Positions 1 through 64,000 of a stretch of 64,000 bases of DNA are shown here, one piece after another (positions within the stretch are counted from its first letter, which is position 1; each line of letters starts with the position of its first letter). Under the pieces are notes generated by a model, which was given only the letters and a program-made list of their open reading frames with translations, ran no database searches and was not told the origin of the DNA. The stretch lies in the IMG/VR virus record IMGVR_UViG_3300042508_000526; one strand, 5' to 3'. This stretch comes from a virus. Taxonomy: Duplodnaviria; Caudoviricetes. Both the position numbers and the translations under genes were made by a program.

Positions 1-1
1 G

Positions 2-484
2 TATCTTTAAATCAAGATTAACTTCAAACGAACATTGGTCTGCGGCGCCACAATCACCCGGCGTGATATTCGGGATAATCGTGATGGTGTTCGTTGGCGT
101 AATGCAGCCCTGATAACCAACCTCGACGTCAAACGCGCCGGCCGTGATAGCTGTACACGGGGTCTGCGGCACAGCAATATTTAGATCCAGCGACAAATCG
201 TATTTGCATGGATCTACGTCTTTGCGCTCAATACGCAATACACTGCTAGACTCGTCGCAGCTTGGCCCGGCAAAACCGACGCTCACGGTCGATACGGTGT
301 CGATCGTCGGACACTCGACGCCTACGTCGTCCGGCACGTCACGCGGAATTACCGGGACCGTGCATCCGTAGATCGGCGGCGGCGGTGGGACGATATTACA
401 GACGTCCGTTACGAAGTCGAAATCGACTTTCGGTACCGGCTCTACAGGACAGTTCGAGTCCTTAAATAGGTTTTCATTGACCAT
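2..484 (-). CDS. Partial Cys/Pro-rich tail-associated protein (runs off window start)
   Basis: Hand translation from ATG 484: MVNENLFKDSNCPVEPVPKVDFDFVTDVCNIVPPPPP...CKYDLSLDLNI...CSFEVNLDLKI, open to position 2. Abuts the stop at 488. Absent from the ORF track because it is truncated. Confidence 0.75.
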   Translation of the reverse strand, partial: MVNENLFKDSNCPVEPVPKVDFDFVTDVCNIVPPPPPIYGCTVPVIPRDVPDDVGVECPTIDTVSTVSVGFAGPSCDESSSVLRIERKDVDPCKYDLSLDLNIAVPQTPCTAITAGAFDVEVGYQGCITPTNTITIIPNITPGDCGAADQCSFEVNLDLKI

Positions 485-487
485 CGT

Positions 488-1387
488 TTACGTGCACGTG
501 ACTTGAGTATTCGGTCTTTTCTGTACGGTGATTTGTCCGTCCTCTACGCGCACGTCTATACCCGCGCCGCCGATGATCGTAACGTTCGGCCCGCCGAGAC
601 CGTTGATCGTCGAAATGAGTTCGTCGCACGCCGGACCGCCGCTGTAAAACTTGCTGCCGGCAGGAATTGCTTCTCCGTTGTAAAGCGGGATCTCGCTGCC
701 GGCGGCGCACAGCGCCGAGTCGTACGAGGCACCTGCGCCCTTGGCTGCCGACACAACAATCTCGTTTGCGCGATTAACTTGCGTAATTTGGCAATTGTAA
801 CCTTCTTTAAGTTTGACGTCGCCCTTCAAACAACGCGCGTTCACTATGATTGCGCGGTCATCGTTGTTGCTGGTTTGGTTGCACCCGGGGACGCGAATGC
901 GATCGTAGTTGCCTACGCTGATGGAACGTAAATACGCTTTGTGCAGATTTTGAATACGGGCGGGTTCTAATTGGTACTCGTCTTGGGCAAATGATATTGT
1001 GCCATTGCCGGGCAGCATGGCGCGCAAATCTGTTAATGGTCCGGTGACAAGAAAACCCTCCCAAATTGGTTCTTCAGCGCACTCCAGATCCGCGACAACA
1101 CTTTCACTGTGCACAATTGCCCACTCGTTCAGTAACGCCGACTGCTCAAATACAAGCGCGTTTGGGACGGCGCCGGTGCTGAGCGTAAACCGAAAAATGT
1201 TACTAATGCGCTGCACTGACGACAGCCAAACGGTGTCTATCGCGTCGTCAAAATACGCGTCAAGACCCATGATTATGCCGCAGTCTACAATTGCGCTTGC
1301 GGGTAAGGCAGGTGTCGGCCAGCTTGTTCGATAAACAAACGGGCATGCGCGGTATTCGTTGTCGTTGTAAAAACCGGGACGTGGCAT
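488..1387 (-). CDS. Tail-tip/fibre-associated protein, paralogue 5 of Cys-rich array (299 aa)
   Basis: Shares FYNDNEYRxxPF, IVDC, GDVKL and STINGLGGPN motifs with its neighbours; TAATG coupling; lies downstream of the baseplate genes. Confidence 0.6.
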   Translation of the reverse strand: MPRPGFYNDNEYRACPFVYRTSWPTPALPASAIVDCGIIMGLDAYFDDAIDTVWLSSVQRISNIFRFTLSTGAVPNALVFEQSALLNEWAIVHSESVVADLECAEEPIWEGFLVTGPLTDLRAMLPGNGTISFAQDEYQLEPARIQNLHKAYLRSISVGNYDRIRVPGCNQTSNNDDRAIIVNARCLKGDVKLKEGYNCQITQVNRANEIVVSAAKGAGASYDSALCAAGSEIPLYNGEAIPAGSKFYSGGPACDELISTINGLGGPNVTIIGGAGIDVRVEDGQITVQKRPNTQVTCT

Positions 1388-2163
1388 TACACAAGACTCC
1401 TGCCGGCAGTGTCGATAACAATTGTTCCGTTATCCGGGTAAATGCGCAACACACTGTCGGCGACTTCTTGATTCGTTGCTGTGAACGTGAAATTACCGTA
1501 ATCGTCTGGGCCGCAGCCGTTGATCGTTTTAAGGTAATTTGGCGCTGGAAAATTCGCCGTTTGTGGTTCGCAAAGCGCGCGTTTAAACAGCGGCACACCA
1601 ACTATGTCGACGCGAATTGTGTTTACGTTTTCGCGGCGCAGAACAACGCCCTGATCGCCAATGAGCCAGATGTCGCCCGTCATTAGCTGCGCGGTAGCAG
1701 GTTGTATAGCTCTGACGCCCGGCTCTAGCGCCGGCCCAGCGACGCTAGCGACAAACTCTGTGGCGGCAACTGTAAATGTGTATGTGCCAACGGCCCACGA
1801 AGAAAACAGCGCAAGATTATCTTCTGTTGATAATAAAACACCGGCCGGACGGCCGTAGCTGTCCTCTACTGCGAGTAACCCGTCGGTCGGCGGCTTGAGC
1901 GGGTCGTAGCTCGCAGATGCGCGATTTGTTGCGCCCGCGTCGCCAATCACTATCGTTACGCGCTGCGTTGCAACAACGATTGACGAAATGTACGGTCGTC
2001 GATTGGCGCCTATTGTAAATAGCGCCGCGTCAACAAACATATCAACGGGTATGACGACATTAGCGTCTGTGGCGCTACGGAGCGTAACAGCGTCAGCAAA
2101 CGGGTAGCGTGACGCCGATTGCTCGTCGCGAAACTGCGGATATAAAATACGTTCGCCGGCCAT
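1387..2163 (-). CDS. Tail-tip protein, paralogue 4 (258 aa)
   Basis: SRYPF, FVDA, GDIWL and KTINGCGPDDYGNF motifs. Confidence 0.6.
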   Translation of the reverse strand: MAGERILYPQFRDEQSASRYPFADAVTLRSATDANVVIPVDMFVDAALFTIGANRRPYISSIVVATQRVTIVIGDAGATNRASASYDPLKPPTDGLLAVEDSYGRPAGVLLSTEDNLALFSSWAVGTYTFTVAATEFVASVAGPALEPGVRAIQPATAQLMTGDIWLIGDQGVVLRRENVNTIRVDIVGVPLFKRALCEPQTANFPAPNYLKTINGCGPDDYGNFTFTATNQEVADSVLRIYPDNGTIVIDTAGRSLV

Positions 2164-3923
2164 TAGACCACCGTTAGCTTATTGAAAAATGTATACGATT
2201 GATTGGCGAACAAACCAACACCGCCAGTGACTTCGCCCGGATTGGCGATAGATGTAAAACCGTCAGCGAGTTGAATCATTGTGTCATTTCGCATCTCGGC
2301 TAGCGAGAAATTCACTGTGAGCGCGCTACCGCTGAGATTTAAACCTGCTGACAACTGATACCACGCGTTAACGCCGACCGGGATTGGAATGCTTGTTTCT
2401 TCTGTGAACGTATCGTTTGTGTAGTGCAGCACGCGCAGTTTTGCCCGCGTAACGTCGACGACTACAGCGACATATCGAGTCGTGACAATGTTTGTGGCGG
2501 TGTCTAATGTTTGGGTGTAGTTCAGCACGAGCCCGCCATTTCGGGCGACGCCGTTAGTGCCGACTTTTAACTGCGCTGTGACCGTGCGCCCAATTGCCCA
2601 GTCTGTCGCGCAGTTTTTTAGCAGTGCAATATTGAGCCCGCCGATGCCTGTTGATACGTATGTTCCGTGCTCTGTAAATGGGCTTAAAATTGTTTCTGGA
2701 TTAAATGTGCCGTCATTGCAGTTGTTGCACGGCGTGGGCGCTAACGTGTTTTGCCCAGAGAACAGCCCCGTCGCAGTTACGAAATAGTAGCCGGGCGGGC
2801 AGGCCAAAAAATCTACGCAAAGCGGTAGCGTTAAACACGGATAGTTGGCGTCTTCGAGCGTTTGGTCGACAATCTCGTCAATTATCTGTGTCGGGTCAGT
2901 CCAGCAGTATTCATCAATTACAATGTCGGTTTCTTCGTAGTTGTTGTTTTCCCAACGATAAATTTTGTTGTTGTCGTATGCGCGATATAGTTTGCCCGTC
3001 TCGCCGGCTACTGGAAACGCGCTTAAGCTGGCAAACGTTAAAACAGACTCGCCCGTTAAATCGCAGCAAAGATCGTTGTACTCTTGCGGCTTTTTTGGTT
3101 TGTTCGCTTCGCACACGGCGGCGAGACTTACGTCTGTAACAATGTCTGCGCCGCCGCACGTTTCAAATGGGCGATATGAGAAATCTGCAAACGTAATGTC
3201 GATGTTGCCGTTACAGTCGGGCGACACGCCGTTGATTGTTTCAATTGGCGTCTTTGCGCACGTACCGCTTTCTGGCCGCTGCCCGCAAGGACCTAGAAAG
3301 CTTGCGAGCGGGTTATAGTCTGCAGAGATATCTAAGCTTGATAGCCTAAATACTATCGCGGGGCTGTCAGGGTTACCGTCGCCGTCTGCGTCTATGACTT
3401 CGTACGTGGCGCTGACCGGCTCTGCGCCAACTAGCCGTACAATGCCTTCAAGCGCTGACCCGACGCCTAGCTTGCCTATAGTCGGAATTGGCAGCGGGCG
3501 ATATGCGCGCGCTGACCGCGGTTGCAGCAGCGTCTGTTTAGGCGTGGTATACCGGCCGGAAAAGTTGTCGGATACACCGGGCCCGAACACAACCCAACCG
3601 AATACGCCGGGAACAATGTCTTTAACGCTGTAGTGCACGTACGGCGTGACCGGCTTCATCACCGAGATTGCGCATATTGTCGTACCGGTGATGGCGTCAA
3701 TGTCGTTTGCAACGCCGAATACTGCGGTGACTAGTCCGGGCGAAACAGTTAGCCCCTGCACGTATAAATACTTACCCAGCGTGCTTGGGAACCTAATGTG
3801 GCAATCAACAAGAATGTCGTCGCGAATGAACGCGCCCACGTCGTCTACACCGGTACTGATATCGTCCAGCGGGTAGCGCCGCGTCGACTGGAGGTTGTAC
3901 CAATTTTGATTACGAATAGGCAT
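2163..3923 (-). CDS. Tail-tip protein, paralogue 3, with a C-terminal beta-sandwich (possible receptor-binding) domain (586 aa)
   Basis: WYNLQSTRRYPL and ETINGVSPDCNGN motifs; fibre-type segment FPVAGETGKLYRAYDNNKIYRW; beta-rich C-terminus ending GGVGLFANQSYTFFNKLTVV. Confidence 0.6.
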   Translation of the reverse strand: MPIRNQNWYNLQSTRRYPLDDISTGVDDVGAFIRDDILVDCHIRFPSTLGKYLYVQGLTVSPGLVTAVFGVANDIDAITGTTICAISVMKPVTPYVHYSVKDIVPGVFGWVVFGPGVSDNFSGRYTTPKQTLLQPRSARAYRPLPIPTIGKLGVGSALEGIVRLVGAEPVSATYEVIDADGDGNPDSPAIVFRLSSLDISADYNPLASFLGPCGQRPESGTCAKTPIETINGVSPDCNGNIDITFADFSYRPFETCGGADIVTDVSLAAVCEANKPKKPQEYNDLCCDLTGESVLTFASLSAFPVAGETGKLYRAYDNNKIYRWENNNYEETDIVIDEYCWTDPTQIIDEIVDQTLEDANYPCLTLPLCVDFLACPPGYYFVTATGLFSGQNTLAPTPCNNCNDGTFNPETILSPFTEHGTYVSTGIGGLNIALLKNCATDWAIGRTVTAQLKVGTNGVARNGGLVLNYTQTLDTATNIVTTRYVAVVVDVTRAKLRVLHYTNDTFTEETSIPIPVGVNAWYQLSAGLNLSGSALTVNFSLAEMRNDTMIQLADGFTSIANPGEVTGGVGLFANQSYTFFNKLTVV

Positions 3924-3926
3924 GAT

Positions 3927-5603
3927 TTAGCACGGCAGTGTTGTGCGGCCCTCGCTGTCGCAGTTGAGCGTGCGCGTAGCTTCGGCGATCGCCGGCGGCG
4001 GCGGAGAACCGTCGGCAAGATTTTGTCCGCAATTCGGCAGTATCGGCAGTCCGCTGCTTAAATACGTTCCGGTTAATACGCCAGAAACTGCGTACGCACC
4101 GCGAGCTTTGATTGGCGTCGGCGGCGAGGTCGCATTGTCCAGTTGCGTAAATTTTACCCGAAAGCGCACATATGCTGAATCGCCAGCTTTTAATTGTGGC
4201 AGCGGCGCTGAATAACGTGTGCCGTTGTTGCTCACGGCAATACCCACAGCGGCGCCGTTTACACCGGGCGCGAAAATTTCGGTGTAGCCGCACTCTAACG
4301 TTGGCGTTACGGCGGTACCACTGGTGCCGCTGATACTCAGATCTACTGTTAGCTGCGTTGGCGGCACGCACGTTTCGCACGGATTGCACAGCATCATTAC
4401 GATGTCCATAAACGGGCACCGTTGCGGCACCATCAAAAGCCGTAACGGCTTTTGGACGCTACAGGACCGCTGATCGAGCCATCGCGCAATATTGTTTTCG
4501 TGCTCTGTGCGGACGCGCTCAGCGCGGCGCCCAATGAGTCGATATTGATTGCTGGTTTCGTTTAGATACTTTGCTGTATCGACATAATCTTCGCACGCGC
4601 AGCACGGCTGACAATCCGCGCCGATTTGTTGTTGCGCCGTAGCTGACGGGTTTGTCGCGTATTCAAGCTCCTCACCGTCGACCTGATTTTCCATTGTTAC
4701 GTAAGAGAAGATCGTGTCGTCTGTGATTACAAACTCTGTCGCCTCTGTGAGCAGTTTCGGGTAGAGCAGCACACTAGACACAGGGCGTCGCGCCCACAGG
4801 CAGTCTGCGCCACCGAGCAAGAAATCGCCGTTGTTGGCCGTGACGCCATTTATTTTTGATATGACGGGTAGCGTGGTGCCGCAGTTGCCGTATTTACCTC
4901 GTCCGCTACCTGCCACAGCGCTAAACGTTGTAGTCGTTACATTACGGAAATTTGTAACTGTTTGCGGGCCGGCGCTGATCTCGGTATTGAATCCGTTGGT
5001 AAAGACTACGTTGTTTCGGTAACGCGAGCTAAGCGCGCCGCCGTTGTTCACCCGCAGCGACAGCAGCCGCCGCGGCATTTTATACACCGCGCGCTCGTCT
5101 AGCCGCGCATTTAACGGGGCAAGATATTTGTTGTAGTTCCGCGGCGTGTCCTCGTCGCTAAGCTCGTTGTCGTCGTCTGGCCATGTTGTATATGCCACCA
5201 ACCGGCACACTGCGCGTGCTGTTTTCCACTCGTAAATCTTGTAATCGTCGCTCCAGTTTTGGACGAAAAAAGTTGCGTCCGCGGTATTCGTATTTAAGAT
5301 GACGCGGTCTGTGGCGTCGACGATTACGATATCGGCAGCGTGTACATTTGCGGGAAACGAGCTGATTGGGGGATTGTCTACGCAGCCTACGCCGTACAGA
5401 TACTTGATGCGCAGCGGATGCACAGCGGCCGGAATAGTCTCCGAATACTCGCCGTCATCGTCGTAGCTGAGATAGAAATCCGCCAGCAGATATTTGATAT
5501 CCGCGGACGGCGCCACAAGCGGAAAATTCAAACCGCTTTGAGGCTGCACGACGCCGATTCCGGCGCGACCGTTTTTTGATAGCGTAAAGTCGGGGCAAGT
5601 CAT
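3927..5603 (-). CDS. Tail-tip protein, paralogue 2 (558 aa)
   Basis: LNFPL, LADF and SKINGVTANNGDF motifs; CQPCCAC followed by a coiled-coil-like stretch and a beta-rich C-terminus. Confidence 0.6.
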   Translation of the reverse strand: MTCPDFTLSKNGRAGIGVVQPQSGLNFPLVAPSADIKYLLADFYLSYDDDGEYSETIPAAVHPLRIKYLYGVGCVDNPPISSFPANVHAADIVIVDATDRVILNTNTADATFFVQNWSDDYKIYEWKTARAVCRLVAYTTWPDDDNELSDEDTPRNYNKYLAPLNARLDERAVYKMPRRLLSLRVNNGGALSSRYRNNVVFTNGFNTEISAGPQTVTNFRNVTTTTFSAVAGSGRGKYGNCGTTLPVISKINGVTANNGDFLLGGADCLWARRPVSSVLLYPKLLTEATEFVITDDTIFSYVTMENQVDGEELEYATNPSATAQQQIGADCQPCCACEDYVDTAKYLNETSNQYRLIGRRAERVRTEHENNIARWLDQRSCSVQKPLRLLMVPQRCPFMDIVMMLCNPCETCVPPTQLTVDLSISGTSGTAVTPTLECGYTEIFAPGVNGAAVGIAVSNNGTRYSAPLPQLKAGDSAYVRFRVKFTQLDNATSPPTPIKARGAYAVSGVLTGTYLSSGLPILPNCGQNLADGSPPPPAIAEATRTLNCDSEGRTTLPC

Positions 5604-5606
5604 TGG

Positions 5607-6557
5607 TCACCCCGATGTTGTGCAGCCTGAGTCGCCGAGCCGGCTGCCCAGCACAACGAGACTCATTTGCGTTACTTCTGATCCGAGTCGCGTGACAAAG
5701 TTTTGCAACGTTGTAACGCCGTCGCCGAACCGATTGAGCTGGTCGATAATAGCGTCCAACTCCGTGCAACCGCAGCAGGGCTGTGCGCACGTGTCAGCGA
5801 TCTTGAGCCCGTTCGGTATCGGCGTAATTGTTACGCAATCGTCTTGCGACAGTACAAAATTGCCGTCGCTGGTGCACACGCCGTTAATGCAGCGAATGCA
5901 CTCTCCGGTGTCAGGCACGTCGCAGTAGCAATCTTCGTTCAGGTTTAGCCCGGAGATCGCGTCAAATCGGATATGTGTTTCGCCGGCTACTGTCGCTGCG
6001 GTAATTCTGATGTTATTTCCAGCCACAAGCGTGACGTCGCCGTAAATCGCGTCGCTGTACTCTGTGTTGTTAAAAATACGCAGGCGCGATACGCCGCGGA
6101 TCATTGGTCGGATAGCGTCTGGCTCCAGCGCTGTCCCGGCGTAATCAAACGTGTATAGCCCGGGCGCAATCTGATCGATTTCGTCAAGATTGCCGAGCGC
6201 GACGTGCCCGACGCAATCGTCAAAGTCGCCGATGCCGCCCAGCGCGTACGAGCGGTTAGCTTGATAGTTGCTGCGGACAATATTTGCCGCGGCGACGTCT
6301 ACGCTAGATGTTCCGTTGTAATAGCCAACGGTGATGTTAAAACCAGTCGGGGCTATCAGTACACTACTGATAAAAAAATTGCTGGGAGCGAATGATAACC
6401 CCGAGTGAATTGGTAAATACAAAGCAACAATAAAACTATCCGGCAGCCGTATAGCTCCGGTAGCTTCAGTGCTTTTCTTTGTGGCCCGTTCTGTCAGCGG
6501 ATAGGAGCGCTGCGAATTGTGGTTGAGCCACTGTAGGTTCCAGTTTCCAATAGGCAT
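5607..6557 (-). CDS. Tail-tip protein, paralogue 1 (316 aa)
   Basis: WLNHNSQRSYPL, GDVTL and RCINGVCTSDGNF motifs; CAQPCCGC plus heptad-like C-terminus. Confidence 0.6.
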   Translation of the reverse strand: MPIGNWNLQWLNHNSQRSYPLTERATKKSTEATGAIRLPDSFIVALYLPIHSGLSFAPSNFFISSVLIAPTGFNITVGYYNGTSSVDVAAANIVRSNYQANRSYALGGIGDFDDCVGHVALGNLDEIDQIAPGLYTFDYAGTALEPDAIRPMIRGVSRLRIFNNTEYSDAIYGDVTLVAGNNIRITAATVAGETHIRFDAISGLNLNEDCYCDVPDTGECIRCINGVCTSDGNFVLSQDDCVTITPIPNGLKIADTCAQPCCGCTELDAIIDQLNRFGDGVTTLQNFVTRLGSEVTQMSLVVLGSRLGDSGCTTSG

Positions 6558-6574
6558 GGCGGCTCACACAGTGC

Positions 6575-8473
6575 TTAAGTTGTGCTGTAAACAATTCCAG
6601 TAATCCTCAGTACGCCGACCTCTCCGTATACGTCCGCAGGATTTTCATCGCGGCCTATTGTAAACAGCACCGTATCGCCTTGGCTGACTCCAAACGGCGC
6701 GCTTTCTCGCTGGATGACTTTGTCCATCAGCAGCGAGATTGCCGGCAGCGGCGCGATTGGTGTATCAGCTGAAATTAAACCAATACCCGTGTTATTAGTC
6801 AGCGCTGGCGCGGGCAGTACGCGGTAAGACATGTACAGCGACGGCAATAACGCCGCCTGCTGCGCCGAGCCGCCGCGCCCGAAATACTGAACGCGAACTT
6901 TCATGTTCAAATTGTCGCCGATGTTTTGCCCCGGCACATTGAAACGCACGCGCAACAGAGACGCCTGCCCGTACGGAAAACCGATGTACGGAATATCCAT
7001 GTATAAGCGCTCTACGGTGTCGCTAAGCCTGATAATCTGCGGCGACAACTCGCGCTCGACTAATTGATCTGTATAGTCGATCTGCAACACGCCTTGCTGC
7101 AGCATGATCGTATTAGTCGTGCTCAGCTCTAACGCTTCTTTTTCAGCTGTAGTCAGCGCGCGTTCTTGTACGCCCTTGATGCTGATCTGATTCGATACCG
7201 TGAACGCGCCTTCGGCAACCCAGCCGCGTTTTAATTTCTTACCGGCTACAATTTGTTTGACTGCCTGACCGCCCAGCGCCTCGCCGGCGGCGTATTGCAT
7301 ATTGAGGTCAAGCCGAAGATCGCCTGTTGTGGCCGGCGCGCCTGCGCAGTTTGTGACCACAATCGGGCTTTCGTCGATATCCGGCTCGATGCTGGTTACG
7401 ACATTTCTGTCGTTGCCCAGTAACATCCGTAAAAACACGACAGACAGCCGCATTGTTTCTTCACGCGGGCACTCTTCAACACCCGGCGTAACTGGCGTCT
7501 CTGCGACAGTTGTATCTAACGTCGCCGGCCACGGAACATCGCCGTAGCAGTTGCTCATCCACCAGATGCCATTTGTGTCGCATACGACGAGACCTTGCGC
7601 GCCTAGCGGAACTTCCGTGGCGCCTACATGGTTTTCGCCTTTGTCCCAGAGAACCGCCACCGACTGAATGGGTAGCGGCGGCCATACGTTAGATAGCGCC
7701 GGATGCGCGTTTAAGTTGTAACCGAACAACGCGCCAGCCGGCGCCTTGTTATTAAAAACGCTGTGCGACACCGGCAACCAACCGGGCGTAGTAGCGCTTG
7801 TATCGCTTTCACTTTCTTCGTTGACTGTTATTACGTGCTCATCGCCGGTGTTTGGCGGCTCGTGCGGGCCGGCGGGGCGACAAACCAAATCGAACCGGTA
7901 GTGCGTGTGTTCGTCGATAAAGTCGCGCACGTGCGGCATGACAACAACGCGCGGCACAGTAGAGCACGCATCTTTTGGGCCGAGTACTTGGCAAACAAAT
8001 ACCGACACCGCGGGGCGCTGCTTCACCAGTTTGCCGCATGTTGTGCCGGACAAGTAATAGCGCCCGGGAGCGATCGGGCCTGTGATCGCGTTTTGTAGCT
8101 CCGGCATGTCCACGACGCCGTGCAGCACAACGTCAGCCAGCGTTTCGCCTTTTTTGCGCAAACACATACCGACGCAATCAGACGACGGAAGCACGACGAG
8201 TGTTTGCGACGTCGCGTCTGTTTCTACAGCTGCTTGCGCGCGCTCATAGCGTTTCTCTGTCGAGTTCCAGTAAACCGGATGCCCCGCAAGCACGTCAGGC
8301 GCTACGGTGGCGTCAGTGTCGAAAATAGCTTGTCCGAGCGCAGCGGCGTCAAGCCGGTCGCGAAGGTAGTCGGTACGGTTTTCAAGCGTGCGGTCGGGGC
8401 GCGATACAACGCCAGCCTGCACCGGCTCGCCCGGCGTTACGTGTTTAATATTATGTAGCCAGTTACCGGACAT
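6575..8473 (-). CDS. Baseplate/tail-fibre attachment protein (632 aa)
   Basis: N-terminal GEPVQAGVVSRPDRTLENRTDYL resembles myophage fibre/baseplate N-termini; position after the wedge genes. Confidence 0.5.
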   Translation of the reverse strand: MSGNWLHNIKHVTPGEPVQAGVVSRPDRTLENRTDYLRDRLDAAALGQAIFDTDATVAPDVLAGHPVYWNSTEKRYERAQAAVETDATSQTLVVLPSSDCVGMCLRKKGETLADVVLHGVVDMPELQNAITGPIAPGRYYLSGTTCGKLVKQRPAVSVFVCQVLGPKDACSTVPRVVVMPHVRDFIDEHTHYRFDLVCRPAGPHEPPNTGDEHVITVNEESESDTSATTPGWLPVSHSVFNNKAPAGALFGYNLNAHPALSNVWPPLPIQSVAVLWDKGENHVGATEVPLGAQGLVVCDTNGIWWMSNCYGDVPWPATLDTTVAETPVTPGVEECPREETMRLSVVFLRMLLGNDRNVVTSIEPDIDESPIVVTNCAGAPATTGDLRLDLNMQYAAGEALGGQAVKQIVAGKKLKRGWVAEGAFTVSNQISIKGVQERALTTAEKEALELSTTNTIMLQQGVLQIDYTDQLVERELSPQIIRLSDTVERLYMDIPYIGFPYGQASLLRVRFNVPGQNIGDNLNMKVRVQYFGRGGSAQQAALLPSLYMSYRVLPAPALTNNTGIGLISADTPIAPLPAISLLMDKVIQRESAPFGVSQGDTVLFTIGRDENPADVYGEVGVLRITGIVYSTT

Positions 8474-8500
8474 CCTGTCCTCCGGCGGTTAAATGCGTGT

Positions 8501-9130
8501 TTACAGAAACGCGATATCCCAAGTGATACCGATTTGCGACGACGGTTCTTTTGTGACCTGATTCGCGCCGCTGAATTGTGTGCGGGCAAAAATAACGTCC
8601 TTTGTGCGGTCACTAAAGTCCGGCGTTGCGACAAGGCACGCGGCGTAAACCTTGCTACTTGTGCCGAACGCCCGAGACGATTCCGGATACACGGCGTTCG
8701 CGCCCGCCGTCTGCGCAAAGAATGTCAACTGGTTACCGGACTGATTGACCGGTAAGTTGCCGTCATACCCGCTCGATACGCTCAACGCCGGCTCAAGGCT
8801 CAGCGGCACGCGCAGATAGTTTTTCGTCGTCGACGACGACAAGCCGTTGTAATAATCGATTCCGATATCGCGATTAAACGCTGGCGTAGAAATAACGCTA
8901 GCAGTATTTGCTAGATTTTCGTACTCGATGTACATCGCTGAGATATGGTAATCGGCACGGTCGGCTTGCCGCCTGTAGCCGATTTGTTTTGCCGCAATGT
9001 AACCCCACGTGTACTGGATCTGATTTGGCTGCGAAAAAACCGGGAGTTTAAGTCCGGTCCGGTCGTCGACGCGCCACACCGCGACATGACCTTTGACGCC
9101 AAATACTGAATTGATAGTGTCTGCAGCCAT
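8501..9130 (-). CDS. Baseplate-associated structural protein (209 aa)
   Basis: Beta-rich; synteny between wedge and fibre genes; C-terminal IFARTQF...ITWDIAF resembles tail-collar-type proteins. Confidence 0.45.
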   Translation of the reverse strand: MAADTINSVFGVKGHVAVWRVDDRTGLKLPVFSQPNQIQYTWGYIAAKQIGYRRQADRADYHISAMYIEYENLANTASVISTPAFNRDIGIDYYNGLSSSTTKNYLRVPLSLEPALSVSSGYDGNLPVNQSGNQLTFFAQTAGANAVYPESSRAFGTSSKVYAACLVATPDFSDRTKDVIFARTQFSGANQVTKEPSSQIGITWDIAFL

Positions 9131-9139
9131 AGTAAATCC

Positions 9140-10861
9140 TTATTGGCATGTGCCAGATATTAGTCTGGCCGTAGCGCCCAAATCGACCACATTTTGGGGT
9201 GTTGTAAGGGTATCTGTTACCGGTGTCATACCGCGGAAGTACGTAACTGTTTCGTTAAGTTGGCTTTCGGCGTTTACCACGTCTTTATCGGCATCCAGCT
9301 CGAAAATTACGAGCATAGCCGTTTGCGGCGGTAAAAGTTGGCGCAGATGCCTTATATTGTACAGCCCGAGTCTATTTTGCCCCAACGCCGAAACTAAAAT
9401 TCGCACTGTAAACACGTTGTTACGCAGCACGTTTTCAACGAGAAAACGCAGCGGATTTATTGTTGTCGGTAAATGTTGCGCCGTTGGCTCGCCCTCTGGA
9501 TTTACGCGCCGGTCCAGTAAGTGCGCAAGCGTACCTTTCCGCCGAGTGGGGTGGCACGGATCTGTCGGACTTTGCGCCGCGGCAATGCCCCGCGCGTGAA
9601 TTTCGTCGAAAAAGTATTCGACGTCTGCTGGATGTCCGCCGACGCGAAATTTAATGTATGTGTAATCGCTGGGGTGCGCAGAGTCTATCTCCAGCGGCAC
9701 GATACGATTTTCGAAGACAAGATCAGAGTAGAAGCAGGCTGCGATAAAACTGTTATCCAGCGCTAGCGCCGTAATAGGTCGGCGTGTCGGGCATGTTTCC
9801 GCGTTTGGATCTAGAATAATGTCGTCATTGTTTTCTGTTGTGACTGCCTCCCACGTATGCGTTATCAGCGTGTCATTAGGCGCCGGACAACACACAAGGT
9901 CATTTGCGCTGTTGTTTGGGATGTAGGCGTTGCCGATAAAAAACTCTGTGATTTCGATGGCGGTTACAAGTGGTGTTCCCGCCACAATGTGCTGCTCTGG
10001 CGCCACACTCGCTACAGCGTTTTCTGGAAAGCGGTAGACATTTTTATCGGTCACGATAAGCAGCCCCGCGGCGTCGTGCGTGACGACTTCTACTGTTTCT
10101 TGCGGTTCAAGACTAACTGGCAGTCCGCAAATGGCAGCTAAAGCGGTGTCAATGATAGCGGCTGTTGCGCCACCCTCGACGAGCCCGCTGATGATTGCGT
10201 TGGTAAGATCTTTGTAGCCCTGACTTGTTTGTAGCCGCAGACCAACGGTATACGCGAACTGTTCAAATACAAAGTCATAGTCGAACTGTCCGCGAAACCC
10301 CCACAGCGTTATTTCTTCGTCAGGGGCGGCTGCGTCAGTTACCGGTCGCTTTAAAAACGCGGCGTTATCGAACGGATTTGTTCGAAATATGATGGCGCGT
10401 CTTTCTAGATCGATTGTGAAATCAACATTTTTAACCAGCACGGCAGTCGGGAACGTAATTCGGTTAAACAACTGCTGCACGTTTACCAGCTTGTCGGGCA
10501 GCGGAAACGAAAACAATTCCGTGTTTTCTGGCACATCAAAAAATAGCTTTCCATCAAATGCAGCTGTAGTGCGGTCGAATAACGCAAGCGACGTGCGCGA
10601 CGAATTTTGCGCTGAGCGGCGCAGCACGATCGGCGTGATGTATTCGGTGTGGAAAAGCGGCGTGTCGTATCGGCTGGTAGCGGCGACAACTTCGAGCAGG
10701 TTTAGATATGTTTGATTAGCTACTAAAGCTGTACCAGTTGCATACGATTCAATTTGATCTGACGCTTCGTAGATGCGTGACCAAAAGCTGCCGAGCGCCG
10801 CAATTAAATTGCGGCTACGGTCGAAGTCGGACCCGGGATATGTAAATGTGCGCTTGTGCAT
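9140..10861 (-). CDS. Baseplate wedge protein (573 aa)
   Basis: Directly follows the baseplate J-like gene; N-terminal LGSFWS..YE and C-terminal LRQLLPPQT resemble the P2 gpI-like position. Confidence 0.5.
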   Translation of the reverse strand: MHKRTFTYPGSDFDRSRNLIAALGSFWSRIYEASDQIESYATGTALVANQTYLNLLEVVAATSRYDTPLFHTEYITPIVLRRSAQNSSRTSLALFDRTTAAFDGKLFFDVPENTELFSFPLPDKLVNVQQLFNRITFPTAVLVKNVDFTIDLERRAIIFRTNPFDNAAFLKRPVTDAAAPDEEITLWGFRGQFDYDFVFEQFAYTVGLRLQTSQGYKDLTNAIISGLVEGGATAAIIDTALAAICGLPVSLEPQETVEVVTHDAAGLLIVTDKNVYRFPENAVASVAPEQHIVAGTPLVTAIEITEFFIGNAYIPNNSANDLVCCPAPNDTLITHTWEAVTTENNDDIILDPNAETCPTRRPITALALDNSFIAACFYSDLVFENRIVPLEIDSAHPSDYTYIKFRVGGHPADVEYFFDEIHARGIAAAQSPTDPCHPTRRKGTLAHLLDRRVNPEGEPTAQHLPTTINPLRFLVENVLRNNVFTVRILVSALGQNRLGLYNIRHLRQLLPPQTAMLVIFELDADKDVVNAESQLNETVTYFRGMTPVTDTLTTPQNVVDLGATARLISGTCQ

Positions 10862-10862
10862 G

Positions 10863-12575
10863 TTAGCTCAAAAAGTCAACCGCTACGATGGATACAGACA
10901 CGTCTTCTGGCGCGGTTAAAAACGCCGTCGTGCGTCCGGTGACAAGCTTTTCGTATTCCGCCGGCAGCTGCAAGATTGTGTTGTTGCGCACAAATGTTGT
11001 TGTGCCGTCCGGCCGCCGGATACGCCCAAACATATCAATACTGCCGAGCGCCTGTTTGCCCGACAAGTATTTGTGAACAACATTGCTTATGTTTGACGCG
11101 TGCAATTGACCGGAGAAGCCAGTCGCAGCGACCGCCATGCTCACAGCCTCGCGAATTGCCGCGATATCCGGATCTGCCTCGCTTGCCGACTTGCGGATTT
11201 CAAATGAAATTTTTGTAAAGCACGGCACAGCTGCCCGCACGAGGACGTCTGTGCCACGCGGCCTATGTTCGCGCGCAGATATAAGGTCCTGCATTTCTGC
11301 AATAAGCGGCATTCCTTTTGTTGTGACTGCATAGATCTTTTTGCTTTGTCCGGCAATCAGGCTGGCGGCCGGCTGGGTATCAGTATCCTCGAATTGAATT
11401 ACCGCCGTCTGATATCGCGTGTATGTGCTTTCGTACGTGTATAGAATATCGGGCACGAAATCCAGTTCACTGAAATCGCGACCGCGTGTGTCTAGTACAA
11501 CGCCGTAGCCGCTGTTGTTCGGCGCGTTTGGCGGCGCTACGCGAGACACCTCATAAAAGCCGGGCGCTAACGACCGCGGAATGACAACCTGCCAAATCGT
11601 GCCCGGCTGCGTTGAGATTCCGATGCCAGACGGCCCGCAATTATTGTTAGCGGTGCGCGTGTAGGCTGCGTTGGGTCCGATATACACGGCTTCTAATAAG
11701 TGCTCAATTTCTTGCGCGTAACTATTTGTCTGCGCATAAACATCAACTTTTCCGCCGCCAGAGATCGGAAACAGCCCGTGCTGATCTCGTTGCTGTTCCG
11801 CGTCGCCGCAGCCGAGAATAGACAGGTGCAGCGTGTTTGAGAACTCTGGTTGATTAAGCACAAACGCAGCATAGCTTTGTCGGCTACCGATTGTCTTAGC
11901 CGCCAACGCCGGCGCTAATTTTGCAAGATACTCTTCGTTTGTACTTGGGTCTTTGCCGCGGATAAAGTCTGACGTTGCGTATACACTGGCTACGTTGTTT
12001 AGCACGCTGCTGGGGACAAGCGGTGTGCCGCGGCGAATATTGCCAGAAGCGCCAACCGCGACTGCGCGGACCGTAATGTTTGCCGCGTATGTGCCGTCAC
12101 CCACTGCGATCATCTTGCGTTCATTTGCCGCACTTGTCGTAGCCGTCGGTGGCAGCGCAACAAACGCGGCAGTTGGCACAAAGACTACTTGGCTGTTTTC
12201 TTCAGTAAACCGCGTGGCCAGCGGAATAGCCGTACGCGTAGGACCGTTAAAAATGACCGTCACAACACCGACCGCGGGCGTGCCGTTGTCGCGCGCAATA
12301 TTGAAATTTGACAGAACATTGTCAACGATTTCGGTATCAGCTAGCGTCGGGTCTTCGGTGATTTTCAGCAGACTGTTACTGGCGCGCACACGGTCGATGT
12401 TTTCCTGAATTGCCGCGTTGAGCAAACCATCAAAATACAGCACGAGGTCGTGGAACACGCCTCGGGTCAGTTCAACCTCCGGGTGGCGCTCCGCCATCCA
12501 CTGCGACAACGTCGCAACCATGCTCTGTACTTTTGTGTCGTCTAGCTGCGACAGGCTTGAAATTTCAATCGGCAT
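10863..12575 (-). CDS. Baseplate J-like wedge protein (570 aa)
   Basis: ITVRAVAVGASGNIRRG, FIRGKDPSTNEEYLAKL and GGKVDVY segments typical of Baseplate_J; follows a gp25-like gene. Confidence 0.8.
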   Translation of the reverse strand: MPIEISSLSQLDDTKVQSMVATLSQWMAERHPEVELTRGVFHDLVLYFDGLLNAAIQENIDRVRASNSLLKITEDPTLADTEIVDNVLSNFNIARDNGTPAVGVVTVIFNGPTRTAIPLATRFTEENSQVVFVPTAAFVALPPTATTSAANERKMIAVGDGTYAANITVRAVAVGASGNIRRGTPLVPSSVLNNVASVYATSDFIRGKDPSTNEEYLAKLAPALAAKTIGSRQSYAAFVLNQPEFSNTLHLSILGCGDAEQQRDQHGLFPISGGGKVDVYAQTNSYAQEIEHLLEAVYIGPNAAYTRTANNNCGPSGIGISTQPGTIWQVVIPRSLAPGFYEVSRVAPPNAPNNSGYGVVLDTRGRDFSELDFVPDILYTYESTYTRYQTAVIQFEDTDTQPAASLIAGQSKKIYAVTTKGMPLIAEMQDLISAREHRPRGTDVLVRAAVPCFTKISFEIRKSASEADPDIAAIREAVSMAVAATGFSGQLHASNISNVVHKYLSGKQALGSIDMFGRIRRPDGTTTFVRNNTILQLPAEYEKLVTGRTTAFLTAPEDVSVSIVAVDFLS

Positions 12576-12582
12576 TTTGCAC

Positions 12583-13050
12583 CTATGGCATTGTTTCTAT
12601 TGGCAGAATGATGGCGCGCTCGTCGCCGGCGTTGCTAATAATCATGACGCGCAGGTTTAAGTACCCGGGCAGGATAGCGACGGACACGAGATCAGCGTCT
12701 GAGAACCTTTCGTCGTCTGGCATGCCGTCGTACTCTTCAGCCCGCAGGGTAGCGCGTACCCGAATAGCCGCGGCGTAAAAGCTTTGCGCGACGTCGAGTT
12801 GTGTGCGTAATTTGCCCTGTCGAACGAGGGTCATAAAGTCAGAGCCGCGGTTTGGCAGTCCCGGCATAGAGCCTTTTTCTGTTAAAAACTCCAGCGCCCA
12901 TCGTTGCGCCAGTTTCTGTATACCGACGCAAAGTTTTCCAGCGGTGTCCTCGTTGTATAATTCGAGCCCCAACTTGCTTTCGCGCGCCGTATTGACGTTT
13001 TGAAAAGCAAGAAAATCGTATTTTCGGTTGGCGTAGTCCGCTATGCTCAT
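12583..13050 (-). CDS. gp25-like baseplate wedge/sheath initiator (155 aa)
   Basis: GIQKLAQRWALEFLTEKGSMPGLPNRGSDF matches the gp25/GPW pattern; size and synteny fit. Confidence 0.75.
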   Translation of the reverse strand: MSIADYANRKYDFLAFQNVNTARESKLGLELYNEDTAGKLCVGIQKLAQRWALEFLTEKGSMPGLPNRGSDFMTLVRQGKLRTQLDVAQSFYAAAIRVRATLRAEEYDGMPDDERFSDADLVSVAILPGYLNLRVMIISNAGDERAIILPIETMP

Positions 13051-13061
13051 TTAAACACCAG

Positions 13062-13523
13062 TTAAGATTGCCCTGCTTTGATAAATGAGTTTACACCATC
13101 CTTGAGGAACGAGAACACACTTACACCTGATTTACCGTGACCGTCTAGGCGGCCGTGCATAAAACAGGCACAACGCACATAACTTGCATGCCGTGTACGC
13201 CACGCTCGCTCTTCGGCCGCCATAAAATCTGCCTGCCACTTCATAGCAACCAGATCCCCCGTCGTGCCGCCTTGTTTTCCCGGTCCGGCTAAAATTGACT
13301 CCGAGTACAGCTGGTTAATTGCGTCGCGATTCCACGACGGCTCGTGCAGGCCGGGAACATCTAGCAGGTCATAACTTTTCATTTCTTCTGGCGTGTGCCA
13401 CGGGCGCTTGGCAGTGTTCCGAAACGATTCGGACATTTTTTGCGCTTTTTGTTCAAGCTCGTTAATTCGAGCGACGAACTTGCCGTCTAACTGCCCTTTA
13501 GATGTGCCAGTGCCGGGTGCCAT
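13062..13523 (-). CDS. Hypothetical protein (153 aa)
   Basis: AAGGAG RBS; tight packing. Confidence 0.65.
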   Translation of the reverse strand: MAPGTGTSKGQLDGKFVARINELEQKAQKMSESFRNTAKRPWHTPEEMKSYDLLDVPGLHEPSWNRDAINQLYSESILAGPGKQGGTTGDLVAMKWQADFMAAEERAWRTRHASYVRCACFMHGRLDGHGKSGVSVFSFLKDGVNSFIKAGQS

Positions 13524-13533
13524 TGGTTACTCC

Positions 13534-14355
13534 TTAAAATCCGCCATACGTGTACTTTTTATCGAGCAATGCCTGTATCTTTGCGGCGCGCTGACTGACT
13601 GCGCCGGGCGTTATGTTTAACCGGCGCGCAATGTCTTGCGTGCTGGCTTTTCTACGCCCATTACGCCCAAGAGTCATATCGGCAATCAGCTTGTCGACAG
13701 GGCTGAGGTCGTCGTACACGAAGTTAAACCACGCGTCGTCCGCGCGTGTACTGCCCGGAATCATACTCGCGGTGTCGCCGCCGTAATTTTCTTCTGGGCC
13801 CACGTCGCGGGTAGTCATACCCTCCGCTACTGGCTGATTGAACGCGCGAACTTTTCTGATGCGCCGAACAGACAAACCTGTTGCATCTGCTAGCTCGTCG
13901 TCAGAAGGATCTCTGCCGAGCTGGTCTCGCAGTTCATTTTCGCTTTCGTTCAATCGTGAGAAATCTAAACTAACCTGCTCAGGAATTGATATGATGTTTT
14001 GCGTTTGCGCCGACACACGACGCAGACTCTGCAACTGCGACAACAAATGAGTGCGTACGTTACCCTTTGCCGGGTCATACGTGTCTAGCGCTTTTAATGC
14101 CATTATTTTTGCCCGCGACTTTATAGTCGGGCTGGCGGCTTGCCCGGCGTAGCTCATAACAGCGGTGTCTATAACCGGCTGTAAGCTTTTGATGACTGCG
14201 CTATTGTTTTGCGGCGTCTTAGCCGTTTGCCACTGCGAATAAACAGTGTCAAAGTCGTCGGCAACGCCCGTAGGCTTTTTGCTGGAAAACGGTGCGGGTA
14301 CGTCACCCAGAATGGACGGCATACCGGTCGGTTGTGGTGATAACTTGTCTGCCAT
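13534..14355 (-). CDS. Sigma-70 family RNA polymerase sigma factor (group 3-like, regions 2-4; 273 aa)
   Basis: Region 2 ALDTYDPAKGNVRTHL; region 3 LGRDPSDDELADATGLS; region 4 LSPVDKLI...STQDIARRLNITPGAVSQR HTH. Confidence 0.85.
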   Translation of the reverse strand: MADKLSPQPTGMPSILGDVPAPFSSKKPTGVADDFDTVYSQWQTAKTPQNNSAVIKSLQPVIDTAVMSYAGQAASPTIKSRAKIMALKALDTYDPAKGNVRTHLLSQLQSLRRVSAQTQNIISIPEQVSLDFSRLNESENELRDQLGRDPSDDELADATGLSVRRIRKVRAFNQPVAEGMTTRDVGPEENYGGDTASMIPGSTRADDAWFNFVYDDLSPVDKLIADMTLGRNGRRKASTQDIARRLNITPGAVSQRAAKIQALLDKKYTYGGF

Positions 14356-14356
14356 G

Positions 14357-15991
14357 TTATGCCTGCTTCTTTAACGGGCCGCCATGCCACTTTGTGCCTT
14401 CTTTGTATAGCGGCGCAAAATCGTGGCTAATTAATTCGTCTTGGTCTTCCTCTAAGGTCCGAATGTAGCCGAGCGTAAATGACGTGCCGGCAGCAGCGCG
14501 TTCAGCGTTAATCATGTATGTCACTGACGTTACTGCTGCCACCATGTGCCCGTCGGATTCAATCTCTGTTTTCGGTAACTCAATCCGCACGATGCTCCCG
14601 GGCGCGATGTCAAAACGCAACTTGCCGGACATTTCTCCGTAGCGTTGCCCAAGTAGTTCCATCTTGTACCAGTGATGTGCAAACCGTTCCGCGACTTTGT
14701 CGGTCATTTCGTCCGCGGCTTGCGGCGGTGGCAGCCAGTTAGGTGGCGGTTCTTCTTCGCCAGTTTGCGGCGCCAAGCAGTCGCCCGGCTGCTTGCCTTT
14801 AATGCCGGTCGTCGGTCCGGTATAAACGGGCCACGGCGAAATGTTGGCGAGCCACGGCGGAAGGTCTTTAAATATCTTCAACCCCGGCTTGTCGACGCCT
14901 TTTTGCCCCTTGGGATATTCGCCGACCGGGAAAGTAAACGCGTCGATAGTCTGTGTTTCGCCGCCAGTGCCAAGCATTGGATCTGTTTGTGACGGCCAAA
15001 ACACCATAATGCTTTCCATCAACTGGTGCATTGCCGAGTTAAAATTTGCGTAGCTGTATTCATCTGCATATATGGTCTTTGCGCCCGGCGCGCCCTCTTG
15101 CCAACGCAGCCCGCCGAAAAACGGGATCACGCACGCATGCTCGATCGCTGGCGACACTGCAAAGAAAAAAGACGATGCGTATTCGCCGACGAGCTTGCCC
15201 CAGAAAGATGTGTACGCGAACGAATCGAGCGAGTCCTTTGTCAGCGCTGTGCGAATCGACAGCTCGATGTCGTTTGCGTTTAAACCCTCTAGGTCAAGGC
15301 GCAACGGCGTATTAAACGGCGCGCCGTCTGGTATTCGCTTTAACGCTGCCTGTGCAGCTGTATTCGGCCCGTCATTTGGCAGCGGATAATTGGCGATTTT
15401 TTCAAAGATGGGTTTGATTACGTTCCCCCACATATCCTGTTCAATCTTGCCTTTGTTTATGTAATCGCCGTTGATGTCGATAGCCGGAACAGATGACCAT
15501 TGGTCGCCGCCAGCGCCGCCACCCTCGCCGAGTTCGAGGGCGTAGAACGCCGCGTTTGTCGCCATGCTGTACGGCGCGTTTGGAAACCAGTTGCCGTTAA
15601 GCGCTGACGAGTTGTTAAGGTCGTCCAGCCAGTGGATAAGCTGCAGCGTAAAATTGGCATTGTTGCTAGACCGCTGATAACCAATGCCGGCCAGCATGCC
15701 CTCAAATATGATAAACTCGCCGCTCTCCATTTTTTCTGTATTACCGGCAGTCGGCGAAATCGTAAGCGTAACTACGGCTTTGTCGCGCGGCTTCAGCGTT
15801 TTGCGCGCTTTGTGGATTGTGGCTTGTTCTGTTTTGCCGGTATTGGCTTTATGTCCTACGGCAACAAGCAGTGTCGCGGTCGGAATATCGTTTAACGGAA
15901 AAGTAGCCGACATAGACACGACGTCGTTAAACGTGTGCCCGCCAATCACCGCTTTGAGCTTAAAACGTGTATAAACGTAGGGATCAGGCAT
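14357..15991 (-). CDS. Baseplate hub protein (gp27/gpD-like; 544 aa)
   Basis: C-terminal GEMSGKLRFDIAPGSIVRI...VTSVTYMI pattern; position downstream of the tape measure. Confidence 0.6.
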   Translation of the reverse strand: MPDPYVYTRFKLKAVIGGHTFNDVVSMSATFPLNDIPTATLLVAVGHKANTGKTEQATIHKARKTLKPRDKAVVTLTISPTAGNTEKMESGEFIIFEGMLAGIGYQRSSNNANFTLQLIHWLDDLNNSSALNGNWFPNAPYSMATNAAFYALELGEGGGAGGDQWSSVPAIDINGDYINKGKIEQDMWGNVIKPIFEKIANYPLPNDGPNTAAQAALKRIPDGAPFNTPLRLDLEGLNANDIELSIRTALTKDSLDSFAYTSFWGKLVGEYASSFFFAVSPAIEHACVIPFFGGLRWQEGAPGAKTIYADEYSYANFNSAMHQLMESIMVFWPSQTDPMLGTGGETQTIDAFTFPVGEYPKGQKGVDKPGLKIFKDLPPWLANISPWPVYTGPTTGIKGKQPGDCLAPQTGEEEPPPNWLPPPQAADEMTDKVAERFAHHWYKMELLGQRYGEMSGKLRFDIAPGSIVRIELPKTEIESDGHMVAAVTSVTYMINAERAAAGTSFTLGYIRTLEEDQDELISHDFAPLYKEGTKWHGGPLKKQA

Positions 15992-16853
15992 TTAAGTTCT
16001 TCCTGACTTCTTCGGCGCGGTAGATATAGGCCATTACAAGCCCGGCTATACGATACGCCGGTAGCGGGTGGTCAAACCATACGTTTTTAAACGTAGCATA
16101 AGGCTCGACGCTGTCTACACCGAACAGCTCTAGAAACACTGGTTCGCCAAGTAACTCTAACGTCGGTAATAGCGTCGTGATCGCGGCCGGCGGATTGGCC
16201 GCAAGCTTTACGTGCCACTTGGCTAGTTTTTCATCGTCGGTAAGTATTGCCGGCGCTTGTCCGTTATTTACGCGTAGCCGTATTTGTGTTTCCGGCAATT
16301 CGATCACCGGAAGATCTTTGAAATAGACCGTGGCGGTAGGCGGATCTCCTGTAAAGTCGTATACAAAGCCGTCTGCGCGAAACACGGGTACGCTGTCTTT
16401 TGTGTCTGTTACTGTCAGCACTAAACTATTTACCGTACTAAGCGATAATATTACGTCATATTCACGTAGTGCTTTTCCACCAGAGTTGCTAACTACAAAC
16501 TCGCCGCTAAAAGATAGGGTGCACGGCGTACCGTAGACTTGCTGAACCGTAACGCTAGGCTGATATTTGAACTCAGTCGATGTTTCTTCTGGCCAGTACG
16601 TCACGCGCGGATCTAATGCGTGCACATAACTAACTAGCTCTGTTTGATGCACATAGCTCAGCAGTTCTCGCACACGCAGATTTAAAAACCGCTGATCGGG
16701 ACGAGAGCCGAACAACACGCCACGAATAACGCGCAGAGTATTCGGCAGCGTTAGCGGTCGAAACGAGTCTGGTATGTACTCGTAGCCAGCGTCCTGTTTG
16801 TTGGCGCTCTGGGCAAAGATATTCAGTAGTAGTGTGCGCGCGTGATTAATCAT
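15984..16853 (-). CDS. Hypothetical baseplate-region protein (289 aa)
   Basis: Overlaps the hub start by 8 nt; synteny. Confidence 0.6.
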   Translation of the reverse strand: MINHARTLLLNIFAQSANKQDAGYEYIPDSFRPLTLPNTLRVIRGVLFGSRPDQRFLNLRVRELLSYVHQTELVSYVHALDPRVTYWPEETSTEFKYQPSVTVQQVYGTPCTLSFSGEFVVSNSGGKALREYDVILSLSTVNSLVLTVTDTKDSVPVFRADGFVYDFTGDPPTATVYFKDLPVIELPETQIRLRVNNGQAPAILTDDEKLAKWHVKLAANPPAAITTLLPTLELLGEPVFLELFGVDSVEPYATFKNVWFDHPLPAYRIAGLVMAYIYRAEEVRKNLNA

Positions 16854-16854
16854 G

Positions 16855-17307
16855 TTAATTTTTTGGCACTATGCTGAAGCGCAACGACCATTGACCAACT
16901 AATGTTGTGGGGTCTTGCATTTCAAGTCGCATGCCGGTTAAAAACGCAAAAAACGTGGCGTCTTGGCAGTCGCCGATCGTAACTGTGAGGTCGCCTCGTT
17001 TTGATATCTTGTTTTCTTGATAGAACGAAAATACTGTGCACAGCTTTGCGGAATCTGCGCCGGGACAGGCTTTCACGAAACCAAGCCCAGAGATCAGCAG
17101 TTCTCCGACGCGATCGCCGAAGGCGTATACGTAAATGAAATCATTTACCGTGTGCAGAAACTGATAGTTGCCGTTTTGCTCCAACACAAAACCGGTCATC
17201 GGGGCTGTGAGCGTGGCTCCGCCGAAACTGATTGAAAACGCAGCTTCGCCCTCGCAGCCGGGGACTTTGGCGATTGCGCCCAAGCACGGACTAAATATTG
17301 TTGGCAT
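16855..17307 (-). CDS. Tube-like baseplate/tail initiator protein (150 aa; start moved to ATG 17307)
   Basis: QFLHTVNDFIYVYAFGDRVGELLISG resembles the tube gene's FLYEIGSNNIYYVGNRR; AGGTGA RBS overlapping the TMP stop. Confidence 0.55.
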   Translation of the reverse strand: MPTIFSPCLGAIAKVPGCEGEAAFSISFGGATLTAPMTGFVLEQNGNYQFLHTVNDFIYVYAFGDRVGELLISGLGFVKACPGADSAKLCTVFSFYQENKISKRGDLTVTIGDCQDATFFAFLTGMRLEMQDPTTLVGQWSLRFSIVPKN

Positions 17308-17311
17308 GTGA

Positions 17312-20300
17312 TCACCTACCGTGATATGCGGTGTTACCGGGCGCCATGTCGATCGGCGCGCCACCGTCTGGCGATTCTTCCATTCGCCGGCCAGCCGCCG
17401 CCAGCACAGCTTCAGACAAGCCGCTCAGCGTTAACGTACCGTTAATTGTCATTTCTTTCCCGCCGCTTTGCCCGCCGCCCATTTGCGGATCGCCGCGGTC
17501 GCGGTGATAGTCAAGCTGACGTACGACCTGATCGCTACGCATCAACGTAGATCTTTGCCCGTCTGTAATAGACTCCCGACTTGCCTGTACCGCGTCCATG
17601 CCCTCACGCCGATCTTTGCCTAAAATGTCGTCGCGACGCTTGGTGAGAAAATCTAGTTGTTCTTTGTCTTCGCTGGATAACGTTTTCTCGCTGGTGAACC
17701 AGCCTGACTTTCCGCGCGACTGCACATCCGCAATTTGGCTATCTACTAGGCCCAGCGGGTTGCCAGACTCCAACTCCATTCTGCGCTGGCTTAGATCGCG
17801 ATAGCGAATCTTGTCGGATTCTTCTGAAAATGTCCGTTCGTTAGTAAACCAGCCAGACTTTGCTTTTGTATCGTAAAGCTTGGTCATTTCCTGCGTGATA
17901 GCGTCTAGCTCTCCCGCAGCGGCTGGCATAGACGGCCGCCCGCCGACGTTCTGCGACGAAACACCGCCCGGCGTCTTAGTGCCGACGGCGTCGCGGAGAC
18001 GCGACAGGTTTTGTACGTCCTTTTTGTCCATGCCGAGATACGACTGCGTAATACCGCTCGCGAGCACGCCGTCGATAGCTTCGATTCCCTGCTGTTGCGC
18101 TTCTGGCGTAAATTTGCCGAACAGGTCAACCGCAGCGCTGTCTGGAATTGTAAGTAATACTTTGCGTTGCTTTTCGTCCTGCATCGCGCGCTTCATAGCG
18201 GCGCCGCTTTGATCCTTGCCGATCTCATCAACCAGTTTTTTCTGTTCTGCCGTCAGCGACTTTGTTACGCCAAGTTTTTCGTAGTCGTAGGCGGCTTTTC
18301 CTGACGCAGCATCTACGGCCACAGCGTTGAACGCCGCACCTTCTGTATCTGCACCACGAGCCTCAGCCGCTTGCTTTGTCGCGTCGTACACCGCGTTCAT
18401 GCGGCGTGTAACAGTTTCTTTATCGGTACCGAACGCGGCGCCAAAGTGCGACTCAGCCATTTCTTTGGCGCGGGCCGGTACCATTCCTTTGCGCTCAAAG
18501 TGTTTTGTAAATTCTTCGGTTGTGCGGCGCTTCATGTAGTCCGCGCGCTCTTCAGGCGACATATTTGTCGTGCCGCCCATTTCGTTAACGGTGATGCCGG
18601 CAACAGTCTCACTGGCGCGGCGCACAAACTCTTTGCGCTGCACTTCTTTTTGTTGCGGATCTAAACCAGACGGCTGCAGCCGATCAAACGCTTTACTGTC
18701 TAGTCCTTTTTCAATTTGCGGCGCGAGACGATCACGTATCTCGCGTGTAAGTTCGTTTGCTTTGGCGGTAGACCGGTCTTGCGCCGACTCTACTGCCGCC
18801 GGTGACTGGCCTAACCCCGCGGCGTCTAAACCGCCCATGGCACTAGATGCGCGTAACGCACGCGCAATGCCGCGGGCGCGATCCTGATCTTCATCGCTCA
18901 GGCCGCTGCCAAATAAACCACGCTGCATACTTTTTTCAAATGTCGTGGTGTCATCGTTGATCGCGGATTTTGCAAACGCCTCCACCTGCTTTGGGTCTGC
19001 ATCAGCGCCAAGTATTTCTTGCGCCATAGCGCGCGCACCCGCCATAACGTCTTCTTTTTTGCCGGTGTTAAACGCTTTGAACATGATCGCAGCGCGCTTC
19101 TTTGTCGCTTCGCTTTTGGCTTTTTCGGCTTCTGTGTTGCCCTTAGCTGTTTCGCCCGACCGCATCATGGCGCGCTGACCTAGGCTGGCTGTTTCTTCTT
19201 CAGTTAGCTGCTGATCAGGTTTGAAGCCCGCCAGTTGCTTCAATGTCTTAGCCGCGGCGCCGTTAGGATCTTGCGCGGCTTGTTCTGTTAATTTATTAAT
19301 TTCTTCGGGCGTGGTTGTAGCGCCGCGGTCCATCTTGGCGACAGCAACTAAACCTTCTTGCATGTCCGGCGCATACTTCTGCAGAATGCTGTCTTCGGAT
19401 ACCACATTAAATACGCGCTTTAACGCGTCACTAGTCTGCCCCGCGTTACCAGAGCCGAGATTTTCTAGCTCATCGCCCACGCGCTGCAAAATAGTCGACT
19501 CGTGCCCCATGGTTGAGTCTTTTAGGCGTTCTGCCCGGCGCTCGTTTACTGTGCGTTGCGTATCGGCGTTGTCGATCGCGCGCTGATTGTACATCTGCTT
19601 ATTCGCCTCAATGCTGACGTTTGTACGATCAGCAGAGACTGCGCTTACTTCGGCGTATGTGGCAGCAAGGTTGGACTTCCGTTCTTTGGCGTCGCCGCCG
19701 TACATGGCCTCGAAATACTTCTCGGCTTCGGCCGATGCGGCTTTCGCGCTCATGCCGCCGCCACGGGCACTGCGGAAGTATTTTGTTAACTCTTCTTTGC
19801 CGCGCTTTTCCATGTGGGCTAGCCGCTGCTCAGACGTCATGTCCGCGGTTTCGTCCATGATGATGCCGGTCATCGCATAGCTGAAGCCCTTAGATAGATC
19901 GTCTTTTCGCTGCTGGAAGTCTTTGTCCGACATGCCAGACGGGCGCAGCTTCTCAAATTCTGCCGACGACATCTTGTCTCGGATTGCGCCTTCGTTTGCG
20001 CGCGAGAAATTACGCTGCAGCTCGTAACGTTGCGATTTGTACGCGTAACCTTCGTTTAAATATTCTTCTGTTCCGATTTTGTCGCGGGTGTACGCATACA
20101 GCGTACGATTATCCGCGCCAGACTCGCGCGCAAGGCTGTAGACGCCAGCTACACCTTGTCGGCCTGCTAGCTCCGCCAAGTTGGTCGTCTGACCATCGTG
20201 CGAAAACGTCGTCTGCCCTGCCCGGTAAGCTTTTACAGCGGCCTCAAGCTTTGTGCCTTTATACTTTTCCGGATCTTCCGAAACGAGGCGGTTCAACACG

Positions 20301-21760
20301 GCGAGCGATCGACCGACCGACGACGCGTCACCGCGCAAGCTCATTTGACGTTGCCGCTGCTCAGCTTCTCCGCGCTGCAGCTTGCCGAAACCAGACTTTT
20401 CAAAAACGCCGGCGTCGGACATTGCCTGCCCATGGATAAGCCGACCGGCCATGCCTTGTTCGACAGTGGCTTCTTGTAAGCCCAGTTGCCTACCAGTGGC
20501 TTTGTCCTCGTACATCATCGTCGTCAGAGCACTGAGATCAGTGTTTGTGTCCCGGGCTGCTAGGCGCATCTGCCGCACCATGCCCTCGACCTTGCCCTGC
20601 GAAAAGCTGCCCTGCGAGCCGTTAGTTAACTGCTGCAGGCTGCCCATTAACGCTTGAATTGGCGCGTTTGACTGTCCGTTGTCGCCGAAGATTTCACGAA
20701 TAGCCGCAATGGCGCCGTTGTACTCTTTGATAGCTTTAGACGTACGCTGCGCGTCTACCGCGCCGGCGGCACCGCCGAAACCAGTAAGTTGCTCAATCTC
20801 TTCCGCTGACTTTGCGCCAGCAGCTCCGGTCGAGAACTTGTCAATTTCAGAGAACGTCGCGTCAAGCTTGCCGCGGTATTCTTTGTGCTTGTCCGACCGC
20901 ATTATTTTTTGTTCTTCAGCGGTGGCGTTCGCGTAGTCGTAGTCGCGCTCCATAAGATCAGAATGCGCGAACTGCTCCGTCAACCGGTCCATCGACTTGT
21001 CGTCTCGTTGCGCTTTGCTAATAGTGCGCACCCGATCTGCCGCCGACATGGCGCCAAGGCTTTGCGGTAACTTGCCTTTCTGGAACAGATCCTCCATCAT
21101 CTCGCCCGCAGCCACGGCGCCGAAACCGTGCATCTCGTTTATGTTGGCGTCCGGGCCGTACAGGTTCTGATAGACGTTTTGCGAAAAACTCTCCAGAGAC
21201 CGCTCCGACATCTGTCGCCCGCCGCCAGCCGAGTCCGGGCGGAAAAAGCCGATACGGTTAGATGCGGCGGCAATAGCCGTCGGATCACCACGGCGGCCGA
21301 ACATTATCCCCTCTAAGTTTTCTGCGCCGATTTGACTGGCGGCAAAAGACTTAAAGATCGGATTGTTAAGTACCTGCGCTCCGATTTGTGCCTGCTCTCG
21401 GTCAAGCTGTGTCGGGGGTTTTCCGCCTGTTGCGATAGCCTGCGCGCCCAGCAGCTTCGTGGCTACCTGTTCGTTGCCGGCCATGTTCGCGGCCTGTATG
21501 GCTCGCGCGCCCTGCTGCTGGTAGCGAGAAGCAGCGTACTGGTCTGCCAGCGCCTGTCCGGGCATCTGGTGCGCTAAAAACGCGTCTGGGCCGGCTGCGC
21601 CCTTTACAAGCATCGGGCCGTACATATTGGCCAGATAGCCAAACGCGTCGTCTACGTTATTGGCGTTTTGGAACGGCGAGTAAACCGGCGGCGCGTATCG
21701 GTATGCCCGATCGGTTTGGTTTTGCGCATATCCGGTATTGTTAAAATCTATGCCGTTCAT
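17312..21760 (-). CDS. Tape measure protein (1482 aa; start moved to ATG 21760)
   Basis: Long, helical, Ala/Gln/Gly-rich; follows tube and chaperone genes; GAGG RBS. Confidence 0.85.
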   Translation of the reverse strand: MNGIDFNNTGYAQNQTDRAYRYAPPVYSPFQNANNVDDAFGYLANMYGPMLVKGAAGPDAFLAHQMPGQALADQYAASRYQQQGARAIQAANMAGNEQVATKLLGAQAIATGGKPPTQLDREQAQIGAQVLNNPIFKSFAASQIGAENLEGIMFGRRGDPTAIAAASNRIGFFRPDSAGGGRQMSERSLESFSQNVYQNLYGPDANINEMHGFGAVAAGEMMEDLFQKGKLPQSLGAMSAADRVRTISKAQRDDKSMDRLTEQFAHSDLMERDYDYANATAEEQKIMRSDKHKEYRGKLDATFSEIDKFSTGAAGAKSAEEIEQLTGFGGAAGAVDAQRTSKAIKEYNGAIAAIREIFGDNGQSNAPIQALMGSLQQLTNGSQGSFSQGKVEGMVRQMRLAARDTNTDLSALTTMMYEDKATGRQLGLQEATVEQGMAGRLIHGQAMSDAGVFEKSGFGKLQRGEAEQRQRQMSLRGDASSVGRSLAVLNRLVSEDPEKYKGTKLEAAVKAYRAGQTTFSHDGQTTNLAELAGRQGVAGVYSLARESGADNRTLYAYTRDKIGTEEYLNEGYAYKSQRYELQRNFSRANEGAIRDKMSSAEFEKLRPSGMSDKDFQQRKDDLSKGFSYAMTGIIMDETADMTSEQRLAHMEKRGKEELTKYFRSARGGGMSAKAASAEAEKYFEAMYGGDAKERKSNLAATYAEVSAVSADRTNVSIEANKQMYNQRAIDNADTQRTVNERRAERLKDSTMGHESTILQRVGDELENLGSGNAGQTSDALKRVFNVVSEDSILQKYAPDMQEGLVAVAKMDRGATTTPEEINKLTEQAAQDPNGAAAKTLKQLAGFKPDQQLTEEETASLGQRAMMRSGETAKGNTEAEKAKSEATKKRAAIMFKAFNTGKKEDVMAGARAMAQEILGADADPKQVEAFAKSAINDDTTTFEKSMQRGLFGSGLSDEDQDRARGIARALRASSAMGGLDAAGLGQSPAAVESAQDRSTAKANELTREIRDRLAPQIEKGLDSKAFDRLQPSGLDPQQKEVQRKEFVRRASETVAGITVNEMGGTTNMSPEERADYMKRRTTEEFTKHFERKGMVPARAKEMAESHFGAAFGTDKETVTRRMNAVYDATKQAAEARGADTEGAAFNAVAVDAASGKAAYDYEKLGVTKSLTAEQKKLVDEIGKDQSGAAMKRAMQDEKQRKVLLTIPDSAAVDLFGKFTPEAQQQGIEAIDGVLASGITQSYLGMDKKDVQNLSRLRDAVGTKTPGGVSSQNVGGRPSMPAAAGELDAITQEMTKLYDTKAKSGWFTNERTFSEESDKIRYRDLSQRRMELESGNPLGLVDSQIADVQSRGKSGWFTSEKTLSSEDKEQLDFLTKRRDDILGKDRREGMDAVQASRESITDGQRSTLMRSDQVVRQLDYHRDRGDPQMGGGQSGGKEMTINGTLTLSGLSEAVLAAAGRRMEESPDGGAPIDMAPGNTAYHGR

Positions 21761-21768
21761 GCGCCGCC

Positions 21769-22158
21769 TCAACCGGTTTTATTCTGCATCGTTTGTTTAT
21801 AGCGCTCAATTAATGATTGTGTTTCGCTATCAACTATTGTATCTTTTTGCGGGCCTTCTTCGGCCTTTTTCGCCTCAAGCCATGGAAATGTTGTTTTTTG
21901 GATTACGCCCATGACCTCGTTGGCGTGCTTTTTAACTGCTTTGAAGCTCTCTTCCGTTAAATTGCCGTGCGACAACAGCGCGAGCCAGTGCCGGTGAGCA
22001 ATTGTCAGGAGTTCGTAATCTTCGCGTCGTTCTACCTCGTCTAGAAGTAACCGGTGCTTTAATCGCCAGTGTCTGTCTCGGGGATCGGCTCCGGCGTAGT
22101 TAATTGCGCCGGACACAGCAGCCCGCACCATTAAGGCCGCTATTCGATCCCTTCCCAA
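21769..22158 (-). CDS. Probable tail assembly chaperone extension (T-like frame; 129 codons)
   Basis: Lies in the -1 frame overlapping the last codons of the upstream gene; TTG start without a clear RBS; directly precedes the TMP. Confidence 0.55.
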   Translation of the reverse strand: MGRDRIAALMVRAAVSGAINYAGADPRDRHWRLKHRLLLDEVERREDYELLTIAHRHWLALLSHGNLTEESFKAVKKHANEVMGVIQKTTFPWLEAKKAEEGPQKDTIVDSETQSLIERYKQTMQNKTG

Positions 22159-23132
22159 AAACTTGGTTCAAGCGCCATGGCCTCCAGCGCCTCTACAAGA
22201 CGCTGAAACTTTCTGAGGTGCATCGACACCAGTCGCCGCGTTACTTCGGCCGACAGGGGCTTTGTGTTGATTGTGTGACGCACGGCGGCCAGCACCGTCT
22301 GCGTCGGCTTGTCTTCCGGCGGCGTAAACGGCACATCTTGGATTTCTGGGTTGGCAAAAATAACTTTTCCGCTGGCGTCAAAGATGGCCTCTAGCGAGCA
22401 CGCCATACGATATTCCGCCATGCGCAAAAACCACTCTGCCTCCGATAAAATCTCCCCCGCGTTCTGGTCAAGTAAAAGCTGCCGCTGCACGAGAAAGTTT
22501 TCGTCGGCAAGCATGCTGCGTAACCGAATGCGCATTCGTCCGCCTGCGATTTCGTAATCTCGCCGGAAACGCTCGCCGCCGAGCAGCGTGGCCAAAAAAT
22601 CTTCTTTGTCGCGATCCGTAGTTTCGACGTCGTATTGCTGCCGCATGTCCCAGCCACATCGCGGGCAAAACGGCAGTACCGGCATAGCCGAGCTGACGCC
22701 AGTGTCCATTCTGTTTTCAATTGTCGGGTCTAGCGGCACGTCTTCTTTCGGCTCTTCTTTTACTTCCTCTTTTGCGGCCTGCTCACGGTCGTCGACGATT
22801 TGCGGCGCGTCTTCGGCCATCATTTTTTCGTAAGCTTCTCGCACACTTGGCGACATGTTTTCCGTCGCTTTGTCGATCTCCGCGGCCTTCTCTTTCTTGT
22901 TTAAAACATCCTTGGCTTTTTTAAGTAACTGCGCGACGGCCTCAACGTCCGCTTCTGTCATCGATTCCTTGTCGATAAGCACGTCTGTCCGCACCGTCGC
23001 CGGCATACGATCTTTGATCTTTATCATTAGATCGCCAAGGTCTGCTGGAATCGGATCGTTCGCCTTCCAGCCAAACTGCTCAAGCGTTTTCTTTGTAAAG
23101 TCAGAGACGTACGGGTTCTCAACCAGATCCAT
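22140..23132 (-). CDS. Probable tail assembly chaperone (G-like) with CPRC motif (330 aa)
   Basis: Position upstream of the TMP; acidic helical sequence; ends ALEPSFWEGIE; AAGGAG RBS. Confidence 0.55.
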   Translation of the reverse strand: MDLVENPYVSDFTKKTLEQFGWKANDPIPADLGDLMIKIKDRMPATVRTDVLIDKESMTEADVEAVAQLLKKAKDVLNKKEKAAEIDKATENMSPSVREAYEKMMAEDAPQIVDDREQAAKEEVKEEPKEDVPLDPTIENRMDTGVSSAMPVLPFCPRCGWDMRQQYDVETTDRDKEDFLATLLGGERFRRDYEIAGGRMRIRLRSMLADENFLVQRQLLLDQNAGEILSEAEWFLRMAEYRMACSLEAIFDASGKVIFANPEIQDVPFTPPEDKPTQTVLAAVRHTINTKPLSAEVTRRLVSMHLRKFQRLVEALEAMALEPSFWEGIE

Positions 23133-23147
23133 AAATAGCTCCTTCGG

Positions 23148-26036
23148 TTATCGACCAACAATCGGGTAGTAGCCGTTGATAATTTTCTTGTCGTTACTTT
23201 TGAACTCTGGTTCAGCGTATTCGCCGGCAAGGCCGGGTGCGTCGCCGCGGTCTTTATCGCGCAAACCGCCACCAGACAGCTGCACGATATTGAAATCTTG
23301 CTCCACGTACGCGGGTTCGTCGTTAAGCCACTTTTTGCCCGGGAACGGCCATGTCTCGTCGCATACCTTGGATTTAACAGGCTTTTCTGTCCATCGCTCT
23401 GGCACGTCGTTCATGAGCCGCGCCATTTGTTGCCACCGGTCTTCGTACAGCAAGAAGTCGGGTATTTGATATTGCGGATCTGTGCGAAATGTAAACTCCA
23501 TGATGTCCATGAGGCGCGGATGCCCCGGGCGCTTATCGGCGTACCACAGCTGCTCCAGCATTTCGTCGTCGATCTGGTCGCCGATTCTTGGCAGCTCTTC
23601 TTCAATTAGCTGGCGCACAGTTTCCAGCGCAGGCAATGCTTGGTCGGCGCAGTCGGCATCGCACGGCGCCACGAAGATGTTGCCCTTGGCGGCTTGGCCT
23701 GTAAATATGTGCGCATTTTCTTTTGCGCACAGGACGCTGCCGTGAAATATCGCGTTGCCGTCAGCGATGATGTCCGCGTCAGTCATTATTGGCCCGATTA
23801 GCAGCGTATTTTGGCTGCTAAACATATTGGCTTTTTTCGTTTCGTCGTCGGCACCGGCGCGGAAGAAGTGCAGAATTTTGCCCTCTTTGCCGACGTAGTT
23901 GTAGATGTTGTTGGACTTTGTAACTAGTTCGGCTTCGCCCTTACCGGCGTCGATAGTGATGTTGCCCGGCTTAATAGAGCTACCGCCGCCGCCAGTGCGC
24001 ATGTAAATGCGATGGCCAATGCTAACGACTTCAGATTTAGGCGCGCGCAATACGATGCCGCCAAAGATTACATCGTCGCCGCATTGCTCAAACTCGTAGA
24101 TCGGGTTGTTTGCACGGCTTTCAATAAGTACGCCGCCCTCGCGCTTCGAGCTGTCGTTGCCGGCGAGGATTAGAACGTTTTGTTCGCTCTTTAGGCGGAT
24201 GTTCTTGTCAGTCGTTGAAATATCGACGCCTTCTTTGGCGCGGATGATGCAGTCGCCGCCGCTCCAAGCCTGCGTGTGCCGCCCCGACTTCATCCACACG
24301 TCGCCCGGCGCCGAGAGAATAAGACAGCCGCCAGACATGCGAATTTCAGCGCCATACCCGTCGCCGATTACCACGCCGCCGTCTTCCAACAGCGAGATCG
24401 AGCATTCCGTCTCATAAAACTTTTGCGTGTTATACCGGTGGTCAATTTTGAGCATTCGCGGCGATTGCTCTTTGATATACATGGAGCCTTTAAGCTGGCT
24501 GAAGTTCGGTATGCGGTGATTGAATTGCGCGTACTGCAGTTCAGACTGCTCCCATGTTTTGAAATCTTTTTCGTGCCAGTAGAACGGGTGAATACCGGCG
24601 TAGTTAAACAGGTAGCCGTGCAGGTCGAGTACAGCGGCCGCGCGCTGCATATTCGGAAACTGCGTATCGGTTGTTTTGATATCGCCAGTGATTTTGTGGT
24701 CCGGCCCCGAGCCGTATTTACTGGCGGCTTTATAGTTGATATCCGCGTCGTCGCCGTCGCCAGCTTCTGGGCGCTTAGTGCGCTGGGGCATTGGCAGCAG
24801 CATGCGCTTTGACAGCACGATGCCTTTAGCCGACGCGATAAACCGCCGCCCGTCCATTGCGACGTTATCTTCGTGTAGGCCCTTGACTGGCTTTTCTTGA
24901 TAGTCGCGGTCTTTGCTTGGACCGCCGCCGCAATCAGGCGACAAGCCGTCCTTACCCTTTACAGACGACTCGAACGGCGGCGAAGGCGAACCGCTGCTGC
25001 CCGGCTTATACGTGAACCGCTGCAGCCCGTCAGGTGGCGCGTGTAACACCGATCGCTGACCTTGGCCGAGATAGCCAAAGAACTTTTGTGTGCGATGGTA
25101 GGGCTGCTGAAACTCGTGCTTGTTTTCCCAATGCGAGTAGTACGGTTTAGCGCGCGCGCACTGATAGTCTTTCGGCTCGTATTCGTTAATCATCGGCAGG
25201 CCCGGCTCGATTAACCCGACGGCTTCCCACGGATACGGCGAGTAGCCTTGGAGATCGTTGCATTCCGCTTGATCCATGTAGGCGTCGCGTTCGCTGCCGG
25301 CGGTCCAGACCTGCATGTTGTAGCCGGCAACACGCAGTAACGAATCGTGATAGAACCCGTAAATACCGCAGAACTCGTTTACCGACATGCGCATCATGAA
25401 GTCGTCGATGCTGATGCCAATGCCGGTAGTCGAGACGGCGCCCCATTCGCTGGCTAGTGTCGCATCCCACGGCCGCCAGCTGCTCCAGTCCACCATTTGG
25501 CCGTTCATCGGCTCTTTGATGTACTTCTTATGGCAGTCGTCTACGCGCTTTCTGGACGCCTGAGAGATGTAGTCGTGATAGGCGCGCTTGCCAACGTCGA
25601 GAACGTTAGGTACGGCGCCGAGAATATACGCCTGCCCAACTTTGTCGTGGATCATCAGAATAACTGATGTTCCGGGCGCGTACGTGTTAACAGTACTGGC
25701 GCCAAAGCAGACGTGGCTCGACTGCGATAGCGTCGCCGCGATAATAGGAGCGCGCGATTTTTCTACGAATACTTTATAGCAGTTGGCAATCGCCGTACCG
25801 TCGACGATCCACCCGGTGCAAAGTCGCCCGGTGTCTTGAAAACCCTGCTTGAAGCCGGCTAACTTTGTGTTAGGGTCGGCTACGGCCTGCAACTGGGCGC
25901 CATACGCAGCCGTGCCTGTCCGGCTAGAAAACTGCGTATTATTTTGAAGTCGCCTTGTTGCCTGAGTCGGGTCGTATGCGTGCTGATGGCCGGAAGACGG
26001 AGTAATGCCCACCGGCTTCGGGGGCTGTTGCGACAT
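23148..26036 (-). CDS. Baseplate central spike, gp5/VgrG-like (962 aa)
   Basis: OB-fold-like TGWIVDG...YAPGTSVILM...AYILGAVP; later beta-helix-like SLLEDGGVVIGDGYGAEIRMSGGCLILSAPGDVWMKSG. Confidence 0.65.
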   Translation of the reverse strand: MSQQPPKPVGITPSSGHQHAYDPTQATRRLQNNTQFSSRTGTAAYGAQLQAVADPNTKLAGFKQGFQDTGRLCTGWIVDGTAIANCYKVFVEKSRAPIIAATLSQSSHVCFGASTVNTYAPGTSVILMIHDKVGQAYILGAVPNVLDVGKRAYHDYISQASRKRVDDCHKKYIKEPMNGQMVDWSSWRPWDATLASEWGAVSTTGIGISIDDFMMRMSVNEFCGIYGFYHDSLLRVAGYNMQVWTAGSERDAYMDQAECNDLQGYSPYPWEAVGLIEPGLPMINEYEPKDYQCARAKPYYSHWENKHEFQQPYHRTQKFFGYLGQGQRSVLHAPPDGLQRFTYKPGSSGSPSPPFESSVKGKDGLSPDCGGGPSKDRDYQEKPVKGLHEDNVAMDGRRFIASAKGIVLSKRMLLPMPQRTKRPEAGDGDDADINYKAASKYGSGPDHKITGDIKTTDTQFPNMQRAAAVLDLHGYLFNYAGIHPFYWHEKDFKTWEQSELQYAQFNHRIPNFSQLKGSMYIKEQSPRMLKIDHRYNTQKFYETECSISLLEDGGVVIGDGYGAEIRMSGGCLILSAPGDVWMKSGRHTQAWSGGDCIIRAKEGVDISTTDKNIRLKSEQNVLILAGNDSSKREGGVLIESRANNPIYEFEQCGDDVIFGGIVLRAPKSEVVSIGHRIYMRTGGGGSSIKPGNITIDAGKGEAELVTKSNNIYNYVGKEGKILHFFRAGADDETKKANMFSSQNTLLIGPIMTDADIIADGNAIFHGSVLCAKENAHIFTGQAAKGNIFVAPCDADCADQALPALETVRQLIEEELPRIGDQIDDEMLEQLWYADKRPGHPRLMDIMEFTFRTDPQYQIPDFLLYEDRWQQMARLMNDVPERWTEKPVKSKVCDETWPFPGKKWLNDEPAYVEQDFNIVQLSGGGLRDKDRGDAPGLAGEYAEPEFKSNDKKIINGYYPIVGR

Positions 26037-26094
26037 TTATCCACCAAACGGTGAGGTTACGGGCGAAAAGCCCAAGGCGTATAGCCTAATACCA

Positions 26095-26129
26095 TAAGCG
26101 GCGGTTGCGTTTTCAGCAACCGCCGCTTA
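26095..26129 (-). terminator. Perfect 14-bp inverted repeat after the tube gene (terminator or processing stem)
   Basis: TAAGCGGCGGTTGC-7 nt-GCAACCGCCGCTTA; weak U-tract. Confidence 0.65.
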
Positions 26130-26154
26130 CTTAAATACCAATAACGCGTGAAAA

Positions 26155-26598
26155 TCAGGCGTAATCGATATCCGAGCAGATAAAGCCCAGATTCTCGTTA
26201 ATCACGATTTCCTGCGCGGTCACGCTCGCCCCAATCGAGGTTAGCGTGGCCTTCTTGAGCGTGTAGGTCACGTTTACAGTCACGCCACCGCAACCACCGC
26301 TACCCTCAAGCGTGAGGTCAGCGGGGTTACACATGTCGCCGTACTTCGTCACCATCGTCTTAAACGTCGCCGAGCCGCCCACAACGCGGACAAGCTGCGC
26401 CTGACCTTGCCGACGATTACCGACATAGTAAATGTTATTGGAGCCGATCTCATACAGGAAGTTCACAGTCCGGTTGACCGTGAAATTCGCCTGCTGCACT
26501 AGCGCCCCGTCACCGGACCCGCCGGCAAAGGTCATTTTCAGATCCTCTGCCCGGAACGTGCCCTTGTGCTGCTGTTCTTTGCCGAAAGGACTTGCCAT
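26155..26598 (-). CDS. Tail tube protein (147 aa)
   Basis: Directly downstream of the sheath; size and the LVQQANFTVNRTVNFLYEIGS pattern fit. Confidence 0.8.
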   Translation of the reverse strand: MASPFGKEQQHKGTFRAEDLKMTFAGGSGDGALVQQANFTVNRTVNFLYEIGSNNIYYVGNRRQGQAQLVRVVGGSATFKTMVTKYGDMCNPADLTLEGSGGCGGVTVNVTYTLKKATLTSIGASVTAQEIVINENLGFICSDIDYA

Positions 26599-26644
26599 AG
26601 TTCACCCTATGATTGTTAAGTTGACCCAGTTACAGTTTGAGCAA

Positions 26645-29600
26645 TTAGACCACTAAGTGCAGCTCAATGTTATTGAGCGGCGCCGGGACAACGAGATCGA
26701 GAACAATTTCGATTCGGTCCTTTAACAGCGGGTGGATTTGCAGTCTGCGAATCGTGCCGTCAACCAGCTGCGAACCCAGCTCTTCGGTGAAGCCGTTGGC
26801 CTTGAGGAAGTCGATGATCGCCGTGACTTCGAACCGCAGACGTCGCACCATACCTTCTTGCGCGTTGGTGCGGCCGATGAACGGACGCAGGCGGCGCAGG
26901 AACAGGTAGGACATCGAGTCCACGTTGCGGCGGATCATCTCTTCCCGACGATTCAGGTCGAGGTTGTCCGTCGTCAGCGCGTGCCGCGTGTGCGGCGTGC
27001 CGTCCTTGTCTTCTGTCACGATCCACACTCCGGCCTCAGCCATACGGTTGAGCTGAGTTTCGTTGAAGTACTTATACGACCGCGTGTAATCATCAAAACC
27101 GGCAACCTCGACGTTGGTCAGCGGCTGGTGGGGGACAACGCCGCTCACCAGACCAGCCAGCGCTGAAGCCAGATAGAAACCGGGCTGCAGTGTGCCAGCT
27201 TCGCCAACCTGATCCGGCCACACGGCGCAAACCCGGCGATTCGACAGCGAGCCACCCTGCTGCGCAATGTCTTCCGCGACCTCGTTGCGGTTACGGTTGT
27301 GATAGATCTCTACGCGTTGCGGCTGCGTTACCGCGGCATCAGCGCCGGAGTACAGCAGCAGCGTCGACTCAGACAGTACCTGATCGACAACGTACTCTTC
27401 ATACTGCTCGTCGCCGAAACCGTCGACCGAGAAGTTGTAACGGACGATGTCGCCGGGGCGAACGTCGTTCGTGATGAAGTAACCGTTGCCCGATGTGACC
27501 GTCAGCTTTGTGTACTGCGTGTTGGTCGCATTCGGATCGTCGGCCAGTGTCGCGAGAACGGGCGAGTCGATTTCTGTACCGAGCACGCCGTTAACCGGCA
27601 CGCCTTCGCCAGCCACCTTGACGACCGGGTGCGCCTTGAGGCTGAAGAAACCGGCCTTCCAGTTATTGGCGTACTCATTCGATTCGGCGCCGATGTGCGC
27701 AGCCCACAGATTTTGAATCTGCCGCTCGAACGTCAGCGGAACGAGGTTGTACATGTCGTCACGACCCTTGATGCGCTCAAGCACCTGCACCCAGCTGTCG
27801 AGGTTCGGGCCGATGTAGCGATTTTCCGAATCAAAACGATCCGGCTCGCCGACGGCCGTGTACTTCACAACTGTACCGTTGCTGTTAGAGAGCGCCTTAT
27901 AGACGCCCCACTTCAGCGGGTTATCCGGGTGCAGCTGGCCCTTGATCACGTCGAGATCAGCAACGTCGCTGATCGAGTTGACCTGATCGGCCAGCTCGCT
28001 GAGCCACTCGCGGTACTCGACGTAAACCTTGCCGCCCATGACGGGCAGCGGCTGTTCAGCACCAGCGCTTGTCCACTCAGGGTGGTAAGCGATGATGCCT
28101 TCCTGCACGCAGACTTGCGTATCTTCAAGCCAGTAGTTGGTCTCCGGCGCGTAACCGATACGATTACGCGAGACCTGAATGTCGTCCTTGATGTACAGCA
28201 TGAGGTCCATGTCCTCGCCGCTGATCAGGCTGACAGTCGCGCCGGTGGCTGTTGTACCGCCCACAGGTGCGGCAGCAAACGTTACCGTCGGCGCTGTGAC
28301 GTAACCCGAGCCGCGGTTCGTCACCGTTACGGCTACAACCTTGCCGGCTGTCGAACCCGTGCCGAGCACCGCGGTACCGGTCGCCGTTGTGGCGCCAATA
28401 TTACCGCTTGTCGGGGCCGAGAACGTGACGGTCGGGGCTGTGACGTAACCGGAGCCGATACCGCCGGCCGGAATGTTCACGAAGCCAACCTTATCAACGG
28501 GCAGGCCGTCTTCAGACAGCAGGCTGGTCGGCAGGTCATCGCGAAGGATGAGCTTGCGCACCGGGCCAGCTTGGCTGGAGTTAACCGTGATGTACCACTT
28601 GTCGCCCTTGCGGAGGCCAGCAACAGCGTCCGAGCTGCCGCCAGTCGCGCCGAGAAACTTAACCTTTACGCCGTTCGTGCCAATCGCCACCGAGATGGCG
28701 TTGGAACCTTCACCGTCGCCGACAACCTCGGTCGGACCAGAGAAGTCGAGGCCCTTGGCCGTCTTCACGGTGATTTCCGGAAGCTGCGCGAAGGTGCCGC
28801 CCTTTGTGCACTCGATGATGTAAACGTCGTTCTTAGCGCCGGCATACTTGCCGAGAATGTCAAGCTGACCAGCGACGCCGTTGACAGAGTCTTCAGTCGC
28901 GTAAACGCCGTCGGCATCCGAAACGGCGATCGCCGGCTCGAACGTCTGCTTTACAATGAACTGCCATTTCTGACCAACAACAAAGTTGTCGCTCGTCGAG
29001 CCGTTCGAGAAGCGGACCGACAGGCCGCGGGTGCCGATGAACGTAACGCCCGAAGCGGCATCAATTTCATTCGGCGTGATTTCCGCTTGATCGTCCGTTC
29101 CGCTGGCCGACGTTACGCGCAGCCGCGCAGCGTTGCAGCCAGAGATTGTGCTTTTGATAACTTCAACGGTATAGGTTTCGTTGACGTAGCCGTCAACAAG
29201 ACCGCTGTAGGTGTTGGCGCCGGCGTCTCCGCCGTCCAGAACAGTAACGGCAACAGCGTTGTCCGTACCGGCAATCTGAAAATTCGACGCGCCTGCCGCT
29301 GCAGTGACGTCTACGCCGCTAAGATCTGTTGCGGTGTAAGCGTCTTCATTATTAACGTCGGCTACGGCCGGAAGAATGCGCGACGGGACGAGGTCGCTGG
29401 CAAAGCCAGTAACGTATGTCTCAAGCACAGTCTCTTCGCAGTCGTTGTCGGCGCTCACAACGCGCAGCTTGACAACGTCACCGAGCTGAACGTCGCGGTC
29501 ATAAAACACGCCGCTACGCGGGTACGAACCGCCGTTCGCTTTGAACGACAGGTTCGACGATTGAATCCAATTCGATTTGCCGGGCACAGCCGTAACAGTT

Positions 29601-29896
29601 GTCGCGTTGTCGCCGACCGTGTGCGAGTAGTACTGCAGCATGGCGTCGTCGATGTAGACCTTTACATACGACGGATCGACGCGCGAGCCAGCAAGACGCT
29701 GCGGCCACGGATAGCATGTGTCGTTTAAACGATCGTAGACGCCGAGTAAGCAATCGGGCTTCTCATTCGCGTCGCCATAACGATGAAGAACAGCGTGCGG
29801 GCCAGCAATGTGGGCGCGCAGCGGTTCCGTGATCTCCGTCGGGACGATCCGGAACTCTTGAAAAACAAGAACTTGGGGTTTTACGTAGCTCGACAT
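26645..29896 (-). CDS. Tail sheath protein (1083 aa)
   Basis: N-terminal YVKPQVLVFQEF; C-terminal HALTTD...EEMIRRNVD...DRIEIVLDLVVPAPLNNIELHLVV sheath C-domain. Confidence 0.9.
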   Translation of the reverse strand: MSSYVKPQVLVFQEFRIVPTEITEPLRAHIAGPHAVLHRYGDANEKPDCLLGVYDRLNDTCYPWPQRLAGSRVDPSYVKVYIDDAMLQYYSHTVGDNATTVTAVPGKSNWIQSSNLSFKANGGSYPRSGVFYDRDVQLGDVVKLRVVSADNDCEETVLETYVTGFASDLVPSRILPAVADVNNEDAYTATDLSGVDVTAAAGASNFQIAGTDNAVAVTVLDGGDAGANTYSGLVDGYVNETYTVEVIKSTISGCNAARLRVTSASGTDDQAEITPNEIDAASGVTFIGTRGLSVRFSNGSTSDNFVVGQKWQFIVKQTFEPAIAVSDADGVYATEDSVNGVAGQLDILGKYAGAKNDVYIIECTKGGTFAQLPEITVKTAKGLDFSGPTEVVGDGEGSNAISVAIGTNGVKVKFLGATGGSSDAVAGLRKGDKWYITVNSSQAGPVRKLILRDDLPTSLLSEDGLPVDKVGFVNIPAGGIGSGYVTAPTVTFSAPTSGNIGATTATGTAVLGTGSTAGKVVAVTVTNRGSGYVTAPTVTFAAAPVGGTTATGATVSLISGEDMDLMLYIKDDIQVSRNRIGYAPETNYWLEDTQVCVQEGIIAYHPEWTSAGAEQPLPVMGGKVYVEYREWLSELADQVNSISDVADLDVIKGQLHPDNPLKWGVYKALSNSNGTVVKYTAVGEPDRFDSENRYIGPNLDSWVQVLERIKGRDDMYNLVPLTFERQIQNLWAAHIGAESNEYANNWKAGFFSLKAHPVVKVAGEGVPVNGVLGTEIDSPVLATLADDPNATNTQYTKLTVTSGNGYFITNDVRPGDIVRYNFSVDGFGDEQYEEYVVDQVLSESTLLLYSGADAAVTQPQRVEIYHNRNRNEVAEDIAQQGGSLSNRRVCAVWPDQVGEAGTLQPGFYLASALAGLVSGVVPHQPLTNVEVAGFDDYTRSYKYFNETQLNRMAEAGVWIVTEDKDGTPHTRHALTTDNLDLNRREEMIRRNVDSMSYLFLRRLRPFIGRTNAQEGMVRRLRFEVTAIIDFLKANGFTEELGSQLVDGTIRRLQIHPLLKDRIEIVLDLVVPAPLNNIELHLVV

Positions 29897-29947
29897 GCGT
29901 CAGGCCTCCGTGCCTAAAATTTGTGTGCGGTATGGCGTTCAGAGCGT

Positions 29948-29953
29948 AGTATA
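29948..29953 (-). promoter_or_regulatory. Candidate -10 element (G-TATACT) upstream of the sheath
   Basis: Intergenic; the same GTATACT recurs at 33205-33211. Confidence 0.45.
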
Positions 29954-29995
29954 CACAACTCCGCAGTCAACAAAAAAACACCTACCGTAAATTTG

Positions 29996-30706
29996 TTAAC
30001 AAGACAGTAAATCCGATGCCTTGAAGACAATCCGCTTTAGGCGCGGCGCATACGGCTGGAGCGACCAAGCTTCCTCGGCAACGTATGCAACAGTCACAGG
30101 GACGGCATATCCCTGAACGACCTCTTGAATTTCTCCTATGCCGCCTACTTCGGCGACGTAAAATCGAAACAAATCCATCTGTTCCCGAATTAGGGGCGAG
30201 AACTGCATCAAAAACTTGATGACTTCCGTCGCCATGAATTCGGTTTCGGCGCCGTTTTGTGCGAGACAGAACAGTGTGTGGCTGCCCTCCCACATTCCGG
30301 CATAAGTTACAGCTCCAGTATAGTCATTCTGACTTATCTTGTCACCAATACCCTGCCGTTGCCATTTCCACCCGTTTCTTTTTATTAACACTGATGGGCG
30401 CTTATCGGCTGTGTTTGGTGACCAGCGGGTAATGCTTTCGATAAGAATTCCGCCGCGATTATCGCCTGTGTCAGTGGGTTTCCATGCGCCAAGCGTCTCT
30501 ACATGGCGGCGGATGCGCGGCTCTTCAATATTGTTTGGGTCTGAAAAGTGGCCGATTAAAAGTTGCCGTAACAACCCGGTCATTACGTGCGGCCGCATAC
30601 CGTACGAGCACAGTGCGCTAACTTTATCGACACGATTTTCTGGTGCACTCCCAGCGGGAAATTGCGCTTCAACTTCCGGCGGGTTTGGCTCTTCGCAGGT
30701 ACTCAC
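29996..30706 (-). CDS. Tail completion/terminator-like protein (236 aa)
   Basis: Position between neck and sheath; RPSVLIKRNGW and YAVPVTVAY segments; GTG start. Confidence 0.55.
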   Translation of the reverse strand: MSTCEEPNPPEVEAQFPAGSAPENRVDKVSALCSYGMRPHVMTGLLRQLLIGHFSDPNNIEEPRIRRHVETLGAWKPTDTGDNRGGILIESITRWSPNTADKRPSVLIKRNGWKWQRQGIGDKISQNDYTGAVTYAGMWEGSHTLFCLAQNGAETEFMATEVIKFLMQFSPLIREQMDLFRFYVAEVGGIGEIQEVVQGYAVPVTVAYVAEEAWSLQPYAPRLKRIVFKASDLLSC

Positions 30707-30824
30707 GTAAATGATCCTTTTTGTTATCTGGGAACAGTTTATGCACTGTCCGCAGCCGTATCTTATCGAGCGTAACCTTTACTTTATCTAATACGGGCTC
30801 AGCTGCATTCTTTTTTTTAGCCAC
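30669..30824 (-). CDS. Small basic protein (51 aa), not in the ORF track
   Basis: Hand translation MAKKKNAAEPVLDKVKVTLDKIRLRTVHKLFPDNKKDHLREYLRRAKPAGS; fills an otherwise empty gap; GTG start 1 nt after the upstream stop with GAGG overlap. Confidence 0.5.
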   Translation of the reverse strand: MAKKKNAAEPVLDKVKVTLDKIRLRTVHKLFPDNKKDHLREYLRRAKPAGS

Positions 30825-30825
30825 C

Positions 30826-32127
30826 TCAAATCTCCCAGAAATCATCGGGGCTGTCGTTATTGCAGACTTTAAACTCGTCTACCGTATTTAATACTTTGCC
30901 GTCTTCCGTTGTAAGTACGAGCGGATCGCCGGTTTCGTCGGTGTCACCAAGCGGGAGTGACGGCGCCCACACACAGTCTAACGGCGCGCCCGGAGCGACG
31001 ACATTTACAAAATCGTAGTCCGGGCCGTAATCGCCAAGCTTTTCGTAAACAATAGCGTAATCGCCCGGATCTAAGTTAATAGACGTTGTCCACCGCCCGT
31101 TAGCCGTCGTAGTCGTTTTACCGAGCGCTAAGCTTTTAGACGTAGTTGTGCCGGTCTGATCGAAAACGGCTTTTGAAAATATGTAGACGCTCGCGCCGGT
31201 TATTGGGCAACCGCTTTCGTCTTTGTACGCGTAACGATCTAGCCCGCCGTAATTCTGATCAACGGGTACGGCGCCGCAACCCTCTATCGGCAACGTCGGC
31301 CCTACGCGCTCCGCAGGCTCGCCGCCAACTTCTAGCGCGTACGCCGTATTGCTGAACGGTATTAAACCCATCTTAATCTGGTAAACGATTGGGACATTTC
31401 GGATTGCGGCTGCAACCTGAATTGTTTCTACAAGCCAGCGCTCGTCGCTAGACCCGTTCACCCATATATCGTCTTTATTAATCGCGGGAAAACCAATTAC
31501 GCGCGCGGTGATATACGGGTTTTCACGCGTTACACCTTTGACCTGCGTATCTACGTCTTCCTGTATCGTTTGCGGCGAAATATCCCAGCACTGCAGCGCT
31601 AACGGCGGATGATAGCCAATTTCAAACCCGGTGCCGCTGCAGATAGGGCAGTCGGCGTCGAGTACTTCTTGCGTTAACTCGTCGCGGCAGCGGCGGCATG
31701 GCTTTCCAAACCTAAAAGGCTTTATTAGATAGCCCGGCACGGCAACATATTTAAACCGCAGCTGCTCCTTGCGAATGATTTCTCGCGCTATCACCCAGTC
31801 CCGTTCTGGGAGGTCGCCGTAGCAGTTGGCGGCCTGCGAAACATATACGTCTGTCGGCGTGGTCAGCACGACGCGGTAATGATCTAGCAGGTCGTAGCCC
31901 GCTTCTCGCCACGCCGGGTCATACGCTGCGTAACCGTTTACAACAGGCGGGCCGATATTCACCCAATCAGCAGCGTCGCGTAACCCGGTTTTGCCGAGCT
32001 GCAACTGAAACACATACGGACCCGGCGCGTTAAATTTTCGATCTAGCTGCCACCAGACGCGCGTTGAGCCGCGGACCATATGATCCACGGAAACACGGCG
32101 GAACGGGAAAACAGAAGATTGCGGCAT
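30826..32127 (-). CDS. Neck/head-closure-like protein with CxxC...CxxC finger and extra C-terminal beta domain (433 aa)
   Basis: CRRC...CPICSGTGF; ARVIGFPAINKDDIWV...RWLVETI; synteny. Confidence 0.55.
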   Translation of the reverse strand: MPQSSVFPFRRVSVDHMVRGSTRVWWQLDRKFNAPGPYVFQLQLGKTGLRDAADWVNIGPPVVNGYAAYDPAWREAGYDLLDHYRVVLTTPTDVYVSQAANCYGDLPERDWVIAREIIRKEQLRFKYVAVPGYLIKPFRFGKPCRRCRDELTQEVLDADCPICSGTGFEIGYHPPLALQCWDISPQTIQEDVDTQVKGVTRENPYITARVIGFPAINKDDIWVNGSSDERWLVETIQVAAAIRNVPIVYQIKMGLIPFSNTAYALEVGGEPAERVGPTLPIEGCGAVPVDQNYGGLDRYAYKDESGCPITGASVYIFSKAVFDQTGTTTSKSLALGKTTTTANGRWTTSINLDPGDYAIVYEKLGDYGPDYDFVNVVAPGAPLDCVWAPSLPLGDTDETGDPLVLTTEDGKVLNTVDEFKVCNNDSPDDFWEI

Positions 32128-32188
32128 GGTTATTTTTGACGTTCAGATGGGTTGAACATAACAAAATCGTGCTGATCCACACGAAACG

Positions 32189-33181
32189 TCAATAACGAAT
32201 TCTGAGCGCGTCTGTATACGCCGAGTACTTGTAGGTCGAAGAAACCTCGCCGTAGCAGTTTTCAAGGTTGATGCTGGCTTTTGTCGCGCGCACCCATTCT
32301 CGATACGCTTGCCAGCGAGCCTGTCCGGCGCGCTCGTAGCTGGACTCTTTGTTTTGATCGTTAATCGCTATTCCGGCCGCGTTGTAGTCGAGCTGATTGC
32401 GGCGGAACTGTTCCGCAACCATTAAAAACAGGTTGGCGCAAATGCCCTCTAACCAGTGATAGCGGAATGGGAACGTCTGCGTGTTGTACATCGCGTCTAG
32501 CGGCGGCGGGATCTCATTCCAGTACATAACCGGCCGAGAAATAGCCAACGCGATCTCGGCGTCATCAAACATTAAGTTATCAAGCAAAAAGCTTTCGTTC
32601 GGCGCTGAGTCGCGCAGGTGTAGCCGAATCTCGGCGATGCTGGGCGGACCACCGTATTGGTTTACGTCGCCAAATGTGCTGCGCGCAATAACGAGCGAAA
32701 ACGTATTAGAAAAGATGACGCACGGCTGCTGGCTCGTTAGCGCCGGCACACTAACCATGGCCATCTCAGCGTAGTAAACGCCCGGAACGCCCGTCATCGC
32801 AGGCGTAAGCGCCGCAGACACCTGCCCGGTTTCCGCGTTTACAATTGTCGCATCAACCTGTACCGGCGCGTTTTGATTACCTAGCGATAGCTGCTCTTTT
32901 AGCCGTAAAACGATTTTAAAGTCGTTGTCGTCAACGCAAGGCGCAAGATTTACAGGGCGACCTTCGCGGTCGTGCATTTGCCACGCAATTGTGGCGCACT
33001 GCCCCTGCGTCACCGTGACGGCCCGCATACGTGTAAGAATGGGCTGGCCATTTACTGCCGAAACTGGCGCGCTGATAACGTTTTGCGTTGCGCACGGTAC
33101 GGGCATAACTTGTTGCGCGGTAGTATTACCGTTGCAACACGGGACAATTGGATGCGCGGCAGGTGAAGCGATGACGACCAT
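32189..33181 (-). CDS. Head-tail adaptor with N-terminal BppU-like beta domain (330 aa)
   Basis: EIRLHLRD...LMFDDAEIALAI adaptor-like helices; VTQGQ...GVYYAEM N-domain. Confidence 0.6.
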   Translation of the reverse strand: MVVIASPAAHPIVPCCNGNTTAQQVMPVPCATQNVISAPVSAVNGQPILTRMRAVTVTQGQCATIAWQMHDREGRPVNLAPCVDDNDFKIVLRLKEQLSLGNQNAPVQVDATIVNAETGQVSAALTPAMTGVPGVYYAEMAMVSVPALTSQQPCVIFSNTFSLVIARSTFGDVNQYGGPPSIAEIRLHLRDSAPNESFLLDNLMFDDAEIALAISRPVMYWNEIPPPLDAMYNTQTFPFRYHWLEGICANLFLMVAEQFRRNQLDYNAAGIAINDQNKESSYERAGQARWQAYREWVRATKASINLENCYGEVSSTYKYSAYTDALRIRY

Positions 33182-33212
33182 GTAAACCTCCGTATTACAG
33201 CGTAAGTATACA

Positions 33213-33249
33213 AATAAAAACGGCTGGCCGCTTACGCAGCCAGCCGTTT
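33213..33249 (-). terminator. Rho-independent terminator ending the capsid operon
   Basis: AAACGGCTGGC-loop-GCCAGCCGTTT followed by TTATTT. Confidence 0.8.
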
Positions 33250-33274
33250 AGGAGAGTTTGACGAGGTTTAACGC

Positions 33275-33595
33275 TCAGTCCCAACCTTCCGGGGTTTTTG
33301 TGCCCAGAGTGTCGGCGTCGAGGTTCACCTGATCGATGCTGCCATCGTCTTCGTCGGTGAGGTAAACGGCCGGCGACTTCGTGATAACCAGCGTGCCGTC
33401 TTCAAGAGCGCGCTCAAGCGCCTTGAACTGCCGCTGACCACCGCGACCACCAGCGCCTACCGCGGCCACGAGATCGCCGGGAACGGTGTACGTTCCGTTG
33501 TTGGCGAGTCGCTTGCCGTGGGCACCGAGAAAACCGAACACGCGGGCGGCGCCCGACGTGTTCTTAACTGTCGTGTATAGACCGGGTACTGCCAT
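33275..33595 (-). CDS. Small virion protein (106 aa)
   Basis: Downstream of the capsid gene; GGAG RBS. Confidence 0.6.
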   Translation of the reverse strand: MAVPGLYTTVKNTSGAARVFGFLGAHGKRLANNGTYTVPGDLVAAVGAGGRGGQRQFKALERALEDGTLVITKSPAVYLTDEDDGSIDQVNLDADTLGTKTPEGWD

Positions 33596-33613
33596 TGTTA
33601 TTTACTCCATTCT

Positions 33614-34000
33614 TCAAGATGCGCTTTGCAGAGCCGCAGCGGCAGCCGCTTGCAGAGTCAGAACAGCCTGCGCGATCGCAGGTTGCTCAGCCGCAATGCC
33701 AGCTACGTCGCTGTAGGCAGCCGCTTTTTCAACTGTGCCGCCAAGGCCCGCGGCCGCAAGCATCGCGTCCAGCTGCTTGTTAGCAGCCGAGAGACCCGAC
33801 ACTTGCGCGGCCGCGGCCTTTTCTTGCTCCGCCGTGTAGAGCACATGAAGCTTGGAAGCAGCAGTCCACATCTCTGTGGCCTCGCTCTCCGAGCGCGGAG
33901 CAATTCCGTGCGCGGCAAGCTTCTCGAAGAAATACGGCGCGGCAAGTTCCGCCACGATGGTGGCATACGCTTGCTCTGCCGCCTCTTTAACGTTGTCCAT
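33614..34000 (-). CDS. Ala-rich head-associated protein (128 aa)
   Basis: AAGGAG RBS; four K-x-A motifs. Confidence 0.65.
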   Translation of the reverse strand: MDNVKEAAEQAYATIVAELAAPYFFEKLAAHGIAPRSESEATEMWTAASKLHVLYTAEQEKAAAAQVSGLSAANKQLDAMLAAAGLGGTVEKAAAYSDVAGIAAEQPAIAQAVLTLQAAAAAALQSAS

Positions 34001-34034
34001 AACGTGCTCCTTTTGGTTTAAACCTTACACGGCA

Positions 34035-34961
34035 TCACTTGAAGTCGACGCGGGCGAGACCGTTCGTATGGCCGAACGAGCCGCCGGACGTCTGATACGC
34101 AAAGTACTCAAGCATGTAAGCCTCACGACGGATGTACATCGTGGTGGGCTCCAGCTCGTAGTTCTTACCGATGAACTTCGGGCTGGCGAACATGAAGAGC
34201 GAATCGTCGGGGATCAGGTTGCGCTTGATCGTGACGATCCAACGGCAGTTGAGGAAGTTAGTTTCCGCCCAGCCGTTCTTGATGATGTCTTGCGAGAAGT
34301 CACCACCCATTTCGTCGCGACCAAACTTGAGGAGTTCCTTGATCGTGATGTTATTCACGAGGCAGGTTTCAACCTCAAAGTGACTCGGTGTCCGCGGCAT
34401 GACCTTCAGCGCGTCGACGAGCGTCTCACGGGTGATGCCACCCGAGATCTCTTCGTACTGCACCGTGTCCGACAGGGTCACTATCTGGCCGGGAGCCGTA
34501 AGAACCGCATTGAACGCCGCGATAAACTTCGAGTCCTCTTCGGCAAGCATGTCCTTGATCATGTTGTCGCTGAGAACCTGACGGATGTCGATCACGTACG
34601 TACGCAGCTCGTCGACGTCCTTCACAGCGCGGGGCGACACGATCCGGTCAAACATGACGCGGTAGCGCGGGCCACGGATGTAGAAGTTAATCGGGAGCGT
34701 CGCGAACGGAAGCGACACAGCCGCCGGGGAATCGGGTTCTTTGTCCACAACCTTAACGGGCTTGTCAGTATCAACCTGACGGTCAAGCTCGTCGTTGGTG
34801 ATGGTCAGCGGCGGCATGATCCGCCGGTAGAACCCGTCTTCACGCATCTTGGTGCGCGTGAAGTCGTTAACCGCATCGATGGCCTGCTTCTGCATGCCGG
34901 GGGTATCAAGCTGCTCAAAAAGCGTCTCGTTAAGCAGCTGGATTTCTTGCTGAGTGGGCAT
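34035..34961 (-). CDS. Major capsid protein, HK97 fold (308 aa; start moved to ATG 34961)
   Basis: REDGFYRRIMPP; IRQVLSDNMIKDMLAEEDSKFI backbone helix; follows protease, scaffold and decoration genes; GGAGG 8 nt upstream of ATG 34961. Confidence 0.85.
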   Translation of the reverse strand: MPTQQEIQLLNETLFEQLDTPGMQKQAIDAVNDFTRTKMREDGFYRRIMPPLTITNDELDRQVDTDKPVKVVDKEPDSPAAVSLPFATLPINFYIRGPRYRVMFDRIVSPRAVKDVDELRTYVIDIRQVLSDNMIKDMLAEEDSKFIAAFNAVLTAPGQIVTLSDTVQYEEISGGITRETLVDALKVMPRTPSHFEVETCLVNNITIKELLKFGRDEMGGDFSQDIIKNGWAETNFLNCRWIVTIKRNLIPDDSLFMFASPKFIGKNYELEPTTMYIRREAYMLEYFAYQTSGGSFGHTNGLARVDFK

Positions 34962-35001
34962 TTTGGGAACCTCCATGTTCCTGAATTAGTTAGGGATTAG
35001 A

Positions 35002-35589
35002 TCACGGATCAATGGTGGCTGCAGTGCCAGCCGGCAGGTACACGCACCAGAACGATAGCGTGGCCACACCGTTGTGATTCTTCGCTGCGCCGCTGGAAAC
35101 GACACCGCAAACCGGATTCACGTACTGGACAGCGTTGCTCTTGGTCAGCACACCCTCGACGGCAGCGCCGCCGGAAGTGGGAGCCGTAAGCAGGTCGCCC
35201 GGGTTATAAACCACGGCCACAGCAGGACTGCCGGACGTCTTCACGTACTCGGTGGTGGCAATTTCATAACCACCGGTAGCAACAAGACCCGACAGCTTGC
35301 CCGAGGGCGAAACCGCTTGGTGCATGAAGTTACCAGCCGCTGTGGTGCCGGGATTGCTGACGTCAGCATCCGACGAGCCGTTCAGCAAGAAAATCGCGAC
35401 GCCCGTGTTAGAAAGGCCCGGAACGAAAACGTCCTTGCCGCCCTCTTTCGAGAGATGCACGACGCGGCCGCGCGGGACATCATAAGTGACTGTGCTCAGC
35501 AGCTTGGCTGAGTAGTCGAGCGACGCCATATCGAACCAGCCCTTTTTGACGTCAAGGCCGTGTTCAAACATAAGATCGGGAGCAGGCAT
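35002..35589 (-). CDS. Capsid decoration/cement protein (195 aa)
   Basis: Immediately upstream of the MCP; beta-tulip-like GRVVHL...YNPGDLLTA...VCGVVS pattern. Confidence 0.6.
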   Translation of the reverse strand: MPAPDLMFEHGLDVKKGWFDMASLDYSAKLLSTVTYDVPRGRVVHLSKEGGKDVFVPGLSNTGVAIFLLNGSSDADVSNPGTTAAGNFMHQAVSPSGKLSGLVATGGYEIATTEYVKTSGSPAVAVVYNPGDLLTAPTSGGAAVEGVLTKSNAVQYVNPVCGVVSSGAAKNHNGVATLSFWCVYLPAGTAATIDP

Positions 35590-35645
35590 TGTTAGACCTC
35601 CGTGTCTTTAATCAATTGGAAACGTGTTCCGTGAAGGGGACGAAA

Positions 35646-36068
35646 TCAGGCAGTGGGCGGATTGAGACCAAGGCCAGTGAACAACTTCACATCGGAAGCC
35701 TTGAGGCGACCATCGCGGGCACCCACATACCCGCTCGTCAGACTGTTCGTCGGATCATAACCAGCGGTCTTTGTGGCCACCGGCGTACCGAGACGCGCCA
35801 TTTCAGCGGCGTTACGATGCGACGCTAATTTGACGACAAGTTCCATAGTGCGCACCGGATCTTGAAGCGCCGCAGCGAGCGCTTCCTTCTGGTGAGCTTC
35901 AATCCGCTCGTTATCCACGCACGCCTTTACGGCTTCGGGGATCAGGTGAGCGAGCTTTTCAGCAGCCTCATCCTGCGCCTTTTGGGCGGCGGCGGCTTTG
36001 GTCATCGCGGCATCGGAGTAACCGATGTAGTCGATGATTTTCTGTACGAGCGCGTTAGTTTCGGCCAT
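35646..36068 (-). CDS. Helical head-assembly protein (140 aa)
   Basis: Ala/Lys/Glu-rich; K-x-A motifs; GGAGG RBS. Confidence 0.6.
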   Translation of the reverse strand: MAETNALVQKIIDYIGYSDAAMTKAAAAQKAQDEAAEKLAHLIPEAVKACVDNERIEAHQKEALAAALQDPVRTMELVVKLASHRNAAEMARLGTPVATKTAGYDPTNSLTSGYVGARDGRLKASDVKLFTGLGLNPPTA

Positions 36069-36088
36069 AGTAAAAAACCTCCGTGTAA

Positions 36089-37438
36089 TCAGCGATTCAC
36101 AAGTTCAAGCACATGCTGCTTCATCATGTCCCGCAGTTCGCGCGAACGCTTTGTGCGGGCCTCTTTAACTTGAAACCGACCAGCGCGCTTGAAGTTGACA
36201 ACAGCACGACCAATCGCGTCTAAGTCTTTAGCAGCGGCAGTCTTCGGGGCTTCGGGCATCGGGGCAGCTTCGGGAGCGGGGCCGGCTTCGCCGCCCATAC
36301 CGCCACCCATGCCGCCTTCTTGCACAGCTTGCAGCAAGGCTTCGGGCGGGATGCCAAGCTCTTCAAGAGCCATCGCTAGCTCTTGCACAGCCTCGTCTTC
36401 CGACGGCTCGCCACCTTCACCAGCAGCTTCGGGCGCCATCTCGCCGCCTTCGCCGCCCATCATGGCTTCAAGACCAGCCGGAGCGCCACCAGCTTCGGCA
36501 GCCGGGGCGTCACTCATACCAGACGCAGCATCGCCCGGGGCAGAATGATCTTCGCCCTCAGCGGCTTCTTCAGTCGGATCAGCACCGGCTGTCTTAGCGT
36601 TTAAAAAACCGATGAACAGGTCAGCCATTTCATCGGCGTCGCGGAGCGTGTTAGCGCACACCTCGCGAACCGAGGCTTCAGCAGCAGCCTTGTCCATGCC
36701 AAGAGCAGCGGCAAGTTCATAGCCGGCTTTGAAAGCAGCTTCTTTGCCCGACCGCAGCGCAGCGAGATCAGAACCCTCGATCTTACCGTCGTTGTCCGTG
36801 TCGAGCTTGTGCTGATCACCCTTTAAACCGCTGCCGGAGTGCTCGGCTTTCTCCTCAGCGGGAGACTCTTTTTTTTCTTCGGCCTTTTCTTTCAGGAAAG
36901 CCGGCATCTCAGCCGCCTTCTCGTTTACAAGCTTGCCGGTACCGAAATTGATCAGGTTGGCAAGAATATCGTTACCAAGCGAAGCAGCGCGGTCACGAGC
37001 TTCCTTGAACGAGACAGACGAGTACTTCTCGCCGTCATCCGCCTTCACCGGCGAAGAAGTGCCGGGATCGTCTTTCGTGCCCTTAAAGTCTTTTTCATTG
37101 GACGGGTCTTCGCCGGTCGCCTTAGCAGTCACGCCGATGTTTGTCTGCACATCGTCTTGACGACCTTCTTGCGACATCTCCGGTGTGTTGTCGACAGAGA
37201 GAGCACCTTGCTGCTTCTTGATGTCGGACTCGTACTCAGAAGCGCGCGCACCGGTGTTAGCGTTTTGAACGCCGTTGTCGGCGCTAGTAGTCGGGTGCGA
37301 GGAGGCGCCTTGATAACCGCCCGGATCGGCAGGCACGGGGCCAGCAGATTTTTCGGCCGCCGTCTTCACGGGGCTCTGCGAGATCTCTTCGGCGAGAGCG
37401 TTAAGTTGAGCGAACAGTGAACGTTGCATCCGTGCCAT
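36089..37438 (-). CDS. Capsid scaffolding-like protein (449 aa)
   Basis: Acidic low-complexity sequence between protease and MCP; many K-x-A motifs; AAGGAG RBS. Confidence 0.65.
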   Translation of the reverse strand: MARMQRSLFAQLNALAEEISQSPVKTAAEKSAGPVPADPGGYQGASSHPTTSADNGVQNANTGARASEYESDIKKQQGALSVDNTPEMSQEGRQDDVQTNIGVTAKATGEDPSNEKDFKGTKDDPGTSSPVKADDGEKYSSVSFKEARDRAASLGNDILANLINFGTGKLVNEKAAEMPAFLKEKAEEKKESPAEEKAEHSGSGLKGDQHKLDTDNDGKIEGSDLAALRSGKEAAFKAGYELAAALGMDKAAAEASVREVCANTLRDADEMADLFIGFLNAKTAGADPTEEAAEGEDHSAPGDAASGMSDAPAAEAGGAPAGLEAMMGGEGGEMAPEAAGEGGEPSEDEAVQELAMALEELGIPPEALLQAVQEGGMGGGMGGEAGPAPEAAPMPEAPKTAAAKDLDAIGRAVVNFKRAGRFQVKEARTKRSRELRDMMKQHVLELVNR

Positions 37439-37481
37439 GACTTTCTCCTTTAGGGCCTAACCGTTTCCGATTAGCTTCCGT

Positions 37482-38933
37482 TCATGTGACATAATTTTGC
37501 AATACACAGTGGTTTGCTGTCAACCAATGATTCCCGTGTTTTTCACAAATGGCAGCATAAGCAGCAATCTTATACAGCGCGTAGTGTTGTGCAAGAGCTG
37601 TTTCAGCTGCTCCACTGGCTTGTTTATACGACGGAAACTCATCAGACTGAACACCGCGAAGAACCGCTAAATAAGCACGTTTCTCTACGTTGGTCAGTAA
37701 TACGCTATGGGTGTGTGCTAGTTTTTCTGCCCATACACGTGCACTTGGCGACGCAGCAGGAGCAGGATAGTAGGCGTTGTTTTCTAGTAGCTTAACGACA
37801 TCCGCGTCGTTGGCTAACTTCGAAAATATGTTAGGCAGCGCATTAACCACTGCACTAACAAGTCTCGCATCGGCGGTCTTTACTGTCAACGCTAAAAAGT
37901 CCCGCACAGGCAGAACTACTCCGGCGTCGGCAAGGCCGCGCAACACTTCGGATATTTTAACAGAATAGCAGGCATTTACATCAATAGGTGTTTGCACAGC
38001 CGGCGATGACGCCAGCGCCACCTGCGCCCAGCTATGCCCGGCAGTCGCTGTTTTCTCAGCCGCCGCCAGTTGTGTTAACGCCTCTAACTGCTGCTGTACC
38101 CGCGGTAAAAGCGGCTCGCCGCTGAAGTTAATAGGCGCGGTTACACCCAGCTGCTCGGCGAGTTCGGACCCGGATAGACAACCTGCTGCGGCAGCCTTGA
38201 GCTGCCCAGAGACATAAGCGATCCTGTCAGCCGGCCGGAAAACGTGAGAAATATCAAAAAACGTGGGGTTTGGGTTGTCGGCGTGCAGGACGTGCCCGTC
38301 TTCAAGCACGCGCCCCATGTTGTGCCGCAAGCCGCCGGCTTTACAGTGGCCGCCGCGCTCAACAGAGTCGCAGTACTCTGCGCGCGTCTTGGCTTTGTTT
38401 CCGCACGACGAGCACTTATCGAATGGAATCTTGCAGGCCATGGACACAGCGATGTCGTCGCCCTTAGCCAGCTTTTCTAGTTCCTTGTCGGCAATAAGTC
38501 CGCCGTTTCGATCCGCCGCTTCTTTACTTCCGTTTAGAGCGACGACTAACTCAATTCGCTTCATCGGCTCGTGGTACGCCGACGCTTTTACTAAGCCGAA
38601 AGACTTTGCCGGGTTCTTATTGGCGTGGTCGCGATAGAACCGCGCAAACTTCTCAAACGTTTGGTGGTAGTTACGGCAACAATCGCGCGTAAATCCGTCA
38701 CCGTTTCGGTTCGGTCCGTAGTCCTCAGTAGCGCCGATGGCGATCATATGCACCGGCACTTCGTCTTTGGCAAACTTGATGTTCTCAAGTTTATGCGCAA
38801 ATTCAGCGCCGGCGCGCTTAACAAGCTCTTGGCGATCAGTGCCGATAATGCCGCGGCTTGATACTTTTATCAAAGCGGCTACGGGCTCGCTAAAATCCTG
38901 CGCATGCGGTTGAATGACTTTAATCATGCTCAT
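37482..38933 (-). CDS. Prohead maturation protease (HK97/assemblin-type) with Cys-rich insert (483 aa)
   Basis: GPNRNGDGF; FYRDH (His); VSMAC (Ser); FFDISHVFRPADRIA; CSSC...YC...HC insert. Confidence 0.8.
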   Translation of the reverse strand: MSMIKVIQPHAQDFSEPVAALIKVSSRGIIGTDRQELVKRAGAEFAHKLENIKFAKDEVPVHMIAIGATEDYGPNRNGDGFTRDCCRNYHQTFEKFARFYRDHANKNPAKSFGLVKASAYHEPMKRIELVVALNGSKEAADRNGGLIADKELEKLAKGDDIAVSMACKIPFDKCSSCGNKAKTRAEYCDSVERGGHCKAGGLRHNMGRVLEDGHVLHADNPNPTFFDISHVFRPADRIAYVSGQLKAAAAGCLSGSELAEQLGVTAPINFSGEPLLPRVQQQLEALTQLAAAEKTATAGHSWAQVALASSPAVQTPIDVNACYSVKISEVLRGLADAGVVLPVRDFLALTVKTADARLVSAVVNALPNIFSKLANDADVVKLLENNAYYPAPAASPSARVWAEKLAHTHSVLLTNVEKRAYLAVLRGVQSDEFPSYKQASGAAETALAQHYALYKIAAYAAICEKHGNHWLTANHCVLQNYVT

Positions 38934-38935
38934 AG

Positions 38936-39916
38936 TTATTCACCTGCGGCTGCGCCGCTGCTAAAGCTGTTCAATGCCGCCGGCCCGGCCAGCGCGCCTA
39001 GCAGCGGCAGACCTAAACCCACAAGACCGCCGCCGCGACGGGGTAACCGGCGCAGCGCCTGTCGCAGCTGCGCGCCCGTTAGCTTGCGGCCGGCAGTGCC
39101 GACGCCAGCAGCCGGTTCGGCGGCGATGGCAGTTAAAACGTTTGCCGCGTCATCTGCGTTGCGTCCAAAAAGGCCGCCAAAGAAGTTACCGCGAGCAGTA
39201 TTTCTCGCGGACTGTACGCGCCCCGCTACGGCAGACGGCGACGTAATACCGGCATCTTCTAGGTGCATGCCGACGTCGCGGGCAAGATGATCTTGTCCGC
39301 GCGCCAATGCCTGCAACCGGCCCATTAACGTTGGGTTGTTTACTGGCGGAGCGGCGCGGAGCCGATCTGTTAAATTTTCTGTGATTTTTGTAGCGCCGCT
39401 GGTTGAACGCAGGCTGTCAACGGTTGGCTGCAGTTGTTTGGCAATGGCTGGATCAGCTGCGAGCAGACGGTCTAACTTGCCGTGCGCGTCGATTGCATTG
39501 GCCACTTGCCGGCCGCCGTAAGCGCCAGCACCGGATGCCGCAAGGCCGGCGACTGCGTTAGCCGGGTTATTGTCGTACTTAGCTTCCGCTACAGCTGCAG
39601 GCGGTGTTGCCGGCGTTAGCAGCATGTTCTTTGCCGCCGTAGCCCCGAGTCCGCCGAGGCCGCCCATGAGTGCGTAGTCCAGCGTGGCGCGGCGCTTCTT
39701 CTTACCCTGCAGCATGCCAATAAGCCCACCAGCACCGGCGCCGATCAAGGCGTTTTGGGTGTACGGGCTGCTGAGCACGTCTTTCAGCTCAAGCGCCTCT
39801 TTTTCAAAGTGCAGATCAACTACAGCGGCAGCAAGTTTACTGCGTTCGGGCACCGGTTCGCCCAGCGCAATGCCGGACAGGCCACGAGCAAGTTGTTTTG
39901 CGTCATCTGTGTGCAT
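38936..39916 (-). CDS. Glycine-zipper head-associated protein (326 aa)
   Basis: ALIGAGAGGLIGML, ALMGGLGGLGA and GGGLVGLGLPLLGAL hydrophobic GxxxG segments; KLA and KEA motifs. Confidence 0.6.
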   Translation of the reverse strand: MHTDDAKQLARGLSGIALGEPVPERSKLAAAVVDLHFEKEALELKDVLSSPYTQNALIGAGAGGLIGMLQGKKKRRATLDYALMGGLGGLGATAAKNMLLTPATPPAAVAEAKYDNNPANAVAGLAASGAGAYGGRQVANAIDAHGKLDRLLAADPAIAKQLQPTVDSLRSTSGATKITENLTDRLRAAPPVNNPTLMGRLQALARGQDHLARDVGMHLEDAGITSPSAVAGRVQSARNTARGNFFGGLFGRNADDAANVLTAIAAEPAAGVGTAGRKLTGAQLRQALRRLPRRGGGLVGLGLPLLGALAGPAALNSFSSGAAAGE

Positions 39917-39925
39917 GGCTAAATC

Positions 39926-41305
39926 CTAGATCAGTTCGCGCGCCTTGGTTTGCGCTTCGAGGTTGGCCTTTAGACTTTCAGCGCGCAGCTTTTCCATCTC
40001 AATCATCTGCTTAACGTCGAAATCGGCGAGCTGACCAGCTTCTAACCGCTTGCGCAAAAGAGCCTGCATAGCCGCGCTAGATCCTGTGAAATTTGGCGCC
40101 ATCTCGGCAATTTGGTTATACGCGCTGGCCACTTCGTGCGGATCGTAACCCGAGATAACTGGGTCGTTTAAAATCAGATCATTTAACACGCCGCGCGACT
40201 TTATCTGCTGCAACCTGTTCTCATGATCAGAGTCCGAAATGCGCATGTATGCTTTTTCTTTTTGCGCTTTCGGGTCGCCTGCCGCATCCGCTTTCGCGAG
40301 GGCAGCTTGAGGGCCCATGATTTTGCCCATGTGCGAAATTACACCGCTATACGAGCCTAGCGGGGCCGGTTCGGGTTGCTCAGGTTTTTTTTTACCTTTA
40401 GCGGCGACGGCGGCCACTTTTAGGGCCAACGGCGCAGTTTTAGCGTCGTATAGAATTGAGCCAGTTACTACTTCCGGCGCAGCCTTCGGGGTTTGCGCAG
40501 AAGCCGTTTTTTGCGAAACGTTGCGCTGGGCGTCGTTGTACGCTGTAACGTCGCGCACTACCTGCTCGACTAACGTCACAACAGGCAACGTACCGAAGTA
40601 GTCGTTTTTCGTCGTAGCCTGTTTTGCTAGGTGCGGATAAACAGCCGCAACTTTCTGCAACACCGATACGCCGGTCTCGCCAAGACGCAAGCCGACTTCG
40701 CGCAGCGCATCGTTAAACGACATGTTGCCGGGCACACGGAAATACTCGCAGAGCTTTTCCATGCTCGCAGCAGCTTTCGAGTGCGCGGCGGTGGCCTGTC
40801 GCCGCAGTTCTTCAGCGGCGCGCTTTTCCGCGACGCGCTGGCTGTACTCGCGGCGAGCTGCGGACAGCTCATCACGCGGCGCGGGCGTCCACGTGCTGGC
40901 GGGCAACTCATACTTAGCCGCAGCCGCTTTTTGCTGCGCGGCAGCGCGACGACCAATAAAGCCGGCCGGCGACACAGCGTATTCTGTTGAAACTGTCGTG
41001 TCTTGGCGCAGCTCTGCTGACGTTTTAACTTGCGCCGGATACAGAGCAGCCATTACCTTATTCGCGTCGGCTAACTGAAAATCAGCCGCCTTCTCTACTG
41101 CGTCTTCGCCCTGTTCGCGCTGTTTGTTTGTGCGGCCTGTGTTGTACGCGTGCACCATAAGATTAATGTGCCCGGCGGGAACATTAGCGTCGCTGGCGCT
41201 TTTGATGATGGCGTCATTCGGCGACGCGCCATCGTTTACAAGTGACGCCGCGCGCTCAATTGCGCTGATCAGTTTCTGCTCAGCTTCTTTACTTAATGCC
41301 CGCAT
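39926..41305 (-). CDS. Helical head-associated protein (459 aa; start moved to ATG 41305)
   Basis: GGAG RBS; multiple K-x-A motifs. Confidence 0.65.
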   Translation of the reverse strand: MRALSKEAEQKLISAIERAASLVNDGASPNDAIIKSASDANVPAGHINLMVHAYNTGRTNKQREQGEDAVEKAADFQLADANKVMAALYPAQVKTSAELRQDTTVSTEYAVSPAGFIGRRAAAQQKAAAAKYELPASTWTPAPRDELSAARREYSQRVAEKRAAEELRRQATAAHSKAAASMEKLCEYFRVPGNMSFNDALREVGLRLGETGVSVLQKVAAVYPHLAKQATTKNDYFGTLPVVTLVEQVVRDVTAYNDAQRNVSQKTASAQTPKAAPEVVTGSILYDAKTAPLALKVAAVAAKGKKKPEQPEPAPLGSYSGVISHMGKIMGPQAALAKADAAGDPKAQKEKAYMRISDSDHENRLQQIKSRGVLNDLILNDPVISGYDPHEVASAYNQIAEMAPNFTGSSAAMQALLRKRLEAGQLADFDVKQMIEMEKLRAESLKANLEAQTKARELI

Positions 41306-42236
41306 TGTTAATCTCCGGATAATGCAAAGCTTCGATGGTTGTTTGGTTATCCAACTTCCCGCCGACAGCCACAACCATTAGTTCATCGTTTCTTAATTCA
41401 GCGGCGTTATTATCATAAGGTAACATTTTTCTGGCTTCGGAATCTAGCTTTGTACCGACGCCAAACGGCAGCGACGAGAGCATTGCGCCTATATTTTCAA
41501 CAATTGTGGTGTGGGCTTTGCTCGCGTTGTCCGTGTTCCGCTCGATCTCGACATATTTTACAAAAGAATCGATTAGCGGTAACTGGGTATGAGTATTAAC
41601 TGGCACGCTGAGGCTGGCAAGGGCGGCTTTGTACTTCATGCAGCTAACCGCCATGTCCTGAAAGTAACTAGAAACGCCGTCCGGCCCTTCTGGCCGCGGA
41701 ATTGCGCCAAATTTATTTATCACCGCATCAATGACATGCGTGCCGCCACGAAACCCCAGCAATTTCCACAGTAAGTCGTAGTGCCGCTCCTGAAGCCCGC
41801 GCGTCACCGCCTCAGCCATGATTACATTTTGCACGTAATCCATGTTGTCGAGCTTTTCGCGCACGTCGAAAAACGTGTTGATATAAGCGGCGATTACCTC
41901 TGTTTTTGTGCCAACGCGTTGAGCGATTTCTTCGTCCGTCTGCCCCGCCAAAACACGCGCCTCGATTCCCCAGCGTGTTGGCGTTTTATCTTCACTCCAA
42001 ATTGTGTGCGCCCAGTACAGGTCGGGGTCTCGGTGAAGGATGGCGTAAAGAGACTGCGGGCGATTGTTTGCGCGCTCAAAGTGCCGTTTAAGCGTCACGG
42101 CACGGCGAATCCATTTAAAACCGTCCGGCCCGTCGATTGTCCGTGACGCGCGAAAACCACCGCTATCAATTTCAATCGCGCGCAGCCACCTCCAGTTTGG
42201 CGCGCGGCGCGGACTGTCGCGTAACGAGTTGTTCAT
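41289..42236 (-). CDS. Hypothetical protein with HTH-like segment (315 aa)
   Basis: IEARVLAGQTDEEIAQRVGTKTEVIAAY. Confidence 0.55.
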   Translation of the reverse strand: MNNSLRDSPRRAPNWRWLRAIEIDSGGFRASRTIDGPDGFKWIRRAVTLKRHFERANNRPQSLYAILHRDPDLYWAHTIWSEDKTPTRWGIEARVLAGQTDEEIAQRVGTKTEVIAAYINTFFDVREKLDNMDYVQNVIMAEAVTRGLQERHYDLLWKLLGFRGGTHVIDAVINKFGAIPRPEGPDGVSSYFQDMAVSCMKYKAALASLSVPVNTHTQLPLIDSFVKYVEIERNTDNASKAHTTIVENIGAMLSSLPFGVGTKLDSEARKMLPYDNNAAELRNDELMVVAVGGKLDNQTTIEALHYPEINNAGIK

Positions 42237-42620
42237 TTAGCGCAGCGTCGGGGTGTCGACCGTGACCGAAAACACGAGCGTCTTCGTGGCGGCCGGAGTA
42301 ATTTTCAAATACAAATAACGCTGCGGATTTGTCGGCGTGCCGTCTCGGTTTAAATACGATACGTCTAAGTCGTTTTTGAACGGCGTCGACTGATCAAACG
42401 ACAGCACTTTAAAAGTGTCTGCGGGTAATGTGCTATTTGGCGCCTTATCTTGCTTGCTCGAATACAGCGTCGCAGAGAAGTTGCCAGTAGCCCCGCCGGC
42501 AGCCTCAACAAGGCTATACCCGCGCAATACGGCGCGATGCGGCATCGGCACGGCAATTGTGTTAGCTTGCCCGCCAGTGGCTTCAAATGTAACGCTGCCA
42601 GACCAAACTGTACTTGGCAT
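42237..42620 (-). CDS. Small beta-sandwich virion protein (127 aa)
   Basis: Alternating beta pattern; AGGTGA RBS. Confidence 0.55.
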   Translation of the reverse strand: MPSTVWSGSVTFEATGGQANTIAVPMPHRAVLRGYSLVEAAGGATGNFSATLYSSKQDKAPNSTLPADTFKVLSFDQSTPFKNDLDVSYLNRDGTPTNPQRYLYLKITPAATKTLVFSVTVDTPTLR

Positions 42621-42629
42621 ATTTCACCT

Positions 42630-45008
42630 TTAGACGTTTGCAACAGCGCTAAGATCAACGTTTTGCGCCGCTTCTTCGGGATACGGTTCAACGGTTTTTT
42701 GCTTAAGGAACAGGATCACGTCGCCCAGCATTTCAAACGCGTTGCGCAGCGAATCCTCAAGCTCGGGCATGTCGGCTTTGCCGTAACGCTCAGCAAACCG
42801 ATCGCCGTGCCAGTAAAACATAAACAGGATACGGCCCAGCTTGTCGAGCCCCTTTGTCAGTTCGCCCATATACCGATCGACCAACGAGTCATCGCGGACG
42901 GCGCGCAGCATCGAACCGACCATGGCCGTGTCAAACACTTCACGCTGCCCGCTCTGCGCGGCGTCGATGACGGACCGCACATCCTTTTGGTCAAACATCG
43001 GGTTGGGGTTGTAAATCTGCCGATCCGTGTTGCTGGCGCTCATGCCAGATACCGGCAAGCCAACGTCGATGCCAAGCTGCGTCGGCACGCTTGTACCCAT
43101 GATGCTTTCGCCGCCCATAACGGCACCCGGATCAGACGGCGCGTTCGGCGCGCTGTTCACAAGCATCGGCCCGCCATACGGATCAGCGTACTTCACGCGG
43201 CACTCAAACTTACGTTTCGCGGAAGCCTGCTTTAAGATCTCGCGGGCAGCTTCTTCACGCAGACCGTGATGCTCAACAAGCGTAACGAGCGCTTTGATCG
43301 GGCTGACCGCCGCGGCTTTGTTAATCGTGACTTCGGTGCCGGTGTGGTACACCGTCAGCGACGCTGTCTTCTGGAACAACGCCAGTTGCGCGTCAACAAG
43401 ATTGCCGGGCTGCAGAGCCGGCGGATCACTCTCGCCGCAACCGCAGGCGCTTTGATCTTCGGCTGTTTCCTTGTCGTCTTCTCCGCGGCTGACGTTCAAC
43501 AGCTTAAAGCCTTCGGGGACAAAGATGTCGCCCATGCTCGCCCGCAGGCTGGAGCCCTTCTTGCCGTTTAAATGCAGACGGACACCGTCGCGCCACTTGT
43601 CGTAGTTTAACGGGTCGTTGTAGCAGCAGGGCGAAATCGTGCCTTTCGGCGGATACTTGGAGTGATCTTCTAGATGCACTTCGTAGCATGTATCGCCGTC
43701 GCCTTTGCCGTATTCTTTGATAACACGAAACGGCGCGGTTGTGTCACCGCGTCGGCTCAGCGCTACATAACGGCTCGACTTGTTCGGAACACTGTTGGCG
43801 TCGGGCAGGCCATCAAACCACTTGTCGAACTCTTCGCCTTCGATCCGCGATAGCGCAAAGACCTGATCGGCACGGGTGTTAAGCCAGTTACGCGCGCCCT
43901 CGACGCGAATAACGGTCACAAAGTTTTCGCGCTTTGCGGCACCCTGCGGATGAACGGCGACATAGCAGCGCTCAACTCCACCCGGCTTGACCAGAATCTC
44001 GTACAGCCCGCTCTCGGTCGGGTTAAACAGTTTCTTTTCGACTTGGATATGATACGGTACCGATACGTTATCACGATCACGCTGGTCGAGAATCAGTACG
44101 CCGTCGCGCAGCAGCTTTTCTTGATCTTCTTCCGTATGGCCAGCCGGCAGCTTGGTCTGCACTGTGGCGTCATACGTGATAACTTTCAGTCCCGTTGCCG
44201 ATTCGGGCTTTTCGGGTGCTTCTGAAAGTACGCTCGCTACTTTCGGCTGATTTTCGCGCGCCTTGGCCGACGCGATAGCTTGCTTAATAACATCTAGCCC
44301 GTGGAACTCGTCGATAGCCGCGGCAATTTGCGGCGCATGCTTGCAGGTGTTAACAAGCGTGCTGATCATTTGCAGACCAGCTTCTTTGAGCAAAAACGTT
44401 TTTAGATTCAGCGCGTCGCCAATTTCTTTAAACGTCTGTTCGGTGTTCAGGGTTGCCGACTTCGCAAACGCACCGATGGCGGCGGCCATCATCTCTTTGA
44501 GCGTCGGCTGCGCCGATCCAAACTTTGCCGGGCTCCGCGACAGCTGCGTAAAGTCTGGCTGGCGCTGACCAAGCCGCGACAACGACCGGTCGACGCCGCT
44601 ACCGAGAATGTTCGGCTTGCGGTTGATTAGATAATTAATCCAGTTTTCCTTGAGCGGCACGAACATGTCCTGATTCTTGATGTACAGGAGTTCGTGGCCC
44701 TTGAGGTCGCCATTGAGGAAGAATACCGGCGCATACAGCCAGTTAGAGCCGACCTTAAACGCAAAGACGCCAACGGCCTTTGTGTTTTCTTTGTTGCGGT
44801 CGAGAAGCTGGAAACCGATTTCGTGGTCGAGCAGTTTGGGCGCTGAGTCGCGCAGATAGGCGTGCGCCAAGTTGCTAAACGACTGCTCAAAGGACGTGTC
44901 GTCGCCTTTTCCGCCGAGATCAGCATATTTGGTTTGCGTGCGATCGTACGACCGCATTACGTTTAACCAATGCTTTACAGACGACTCTTTAGCTTTTTTG
45001 TTGTACAC
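42630..45008 (-). CDS. Large head-associated protein (792 aa; start moved to GTG 45008)
   Basis: GGAGG 6 nt upstream of GTG; K-x-A motifs (KYA, KSA, KEA, KTA, KAA, KQA, KYA) separate apparent domains. Confidence 0.65.
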   Translation of the reverse strand: MYNKKAKESSVKHWLNVMRSYDRTQTKYADLGGKGDDTSFEQSFSNLAHAYLRDSAPKLLDHEIGFQLLDRNKENTKAVGVFAFKVGSNWLYAPVFFLNGDLKGHELLYIKNQDMFVPLKENWINYLINRKPNILGSGVDRSLSRLGQRQPDFTQLSRSPAKFGSAQPTLKEMMAAAIGAFAKSATLNTEQTFKEIGDALNLKTFLLKEAGLQMISTLVNTCKHAPQIAAAIDEFHGLDVIKQAIASAKARENQPKVASVLSEAPEKPESATGLKVITYDATVQTKLPAGHTEEDQEKLLRDGVLILDQRDRDNVSVPYHIQVEKKLFNPTESGLYEILVKPGGVERCYVAVHPQGAAKRENFVTVIRVEGARNWLNTRADQVFALSRIEGEEFDKWFDGLPDANSVPNKSSRYVALSRRGDTTAPFRVIKEYGKGDGDTCYEVHLEDHSKYPPKGTISPCCYNDPLNYDKWRDGVRLHLNGKKGSSLRASMGDIFVPEGFKLLNVSRGEDDKETAEDQSACGCGESDPPALQPGNLVDAQLALFQKTASLTVYHTGTEVTINKAAAVSPIKALVTLVEHHGLREEAAREILKQASAKRKFECRVKYADPYGGPMLVNSAPNAPSDPGAVMGGESIMGTSVPTQLGIDVGLPVSGMSASNTDRQIYNPNPMFDQKDVRSVIDAAQSGQREVFDTAMVGSMLRAVRDDSLVDRYMGELTKGLDKLGRILFMFYWHGDRFAERYGKADMPELEDSLRNAFEMLGDVILFLKQKTVEPYPEEAAQNVDLSAVANV

Positions 45009-45088
45009 GGCCAGCCTCCATGCGGCACACAATTAACAAACCGCTGTAATTTACCGACTTGCGGTCCCTATATCGTACAAAAACTAGC

Positions 45089-46969
45089 TCAGGGCTTCCA
45101 CCCGCTAGTTGTACCCGTCACGCCAAACTGCTCGCCTTGGGCTAAAGACGGCACATAACTGCTGCCGGCTGTATCGCTACTTAACCCCCGGTGAACGCTA
45201 TTCATAAGCCCCTTTTCCTGATATGAGCCCAGCATTCGGGTCATCCAGTCAGGGTCGTTCGAAATGTTTGCCATGCCGCGCACCATTTCGGGTTGGAACG
45301 GCGGCGGCTCTTTGTGGGCTTGTATGTTTTTAATTCCGTACTTATTCAGGTTGTTCAATACCCCGCGCCCGATTTTTGTGCCGATCGAGTAGTGCAGCAC
45401 CGGTTTTTCGAGGTAATGGCCTGTTAGCGTTTGCGGGGCGCCAGCCACACTACCTTCACGCGGCGTCCAGTTTCTCTCCAACATCGCGTACGGCACAATG
45501 TCGTCCGGCGCATAATTCCCGTACTCGTCTGTGAGGCGCACGTGATTTACAAGTCCGCGGGATAGCAGCTCAATATTGCGGCGATGCGCTCCGATGCCGC
45601 TATTACCCATAACTTGGCGCATAGCTTGCACAAAATAGCGCCGCCCTTCGCCGATACCCTTGTGCTTTACGATTTCCGACGGATTCGGCATTCCGTCAGA
45701 TAGAACGTCGCCAGCCTCCAGATCATCACCCTTTTTGATCGCCAACGATCTTTCCGTCGGCACATAATGATCTTGGCCGTTAATTTGCACGTAGTATCCG
45801 CCCTGCGGAGCCGGCCTGATTTCTTGCACGCGGCCATCAGTTTGGGCGTGTGCGGCGCCGTCCGGGTATTTCTTCGGGACCTGTACAAGGGCGTTGAGCG
45901 CTTTAAAACCCGAGATTGCGCCAGCGCCTCCGACGCCGCCAGAGTGTTTCGAGCTAATCTGGCTCTGTGTGACAGGTTCAGACAGCGCTTGGGCCGCAGC
46001 GATACCCACATAATCTCCAGCCGGCGGTAAACGGCCTTTTTCTCTAAAACCGACATCGCGCGCGTATACGCCGCCATCAGCCGGGCCTCCTACGATTGGG
46101 CTACGCACAAGAATATCTTTTGTGCCCATCTCTTTGATGTCGCGCAGGATCTTGGGCGTTAATACGGTGTTGCGCTTGTACGGCCCGACAGGACGCGCAA
46201 GTAACGCGCCTTCGTTGTCCGGGTCGTCAACATCGGTCGGATAACCACGCTCTAGCGCATCAGCTTTTCGGTCTTCATCATCGTCGTCATCGTCGTCGGC
46301 CGTGACCAGCAAACGATGCGTCATCTGCGCGAGCTGTTTACCGTAGAAACCAGCGTCCGCAGTCGCCGTCTTAAGATCGATAACACCTTTGCGCGTGCCG
46401 AAAGCGCCGGCAAAATACTCGACAGGTCGTAGCCCCTGCCCGTAGCCGCGAAGAACGGGAATTGGAATTGGATCGCCGCGGTGATCCAGATACTGCATGT
46501 CTGCGCCGATCAGCGAATTCAATTGATATTTATTGCCAACGCCAGAGCCAGTGATTTGATGCACAAGCGGATTGTCTTGCGACTCGGCTTCTTTGTACAC
46601 CTTGTCGAGTAGTTCCGACTGCGTGTTAGCGGCTAATTCCAGCAGTTTTACTTGCTTTTCTTTGTCGCCCAATTTCTTGTTCGACAAGATTTCTTGCATT
46701 GCGTGCTGCGTGCGGATCTGCGCCGCTTTAACGGCCAATGTCGGCCGAATGTGCTTCAGGCTAAACGACAGCCCTGCGCTAGAATATCCCGCGTCCTTGC
46801 CGACGTCGTGCAGCCGCTTCATTACATCCCGGTACTTGTCGGGATGCTTTTGTGCTAGCTCAGTGGCTAGCGCGCCCATGCTTTTCTTGGTTAATACCCG
46901 ATCGTAATCCCGCATTTCTGGCGGGAGCGCGTCGTTAATCAGGATTTGACCAAGCGTTGTTTTAAGCAT
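45089..46969 (-). CDS. rpoC: RNA polymerase beta' subunit, C-terminal half (626 aa; start moved to ATG 46969)
   Basis: TTLGQILIN; bridge helix FGTRKGVIDLKTATADAGF; trigger loop AAQALSEPVTQSQISSKHSGG; HRRNIELLSRGL; WMTRMLGSYQEKGL. Confidence 0.92.
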   Translation of the reverse strand: MLKTTLGQILINDALPPEMRDYDRVLTKKSMGALATELAQKHPDKYRDVMKRLHDVGKDAGYSSAGLSFSLKHIRPTLAVKAAQIRTQHAMQEILSNKKLGDKEKQVKLLELAANTQSELLDKVYKEAESQDNPLVHQITGSGVGNKYQLNSLIGADMQYLDHRGDPIPIPVLRGYGQGLRPVEYFAGAFGTRKGVIDLKTATADAGFYGKQLAQMTHRLLVTADDDDDDDEDRKADALERGYPTDVDDPDNEGALLARPVGPYKRNTVLTPKILRDIKEMGTKDILVRSPIVGGPADGGVYARDVGFREKGRLPPAGDYVGIAAAQALSEPVTQSQISSKHSGGVGGAGAISGFKALNALVQVPKKYPDGAAHAQTDGRVQEIRPAPQGGYYVQINGQDHYVPTERSLAIKKGDDLEAGDVLSDGMPNPSEIVKHKGIGEGRRYFVQAMRQVMGNSGIGAHRRNIELLSRGLVNHVRLTDEYGNYAPDDIVPYAMLERNWTPREGSVAGAPQTLTGHYLEKPVLHYSIGTKIGRGVLNNLNKYGIKNIQAHKEPPPFQPEMVRGMANISNDPDWMTRMLGSYQEKGLMNSVHRGLSSDTAGSSYVPSLAQGEQFGVTGTTSGWKP

Positions 46970-46970
46970 G

Positions 46971-47210
46971 TTACTTTGGCCAGATAATTTGCTGCATTGG
47001 CTTTGGCTTGAAATCAGATACGACAACCGTTTTTTCGATGCCAAGCGCCCGCAACATCGAATGGAAATCTGGCTCACCCGGCGTGGAATACACGATCGCT
47101 TCGTCTACTTGAATAGCGACGAAGATCGGATTGCCCAGATCGTCTTCAACTACAACACTGTGCGCTTTCTGCTCAGTAGGTTGTAATTTGTGCTGCGTTT
47201 TAACGAGCAT
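46971..47210 (-). CDS. Hypothetical protein (79 aa) between the RNAP genes
   Basis: Coupled to both neighbours (TAACATG to rpoC-C). Confidence 0.65.
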   Translation of the reverse strand: MLVKTQHKLQPTEQKAHSVVVEDDLGNPIFVAIQVDEAIVYSTPGEPDFHSMLRALGIEKTVVVSDFKPKPMQQIIWPK

Positions 47211-47928
47211 TGCCGTTGAGACTCCGAACCATTGCAGCTATAGCGTTTGCTTTAATCTGCATGTCGGTCGGCTCATCGGGATTTTGCCGGTCAACGGGAT
47301 GCCCGATATACGACGCCGACTTTGTTTCAGTCTGCTGCCACCACGCAGCCTTCGCGTTGGGATCGGGTTGTGGCGCATTGGGCGGAAGCGGACCGCCGGG
47401 AGGAAGCGGACCACCGGGCGGCTGCATACCGCCGCCTTGTGCGTTCGGGTCTTGCGGCGGCGGTGCCATCGGTCCGCCGGGCAGCGCTGTCTCAGCCGGC
47501 GGGGCACCTGTCGTTCCCGGGGGCAGCACAAGTGACTCCGGCGGAACTTGAACACCCATCGCGTTCATAATCGCGGTGAGCTGCTGCTGCATGTTGTAAA
47601 GCCGGTAGTCGAGCATCTGCATCATTTGCTCGGGCTTGAGTTTCTGCTGAGTGGCTGGAGCCATCCCCGGTGCCGCCGGGGCGGCAGGCGCAGCTGGCAT
47701 CGCGGGAGGAGCGGCACCCATCGCAGCCGGATCTACCGGCGCGGCACCACCAGCCATCATGGCCGGATCGGCAGGGGGCGCAGCTGCGGCTGCCGCGGGA
47801 TCAGCCGCCGGATCTACCGGCGGTGCACCACCTGCGGCGGCCGGATCAACGGCGGCACCGGGGACGAAAGCGGCTTTTTCAAATCGCGCTTTTGCAAGCG
47901 CAATTAATTCTGGATTGACTGTAAACAT
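47200..47928 (-). CDS. Pro/Ala/Gly-rich disordered protein with central helix (242 aa; start moved to ATG 47928)
   Basis: GGAGG RBS; PPVDPAA and GGPLPP repeats; QMMQMLDYRLYNMQQQL helix. Confidence 0.65.
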   Translation of the reverse strand: MFTVNPELIALAKARFEKAAFVPGAAVDPAAAGGAPPVDPAADPAAAAAAPPADPAMMAGGAAPVDPAAMGAAPPAMPAAPAAPAAPGMAPATQQKLKPEQMMQMLDYRLYNMQQQLTAIMNAMGVQVPPESLVLPPGTTGAPPAETALPGGPMAPPPQDPNAQGGGMQPPGGPLPPGGPLPPNAPQPDPNAKAAWWQQTETKSASYIGHPVDRQNPDEPTDMQIKANAIAAMVRSLNGNAR

Positions 47929-47950
47929 GTGACCTCCGTGTGCGCCAAAG

Positions 47951-50900
47951 TTACTTATTATCTTCCACAATATGAACCGGGGTGTCTACCTCTATTTCGC
48001 CGCGCCGATACGCCAGCACGGCGTCTTGCCGGTTTCTAAACACGCGCGGCTTGGCTTTGTTATTGATGCGGCTAGACGCCACGTATAAGCCAGTTTGATA
48101 GTCTTTATTGGGCACGTAGTGCGCCCGGAAGCTCGACGCCGCGAACAGATTTTTACTCGGCAGCATCTTGTCGACAGCTTCTTTTGCTGCATCTTCAGTC
48201 GACGGCACGTGATACTGCATAGCGTCGCCGTCAAAGTCGGCGCCGAATCCCTTTGTGATAACGGGGTTTACTTCCATGACCTTGTTCTTTGTTAGCCGCG
48301 GGTAGAACGCCATCATTCCATAGCGATGCAGAACCGGCGCGCGATTGATGATAATTGGCCGGGAATTCATTTGCTTGTCTAGCTCGGCCGCTGCTTCTTT
48401 GTTCTTTTTCTCAACCGCTTCCAATGCTTGCATGCGCGGTAACCCACGGCGCACTAGCCCGCGCACCACAAACGGCTTGTAGATATCCCACGCCTTTTCT
48501 TCGGGCAAGGCCACCTGATCCATGTCTAGATCGGGGTTTGGCGTAATTACCGCGCGGCCGACGAGGTCGACCGTCGAGCTTAATAATTTGCGCTGCACAG
48601 TGCCGTACTTTGGTGACGCCCCAAAAATGTGGCGTAAAAACCCTTTTACGTTTCGTTCAGCGTTTTTGGGCTGCTGCGGTTCGCCTAGGCCAGTCACGCC
48701 CTTCATTGCGTCGTACACACTGAGTCGCTCGTCGCCGTACTCAGCTAGTGCGCCGGACGTATCTTTCAGCGTGTTGTTGGCGTCCAGCAACTCCTTGTAT
48801 AAGTAATTTGCGTCAGCTACGAGCGGCAGCTTTTTGCTGCCCATCGTACTAACGGGCCGAAACAGAGGCGGCAGCACCGGCACGCGTGTTAGCATCCAGT
48901 CTTTTGGATGCACGCCGGTAGACTCCGCACTCTTTAAAAAGCCAAGCCGTCGTACCGCTGCGTCGCGTAACGTTTTTCGGCCGGATTTGATATCTTCGCG
49001 CGCCTGTTCAATGGCCTTTGGCAAATTGATTTTGGCTAGCGCGTCTGCAATCGCTTTTGGGCCGGTTTGGTCGCCAAGCTGGTCCGTACCCGCTAACACG
49101 CCGCGAAATTTTTTCTCCGTCAAGCCCAGCACGCGGCGGATCGGATCTTCCATCACCGGATTCGGCATGGGCTCGTGTAATGTTATTTTTGACCATCGGT
49201 TACCGCCGTGGCCGCCAGTAAGTGACTCGTCGAACAGGCCGCCCTTGATCGGCTTAAGCCTGCCCTTCCAGTCAACCGTCTCGGCGTTTTCGATTTCACG
49301 TGCGCCGGCTAATCCGTCGACGTCTTTGTCTGTAAGCGCCATAACGTTTGTGCGTGTACCGCTGCGCACAACGTTAATGCCAGACGCCTTCAGCTGCCCG
49401 ACAAACTTTTCGTATACGTGTGGGACGCGCGGAAGCGGCGGCGTGTAACCGGCCATGAACTGCGACCAGTACTCTGGATTAGCTTGGCCGCGCACCATCT
49501 TGGCGTCACGAATTACTTTGCCAGCGCCGTGCGACAGCAAGGCGCCAAGATCCAACATGCCAACCCGCTTAGCGCCTTCTGATCCACCCTTCGCCGGAGT
49601 GCCTTCCGCGGTGTATGCGCCCGTTGCACGCCCCTGCGCTTTGGACTCGCTGGTGTGATGCAGTTTCATAAAAAAGCGCGAGCCGGTAAGCACACCCGGA
49701 ATCTTTCGACCTGTCTCCGGGTCGGTTAAGTCTTCTGTATCAGATAACCCGTTCCTGTCTAATTCTTTCTGCGCAAACTCGACAAGATCTTTCTGGTCAT
49801 CGAAGTCTTTGATCTTAAACGGCTTGCCAGTCTTTGCGGCAACTTTGCCCAACGCCGCCTCAATAACCTGCGCCGGATTAACACGCGAAATTAAACCTAG
49901 CGGGCTAACCAGCACCTCGAACGGATTGCCGTCTTTGTCTTGCGGCATCTGGTCATCGGGGATGATGTCTGCCACAACGCCTTTATCGCCAAAGCGGCCT
50001 GTAAGCTTGTCGCCAACGTCCATCGCGGCTTGGTTTTTAACAACGACGCTCACGCCCTTTTTTGTGTGCACAACGTCCGTAACGACTCCGGGCGCATGGT
50101 GTTCCCACGTCACCGTCTCGTTGGTGAAGCTGCCCGCGCGGCCGCGATGCACTTTGCCGTAAACCGTGTCTTTTTTCTTAGCTACCAGCACCAGCGGATC
50201 GCCAAAGTTAACTGTGGTGCCCTTTTTAATTGCGCCCTGATCGTCAAAGTTGTCCAGCATCTTGCGCTCGTATTCGCGGGGGAAAAGACTCACGAACGCC
50301 TTTTTGCCAACGTGAGTGTTATCGTCCCATTCCGCTTCGTGCTGGTACATGTGCTCTGACGTAAGCCGCTTGGCCGCAGACTCGGAGATCACTACGGCGT
50401 CTTCGTAGTTTTTGCCGCGAAAGGGCAGATAAGCTACGCGCATGTTCAGACCCAGCGCGGCGCTCCCTTGATCGTCCGTAAAGTTCGACTTGGCAAGCAG
50501 CTGTCCCGGCTTTACGTAATCGCCCGGTTTAACCAGCGGCGTTTGATGTAAAAACGTTTTTCGGTTGTACGGCATCTCGTTGTACAGCTCGATCGTTTTC
50601 TTTTCGCCGTTCTTGTCGCGCAGCACGATCGCATCTGGCGTAACGTCGACAACCTGCCCGGCTTCAGCCGCTCTCGCCGCGCCAAGCTTTTCGCCCATCT
50701 CGTCTTCGTGCGATACGTTTTCATCGTCAAACTTGGCCGACTGCACAAGCGGCGTTTGGGCGCCAACGAGCGGAAGCGCCTGCGTAAACATGCGACTACC
50801 CATGATCACGCGCTGCCCTTTAACCATGGCTTTCATCGGCACCATGTTTGTGAGCGCAGAAAACGTCGAATCCATGTTTGACAGGCTGTACTGCGCATCT

Positions 50901-52378
50901 TTGCGGTCGACGTACTTCATCTTGCCGTTTACAAGCGCAGCCACTACCGGCATTTTGTTATTTGTCTCGCCCGGGAACACGAGCGGCGTATCCGCTAGTT
51001 CCTGCGGCGTCTTGTATTCCGTCTCACCTGTTTTCATGTTGATCACAGGCGTGTACACCTTCCCATCGGCGCCCTTCATAGCGCCCCGCGCAAACCGCAT
51101 ATCAACGCCAACTTTGCCGGACTCAGGCGTGCGCAGATAGTCGATAAAGCCCAGATGGCTGGGCTGCACACTGCGCGACTCTGCCGGCACGGCGTCGAGT
51201 GACGCGATGCCGCCTTCGCCCATTCGCGTAACGCGTGTTTGGTGGTCAAAAATTTCGGCGGGGTTGATCTCTTCAAGACTCGATCCAAGACCAGACCCGA
51301 TCAGCGCAGCAGAAATCGCTTTATCGAAGACGCCGCTCGGAATGTGATCAATCGACTTCTTCGCCGTGGCTTTCCACAGCAACTTGTTTAAACCCTGCCG
51401 ATCTTTGGTGAAGCGCTCAGAGATGAGATCCTCTGGCCCGACGACAGATTGAAACACCATGTTGTCGCGGTCGTCACTCTCGGCTTCGCGTCGGTTAACA
51501 GCTAGCAGCTTTTTTGTAATTGCCAGAATGGTGTCTGGCGTCATGTTTTTGTATTCGCTACCTAGCGTGCGGCGTGTGACTTCAGGATCAAGCTCTGTTT
51601 TGGCAAACTCTTCAAGCAACGCCTTGGCTTTGATCGTGGCGTCTGCTCCGGCGACTGGTTTATTCACAAAGCGACTGTACAGCTTGTCGAGCGTACCGGC
51701 GTCGCCTTTTTCCATATTGACGGCCGTTATCTCGTTGCCCCACGCCTCGCGGATCTGGCTGTCCGTAACGCCCATGGTTTTCAGCAGCGGCATTAGCGGA
51801 ATCTGCGCCTGTCCGACGCTGATTTTAAACACGCCCGTTTTCGGATCTAAAAAGTAACGGTGCGAGCGGCCTTTGCCCGGCAGTGTGTTTACGTGCGCTT
51901 CGATTTCGCCGTTGTCTTTTTCGCGGGTGAAGACGCCGGACTTAAGCCGCATCTGATGCGCCAGCGTGTACTCGACACCGCCGTTGACGAACGTGCCAGC
52001 ATCTGTCAGATAAGGCACATGCGCGATAGTTGCACGCTTCTGCCCAAGCGGCTGTCCGGTTTTGTTATCAACTAGCGCCCACGTACCCTGTAAACGACGC
52101 GACAGCGAGCCGCGCGAGAGCACTGCCTTTTTTTGGTCGGCCCGCGTAAATCGTTCGGGCCCCGTGTAGCCGACGTCTTGCAGCTGCAGCGTATACAAAT
52201 CGTTTTGCAGCGGGCGCAAACCCTGCGCGCTTGTCAGCGCCTGATTGAAGATGTTGTCGCGCATCGAGCCGATGTCGCCAAACGTCCGCATTGGTGGCGG
52301 CGTTGTCGGCGGCGCTGTCGGCACCGCGGGCGGCTGGCTGCTGAACTGCTTCAGCGGCGGCAATTCAGGCGCTGGCAT
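47951..52378 (-). CDS. rpoBC: RNA polymerase beta subunit fused to beta' N-terminal half (1475 aa)
   Basis: beta motifs: RTPESGKVG, GKNYEDAVVISE, GDKLTGRFGDKGV, FMKLHH. beta' motifs: PVLPPLFRP, VDLVGRAVI, NRAPVLH, GADFDGD. Single ORF. Confidence 0.95.
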   Translation of the reverse strand: MPAPELPPLKQFSSQPPAVPTAPPTTPPPMRTFGDIGSMRDNIFNQALTSAQGLRPLQNDLYTLQLQDVGYTGPERFTRADQKKAVLSRGSLSRRLQGTWALVDNKTGQPLGQKRATIAHVPYLTDAGTFVNGGVEYTLAHQMRLKSGVFTREKDNGEIEAHVNTLPGKGRSHRYFLDPKTGVFKISVGQAQIPLMPLLKTMGVTDSQIREAWGNEITAVNMEKGDAGTLDKLYSRFVNKPVAGADATIKAKALLEEFAKTELDPEVTRRTLGSEYKNMTPDTILAITKKLLAVNRREAESDDRDNMVFQSVVGPEDLISERFTKDRQGLNKLLWKATAKKSIDHIPSGVFDKAISAALIGSGLGSSLEEINPAEIFDHQTRVTRMGEGGIASLDAVPAESRSVQPSHLGFIDYLRTPESGKVGVDMRFARGAMKGADGKVYTPVINMKTGETEYKTPQELADTPLVFPGETNNKMPVVAALVNGKMKYVDRKDAQYSLSNMDSTFSALTNMVPMKAMVKGQRVIMGSRMFTQALPLVGAQTPLVQSAKFDDENVSHEDEMGEKLGAARAAEAGQVVDVTPDAIVLRDKNGEKKTIELYNEMPYNRKTFLHQTPLVKPGDYVKPGQLLAKSNFTDDQGSAALGLNMRVAYLPFRGKNYEDAVVISESAAKRLTSEHMYQHEAEWDDNTHVGKKAFVSLFPREYERKMLDNFDDQGAIKKGTTVNFGDPLVLVAKKKDTVYGKVHRGRAGSFTNETVTWEHHAPGVVTDVVHTKKGVSVVVKNQAAMDVGDKLTGRFGDKGVVADIIPDDQMPQDKDGNPFEVLVSPLGLISRVNPAQVIEAALGKVAAKTGKPFKIKDFDDQKDLVEFAQKELDRNGLSDTEDLTDPETGRKIPGVLTGSRFFMKLHHTSESKAQGRATGAYTAEGTPAKGGSEGAKRVGMLDLGALLSHGAGKVIRDAKMVRGQANPEYWSQFMAGYTPPLPRVPHVYEKFVGQLKASGINVVRSGTRTNVMALTDKDVDGLAGAREIENAETVDWKGRLKPIKGGLFDESLTGGHGGNRWSKITLHEPMPNPVMEDPIRRVLGLTEKKFRGVLAGTDQLGDQTGPKAIADALAKINLPKAIEQAREDIKSGRKTLRDAAVRRLGFLKSAESTGVHPKDWMLTRVPVLPPLFRPVSTMGSKKLPLVADANYLYKELLDANNTLKDTSGALAEYGDERLSVYDAMKGVTGLGEPQQPKNAERNVKGFLRHIFGASPKYGTVQRKLLSSTVDLVGRAVITPNPDLDMDQVALPEEKAWDIYKPFVVRGLVRRGLPRMQALEAVEKKNKEAAAELDKQMNSRPIIINRAPVLHRYGMMAFYPRLTKNKVMEVNPVITKGFGADFDGDAMQYHVPSTEDAAKEAVDKMLPSKNLFAASSFRAHYVPNKDYQTGLYVASSRINNKAKPRVFRNRQDAVLAYRRGEIEVDTPVHIVEDNK

Positions 52379-52382
52379 ATAA

Positions 52383-53255
52383 CTACCCCGCCTGCGCTTG
52401 TTCGGCTCGCTGCTTCAGGGCGACAATCTCGTCGGGATCTACGTACGTCGGCAGAATACCGGCGATACGCGCCTTGGATTGCGCCGCCTCTTCTACAGCC
52501 TTGGCACGAGAACGCTCGCGGGCCCGGTCGTACATTAACTTGGCCGCAAGTCCGCCCAGTCCTAAACCAGTGGCCACATAGGCGCCACCCACGGCCGACG
52601 GAACACGTTTGGCGGTGTCCCACATGCTCGTCAGCATCTCTAGCGGGTTCGCCTGCTTCTCCGCAGCGGCCTTTTGCCCGGCGAGGTCATACACACCGTC
52701 TAGTTTGTTCGCCGACGGGCCGACCAGCGCGGCATAGTACTCTTTTTCGGCCGCATCAATCTCGGCCTGCCGATCGCGTTTCTTCTTACGGTTGTGCAGC
52801 GCTTGAATAAGTTTATAGCCGCCGTATGTGCCTAGTGCACCGGCGCCCAGCGTAGCAGCCGTACCAAACGACGAACGAATAACGTTTGGATCGTACGAGT
52901 TCGGCGCTTTGGGTGTAACCGCCGGCGTAAACGGCTTTAGAAAATCAACAACGGAGTCGGGCAGTGCGCGGCCAATACCGCCAGCGACGTCGTCGTAGGC
53001 ACCGGCCATTTTGTTGCCCGGCACTACAGCTTCCGCTGGGTTTTCGTCTTCTTCGACTTCGGGCTTGCGGTCGCGAATCGCTTGCGACAAGCCGCGGGCA
53101 AGATAATAAAGCCCTGCAGCGCCAGCGCCGAGACCGAGACCACCAACACCAGTGCGCAAAATGCGATCACCCCAAAAACGCTGGAAGTCTTGGGGCGTAG
53201 GTTTGCCAGCAACGGCGGGTTGAACGTCATTTGCGAGCTTTGCGGTAGTCGTCAT
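52383..53255 (-). CDS. Glycine-zipper head-associated protein (290 aa)
   Basis: GVGGLGLGAGAAGLYYL, AATLGAGALGTYGGY and ATGLGLGGLAAKL; KLA, KMA, KAA and KQA motifs. Confidence 0.6.
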   Translation of the reverse strand: MTTTAKLANDVQPAVAGKPTPQDFQRFWGDRILRTGVGGLGLGAGAAGLYYLARGLSQAIRDRKPEVEEDENPAEAVVPGNKMAGAYDDVAGGIGRALPDSVVDFLKPFTPAVTPKAPNSYDPNVIRSSFGTAATLGAGALGTYGGYKLIQALHNRKKKRDRQAEIDAAEKEYYAALVGPSANKLDGVYDLAGQKAAAEKQANPLEMLTSMWDTAKRVPSAVGGAYVATGLGLGGLAAKLMYDRARERSRAKAVEEAAQSKARIAGILPTYVDPDEIVALKQRAEQAQAG

Positions 53256-53267
53256 TTTAGCCCCTCA

Positions 53268-53615
53268 TTACAGTTTCGGCGGAAGCATGCCGTATACCTG
53301 CGCCCACTCCAACCAAACGCGAAAATGTTTTTTTTCGTCGTCCCAGTTGTCGCTGCGCTTCAACAGCCGATACCAGCCGTTCACTATCTTATCATTTATG
53401 TCGTCAAATTCTTGCTTTTGCTGCTCGTCCCACAGGTCGAACATACGCGACTTGTAATCAAACCGCAGATCTATATTTTCCAGTTCGTCCTGCTTTAAAT
53501 CAGCGCGAAACCCATTGCCGACGACGGGAAAACCCTCCATCGTGCCCGGCCAGTTTAACTGATCGCCGCCGTGCTGCGGGCCGCCTAACTCAGCGTGATA
53601 TTTGCGCAGGCTCAC
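53268..53615 (-). CDS. Hypothetical protein (115 aa)
   Basis: Tight packing; Trp-rich globular sequence. Confidence 0.6.
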   Translation of the reverse strand: MSLRKYHAELGGPQHGGDQLNWPGTMEGFPVVGNGFRADLKQDELENIDLRFDYKSRMFDLWDEQQKQEFDDINDKIVNGWYRLLKRSDNWDDEKKHFRVWLEWAQVYGMLPPKL

Positions 53616-53618
53616 AAA

Positions 53619-53975
53619 TTACCTTTCTGGTCGATACAGCCGTAACTTCCGATTTGTCTTGGCCCGGGCGGCGTAGGCTTTGTACGCCGCGGCTAGTTCT
53701 CGCGCCTTAAGGTCATCTTCATCGACATCGGGCTCGGTTAATTTCCCGGCCAGATGCCCCGCCAACCCGCCACCAGCCGTCGCTAAAAGCAGCGGGGCGT
53801 AGGCAATATTGCCCGCCCAGCTGCCCACATTGGACAGCGAATTCATGTCAAAGCCGCTTTTTGCGAAATCTTCTGCGGCCTTAATGCGCCCGTTTAACGC
53901 GTCGCCCGTCAGGGCTTCTTCGGCGCACCTGTGTAAAAAGCCCAGCCTAAAGGCTTCCTTTTCCGTGACATCCAT
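53619..53975 (-). CDS. Small glycine-zipper protein (118 aa)
   Basis: LLLATAGGGLAGHLAG after a KSG motif. Confidence 0.6.
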   Translation of the reverse strand: MDVTEKEAFRLGFLHRCAEEALTGDALNGRIKAAEDFAKSGFDMNSLSNVGSWAGNIAYAPLLLATAGGGLAGHLAGKLTEPDVDEDDLKARELAAAYKAYAARAKTNRKLRLYRPER

Positions 53976-53976
53976 G

Positions 53977-54468
53977 TCAAAAGTCTCCGGGCAGAATAAG
54001 TTTCTTTGGCTGCGACCCGACGCTAAAGTCGGGCGTTACGTGCTTACCGGTATCCTTTCCGATAGGCAGCGCACCGGGCAGCGAAGTTGCAAAATTCGCG
54101 CCGCTCGCCATGGATATCTTACTCTTTCGACCCGGCCTGTGTCGCCTAAACCACGCGTCAACAGCCGGATCGTCCCGGTCGCCCTGCTCTTGGGCTTCTT
54201 TTGTTACCTCGATCATATTCTCGATCGCCCGCTGTAAGTCCATGCGGTCCGCGGCCATCCACGGCGCCTGCATCGGATTTTCAGCCGCCATGGTCCGTAA
54301 ACGCCGCGCTTCTTCGCTGATAGCCTGCGCGCGCTGCAAAAATTCTTTACGCGTTAAAACAAAAAACTCGCCGGTCTGTTCGTCGTGCAGACAGACGAAT
54401 CCATTTTTGGCGTAAAATTTGAGACCGCGATAGCTGTAACATTTACCGGTTTTTTGGTAAGCCGACAT
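53977..54468 (-). CDS. Hypothetical protein (163 aa)
   Basis: AAGGTG RBS; tight packing. Confidence 0.6.
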   Translation of the reverse strand: MSAYQKTGKCYSYRGLKFYAKNGFVCLHDEQTGEFFVLTRKEFLQRAQAISEEARRLRTMAAENPMQAPWMAADRMDLQRAIENMIEVTKEAQEQGDRDDPAVDAWFRRHRPGRKSKISMASGANFATSLPGALPIGKDTGKHVTPDFSVGSQPKKLILPGDF

Positions 54469-54476
54469 TCAACACC

Positions 54477-54830
54477 TTACGCGTGGGGAATCTCACAGCC
54501 GTTCTCGTCGCACTTGCTGGACTTCGCCGGCGGTACGGGCGGGAGCGGTTTGACCTGCAACTTCATCGACGGCATCGGGCCAGCCTCTTTCATGCCGCCC
54601 TCTTTCGGCTCGCACTCGGGGCAGTCCGTCCAGCCCTGACCGTCGCCCGTGCGAACCTTGCCGACGCCATTACACCGCGTGCAGTCTTTTGTGTCTACAA
54701 GCGGTTTGACTACCGGCGCAGCAGGAAGCATAGAAGCGTAAGCAGCCTCTGCAGCGACCACACCGATATAGTCTTTTTTGGGCGGAGCTGCATGAGACGA
54801 CGGAGCCATTAATAAAAGCCAATCGAGCAT
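54477..54830 (-). CDS. Small protein with DnaJ-type CxxCxGxG...CxxC finger (117 aa)
   Basis: CTRCNGVGKVRTGDGQGWTDCPEC; hydrophobic N-terminus. Confidence 0.55.
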   Translation of the reverse strand: MLDWLLLMAPSSHAAPPKKDYIGVVAAEAAYASMLPAAPVVKPLVDTKDCTRCNGVGKVRTGDGQGWTDCPECEPKEGGMKEAGPMPSMKLQVKPLPPVPPAKSSKCDENGCEIPHA

Positions 54831-54845
54831 GTTAACCCCACTGAT

Positions 54846-55871
54846 TTAGATATTACCAAGCGCGCCGAAACTACGCAGCTTCTTCGGCGGCCAACCGTTT
54901 ACACCCGAAATCGCCACCATGTAACGATTTTTGATATCAGACCAGCGAGCCCAGAACGCACCAACTGGAATGTCAATGTTCGTGCCGAAGATGCGGCGAC
55001 TTCCTTCATTCCACGCGCCCCAGCTGTTTTGGACCAACACCAGCGGCTCGCCGTATAGCTTTACTATTTCTGCGCGATCGTCAACACCAAGATAGGCGAG
55101 CGCATGCGCCCAACTGCCTTTGCGTTTACTTACGCCGTTTGCATCGCGTTGATCGGAGAAGCCCTCGCTGCCGCACGAGCTAACGCAGTAACCGTTTGCT
55201 AGCAGGTCGCGAAGCGCCTCGTACTCTTCGACTTCCGTAATTGTTTGCACGCGATGGTTTTCACCAATCTTGCGCCACGACTCAGGCGGCGTTCGAGAGC
55301 CGTATAGTCCGGCATTGCGCGCGCTGTATTGTGTAAAATCAACATCAATTTCGTCGTACTTCTTTCGCAGCCACAAGCCGGAATCGTTTAACGCGACCTG
55401 CGCCGCCTCTGCGCAGCTCCAGCCGTCCCCGCCGTGCCGCCGCCAATTGTAAAACGCTTCAGTGCTGAGCACGCCGTTCAGTCGCGCCGTATCACTGACG
55501 TCGGGCGCGCCCTCTAGACGACCACTGTTCGGGTCCGGCACACCGCTTGTGATCTCGCAGCACATCGTGCCGAGGCACGCGTTGCGCGTCGACCAACTTA
55601 CGCAGTCGCCGCGTCCCTGCGCGCCACCCGGTAAGGAGTCGGGGTACAGCTTGAGTACTTCCAGCACGGGCAGGCTTAACTTGCCTTTGCCGGTTTCCTC
55701 AAGGCTGTACTCCGCGCACGCCATGGCGCCGTCGGGGATACCGCCGGCGTTTTTAATCTGATCTCGAAGTGCTGCGGCAGCTTCCGGGTTGCTGTAGGCG
55801 CCAACGAAGCCGCCTTCATAAGCTGCCACAACGTCGTAAACGTTCGAGAAGAACTGTTCATTATCAGCCAT
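54846..55871 (-). CDS. Papain-like (C1 family) cysteine peptidase (341 aa)
   Basis: QGRGDCVSW (oxyanion Gln, catalytic Cys); WAHAL (His); VQNSWG (Asn); GGAGG RBS. Confidence 0.85.
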   Translation of the reverse strand: MADNEQFFSNVYDVVAAYEGGFVGAYSNPEAAAALRDQIKNAGGIPDGAMACAEYSLEETGKGKLSLPVLEVLKLYPDSLPGGAQGRGDCVSWSTRNACLGTMCCEITSGVPDPNSGRLEGAPDVSDTARLNGVLSTEAFYNWRRHGGDGWSCAEAAQVALNDSGLWLRKKYDEIDVDFTQYSARNAGLYGSRTPPESWRKIGENHRVQTITEVEEYEALRDLLANGYCVSSCGSEGFSDQRDANGVSKRKGSWAHALAYLGVDDRAEIVKLYGEPLVLVQNSWGAWNEGSRRIFGTNIDIPVGAFWARWSDIKNRYMVAISGVNGWPPKKLRSFGALGNI

Positions 55872-55891
55872 GACGTGCCTCCAAACTTAAC

Positions 55892-56365
55892 TCAAGCCGT
55901 CGGCTCTTCGGGCGTAACCGGAGCTTCAGGGGCCGGCGACTCGCTAACAAGCGTGACACCGAGGAACCCGGGCTGCGCCGGCGGAAGCGTGTCGACCGCT
56001 GTAAACTCATACTCAGCGGCCGGCGAAACGTTGCCGGCATCGTCGACGTCAACCAGCGAGAGCTTGACCACGGCGTCTTGCGGTACAACCACAACGCCGA
56101 GATCTTCGCTCACCGGGTAAGACGTCGAACCTTTTTCTTCACCATTCACGGTCACCGACAGAATACGCGACACGACATCGCTGTCGACGGGCGCACCGGC
56201 GGAAACACGATACGTAAGCACATCAGCCATATTTACATTGCTCCTGATCTGCACTACTGTTAAGCCAACCGGCTCCGATGGCCCGTGCAGGGCAAGCCAT
56301 TCGTGTAACACTACCAACAACCAAAAGACGAGACATACGAGCAGTACGGCAACGCTGAGCGCCAT
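55892..56365 (-). CDS. Membrane-anchored Ig/FN3-like protein (157 aa; possible internal start at 56230)
   Basis: N-terminal hydrophobic helix; VSLVDVDDAGNVS FN3-like strand; AGGAG upstream of the internal ATG. Confidence 0.55.
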   Translation of the reverse strand: MALSVAVLLVCLVFWLLVVLHEWLALHGPSEPVGLTVVQIRSNVNMADVLTYRVSAGAPVDSDVVSRILSVTVNGEEKGSTSYPVSEDLGVVVVPQDAVVKLSLVDVDDAGNVSPAAEYEFTAVDTLPPAQPGFLGVTLVSESPAPEAPVTPEEPTA

Positions 56366-56366
56366 G

Positions 56367-56825
56367 TTATTTCTTACCATTAGCGGAATTGGCTACCGTG
56401 ACACATGCTTCAATAAGTTTTGCGCGAGTGGCGTCGTTTGCAGGCACAACGTCGTCCGTACCAACAGCCCGCAAAAATACCGCCTCAATTGCCTTGTCGA
56501 GGTCGGGGTATTTGCCCGGAGTGTCGATAGCCATGTTGAGCGTACGCGCCTGTAACTCAGCCCATTGCTCTGTCGTAACAATACGCTTGACCGGCTGACC
56601 ACCGTCGCGCCGCAGTACTTCCGCAAGGCCGTTGTACACGCCGTTAATTCGGTCGGTATCGACGGTGTCTGCGTCAACAAGCAGCTCGACAATCTTGGTG
56701 TCTGTTGGCCCCGCGGGCGTGACTGGCGCGACAGGCTTTACCTGCGGAATTAACGACGGCACGCCGTTCGGAAACACGAACGACAAAGCGAGCAGCAAAC
56801 CAAAGACCCAAACAAGCTTTTTCAT
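56367..56825 (-). CDS. Exported or membrane-anchored protein (152 aa)
   Basis: MKKLVWVFGLLLALSFVFP signal-like N-terminus. Confidence 0.65.
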   Translation of the reverse strand: MKKLVWVFGLLLALSFVFPNGVPSLIPQVKPVAPVTPAGPTDTKIVELLVDADTVDTDRINGVYNGLAEVLRRDGGQPVKRIVTTEQWAELQARTLNMAIDTPGKYPDLDKAIEAVFLRAVGTDDVVPANDATRAKLIEACVTVANSANGKK

Positions 56826-57097
56826 ACAACACCCTTTGACGGTTGCTCATACTCTACGATCACACGCAGTAGCGACGTGCAGGCTTCGACACCGGCCCCG
56901 CAGCCCTCCGCGGCAAGCTTGTCGCGCAGCTTGGTGACGGCAATGATATCGTCCACAAGCGGCACAGCGATCGACGCTGTCACGCCGCCCGTTACCGTTT
57001 TGTCGGCGCGGCGGATGAGGCTAAGCAGTTTGTCGCGGTATGTTACCGCCAGCGCAACTACGAACAGACCAGCCAGTACCAGTTGAACCGTATTCAT
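56822..57097 (-). CDS. Small membrane protein (91 aa; start moved to ATG 57097)
   Basis: GGAGG RBS; N-terminal TM segment LVLAGLFVVALAVTY. Confidence 0.6.
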   Translation of the reverse strand: MNTVQLVLAGLFVVALAVTYRDKLLSLIRRADKTVTGGVTASIAVPLVDDIIAVTKLRDKLAAEGCGAGVEACTSLLRVIVEYEQPSKGVV

Positions 57098-57130
57098 AGA
57101 ACCTCCAATTGAAAGTAACACCCTAGTTTA

Positions 57131-57952
57131 TCAAGTTTGCGGCACCAGTACATACGGCCGACCGTTAATCACAATAGTGCCGTTAATTTGCAGTCCAGCA
57201 TCTTTTGTAATCGGATAAACCGCGGTGCGCTTTCCGTAAAGTTTTATGATTTCGGCGATATCGCCTTCTTGCGGTTTTGTTACGTTCGGATCGTAGTAGG
57301 GCGCCATCAGGTTACCCGCGTTTAAATGCGGTAGCCCCAACGCGTGCCCCAGCTCGTGACAAATAACAGCAACAGCCATGTTGAACGACCAGTCTTCCGC
57401 TTCGTCGAACATCTGATCAAGCTGGACGTTTTCGGCTACACCGCACGGCAACTCGCTCCACGCCAGTGTGCCGCCCTTGTTATCTAAACCGTTTTTCTTT
57501 CCGACACCGGAGCGCGCATAAATGTTCGCCTTGGTGTGCGTATCGACGCGCTGCGGCTCCAGCGCACACACCTCTGCCCACTGCGAAAACGCAATGTCGT
57601 AGGCTTCGGCCACCTGCTGTTCTGTCAGCCCCGGCAAATGGATTTTGTGATAGTACGTCACATTCGGCATCGGCCACTTGCACGGATCGCCGCCCGGAGC
57701 GGTGATATTGAAGTCCGGCAGACCGCAGCGCCGCTTGTTGATGCGATGCGCTGTCTTGGGGCCCACAGTACCTGTGGGGTTTAAGCCGTTAAACGACTGG
57801 AAGGCGCGGATCGCTTTTTGCAACTCCGCGCCTTTAATCTTCTTGACCTGCGCCAGCGTTTTATCGCCGAAATACCCCAGCGCATGCAGCCGCGTGAGAA
57901 TCTCGCTGATCGGTAAAACGTGGGTTTCGTGAGCGGTTGGCTTCCGTGCCAT
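57131..57952 (-). CDS. Pro-matrixin (M10 metallopeptidase) with PGBD-like prodomain (273 aa)
   Basis: AIRAFQSFNGLNPTGTVG (PG-binding-like); cysteine switch RRCGLPD; HELGHALGLPH zinc motif; Met-turn LMAP. Confidence 0.9.
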   Translation of the reverse strand: MARKPTAHETHVLPISEILTRLHALGYFGDKTLAQVKKIKGAELQKAIRAFQSFNGLNPTGTVGPKTAHRINKRRCGLPDFNITAPGGDPCKWPMPNVTYYHKIHLPGLTEQQVAEAYDIAFSQWAEVCALEPQRVDTHTKANIYARSGVGKKNGLDNKGGTLAWSELPCGVAENVQLDQMFDEAEDWSFNMAVAVICHELGHALGLPHLNAGNLMAPYYDPNVTKPQEGDIAEIIKLYGKRTAVYPITKDAGLQINGTIVINGRPYVLVPQT

Positions 57953-57973
57953 CGTGCGCCTCCGTGCTTGATG

Positions 57974-58381
57974 TTAGCGCGCGGGAGCCAGTTCCATTAG
58001 CCCAGCAGCCGCGGCATCATCAATTGTATCACTTAGGCTGTACACAGCACCCACAACTGGATTATCACGCGTATAGGTCGTGCCAGTCTTTGCGCAATGT
58101 TCTCGCCATAAATTATTTAACCGACGGCGCAAGCGCATTAACTTCCGCGGCGGCAACGTGCGAAGCTCACGCATGTTTTGCGCAATAGATTCGTCCGAGT
58201 TTTGCTCGCGGCAGTGAATGATTACCTGCACCAACACCGAGATAATCATGATTACGAGAATCGGATCAAACTGGCAGTTCTCGTTATCTGCCTGCAGCAC
58301 AAGCTCATCCGTGAGCTTGCGTTGCAGGTCTTGCAAAGCCGGAGACGCAGCGATCCGCTGCTGCAGTTCTTCGGTGGTCAT
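57974..58381 (-). CDS. Hypothetical protein with central hydrophobic helix (135 aa)
   Basis: PILVIMIISVLVQVIIHC; TGATG coupling. Confidence 0.6.
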   Translation of the reverse strand: MTTEELQQRIAASPALQDLQRKLTDELVLQADNENCQFDPILVIMIISVLVQVIIHCREQNSDESIAQNMRELRTLPPRKLMRLRRRLNNLWREHCAKTGTTYTRDNPVVGAVYSLSDTIDDAAAAGLMELAPAR

Positions 58382-58752
58382 CAGTTCGCAGTCCTTTCAG
58401 CGCGCATCTTCTCGACAGCCACGGCTTCCATGTAGCGATACCGCGCATCAATCATCTGGGCACGCAGCTCAGTGCGACCAGCCAGATACTTCCAAATCAG
58501 CGCGCTATTGAGCACAACAATCTGCGTTGCGCCGACAATCGCCGTCACAGCCTTGGTCAGCGTCTCGGCCTGCGAGGTGTCAACCCATCCAACCAGAACG
58601 CCCACCGCGATCAGATTGCTGACAGCGCCCACAGCCATGGTCCAGAATTCCGGCGTCAGCCAGTTTCCGGTATCTACGTTCACATCGTCAGCGGCGCTAT
58701 TTAAAACGCGCAGCTCTTCGCGGACAGTTTCAACGCTTTTTTTGATCGCCAT
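58381..58752 (-). CDS. Two-TM membrane protein, holin-like (123 aa; start moved to ATG 58752)
   Basis: WLTPEFW then two hydrophobic helices and a charged C-terminus; AAGGAG RBS. Confidence 0.45.
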   Translation of the reverse strand: MAIKKSVETVREELRVLNSAADDVNVDTGNWLTPEFWTMAVGAVSNLIAVGVLVGWVDTSQAETLTKAVTAIVGATQIVVLNSALIWKYLAGRTELRAQMIDARYRYMEAVAVEKMRAERTAN

Positions 58753-58818
58753 AACACGCTCCTTAAGTAACGAGGAAAGCACATTATGCCCCGGATATGT
58801 TCCGGCTGCAATACGTTT

Positions 58819-59853
58819 TTATCGCCCAAACAGACTGGGTACGACGGCGTGCATCATACCGCCCCATAACCCCAGATCTTGTAACTTTGCTTGCCCAGCT
58901 GGTGTTAATCCGGCCATGGCTGACAGCGCTTTACCCGCCAGCGTCGCCGTGGCAAGCCCGACGCCCGCCGAGGCAATACCGTGAATAACGTCAATGGGCC
59001 GGATAATCGGGGATTGCATACTAGTGCTGATGCCACTCATTAAACCGGTCGTGGCCGCGGCGTAAGCTGGCGGCGTGTAATTGCTGAAGTTACCCGCCCG
59101 CATGCCGCGATTTACGTCTTGCCACGCGGCCTGATTAAACTGCGGCACGCTTACAATGGGGCTGTAGAGCGCTGGCGGCTGCCCCGGAAACATGCTGCTT
59201 TTTTCGCGCTCTTGCATCTTTTTTTCATACGGGTACACAACCGCCGTATTGTTATTTGTGATCAGGCCACGCGGAAAGCTTGTACGCAGCGCGCGGGCAT
59301 TGGCATAGCCGCCAAGCCCCGCCACGGCAGCGCCGCTCAGCGCGCCGAGTAAACCCAGCGTGCGGCGCAGTTTTCCGCGCTCGATATAGCGCTCTGGAAA
59401 CAGCTGCTCCGCGAGCATACCGGCGCCGTATCCAGTTCCGCCGGCAAGTAAGCCGGTCATAATGCCGTTCGACAGCGGCGATGGTCCCGCCAGCAGGGTG
59501 TTGCCCGTGTTCCACACCGCTGGCAAGCCGGGAACCAAGGAACCACGTTTGACGACGACCTGCTGCGCAAAATCGGGTGTTGCAGAAGACAACAAATGCG
59601 CCGCGCAGCTATATCCGCGTTCCGCCATAACCGCGGCGTACTTTTCGCGGGCATCGGCGGCGATCTCAATCGGGCTGTATAGCGTAACGGCGTTTGTGGT
59701 GGGATTCCAAGCCGCTACGGTATGCGACAGCACGTGCGTAGCTGCGCCTGCCTGCTCGTGCGCAACTTTGACCGCATGCGCACACGGCAACAGCTCTGCT
59801 ACTCGCGCCGGCACACGCTGCCAGTCCTCGACGGTGTAGATACTGGTTGTCAT
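58819..59853 (-). CDS. Glycine-zipper multi-segment protein (344 aa; start moved to ATG 59853)
   Basis: GLLAGGTGYGAG, GLLGALSGAAVAGLGG and GIASAGVGLATA; KVA, KYA, KRG and KSS motifs. Confidence 0.6.
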   Translation of the reverse strand: MTTSIYTVEDWQRVPARVAELLPCAHAVKVAHEQAGAATHVLSHTVAAWNPTTNAVTLYSPIEIAADAREKYAAVMAERGYSCAAHLLSSATPDFAQQVVVKRGSLVPGLPAVWNTGNTLLAGPSPLSNGIMTGLLAGGTGYGAGMLAEQLFPERYIERGKLRRTLGLLGALSGAAVAGLGGYANARALRTSFPRGLITNNNTAVVYPYEKKMQEREKSSMFPGQPPALYSPIVSVPQFNQAAWQDVNRGMRAGNFSNYTPPAYAAATTGLMSGISTSMQSPIIRPIDVIHGIASAGVGLATATLAGKALSAMAGLTPAGQAKLQDLGLWGGMMHAVVPSLFGR

Positions 59854-59854
59854 A

Positions 59855-60118
59855 TTAGTGCGCAACTGAAAAAACGAAGCGAAGTGCCAGCGAAATCCAC
59901 GCAAGAAGTCCGCTGATAGCTAAAAAAACAATAATCGCAGTCAGCAGCGCCACGCTACCCAGTTTTTCGAACGGAATTTTTTTAAACAGGTTCCACGCGC
60001 GCAGGTAATCAATCGCGTTTGGGGGTTTAGGCGGCGGTGCGGGCGCAGGTACAGGCTCGGGTTTTTTGGTATCGATCCCTAGAGCTTTTTTGATCATGTC
60101 GAGCAGCGGTGTGGCCAT
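59855..60118 (-). CDS. Small membrane protein with Pro-rich linker (87 aa)
   Basis: PEPVPAPAPPPKPP plus C-terminal TM; TAATG coupling. Confidence 0.6.
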   Translation of the reverse strand: MATPLLDMIKKALGIDTKKPEPVPAPAPPPKPPNAIDYLRAWNLFKKIPFEKLGSVALLTAIIVFLAISGLLAWISLALRFVFSVAH

Positions 60119-61425
60119 TATTTCTTCCCCCAACGAGAGATAGTGTCAAAAATATCATTGCCGTAAAGCTGCACAATCTTGTCCGTGGGGTTCATTTGCG
60201 GCAGCGTGCCGTTAATCGCCATCTGCGCCACTTGATAACGATAGTTTGGGTCAAGCTGCGACCGGTACAAGTGTGATTTATGCCGCGCCGCCATAATAAA
60301 GTCGCCGCGCTGTTTGGCCTTGAGCAAATGATCGGTCACGTTTTGAAAAACGGGCTTACTGTGGTCGTAGATAAGCGGCTCGCGGAAGTTCAATAGGTTG
60401 CGAAACTGTTGCCCGTACACGCTAGCGCCAGCTTTCTCTATTTTTTGGACTTTTTTGTAGTAGTCGGGGTCTTCGGACAAGTGATCCTTGGCAATTTCTT
60501 TGGCAACTTGACCATTGTCTGTGTGTTCGCGCTCATGTTTAGCTCCTTCAGCTAAAGCAGGTTCAGAAAAATCCCGATCGGGTAAATTATCGGCTTCACC
60601 GCCCGGTAACAGGTCTTTTTGTCCCGAACGGGAAAGTGCGTTTGGCTGCTGTTTTTCTGCGGCAGATACCTTCTCGGCGGCGCAGCGGCCGGATTTTTTA
60701 CACACGCACGTTTCAGGGCACATGCACGGACCGGAGCAGCCACAGTCGTACGTGGTCTTATCATCCGCGGCGGCTTTGAGTTCTCCCCTGCTGATGGGGT
60801 TACTAAACCTATGCTCGTCGGCGCTTTCGGCCGAGGTTTCGGAACCCTTGGCCGTGCCGTTGTCGCGTAAAACGCCTTTGCGCCGGACAGCGAATGTGAT
60901 GTGAAACGGTTGATCGTCCTTGGGCAGCGCCGAAAGGCCGTAACTCTTGCGCAAGGCAGACAGCGCCGGACTGAGCACATGTAGCGCCCATACTTTGCTG
61001 ACGCCGCGCACGTTTTTGACGTCAATTTCTTTTAGGCCGCCCAGCGTATAGCCGAACATGTGACCGCGTTCGTTAATCTTGTCGCCGCCGATTGCTTCTA
61101 CTTCAGCCGCCGTCATCACCGAGATGTGCGCATTGACCAACTCGCCATCGACGTTTGGTACATTCATCACGCCGGCAGTCGGCAGCTCAGTGCCGGGCTC
61201 GGTAAGGGCGTCAAATACACCGCGGACGAGCGCGTTGGGCACCGCCAGCAGCAACCAGCCGCTTTTTGCGAGATATAGCCGACCCGAAAGCGGGTAGCTC
61301 GTGGCGGCGTTCTTGTCGCCGCTCATATACAGCCAGCCTAGCGCGTTGCCAGCAGCGTAGGCGGGGTGCTCGCGGAAGTATTCCGAGTCCCACGCGAGCG
61401 GATCTAAAGCGGATAGCGTATCCAT
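60118..61425 (-). CDS. Multidomain protein: 2H phosphoesterase + Cys cluster + DUF5661-like domain (435 aa)
   Basis: Two HxS/T motifs (HISV 61117-61128, HITF 60892-60903); CGCSGPCMCPETCVCKKSGRC; GAKHEREHT...AKEIAKDHLSEDPDYYKK. Confidence 0.75.
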   Translation of the reverse strand: MDTLSALDPLAWDSEYFREHPAYAAGNALGWLYMSGDKNAATSYPLSGRLYLAKSGWLLLAVPNALVRGVFDALTEPGTELPTAGVMNVPNVDGELVNAHISVMTAAEVEAIGGDKINERGHMFGYTLGGLKEIDVKNVRGVSKVWALHVLSPALSALRKSYGLSALPKDDQPFHITFAVRRKGVLRDNGTAKGSETSAESADEHRFSNPISRGELKAAADDKTTYDCGCSGPCMCPETCVCKKSGRCAAEKVSAAEKQQPNALSRSGQKDLLPGGEADNLPDRDFSEPALAEGAKHEREHTDNGQVAKEIAKDHLSEDPDYYKKVQKIEKAGASVYGQQFRNLLNFREPLIYDHSKPVFQNVTDHLLKAKQRGDFIMAARHKSHLYRSQLDPNYRYQVAQMAINGTLPQMNPTDKIVQLYGNDIFDTISRWGKK

Positions 61426-61441
61426 GCGGGACTCGTCCTTA

Positions 61442-61517
61442 TGGCTGCCTGAGTAGGACTCGAACCTACGACCCGGCGGTTAACAGCCGCCTGCTCTACC
61501 AACTGAGCTATCAGGCA
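61442..61517 (-). tRNA. trnN: tRNA-Asn (GTT)
   Basis: 76 nt; acceptor stem TGCCTGA/TCAGGCA; D-arm TAGCTCAGTTGGTAGAGC; anticodon arm GGCGG-CTGTTAA-CCGCC; GGTTCGAGTCC T-loop; encoded GCCA end. Confidence 0.97.
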
Positions 61518-61523
61518 ATTTTG

Positions 61524-61670
61524 TCACGGGTGCGTAGTCATCGTTGGCATGTCAGTATGCCCGTGACTGTGCGCTACTGCGGCTAGCGCAGACACGAACA
61601 GAAGCAGACAAAACATAGCGGACGCGCCCCACGCCGCTACGCTCAATTGTTTACGAATTGTCATTGTCAT
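61524..61670 (-). CDS. Small hydrophobic peptide (48 aa)
   Basis: AAGGAG RBS; one TM or signal-like helix; overlaps the holin-like gene end. Confidence 0.45.
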   Translation of the reverse strand: MTMTIRKQLSVAAWGASAMFCLLLFVSALAAVAHSHGHTDMPTMTTHP

Positions 61671-62007
61671 GCTCGTGATCTCCTTGACGATCGCGCTCGT
61701 GCACAATAGTGACTTTGATACCAGCTCCGGCTAGCAAAGATATCACAAGATCGGTCATTGTGGAGCCGCCCATACCGGCGAGCACACAGATTCCGATCAA
61801 ACCGTAAACGTTCTCTGCTTTTCGGTAGTTTTGGTACCAAATCAGCGCAATGGCCAAACCCAGAAAACCGGCGTTGAGCATGGCGCTGACAACAGCTAGT
61901 TTAGATAACTTCTTGGCAAACCGCAAAAAGGTCGCCAAGCCTGCAAAAGCAGCAGCGCCAAATGCGCTAAAAAGCACCGACAACGAATGTAGTGTTTCGT
62001 CGCCCAT
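61651..62007 (-). CDS. Three-TM holin-like protein (118 aa; start moved to ATG 62007)
   Basis: Three hydrophobic helices and a charged C-terminal tail (HERDRQGDHEHDNDNS). Confidence 0.5.
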   Translation of the reverse strand: MGDETLHSLSVLFSAFGAAAFAGLATFLRFAKKLSKLAVVSAMLNAGFLGLAIALIWYQNYRKAENVYGLIGICVLAGMGGSTMTDLVISLLAGAGIKVTIVHERDRQGDHEHDNDNS

Positions 62008-62049
62008 GTTTAATAACTGCCGACTGTGTAACGATTTGTGAAATGTGAA

Positions 62050-62276
62050 TGTACGCCAAAAGCCCCTGCGATCCCCTGTCCGCAGGTCCGTGTCCCGACC
62101 GAAGTCAGGACTCCGCAGCAACTTTCAAGGACAAAATTTATCCTGTGTGGCATTTGCTGCTCCTCCGCCCGCGTGCCCGACAGAATCTGACCGCGGAACC
62201 TGTAACCCCGTTGGCATCCATGCCGCCGAAGAAACGCCTAACCAGCCGGCCACCACGACTAACTTTTGACGCACAT
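62050..62276 (-). ncRNA. Candidate structured RNA (GGA-rich sRNA or long 5' leader)
   Basis: 349-bp gap with no credible ORF. Helices GGC-ATGGAT-GCC, GCAGCAA/TTGCTGC enclosing AGGATAA/TTGTCCT, GTCCTGAC-TTCG-GTCGGGAC and CCTGCG/CGCAGG followed by GGCTTTT. The UUCG loop and G-U pair favour the minus strand. Confidence 0.55.
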
Positions 62277-62282
62277 ACAGTA

Positions 62283-62291
62283 ATTTTAACA
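62283..62291 (-). promoter_or_regulatory. Extended -10 promoter (TGnTAAAAT)
   Basis: TGTTAAAAT just downstream of a terminator and upstream of the structured region. Confidence 0.5.
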
Positions 62292-62333
62292 CTCGCGGTA
62301 TGCAGTAACTACAGACCGCTAAACAGATTTTCA

Positions 62334-62375
62334 AAGAACAAAAATACCGGCGCAATTTAGATATAACGCGCCGGT
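62334..62375 (-). terminator. Rho-independent terminator overlapping the GDPD-like gene end
   Basis: ACCGGCGC...GCGCCGGT followed by ATTTTTGTTCTTT. Confidence 0.6.
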
Positions 62376-62815
62376 TCGTTACTGCATAGCCCGGCTGGCT
62401 CGTAATTATCCAGCCAGCTGGGCTCGGCCAGCTCGGGAAACGCCGCGATTGAGCGCGGCGAAAGTTCGCGCGGCGGCATCGTCCAGATAAATTGCGCCGT
62501 GGTCAGCGACAGCGGAATTTCGCCGCCCATAAACGCGTGCGCGCCAATTGTGCACAGCGCGTCGAGCGTTTCGGCGTTGTAACAGCGCGACCAGACCCGC
62601 TGCTGGGAAAAGAAACTGGGCGGCGCGACACTGAAACCATTTTCGTTGGGCAGCACAAATCCGCCATTTAAAAGCTGCACATCGACGCAAACATGCCAGC
62701 CAGCTTTCAAACTCGCCTGCACATATTTCAGCGTATTTTCCAGCTCTGGTTGCCGGCCGTCGATGTTGCCCAAGTGCGAAATGATAATCCCGTCGAAGCG
62801 CGCCCTGCGTCCCAT
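62357..62815 (-). CDS. Short GDPD-like (glycerophosphodiester phosphodiesterase fold) protein (152 aa)
   Basis: IISHLGN...PELENT...LKAGWHVCVDV parallels the family's SHRGN...EN...G.D.EIDV. Confidence 0.55.
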   Translation of the reverse strand: MGRRARFDGIIISHLGNIDGRQPELENTLKYVQASLKAGWHVCVDVQLLNGGFVLPNENGFSVAPPSFFSQQRVWSRCYNAETLDALCTIGAHAFMGGEIPLSLTTAQFIWTMPPRELSPRSIAAFPELAEPSWLDNYEPAGLCSNEPARYI

Positions 62816-62901
62816 ACACTGGCCTTTTTTTTGTTAACAGCCGCCACAATTGCATGTGACGTATCGTACCGACGTTCGTGACCTATGTCCACGAACCTGT
62901 G

Positions 62902-63918
62902 TCACAAAATCTTGGCCGCAATGAGACAACCGCGCGCGACCGCATGCAGCGGATCATTGGCGTGACGTACTTCTTTGACCGGCAGCGGAAAACCATGCTC
63001 GTCAAGTTTCTTTTGAAACATTTCAACGAAGCCTTTAGCGCGTGTCGTGCCGCCGGCCAATGTTATCAGAATCGGCTCTTTGAACTTGGGCAGAGCTTTG
63101 TGGCCCTGTAACGCGTGCGCAAGCATCTTCACGGTGTAATCGATCAGACGCTCGTAGTACACGCTAACAGCAGACAAAATTGCGCTGTCACTCTGCTCGC
63201 CAATCACAAACGTGCCGTGCTCTTTCTCTGCCTGCACAACTGAATCCGGCTCATTTGTGGCAACGGCCGTCATGCGGTCAATCCAGTCGCCGGACTTCGT
63301 TGTCGAAAACAGCACGGTGGGTTCGCCGTTGAGCATGACACAGCAATTCACCATGCCCGCGCCCCACGACAAGCCAATGCCGGTGTAATCATCGTTTTCC
63401 AGCTCCGAGTAGCACAGCGCTTCGGCTTCGTTAATCGCCCGGGCCGTGTAACCCTGCTCCGCCAGCACCGTGCGCACAACGTCTTCGTGATACGCGACGT
63501 CAAAATCATCGTCTTCCTGATCGACGGGCTGGGCCGGCACGCAAAAGATCAGCTTTTCGTGCGGCTCGCTGGCGGTGCCGACAACTTCCTTGAGGATAAA
63601 CGCCAGCACGCGCTTGGCTTCTTTTTCCTTGGGGCTAACCACGCCGCGATACATGGGGCGCTTGGCCGAGTCATTGCGCTCAACGGCCTTTTCGATGGCG
63701 TCTTGGCCGAGAATAATAAACGTGCCGTCGGCGTCGCGCACAAATACCTTACCCTGTAGACCTTTTTCGATCATCTTGGTGGCCACGGGGGTCGTCGGCT
63801 TGATGACGTAAAACGCATCGCGGAAATCTTTGTATTGAACGCTGGCCGCGACGGCAGAGTCCAGCGCGTCTTGCGCCAGCACGATAAACGATGTTCCGAC
63901 GTCTAAACCCTTAGCCAT
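62902..63918 (-). CDS. Actin-fold ATPase, volactin/MreB-like (338 aa)
   Basis: Phosphate-1 GLDVGTS; connect-1 INEAEAL; phosphate-2 GLSWGAGMVN; adenosine LAGGTTRAKGF; connect-2 NDPLHAVARG. Confidence 0.9.
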   Translation of the reverse strand: MAKGLDVGTSFIVLAQDALDSAVAASVQYKDFRDAFYVIKPTTPVATKMIEKGLQGKVFVRDADGTFIILGQDAIEKAVERNDSAKRPMYRGVVSPKEKEAKRVLAFILKEVVGTASEPHEKLIFCVPAQPVDQEDDDFDVAYHEDVVRTVLAEQGYTARAINEAEALCYSELENDDYTGIGLSWGAGMVNCCVMLNGEPTVLFSTTKSGDWIDRMTAVATNEPDSVVQAEKEHGTFVIGEQSDSAILSAVSVYYERLIDYTVKMLAHALQGHKALPKFKEPILITLAGGTTRAKGFVEMFQKKLDEHGFPLPVKEVRHANDPLHAVARGCLIAAKIL

Positions 63919-63920
63919 AA

Positions 63921-63998
63921 CTACTTACCTTTCTTCTTGAGTTTCTTTTCCAGCTGCTTAATGTACTTGTTTTGCTTCTGCAGCTTATCGCACTGTTT
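63921..63998 (-). CDS. Partial CDS (3' end only), Lys-rich coiled-coil tail
   Basis: KQCDKLQKQNKYIKQLEKKLKKKGK*, ending 2 nt before the actin ATG. Confidence 0.6.
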   Translation of the reverse strand, partial: KQCDKLQKQNKYIKQLEKKLKKKGK

Positions 63999-64000
63999 TT

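Follow-up and report, generated by a model that had tools for sequence, protein, structure and literature searches.

The locus raised the question of what kind of element occupies positions 62050-62291 of a phage genome, between two genes. The window, which is the whole stretch of DNA that was analysed (64,000 nt), covers bases 48270-112269 of a virus record that is 203,206 bp long and has direct terminal repeats. The first-pass annotation, made from the letters alone, had described the region as an independently transcribed, GGA-rich structured RNA, and had proposed either a CsrB/RsmZ-like sponge or a 5' untranslated region of a holin-like gene. We investigated whether the RNA is real, how it is placed and which of these functions it may have.

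Genomic setting

All genes surrounding the RNA were carried by the minus strand. The features of the locus are given below.

62902-63918, minus: volactin-family actin (PF25216, 215.6 bits)
62357-62815, minus: P0002, a 152-aa open reading frame with no function assigned, the upstream neighbour of the RNA
62337-62375, minus: intrinsic-terminator-like hairpin closing P0002, with an 8-bp GC-rich stem and then a T-run
62283-62291, minus: extended -10 element TGTTAAAAT, with the start expected near the first base of helix P1
62008-62052, minus: linker from P1 to the P0001 start codon, G-poor, non-conserved, with a weak Shine-Dalgarno (SD) sequence
61651-62007, minus: P0001, a 118-aa holin-like protein, three membrane helices predicted, tail acidic
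61524-61670, minus: open reading frame for a 48-aa membrane peptide, overlapping the final 20 nt of P0001 in another frame
61442-61517, minus: tRNA-Asn, found by ARAGORN, about 530 nt downstream of the RNA
after tRNA-Asn in gene order, minus: 435-aa protein with a 2H phosphoesterase domain

The terminator, the -10 element, GGC-ATGGAT-GCC, C-UUCG-G and the CCTGCG/CGCAGG hairpin with its T-run were all found on the minus strand where the first-pass annotation had placed them. Direct sequence reading gave terminator arms at 62375-62368 and 62353-62346, followed by A-TTTTTGTT, and the stop codon of P0002 (62357-62359) sat inside the terminator loop. This hairpin was missed by the consensus terminator scan because its loop is 14 nt. 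The upstream neighbour of the RNA depended on the clade, being the 152-aa open reading frame in one clade and the actin gene directly in the other.

Two side observations were made in this region. A box, CTCTTTGACAAT (TTCTTTGAAAATC in the window, 62326-62338, minus), was conserved at the same place in the clade-1 homologues, directly after the upstream terminator, and was absent from the loci where the actin gene was the direct upstream neighbour. It was not the -35 element because it lay too far (about 40-50 nt) from the -10 element, and it could be a protein-binding site or a promoter for another polymerase. The 48-aa open reading frame encoded one membrane helix and a His/Thr/Pro-rich tail and stopped 6 nt short of tRNA-Asn. 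Its product could be a partner of the holin-like P0001.

A conserved fold with compensatory changes

Related loci were collected to determine whether the fold is conserved. A search with the P0001 protein gave 54 related viral loci, and the 400 nt upstream of each were aligned. These upstream regions aligned over about 225 nt with compensatory changes, and the flanks did not align. RNAalifold predicted 58 pairs from 31 distinct copies, of which 40 showed compensatory (double) changes, and covariance model R1 was built from this set. The parts of the RNA are given below.

62053-62272, minus: structured RNA of about 220 nt, made up of both P1 strands and everything between them (220.6 bits with R1)
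62262-62272, minus: P1 5' strand, forming an 11-pair closing helix with 62053-62063
62243-62261, minus: P2 hairpin with the 7-nt loop UGGUGGC, 100% paired, 3 pairs covarying
62249-62253 (GUGGC) with 62147-62151 (GCCAC), minus: pseudoknot formed by P2 loop bases
62201-62236, minus: P3, a long hairpin with a stem variable in sequence and length, covarying pairs and an invariant loop
62169-62196, minus: P4 hairpin with the conserved internal loops GUCAG and G-G-C
62154-62160 with 62115-62121, minus: P5, 6 of 7 pairs covarying
62128-62144, minus: P6 hairpin, 5 of 6 pairs covarying
62094-62109, minus: P7 hairpin with a cUUCGg loop, 5 of 5 pairs covarying
62065-62086, minus: P8 hairpin with a CCUGCG/CGCAGG stem, 4 of 7 stem pairs covarying, then GGCUUUUGG

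The architecture consisted of eight helices (P1-P8) and one pseudoknot. P1 showed changes on both sides at 10 of its 11 pairs, with 97.1% of cells paired, and P4 had nine pairs, five of them invariant and three covarying. P5 (62115-62160) enclosed the pseudoknot strand, P6 and a conserved U-G-A-A-A-G. The partner of the P2 loop (GYGGY) in the pseudoknot was the internal loop of P5 (RYCRC), a pairing that the first-pass annotation had not noticed. All five pseudoknot pairs were formed in 100% of cells in 50 distinct sequences, and two of them covaried (CG 26, UA 16 and UG 8 at one; UA 35, CG 5 and UG 10 at the other). The sequence GGC-AUGGAU-GCC was located at 62224-62213, and the P3 tip in the window was GC-AUGGAU-GC (62214-62223). 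About 68 positions were invariant, largely in junctions and internal loops.

The pairing was strongly supported in 51 distinct homologues, where 63 pairs in 10 helices, with the pseudoknot included, paired in 97.6% of cells. The control values were 84.4% when partners were shuffled and 34-45% when partners were slid by 1-3 columns, and the observed pairing was reached in 0 of 500 shuffles. Of the 63 pairs, 43 changed on both sides. A naive all-against-all covariation scan was discarded because the two-clade phylogeny swamped it, and it was replaced by mutual information with APC correction, in which the top-ranked pairs were nearly all predicted pairs. The RNA was assigned to the minus strand because the invariant G-U pairs (15:33, 209:218 and 14:226) work only there.

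The covariance model found 79 copies in 80 stretches that had been fetched independently with a 22-nt DNA pattern, and 33 further copies in metagenome contigs. Full-length copies scored 164-243 bits. The 203-kb genome of the window held a single copy, and the RNA was seen only in related freshwater (lake) phage contigs of about 200 kb.

We also considered that the region is not an RNA element at all, being a chance fold, a short coding gene or a diverged known RNA. The single sequence folded at -98.6 kcal/mol (z = -3.54), and 0 of 200 shuffles folded as well. A chance GC-rich fold was rejected by the compensatory changes at 43 of 63 pairs. Open reading frames of 47-103 aa did overlap the RNA region on both strands. 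However, coding was ruled out because 1-2-nt indels were scattered through the alignment and the internal AUG was lost, the AUG of the 47-aa frame being replaced by AUA in many homologues. Together with the database results below, this made a non-RNA explanation extremely improbable.

These results meant that region 62053-62272 is a real structured RNA of an undescribed family. The structured RNA of the first-pass annotation was thus upheld, but not its extent of 62050-62291, since the core is 62053-62272 and is closed by P1.

Database searches

Rfam 15 was searched, and there was no match on 62050-62291, neither at the gathering threshold nor at E <= 10 with permissive filters. The first-pass annotation had likewise been unable to match the RNA to an Rfam family. 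Weak chance matches (nqrA-Marinomonas and U7) fell upstream of the RNA. When the 1.6-kb stretch was compared with 50,697 phage records by blastn, the tRNA was the sole match. The 22-nt pattern occurred at 8 places in 185,579 representative prokaryote genomes, none of them a true copy, and gave no host clue; the best of the 8 scored 22 bits, compared to 164-243 bits for true copies. ARAGORN gave tRNA-Asn only.

Several known RNAs were weighed and rejected. The P4 hairpin with GGAGGAGCAGC resembled the SRP helix-8 motif faintly by eye. However, no SRP family matched at E <= 10, and the P4 loop was variable and not GNRA. For SRP, 6S, tmRNA, RNase P and Y RNA, no model matched even at E = 10. Group I intron, M-box and cobalamin riboswitch were also weighed by eye, and there was no model match and the helix topology differed. 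The short resemblances that prompted these by-eye candidates were GAAAGU, GGUCAG...GGAGCAGC and GUUAGG. Our literature search found no paper describing the RNA family or a partner RNA of a phage CsrA.

Promoter, RNA ends and transcripts

The sequence upstream of P1 was compared among homologues to locate the start of the RNA. Of 53 distinct homologues, 30 carried TGnTAnnnT at 4-7 nt ahead of the first P1 pair and one more carried it 10 nt ahead (31 in all). Most other homologues had TATAAT or TAAAAT at the -10 place. The sequence surrounding the element was not conserved. Because the -10 element is spaced just before P1, the transcript is expected to start at the foot of P1. The combined -35 and -10 pattern TTGACW-N13-16-TGnTAnAMT was absent from the whole genome. 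TGnTAWAMT alone had 5 occurrences on one strand and 7 on the other, compared to about 11 per strand expected by a rough hand estimate, and it is not a repeated promoter class.

A subclade of about eight loci (L093, L064, L058, L072, L099, L062, L125 and L114) had no -10-like element. In these loci a short GC-rich hairpin, for example GCGCG-NGAAAN-CGYGC, abutted the RNA, which suggests that transcript start or processing differs there.

The 3' side was less defined. The family alignment contained no conserved terminator between the RNA and P0001, and the U-run after P8 was replaced by CUUAC in one whole clade. In many members the sequence just after P1 was rich in U (on average 4.5 of 12 nt), and part of the transcripts could end there.

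One freshwater metatranscriptome contained a 158-nt contig that agrees with 62078-62235, within the RNA, at every base; a single contig of this kind reports neither RNA ends nor strand. Apart from tRNA, the 1.6-kb stretch was represented there by this contig alone, at a low depth of 3.1, and no piece of the flanking genes was found, a gap that is no evidence of absence. This RNA run shared a small part of the sequence words of the stretch, and its other matches were tRNA-like pieces from other organisms. We regarded the contig as slight evidence that the RNA persists longer than its neighbours.

Linkage of the RNA to P0001

The linkage between the RNA and P0001 was examined from both directions. 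Starting from the RNA, a P0001 homologue was present at 73 of 73 loci with enough downstream DNA. Starting from the protein, the RNA preceded the gene at 80 of 80 loci, its end lying 18-60 nt from the gene. The distance from the RNA 3' end to the gene start was 18-62 nt in all loci. When distant P0001 homologues without the RNA were sought by alignment, every match belonged to the same family and was at least 64% identical. From this unbroken linkage, and because no terminator is conserved, we read the RNA as at least the 5' leader of a membrane-protein operon. This modified the first-pass claim of independent transcription: the RNA does have its own conserved -10 element, but it is not an orphan sRNA gene, since its position upstream of P0001 is fixed.

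P0001 matched no Pfam, PHROG or NCBIfam family. Its mean column identity was 75% and its helices were Gly-rich. The nearest P0001 clusters in an Atlas feature search carried Phage_holin_3 families (0.90-0.91), and a relation to Phage_holin_3 was taken as a lead only. Over the whole family the protein showed 58-100% identity, with invariant SAMLN-GF-GL and AGMGG-T motifs in the helices. This conservation is unusually high for a holin-like protein, and P0001 might serve as a subunit of a channel or transporter and not as a holin.

The linker was not conserved in sequence or length among 49 distinct linkers of 20-62 nt; it was often U-rich at the start, and its SD was usually weak. A GGA lay within 20 nt of the P0001 start in only 6 of the 49. 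These linkers held no conserved SD-sequestering helix and no alternative pairing. A competition between the SD of the holin gene and the P2 loop for the pseudoknot strand was tried and rejected because it worked in one clade only. The linkers were strikingly G-poor and rich in A, C and U, many without a recognisable SD, which suggests either a structure-free standby region for ribosomes or a rut-like stretch where Rho loads. The first-pass alternative of a 5' untranslated region of the holin gene was therefore sustained in part: the linkage fitted it better than a sponge, but a conserved SD helix or a GGA at the SD was not found.

GGA motifs and a phage CsrA

Nine GGA trinucleotides had been counted in the first reading, and we found the same nine, starting on the minus strand at 62219, 62166, 62163, 62143, 62114, 62095, 62089, 62081 and 62074. 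Dinucleotide shuffles gave 4.9 +/- 1.6 GGA, and nine were reached in 0.8% of 2000. However, only 62219 in the P3 loop and 62074 in the P8 loop were invariant, in 48 of 48 distinct homologues. The other seven were kept in 4-65% of homologues, and family members had 3-10 GGAs each. Since just two GGAs are conserved, the RNA is not a CsrB/RsmZ-like array. With no Rfam match and no conserved terminator as well, the sponge proposed at first was not supported.

The two invariant sites were compared with CANGGANG, the consensus of CsrA/RsmE sites. The P3 tip was C-A-(G/U)-G-G-A-(U/A/C)-G in 48 of 48 distinct sequences, and every variant fitted CANGGANG. Because the P3 stem varies in sequence and length, its loop was suggested to contact a trans factor and not an internal receptor. 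The P8 loop, (A)GGGGAU at 62072-62079, was an approximate CsrA site in which the A stands three bases, not two, before GGA. It lay about 50-95 nt upstream of the SD and start, with no overlap.

The genome was searched for CsrA and for further sites. The features found are given below.

G000:C1:38471-38611 region (locus L148:1450-1644), minus: phage CsrA, 64 aa, with the Lys-rich tail KKKKRKNG
G000:C1 83872, 83245, 78180, 139989, 33385, 173990, 9185 and others, minus: A(C/U)GGAG hairpins
35603, 34976 and 29911 of the window, minus: window positions of the A(C/U)GGAG hairpins at C1 83872, 83245 and 78180

The CsrA homologue was located outside the window and scored 56.4 bits with PF02599, compared to a cut-off of 27 bits. 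It aligned over its full length with RsmE (2JPP) and CsrA structures, with the Arg44 position kept, and CsrA was present in 10 of 10 relatives that were at least 90% complete. The gene has a GTG start 12 nt after the preceding open reading frame, and the homologues in relatives lay in open frames of 67-109 aa.

In the genome we counted 18 hairpins with an A(C/U)GGAG loop. The coding strand carried 17, and in about 10 a start codon came directly after the hairpin; permuted loop motifs yielded 2-7. This supported the premise of the first-pass annotation that CsrA-type sites lie on other phage genes. In these hairpins the loop is the Shine-Dalgarno sequence and the start codon follows 2-5 nt past the stem; the one at C1:33385 has a 15-pair stem. 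ANGGAN hairpins on the ribosome-binding sites of about ten phage genes form a candidate regulon. The co-occurrence of CsrA and the RNA was weak evidence because both may be core genes of one phage family.

These sites bear on the main idea of the first-pass annotation, that the RNA acts in trans as a stable CsrA decoy, which would hold one dimer per RNA and free the ANGGAN-hairpin sites of virion genes. Either termination in the U-rich sequence that follows P1 or cleavage within the long P1 helix would release the decoy from the primary transcript, and it would then accumulate. The shape of the P3 tip is that of the ribosome-binding-site hairpins of about ten phage genes, the phage encodes CsrA, and the RNA has its own promoter element and a start at the foot of an 11-pair helix, as stable RNAs do. 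The metatranscriptome contig lay wholly inside the RNA, which has a chance of about 5% for a 158-nt piece under uniform cover. Leader RNAs that titrate CsrA are also known, the Salmonella fim leader reportedly being one. However, there are two conserved sites compared to 5-22 in RsmZ, RsmY and CsrB, and the other seven GGAs are not conserved. The RNA never occurs apart from P0001, and a purely trans-acting gene needs no such linkage. There is also no conserved terminator, and the P8 U-run is CUUAC in a whole clade. We considered the decoy quite unlikely on balance.

Function of the RNA

Based on the above results, the RNA is probably a new viral gene-control RNA and not a CsrB-like sponge. Our main reading, tentative and drawn from sequence comparison, is that it is a CsrA-binding structured leader of the membrane-protein operon, to which we give a probability of roughly 45%. 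CsrA was taken as the most likely binding partner because the RNA has two loops with an invariant GGA and the phage itself encodes the protein, and one CsrA dimer per RNA fits the two-site layout. CsrA binding, the direction of control and co-transcription with P0001 are the parts that we infer.

In the proposed mechanism, the extended -10 promoter of the RNA would transcribe it from the foot of the 11-pair closing helix. The eight helices and the loop-to-internal-loop pseudoknot would form a compact core from which the P3 and P8 tips project. One dimer of phage or host CsrA may dock through these two loops. Docking would set the fate of the downstream message, either translation from the weak unstructured start or stability and processing. 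The bound CsrA would also leave the pool that acts on ANGGAN hairpins of other phage genes, giving some titration.

In leaders under CsrA control, a GGA site usually covers the SD or the start codon. Here a GGA within 20 nt of the start was found in only 6 of 49 linkers. In addition, two hairpins would suffice for CsrA, which leaves the conservation of about 68 further positions, eight helices and the pseudoknot unexplained, so the core may serve another ligand or protein.

This point leads to a riboswitch-like or protein-binding sensor that is unrelated to CsrA and controls the membrane-protein gene. The ligand of its core would be a metabolite, an ion or a different protein of phage or host, and the GGA loops would be tertiary-contact or recognition elements. 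The roughly 68 invariant positions are mostly in junctions and internal loops and occur together with a pseudoknot, as in large aptamers, and the RNA is always upstream of one very conserved small membrane-protein gene with no GGA conserved at the SD. However, a sensor should have a conserved expression platform, and none was seen: the linker length varies and there is no SD-sequestering alternative helix. P1, with 11 or more pairs, should be stable with or without ligand, and this is not usual in a helix that switches. Variation in the length of P3 points to a trans factor for its invariant loop, which matches the CsrA consensus exactly in a phage that encodes CsrA. Such a sensor or RNP appeared somewhat unlikely, and it was kept at this level because the conserved eight-helix core is unexplained and no GGA lies on the SD.

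The CsrA-binding leader could be extended to a virus-borne Csr circuit, which we put forward as speculation and hold to be unlikely. The phage CsrA would have a rigid partner RNA that clamps one dimer between two loops. When the RNA-holin operon fires, the ribosome-binding sites that CsrA occupies on capsid, sheath and fibre genes would be freed and the lysis clock would start. If true, a global regulator of bacterial origin and a new RNA fold would together make up a translational late switch.

The phage family offers a testable set, with CsrA, about ten to fifteen CsrA-type hairpins on viral ribosome-binding sites and a strongly conserved 220-nt RNA, with two invariant CsrA-type loops, in front of a holin-like gene. 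Binding of CsrA to the RNA would make this the first viral Csr-type circuit and a structurally new CsrA-binding class, with a rigid two-site fold in place of a hairpin string. Should CsrA fail to bind, the RNA would remain a new ornate class, built on a pseudoknotted core, and a riboswitch or RNP candidate from jumbo-size phages that are uncultured.

Comparison with known systems

CsrA/RsmE-regulated leaders include those of glgC, hcnA and pgaA, and in moaA CsrA acts on a structured, riboswitch-like RNA. Like these, the phage RNA is a 5' leader fixed to one gene. Its P3 hairpin loop fits CANGGANG, a second GGA loop is present so that a dimer could bridge the two, and a CsrA gene is in the same genome. 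In contrast to these leaders, the phage RNA has no conserved GGA over the SD or start. Its sites are mounted on a large, eight-helix pseudoknotted fold, and the leader and CsrA are both viral.

The phage RNA resembles CsrB, CsrC, RsmX, RsmY and RsmZ in having GGA in hairpin loops and its own promoter, and it could withdraw CsrA. However, it has no Rfam match and only two conserved GGA sites, where those RNAs have 5-22. Sponges of the CsrB/RsmZ type are a string of loosely conserved hairpins, whereas the body of the phage RNA is strongly conserved. Furthermore, it lacks a conserved terminator and is never an orphan gene. In comparison with riboswitches, a structured aptamer-like body upstream of one gene class was found, but an expression platform was not.

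GOLLD, ROOL, raiA and HEARO are ornate large RNAs that came from comparative genomics (Weinberg et al. 2010, 2017; PMC2864571, PMC5737381). The phage RNA shares with them a complex fold supported by covariation, and it is phage-borne with a tRNA gene nearby. It differs in being smaller, at about 220 nt, in having no Rfam 15 match and in its strict attachment to one protein gene.

For phage CsrA itself, the accessible part of one survey reported csrA in 30 of 2517 phage genomes (PMC7366521). The accessible part of another report described gp47 of the Bcep22-like phage JC1 as a CsrA homologue and possible virion protein (PMC9144972). No csrA role, partner RNA or viral target set was described in those parts of the two texts. 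As far as they go, phage csrA is on record as an allele only, whereas a candidate partner RNA and target hairpins are present here in the same genome.

Follow-up and report, generated by a model that had tools for sequence, protein, structure and literature searches.

Jumbo phages related to phiKZ use filaments of the tubulin PhuZ. To our knowledge, the PhuZ spindle of these nucleus-forming phages is the sole phage-built cytoskeleton that has been well studied, and the phage-borne actins that we know of, such as AlpC and ParM-like proteins, serve temperate elements for DNA partition.

The closest characterized relative of the protein described here is volactin (VolA, HVO_2015, D4GU28) of Haloferax volcanii, whose filaments are dynamic in vivo, stretching across the cytoplasm and touching the membrane with their tips (PMC10869688). 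Its known phenotype is a cell-shape transition, and another haloarchaeal actin, salactin, aids DNA partitioning (PMC10869688). AlpC of the Corynebacterium prophage CGP3 is a phage-borne actin of the DNA-partition type (PMC4446434).

Among the papers open to our search, we found none on a phage actin of the volactin family or on membrane-tethered actin filaments of a phage. What it did return on phage and jumbo-phage actins was work on PhuZ, on AlpC of prophage CGP3 and on ParM-like proteins of plasmid-prophages, none of them belonging to this family; in the founding volactin paper (PMC10869688), the words "phage" and "virus" are absent.

The gene considered here lies near one end of the window, that is, the whole 64,000-nucleotide stretch of DNA that was analyzed, which corresponds to bases 48270-112269 of a 203,206-bp IMG/VR virus record. 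We compared its product, and the small gene next to it, with the systems above.

Sequence and Predicted Fold of the Phage Actin

The open reading frame (62902..63918, minus strand) begins with ATG and runs uninterrupted, with no internal stop, for 338 codons plus the stop codon. Its start and end are exactly those claimed for it in the original prediction, and the peptide strings quoted there were all recovered in our translation: among them are MAKGLDVGT (residues 1-9), RPM (residues 87-89), YH (residues 143-144) and YYERLIDY, and the translation also contains EKLIFCVPAQPVD, INEAEALCYSEL, TGIGLSWGAGMVNCC and HANDPLHAVARG.

All five actin-fold motifs said to be present, including the SWGAGM phosphate-2 loop, could be mapped to window coordinates (all on the minus strand), and their conservation was gauged in an alignment (A1) of 67 diverse family members, reaching down to about 31% identity. 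In phosphate 1 (GLDVGT, 63892..63909, residues 4-9), D6 and G8 are invariant and T9 is conserved in at least 90% of the 67 members. Connect 1 (INEAEA, 63418..63435) holds the invariant Glu164, while the atypical phosphate-2 loop (SWGAGM, 63352..63369, residues 184-189) has G186 and G188 invariant and S184 conserved at 90% or above. The adenosine motif (LAGGTT, 63043..63060, residues 287-292) is equally well kept (G289 and G290 invariant, T291 in at least 90%), and connect 2 (DPLHAVARG, 62929..62955), with its invariant G330, leads up to the C-terminal helix bordering the cleft in which the partner discussed below is predicted to bind. Between these stands a GDWID motif (63277..63291, residues 210-214), of which D211 and D214 are invariant. 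R87, G92, P128 and K232 complete the invariant set in A1, and N191 is also conserved in at least 90% of the members. The family signatures RPM..GV.SP and GDWID, together with the phosphate-2 loop, are thus all found in the phage actin and are invariant or nearly so among the 67 members. Judging from these residues, the phage actin has an intact active site.

In MreB, the phosphate-2 loop reads Asp-x-Gly-Gly-Gly, and its Asp contributes to hydrolysis in both MreB and ParM. Relative to MreB, MamK and BeeR, the phage actin has a Ser in place of the phosphate-2 Asp. As read from the alignment, the Ser-x-Gly-Ala-Gly-Met loop is a trait of the whole family and no oddity of this copy; an Asp occupies the serine position in 1 of the 67 rows of A1. 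Because an otherwise conserved Asp is replaced by Ser, ATP turnover in the volactin family may be unusual, which is no sign that the protein is inactive.

A likeness to the Haloferax shape protein volactin had been proposed, and here the original prediction was borne out. Against the Pfam family Volactin (PF25216), the protein scored 215.6 bits (cut-off 35), with an E-value of 1.6e-63 over profile positions 1-321 of 321; given this E-value across the full profile, the match is far above chance. A six-frame search of the whole genome with the same profile gave the same single match. The MreB/Mbl profile (PF06723) reached only 20.8 bits, under its cut-off of 27, and covered just 65 residues (67-131); both this score and a SWGAGM loop in place of Asp-x-Gly-Gly-Gly set the protein outside MreB/Mbl. 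No PHROGs family was found for the actin, and a PDB sequence search returned only a weak match to BeeR (E 0.017).

AlphaFold2 run on the single sequence gave a pLDDT of 37, and we used instead a model built from the 67-row alignment A1, with a pLDDT of 96.3 and a pTM of 0.92. When this model was compared with the Swiss-Prot models by Foldseek, the best match was H. volcanii volactin (E 1e-37, TM 0.88/0.86, rmsd 2.5 Å, 33% identity), both structures in this comparison being predicted ones. It led by a wide margin, the next matches (salactin, MamK and MreB) having TM values of 0.64-0.68 and identities of 16-19%. Phage actin and volactin hence share a Pfam family over their full length as well as a fold; as for phosphate 2 and the other nucleotide-binding motifs, these are common to the family alignment, a comparison made at the level of the family rather than with VolA's own sequence.

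The nearest solved structures were filaments, namely, BeeR (8r2n), MamK (5ljv) and MreB (4czj; Caulobacter and Thermotoga MreB), with TMq values of 0.64-0.72, yet their identity to the phage protein is only 16-20%. EutJ, PilM, FtsA and ParM, relatives that form no filaments or are organized in another way, ranked lower among the solved fold matches (for ParM, TMq 0.54 and 11% identity). Clustering with non-polymerizing actin-fold ATPases, which had been named in advance as the outcome that would count against a cytoskeletal role, is therefore not what we observed, since the nearest solved structures are those of filament formers. On profile and model evidence, the gene encodes a volactin-family actin, of bacterial type, of a jumbo tailed phage.

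The Phage Genome and the Surroundings of the Gene

That the actin is encoded by a phage, as had been claimed, was confirmed by the record itself, which has terminal repeats (we found a repeat of 127 bp), is rated 100% complete, and contains genes for a baseplate-J protein, a tail-fiber-like protein and a lysin. Nearly all of the phage genes lie on one strand. The lysin (57131-57952) combines a peptidoglycan-binding domain with a matrixin peptidase, and the host is therefore a peptidoglycan-bearing bacterium. VolA, in contrast, is encoded by an archaeon.

Large RNA-polymerase beta-like genes are present in the genome. For the RNA-polymerase gene, the isolates closest to this phage were Salmonella phage Arash and some phages of Vibrio, with identities of about 31%, and no phiKZ-like phage was among the 15 best matches listed. 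Tubulin (PF00091) was matched in 13 of 14 control genomes but nowhere in the complete genome of this phage. As for the PhuZ spindle of the phiKZ-like nucleus-forming phages, both would be cytoskeletal polymers of jumbo phages and the job proposed for them, organizing the infected cell, is alike, but PhuZ belongs to the tubulin superfamily, whereas the present protein is an actin in a genome without a tubulin domain. A DNA megablast against phages gave a tRNA-Asn as its sole match, and a search for T4 Gp23 gave no match in any genome, the controls likewise remaining unmatched.

Around the actin gene, we found genes for PhoH, a ferritin-like protein, a PD-(D/E)XK nuclease, a 2H phosphoesterase and, about 5 kb from the actin module, lysis proteins. 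Promoter and terminator scans returned counts at the level of shuffled sequence. The gene context indicates no clear timing or pathway for the module.

Occurrence in Phages and in Planctomycetota

Close relatives of the actin were found in 257 IMG/VR contigs, eight of which measure 194-205 kb. Across the 80 loci that were fetched from this set, actin identity ranged from 73 to 100%, and its median of 78% was the highest of the region (neighboring genes, 41-76%). A protein collection yielded 2031 homologues; identity was 74% or more in every one of the best 120, several of which lie on contigs of 190-229 kb. Clustering at 50% gave 964 related clusters, of which 272 reached E 1e-30 or better. 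A second viral scan, run with another clade, added another 270 contigs from IMG/VR, with lengths of up to 435 kb, in which the genes upstream of the actin are of other classes, each with its own conserved C-termini. Taken together, the two scans place a volactin-family actin in at least about 527 IMG/VR contigs. In cultured phages (INPHARED, tblastn), there was no relative of the actin, and that search matched only two uncultured huge phages, LR745208 and LR756511, whose actins were placed in other huge-phage clades.

Some relatives carry inteins with LAGLIDADG endonucleases, inserted exactly in the phosphate-2 loop, in GDWID, or just after GMxN. Intein insertion is a usual mark of sites that cannot be changed.

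The family also extends into cellular genomes. A scan of species-representative genomes for one deep clade gave 157 loci, nearly all in Planctomycetota with a few in Omnitrophota, and these included loci on multi-megabase chromosomes. These cellular proteins match Pfam Volactin at 268-320 bits, and among 301 sampled Planctomycetota genomes, 110 gave a match above the cut-off of the profile. An acidic representative (P0240) had been guessed to be haloarchaeal; the scan of genome contigs gave no relative of it. The family is not specifically archaeal; its members are frequent in Planctomycetota and in many huge phages.

The Planctomycetota actins differ from the phage protein in that they are extended at the N-terminus by acidic stretches or belong to long fusions, in one case with a Wzz/BY-kinase module. 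In a quick maximum-likelihood tree that had E. coli MreB (a very long branch) as its root and was made without archaeal rows, the Planctomycetota clade (SH-aLRT 99) and the clade of this phage (97-98) were separate, the phage actin falling in a phage clade of its own. A recent capture of the gene from Planctomycetota was considered and rejected, because the two clades are separate and both are well supported.

A Gene for a Small, Predicted Membrane Protein Next to the Actin

The original prediction had pointed to an upstream coiled-coil gene as a possible adaptor. This turned out to be merely the last 25 codons and the stop of a very basic mini-ORF of 38 amino acids on the minus strand, whose 3' part occupies 63921..64000 of the window; the whole spans window-equivalent positions 63921-64037 (L002:191-307) and lies between the actin and the next gene upstream. 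In this genome and its nearest relatives, these two genes are 118 nt apart, and the mini-ORF fills the gap: its ATG overlaps the TGA stop of the upstream gene by one base and its own stop comes 2 nt before the actin ATG. It is kept in the related loci L003, L005, L008, L010 and L019. The end of the mini-ORF product (..LEKKLKKKGK) loosely resembles the tail of the partner described next.

Sequence and modeling indicate that the better adaptor candidate is a putative membrane-anchored protein encoded by the next gene upstream of the mini-ORF, outside the window (minus strand; window-equivalent 64037-64369, genome 112306-112638, L002:307-639), which we call the partner. In 75 of the 80 loci, it immediately precedes the actin gene, mostly with a gap of 1-3 nt. 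Its product in this genome, about 110 amino acids when counted from the ATG, has a hydrophobic segment at the N-terminus, followed by a variable linker and by 45 conserved C-terminal residues with the consensus KI.IDT.K.V..I.T.G..K.....LGKTT..QDDI..SVSKLAQLKGK. In this tail (fragment numbering), L64 and K68 are invariant, and D55, I57, Q66, L67 and G69 are conserved at 90% or above. Of 45 distinct partner sequences, 40 have an N-terminal 19-residue stretch with a Kyte-Doolittle value of 1.6 or more; the partner of this genome itself is borderline, at only 1.43. A Pfam search with the partner found no family and no DNA-binding domain. The same partner architecture occurs beside an actin only 53% identical to the present one; a T4 rIIB-like gene lies on that contig, too.

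When partner and actin were submitted together to complex prediction, the pair scored 0.65, and the best of three controls scored 0.00. Of 80 solved complexes, 58 reach the mark applied to such scores, as do 2 of 110 mismatched pairs; these counts apply only roughly here because we used our own alignments. At least 92% of the contacts agreed between runs, and the pLDDT of the partner was 68 or higher. The contacts of lowest predicted error joined residues 57-68 of the partner tail to actin residues 170-178, 197-198 and 329-337, which form the cleft between subdomains IA and IIA, and in the same predicted complex, partner residues 49-55 contacted the actin strand 26-30. The residues predicted to make contact are the conserved residues of the partner.

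Peptides bound in the cleft of an actin are known from solved complexes, namely, ParM with the ParR peptide and actin with WH2, and an adaptor tail in the cleft is the ParR-ParM geometry. The good score may in part reflect these look-alikes, as complexes of this kind have already been solved. Docking of the partner tail in the IA/IIA cleft is supported, rather than demonstrated, by this controlled prediction, and a protein making the predicted contact might sequester or cap the actin instead of anchoring it.

Planctomycetota loci present a counterpart of this arrangement. There, the partner is a coiled-coil protein of 230-430 amino acids, in contrast to the small membrane protein of the phage, and in 61 of 80 loci the upstream partner ends in a similar tail (e.g., ..NLAKLRSLKQG). 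A strict regular expression for the phage tail motif found no match in the Planctomycetota loci; the looser Planctomycetota tail was recognized after clustering the neighboring genes.

Possible Functions of the Module

The presence of a conserved, predicted membrane protein beside the actin suggests that the phage forms membrane-tethered actin filaments in its host. In the mechanism that we propose, the actin would bind ATP through its conserved phosphate-1, connect-1, phosphate-2 and adenosine motifs and, by analogy with volactin of H. volcanii, its closest characterized relative, would polymerize into dynamic filaments. The upstream gene would encode a single-pass membrane protein of about 110 amino acids with a cytoplasmic C-terminal peptide, and this peptide is predicted to insert between subdomains IA and IIA, adding a short strand to the N-terminal sheet of the actin. 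The partner could in this way fasten the actin, as monomers or by the ends of filaments, to the inner membrane of the host, and the anchored filaments might span the infected cytoplasm, where they could remodel the cell or else organize or position the replication or assembly of the phage. The membrane contacts of volactin filament tips fit an end-binding partner anchored in the membrane. Polymerization, the topology of the partner in the membrane and the part that the module plays in infection are inferred; still, we consider it fairly probable that the gene encodes a filament-forming actin of the volactin type and that the partner tail fixes its monomers, or the ends of its filaments, at the inner membrane. 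As was suggested at the outset, such filaments may serve in positioning DNA or capsids or in controlling host shape.

The last of these uses deserves separate treatment, since the anchored filaments could act on the envelope itself, for instance by blocking division or enlarging the cell, in a takeover of host shape or division. Such a takeover, which departs from the proposed mechanism solely in what the filaments act on, would agree with the cell-shape phenotype of volactin (PMC10869688), with a partner that is a predicted membrane protein and with the position of the module some 5 kb from the lysis genes. The gene context, on the other hand, offers no tie to cell-wall synthesis, and co-polymerization with host MreB is unlikely because the two proteins share about 16% identity. 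The shape role of volactin cannot be transferred to the phage actin, and we regard an envelope takeover as unlikely.

Still less probable, in our judgment, is a DNA-partition system like ParMRC or AlpAC, in which the actin would push or position phage genomes, or a plasmid-like prophage, through a centromere-bound adaptor. The organization of ParM/ParR/parC of plasmid R1 and of AlpC/AlpA of prophage CGP3 is certainly reminiscent of the present locus, as these systems likewise pair an actin with a small adjacent adaptor gene, and the C-terminal peptide of our adaptor is placed in the IA/IIA cleft as in ParR-ParM, although for the phage module this geometry is predicted only. Phage and prophage actins with such a job do exist, AlpC of CGP3 being an example (PMC4446434), and even among haloarchaeal actins salactin aids DNA partitioning (PMC10869688). 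But whereas an adaptor of the ParR type binds DNA, the partner found here, which is encoded upstream of the actin, has a putative membrane helix and no Pfam DNA-binding domain. Nor did we find iterated repeats near the module: there was no array within 4 kb, and the two-copy matches that were seen are at chance level. A reading as ParMRC-type adaptor plus centromere thus has both the membrane anchor and the missing centromere-like repeats speaking against it. The genome has the genes of a large tailed phage, nothing found in the region points to plasmid maintenance, and the relatives detected by tblastn in the phage collection are confined to two uncultured huge phages, with none in a cultured phage.

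A non-polymerizing actin-fold ATPase (chaperone-, kinase-, EutJ- or PilM-like), with the partner as its membrane receptor in the manner of PilN for PilM, would account for a phosphate-2 loop without the usual Asp and for the appearance among the fold matches of FtsA and of PilM with its PilN peptide, which also use a short peptide of a membrane protein, but it seems improbable in that these matches are weaker (TMq 0.51-0.60, vs 0.64-0.72 for BeeR, MamK and MreB and 0.88 for volactin), the Ser loop is common to the whole family, including the polymerizing volactin, and volactin, the characterized family member, polymerizes in vivo (PMC10869688).

Implications

Membrane-tethered filaments of a volactin-type actin, therefore, remain the reading that we carry forward. 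The volactin family, first described in haloarchaea, proves to be common in Planctomycetota and in phages, and the proteins of the phage module are small and amenable to heterologous expression. More tentatively, we propose that many huge phages may build a volactin-type actin cytoskeleton with interchangeable tail-peptide adaptors, that the adaptor in the lineage of the present phage would be a membrane anchor, and that the filaments would reach from the membrane across the infected cell and organize replication or assembly.

If this is true, the module would do with actin what the PhuZ spindle does with tubulin. The combination of actin and tail adaptor, being common to Planctomycetota as well, would then represent an old and widespread cytoskeletal system of prokaryotes, and membrane-tethered actin in large phages that lack tubulin would constitute a second, independent way to organize a bacterial cell.

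Gene Neighborhood of the Phage Actin

Between the actin gene and the partner gene, which encodes a small putative membrane protein, lies a mini-ORF. Its start is coupled to the partner gene and its stop to the actin gene. It is on the minus strand (63921-64000 in the window, continuing to 64037 outside it; 191-307 in L002, the locus of this genome) and would encode a highly basic product of 38 aa. Five close relatives keep this mini-ORF, and its C-terminus bears a loose likeness to the tail of the partner protein.

The other genes given with coordinates in this section are also on the minus strand. Downstream of the actin, at a distance of 1.4 kb, is a gene for tRNA-Asn (GTT; 61442-61517), which shares 93-95% identity with its counterparts in Virus Rctr197k and a Pseudomonas phage. 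It is followed by a gene (60118-61425) for a 435-aa protein that combines a 2H phosphoesterase ("Swiss Army Knife") domain with DUF5661; 66 of the 80 related IMG/VR loci keep it on the downstream side of the actin. Further along is a likely lysis cassette of two genes: the product of one (57131-57952) joins a peptidoglycan-binding domain to a metallopeptidase of the matrixin type, and that of the other, nearby (58381-58782), is a small membrane protein with a weak holin match.

Large RNA-polymerase beta/beta'-like genes occupy 47951-52378 and 45089-47077. Their nearest relatives among isolates, at ~31% identity, belong to Salmonella phage Arash and to Vibrio phages D181, D148, and D69.

On the upstream side, outside the window, a ferritin/Dps-like gene (genome 114421-114954; L002:2422-2955) lies some 2.3 kb from the actin and is retained in 51 of the 80 loci. 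A PhoH gene lies farther upstream.

Volactin-Family Actins in Other Genomes

Planctomycetota commonly encode actins of the volactin family, which occur in 110 of the 301 genomes sampled. These proteins frequently have acidic extensions at the N-terminus and a coiled-coil partner encoded upstream; loci L083-L162 were drawn from Planctomycetota and Omnitrophota genomes. In one representative, P0162, the actin is fused to Wzz/GNVR and to a ParA-like BY-kinase module.

Some volactin-family genes of ~700 aa (P0123, P0135, P0169, P0221, P0261, P0269, and others) contain LAGLIDADG-endonuclease inteins. The three insertion sites (the phosphate-2 loop, GDWID, and directly after GMxN) all fall within nucleotide-binding motifs.

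In other huge-phage lineages (loci L166-L245, from IMG/VR contigs of up to 435 kb), volactin-type actins are paired with upstream proteins of different kinds. A class of ~80 aa ends in ..WAIPDF..KI.FGK, and another, of ~220 aa, ends in ..DNLLQGVADKHEEFVYLLQQR... These differences suggest that huge-phage volactin-type actins are accompanied by several putative adaptor classes.
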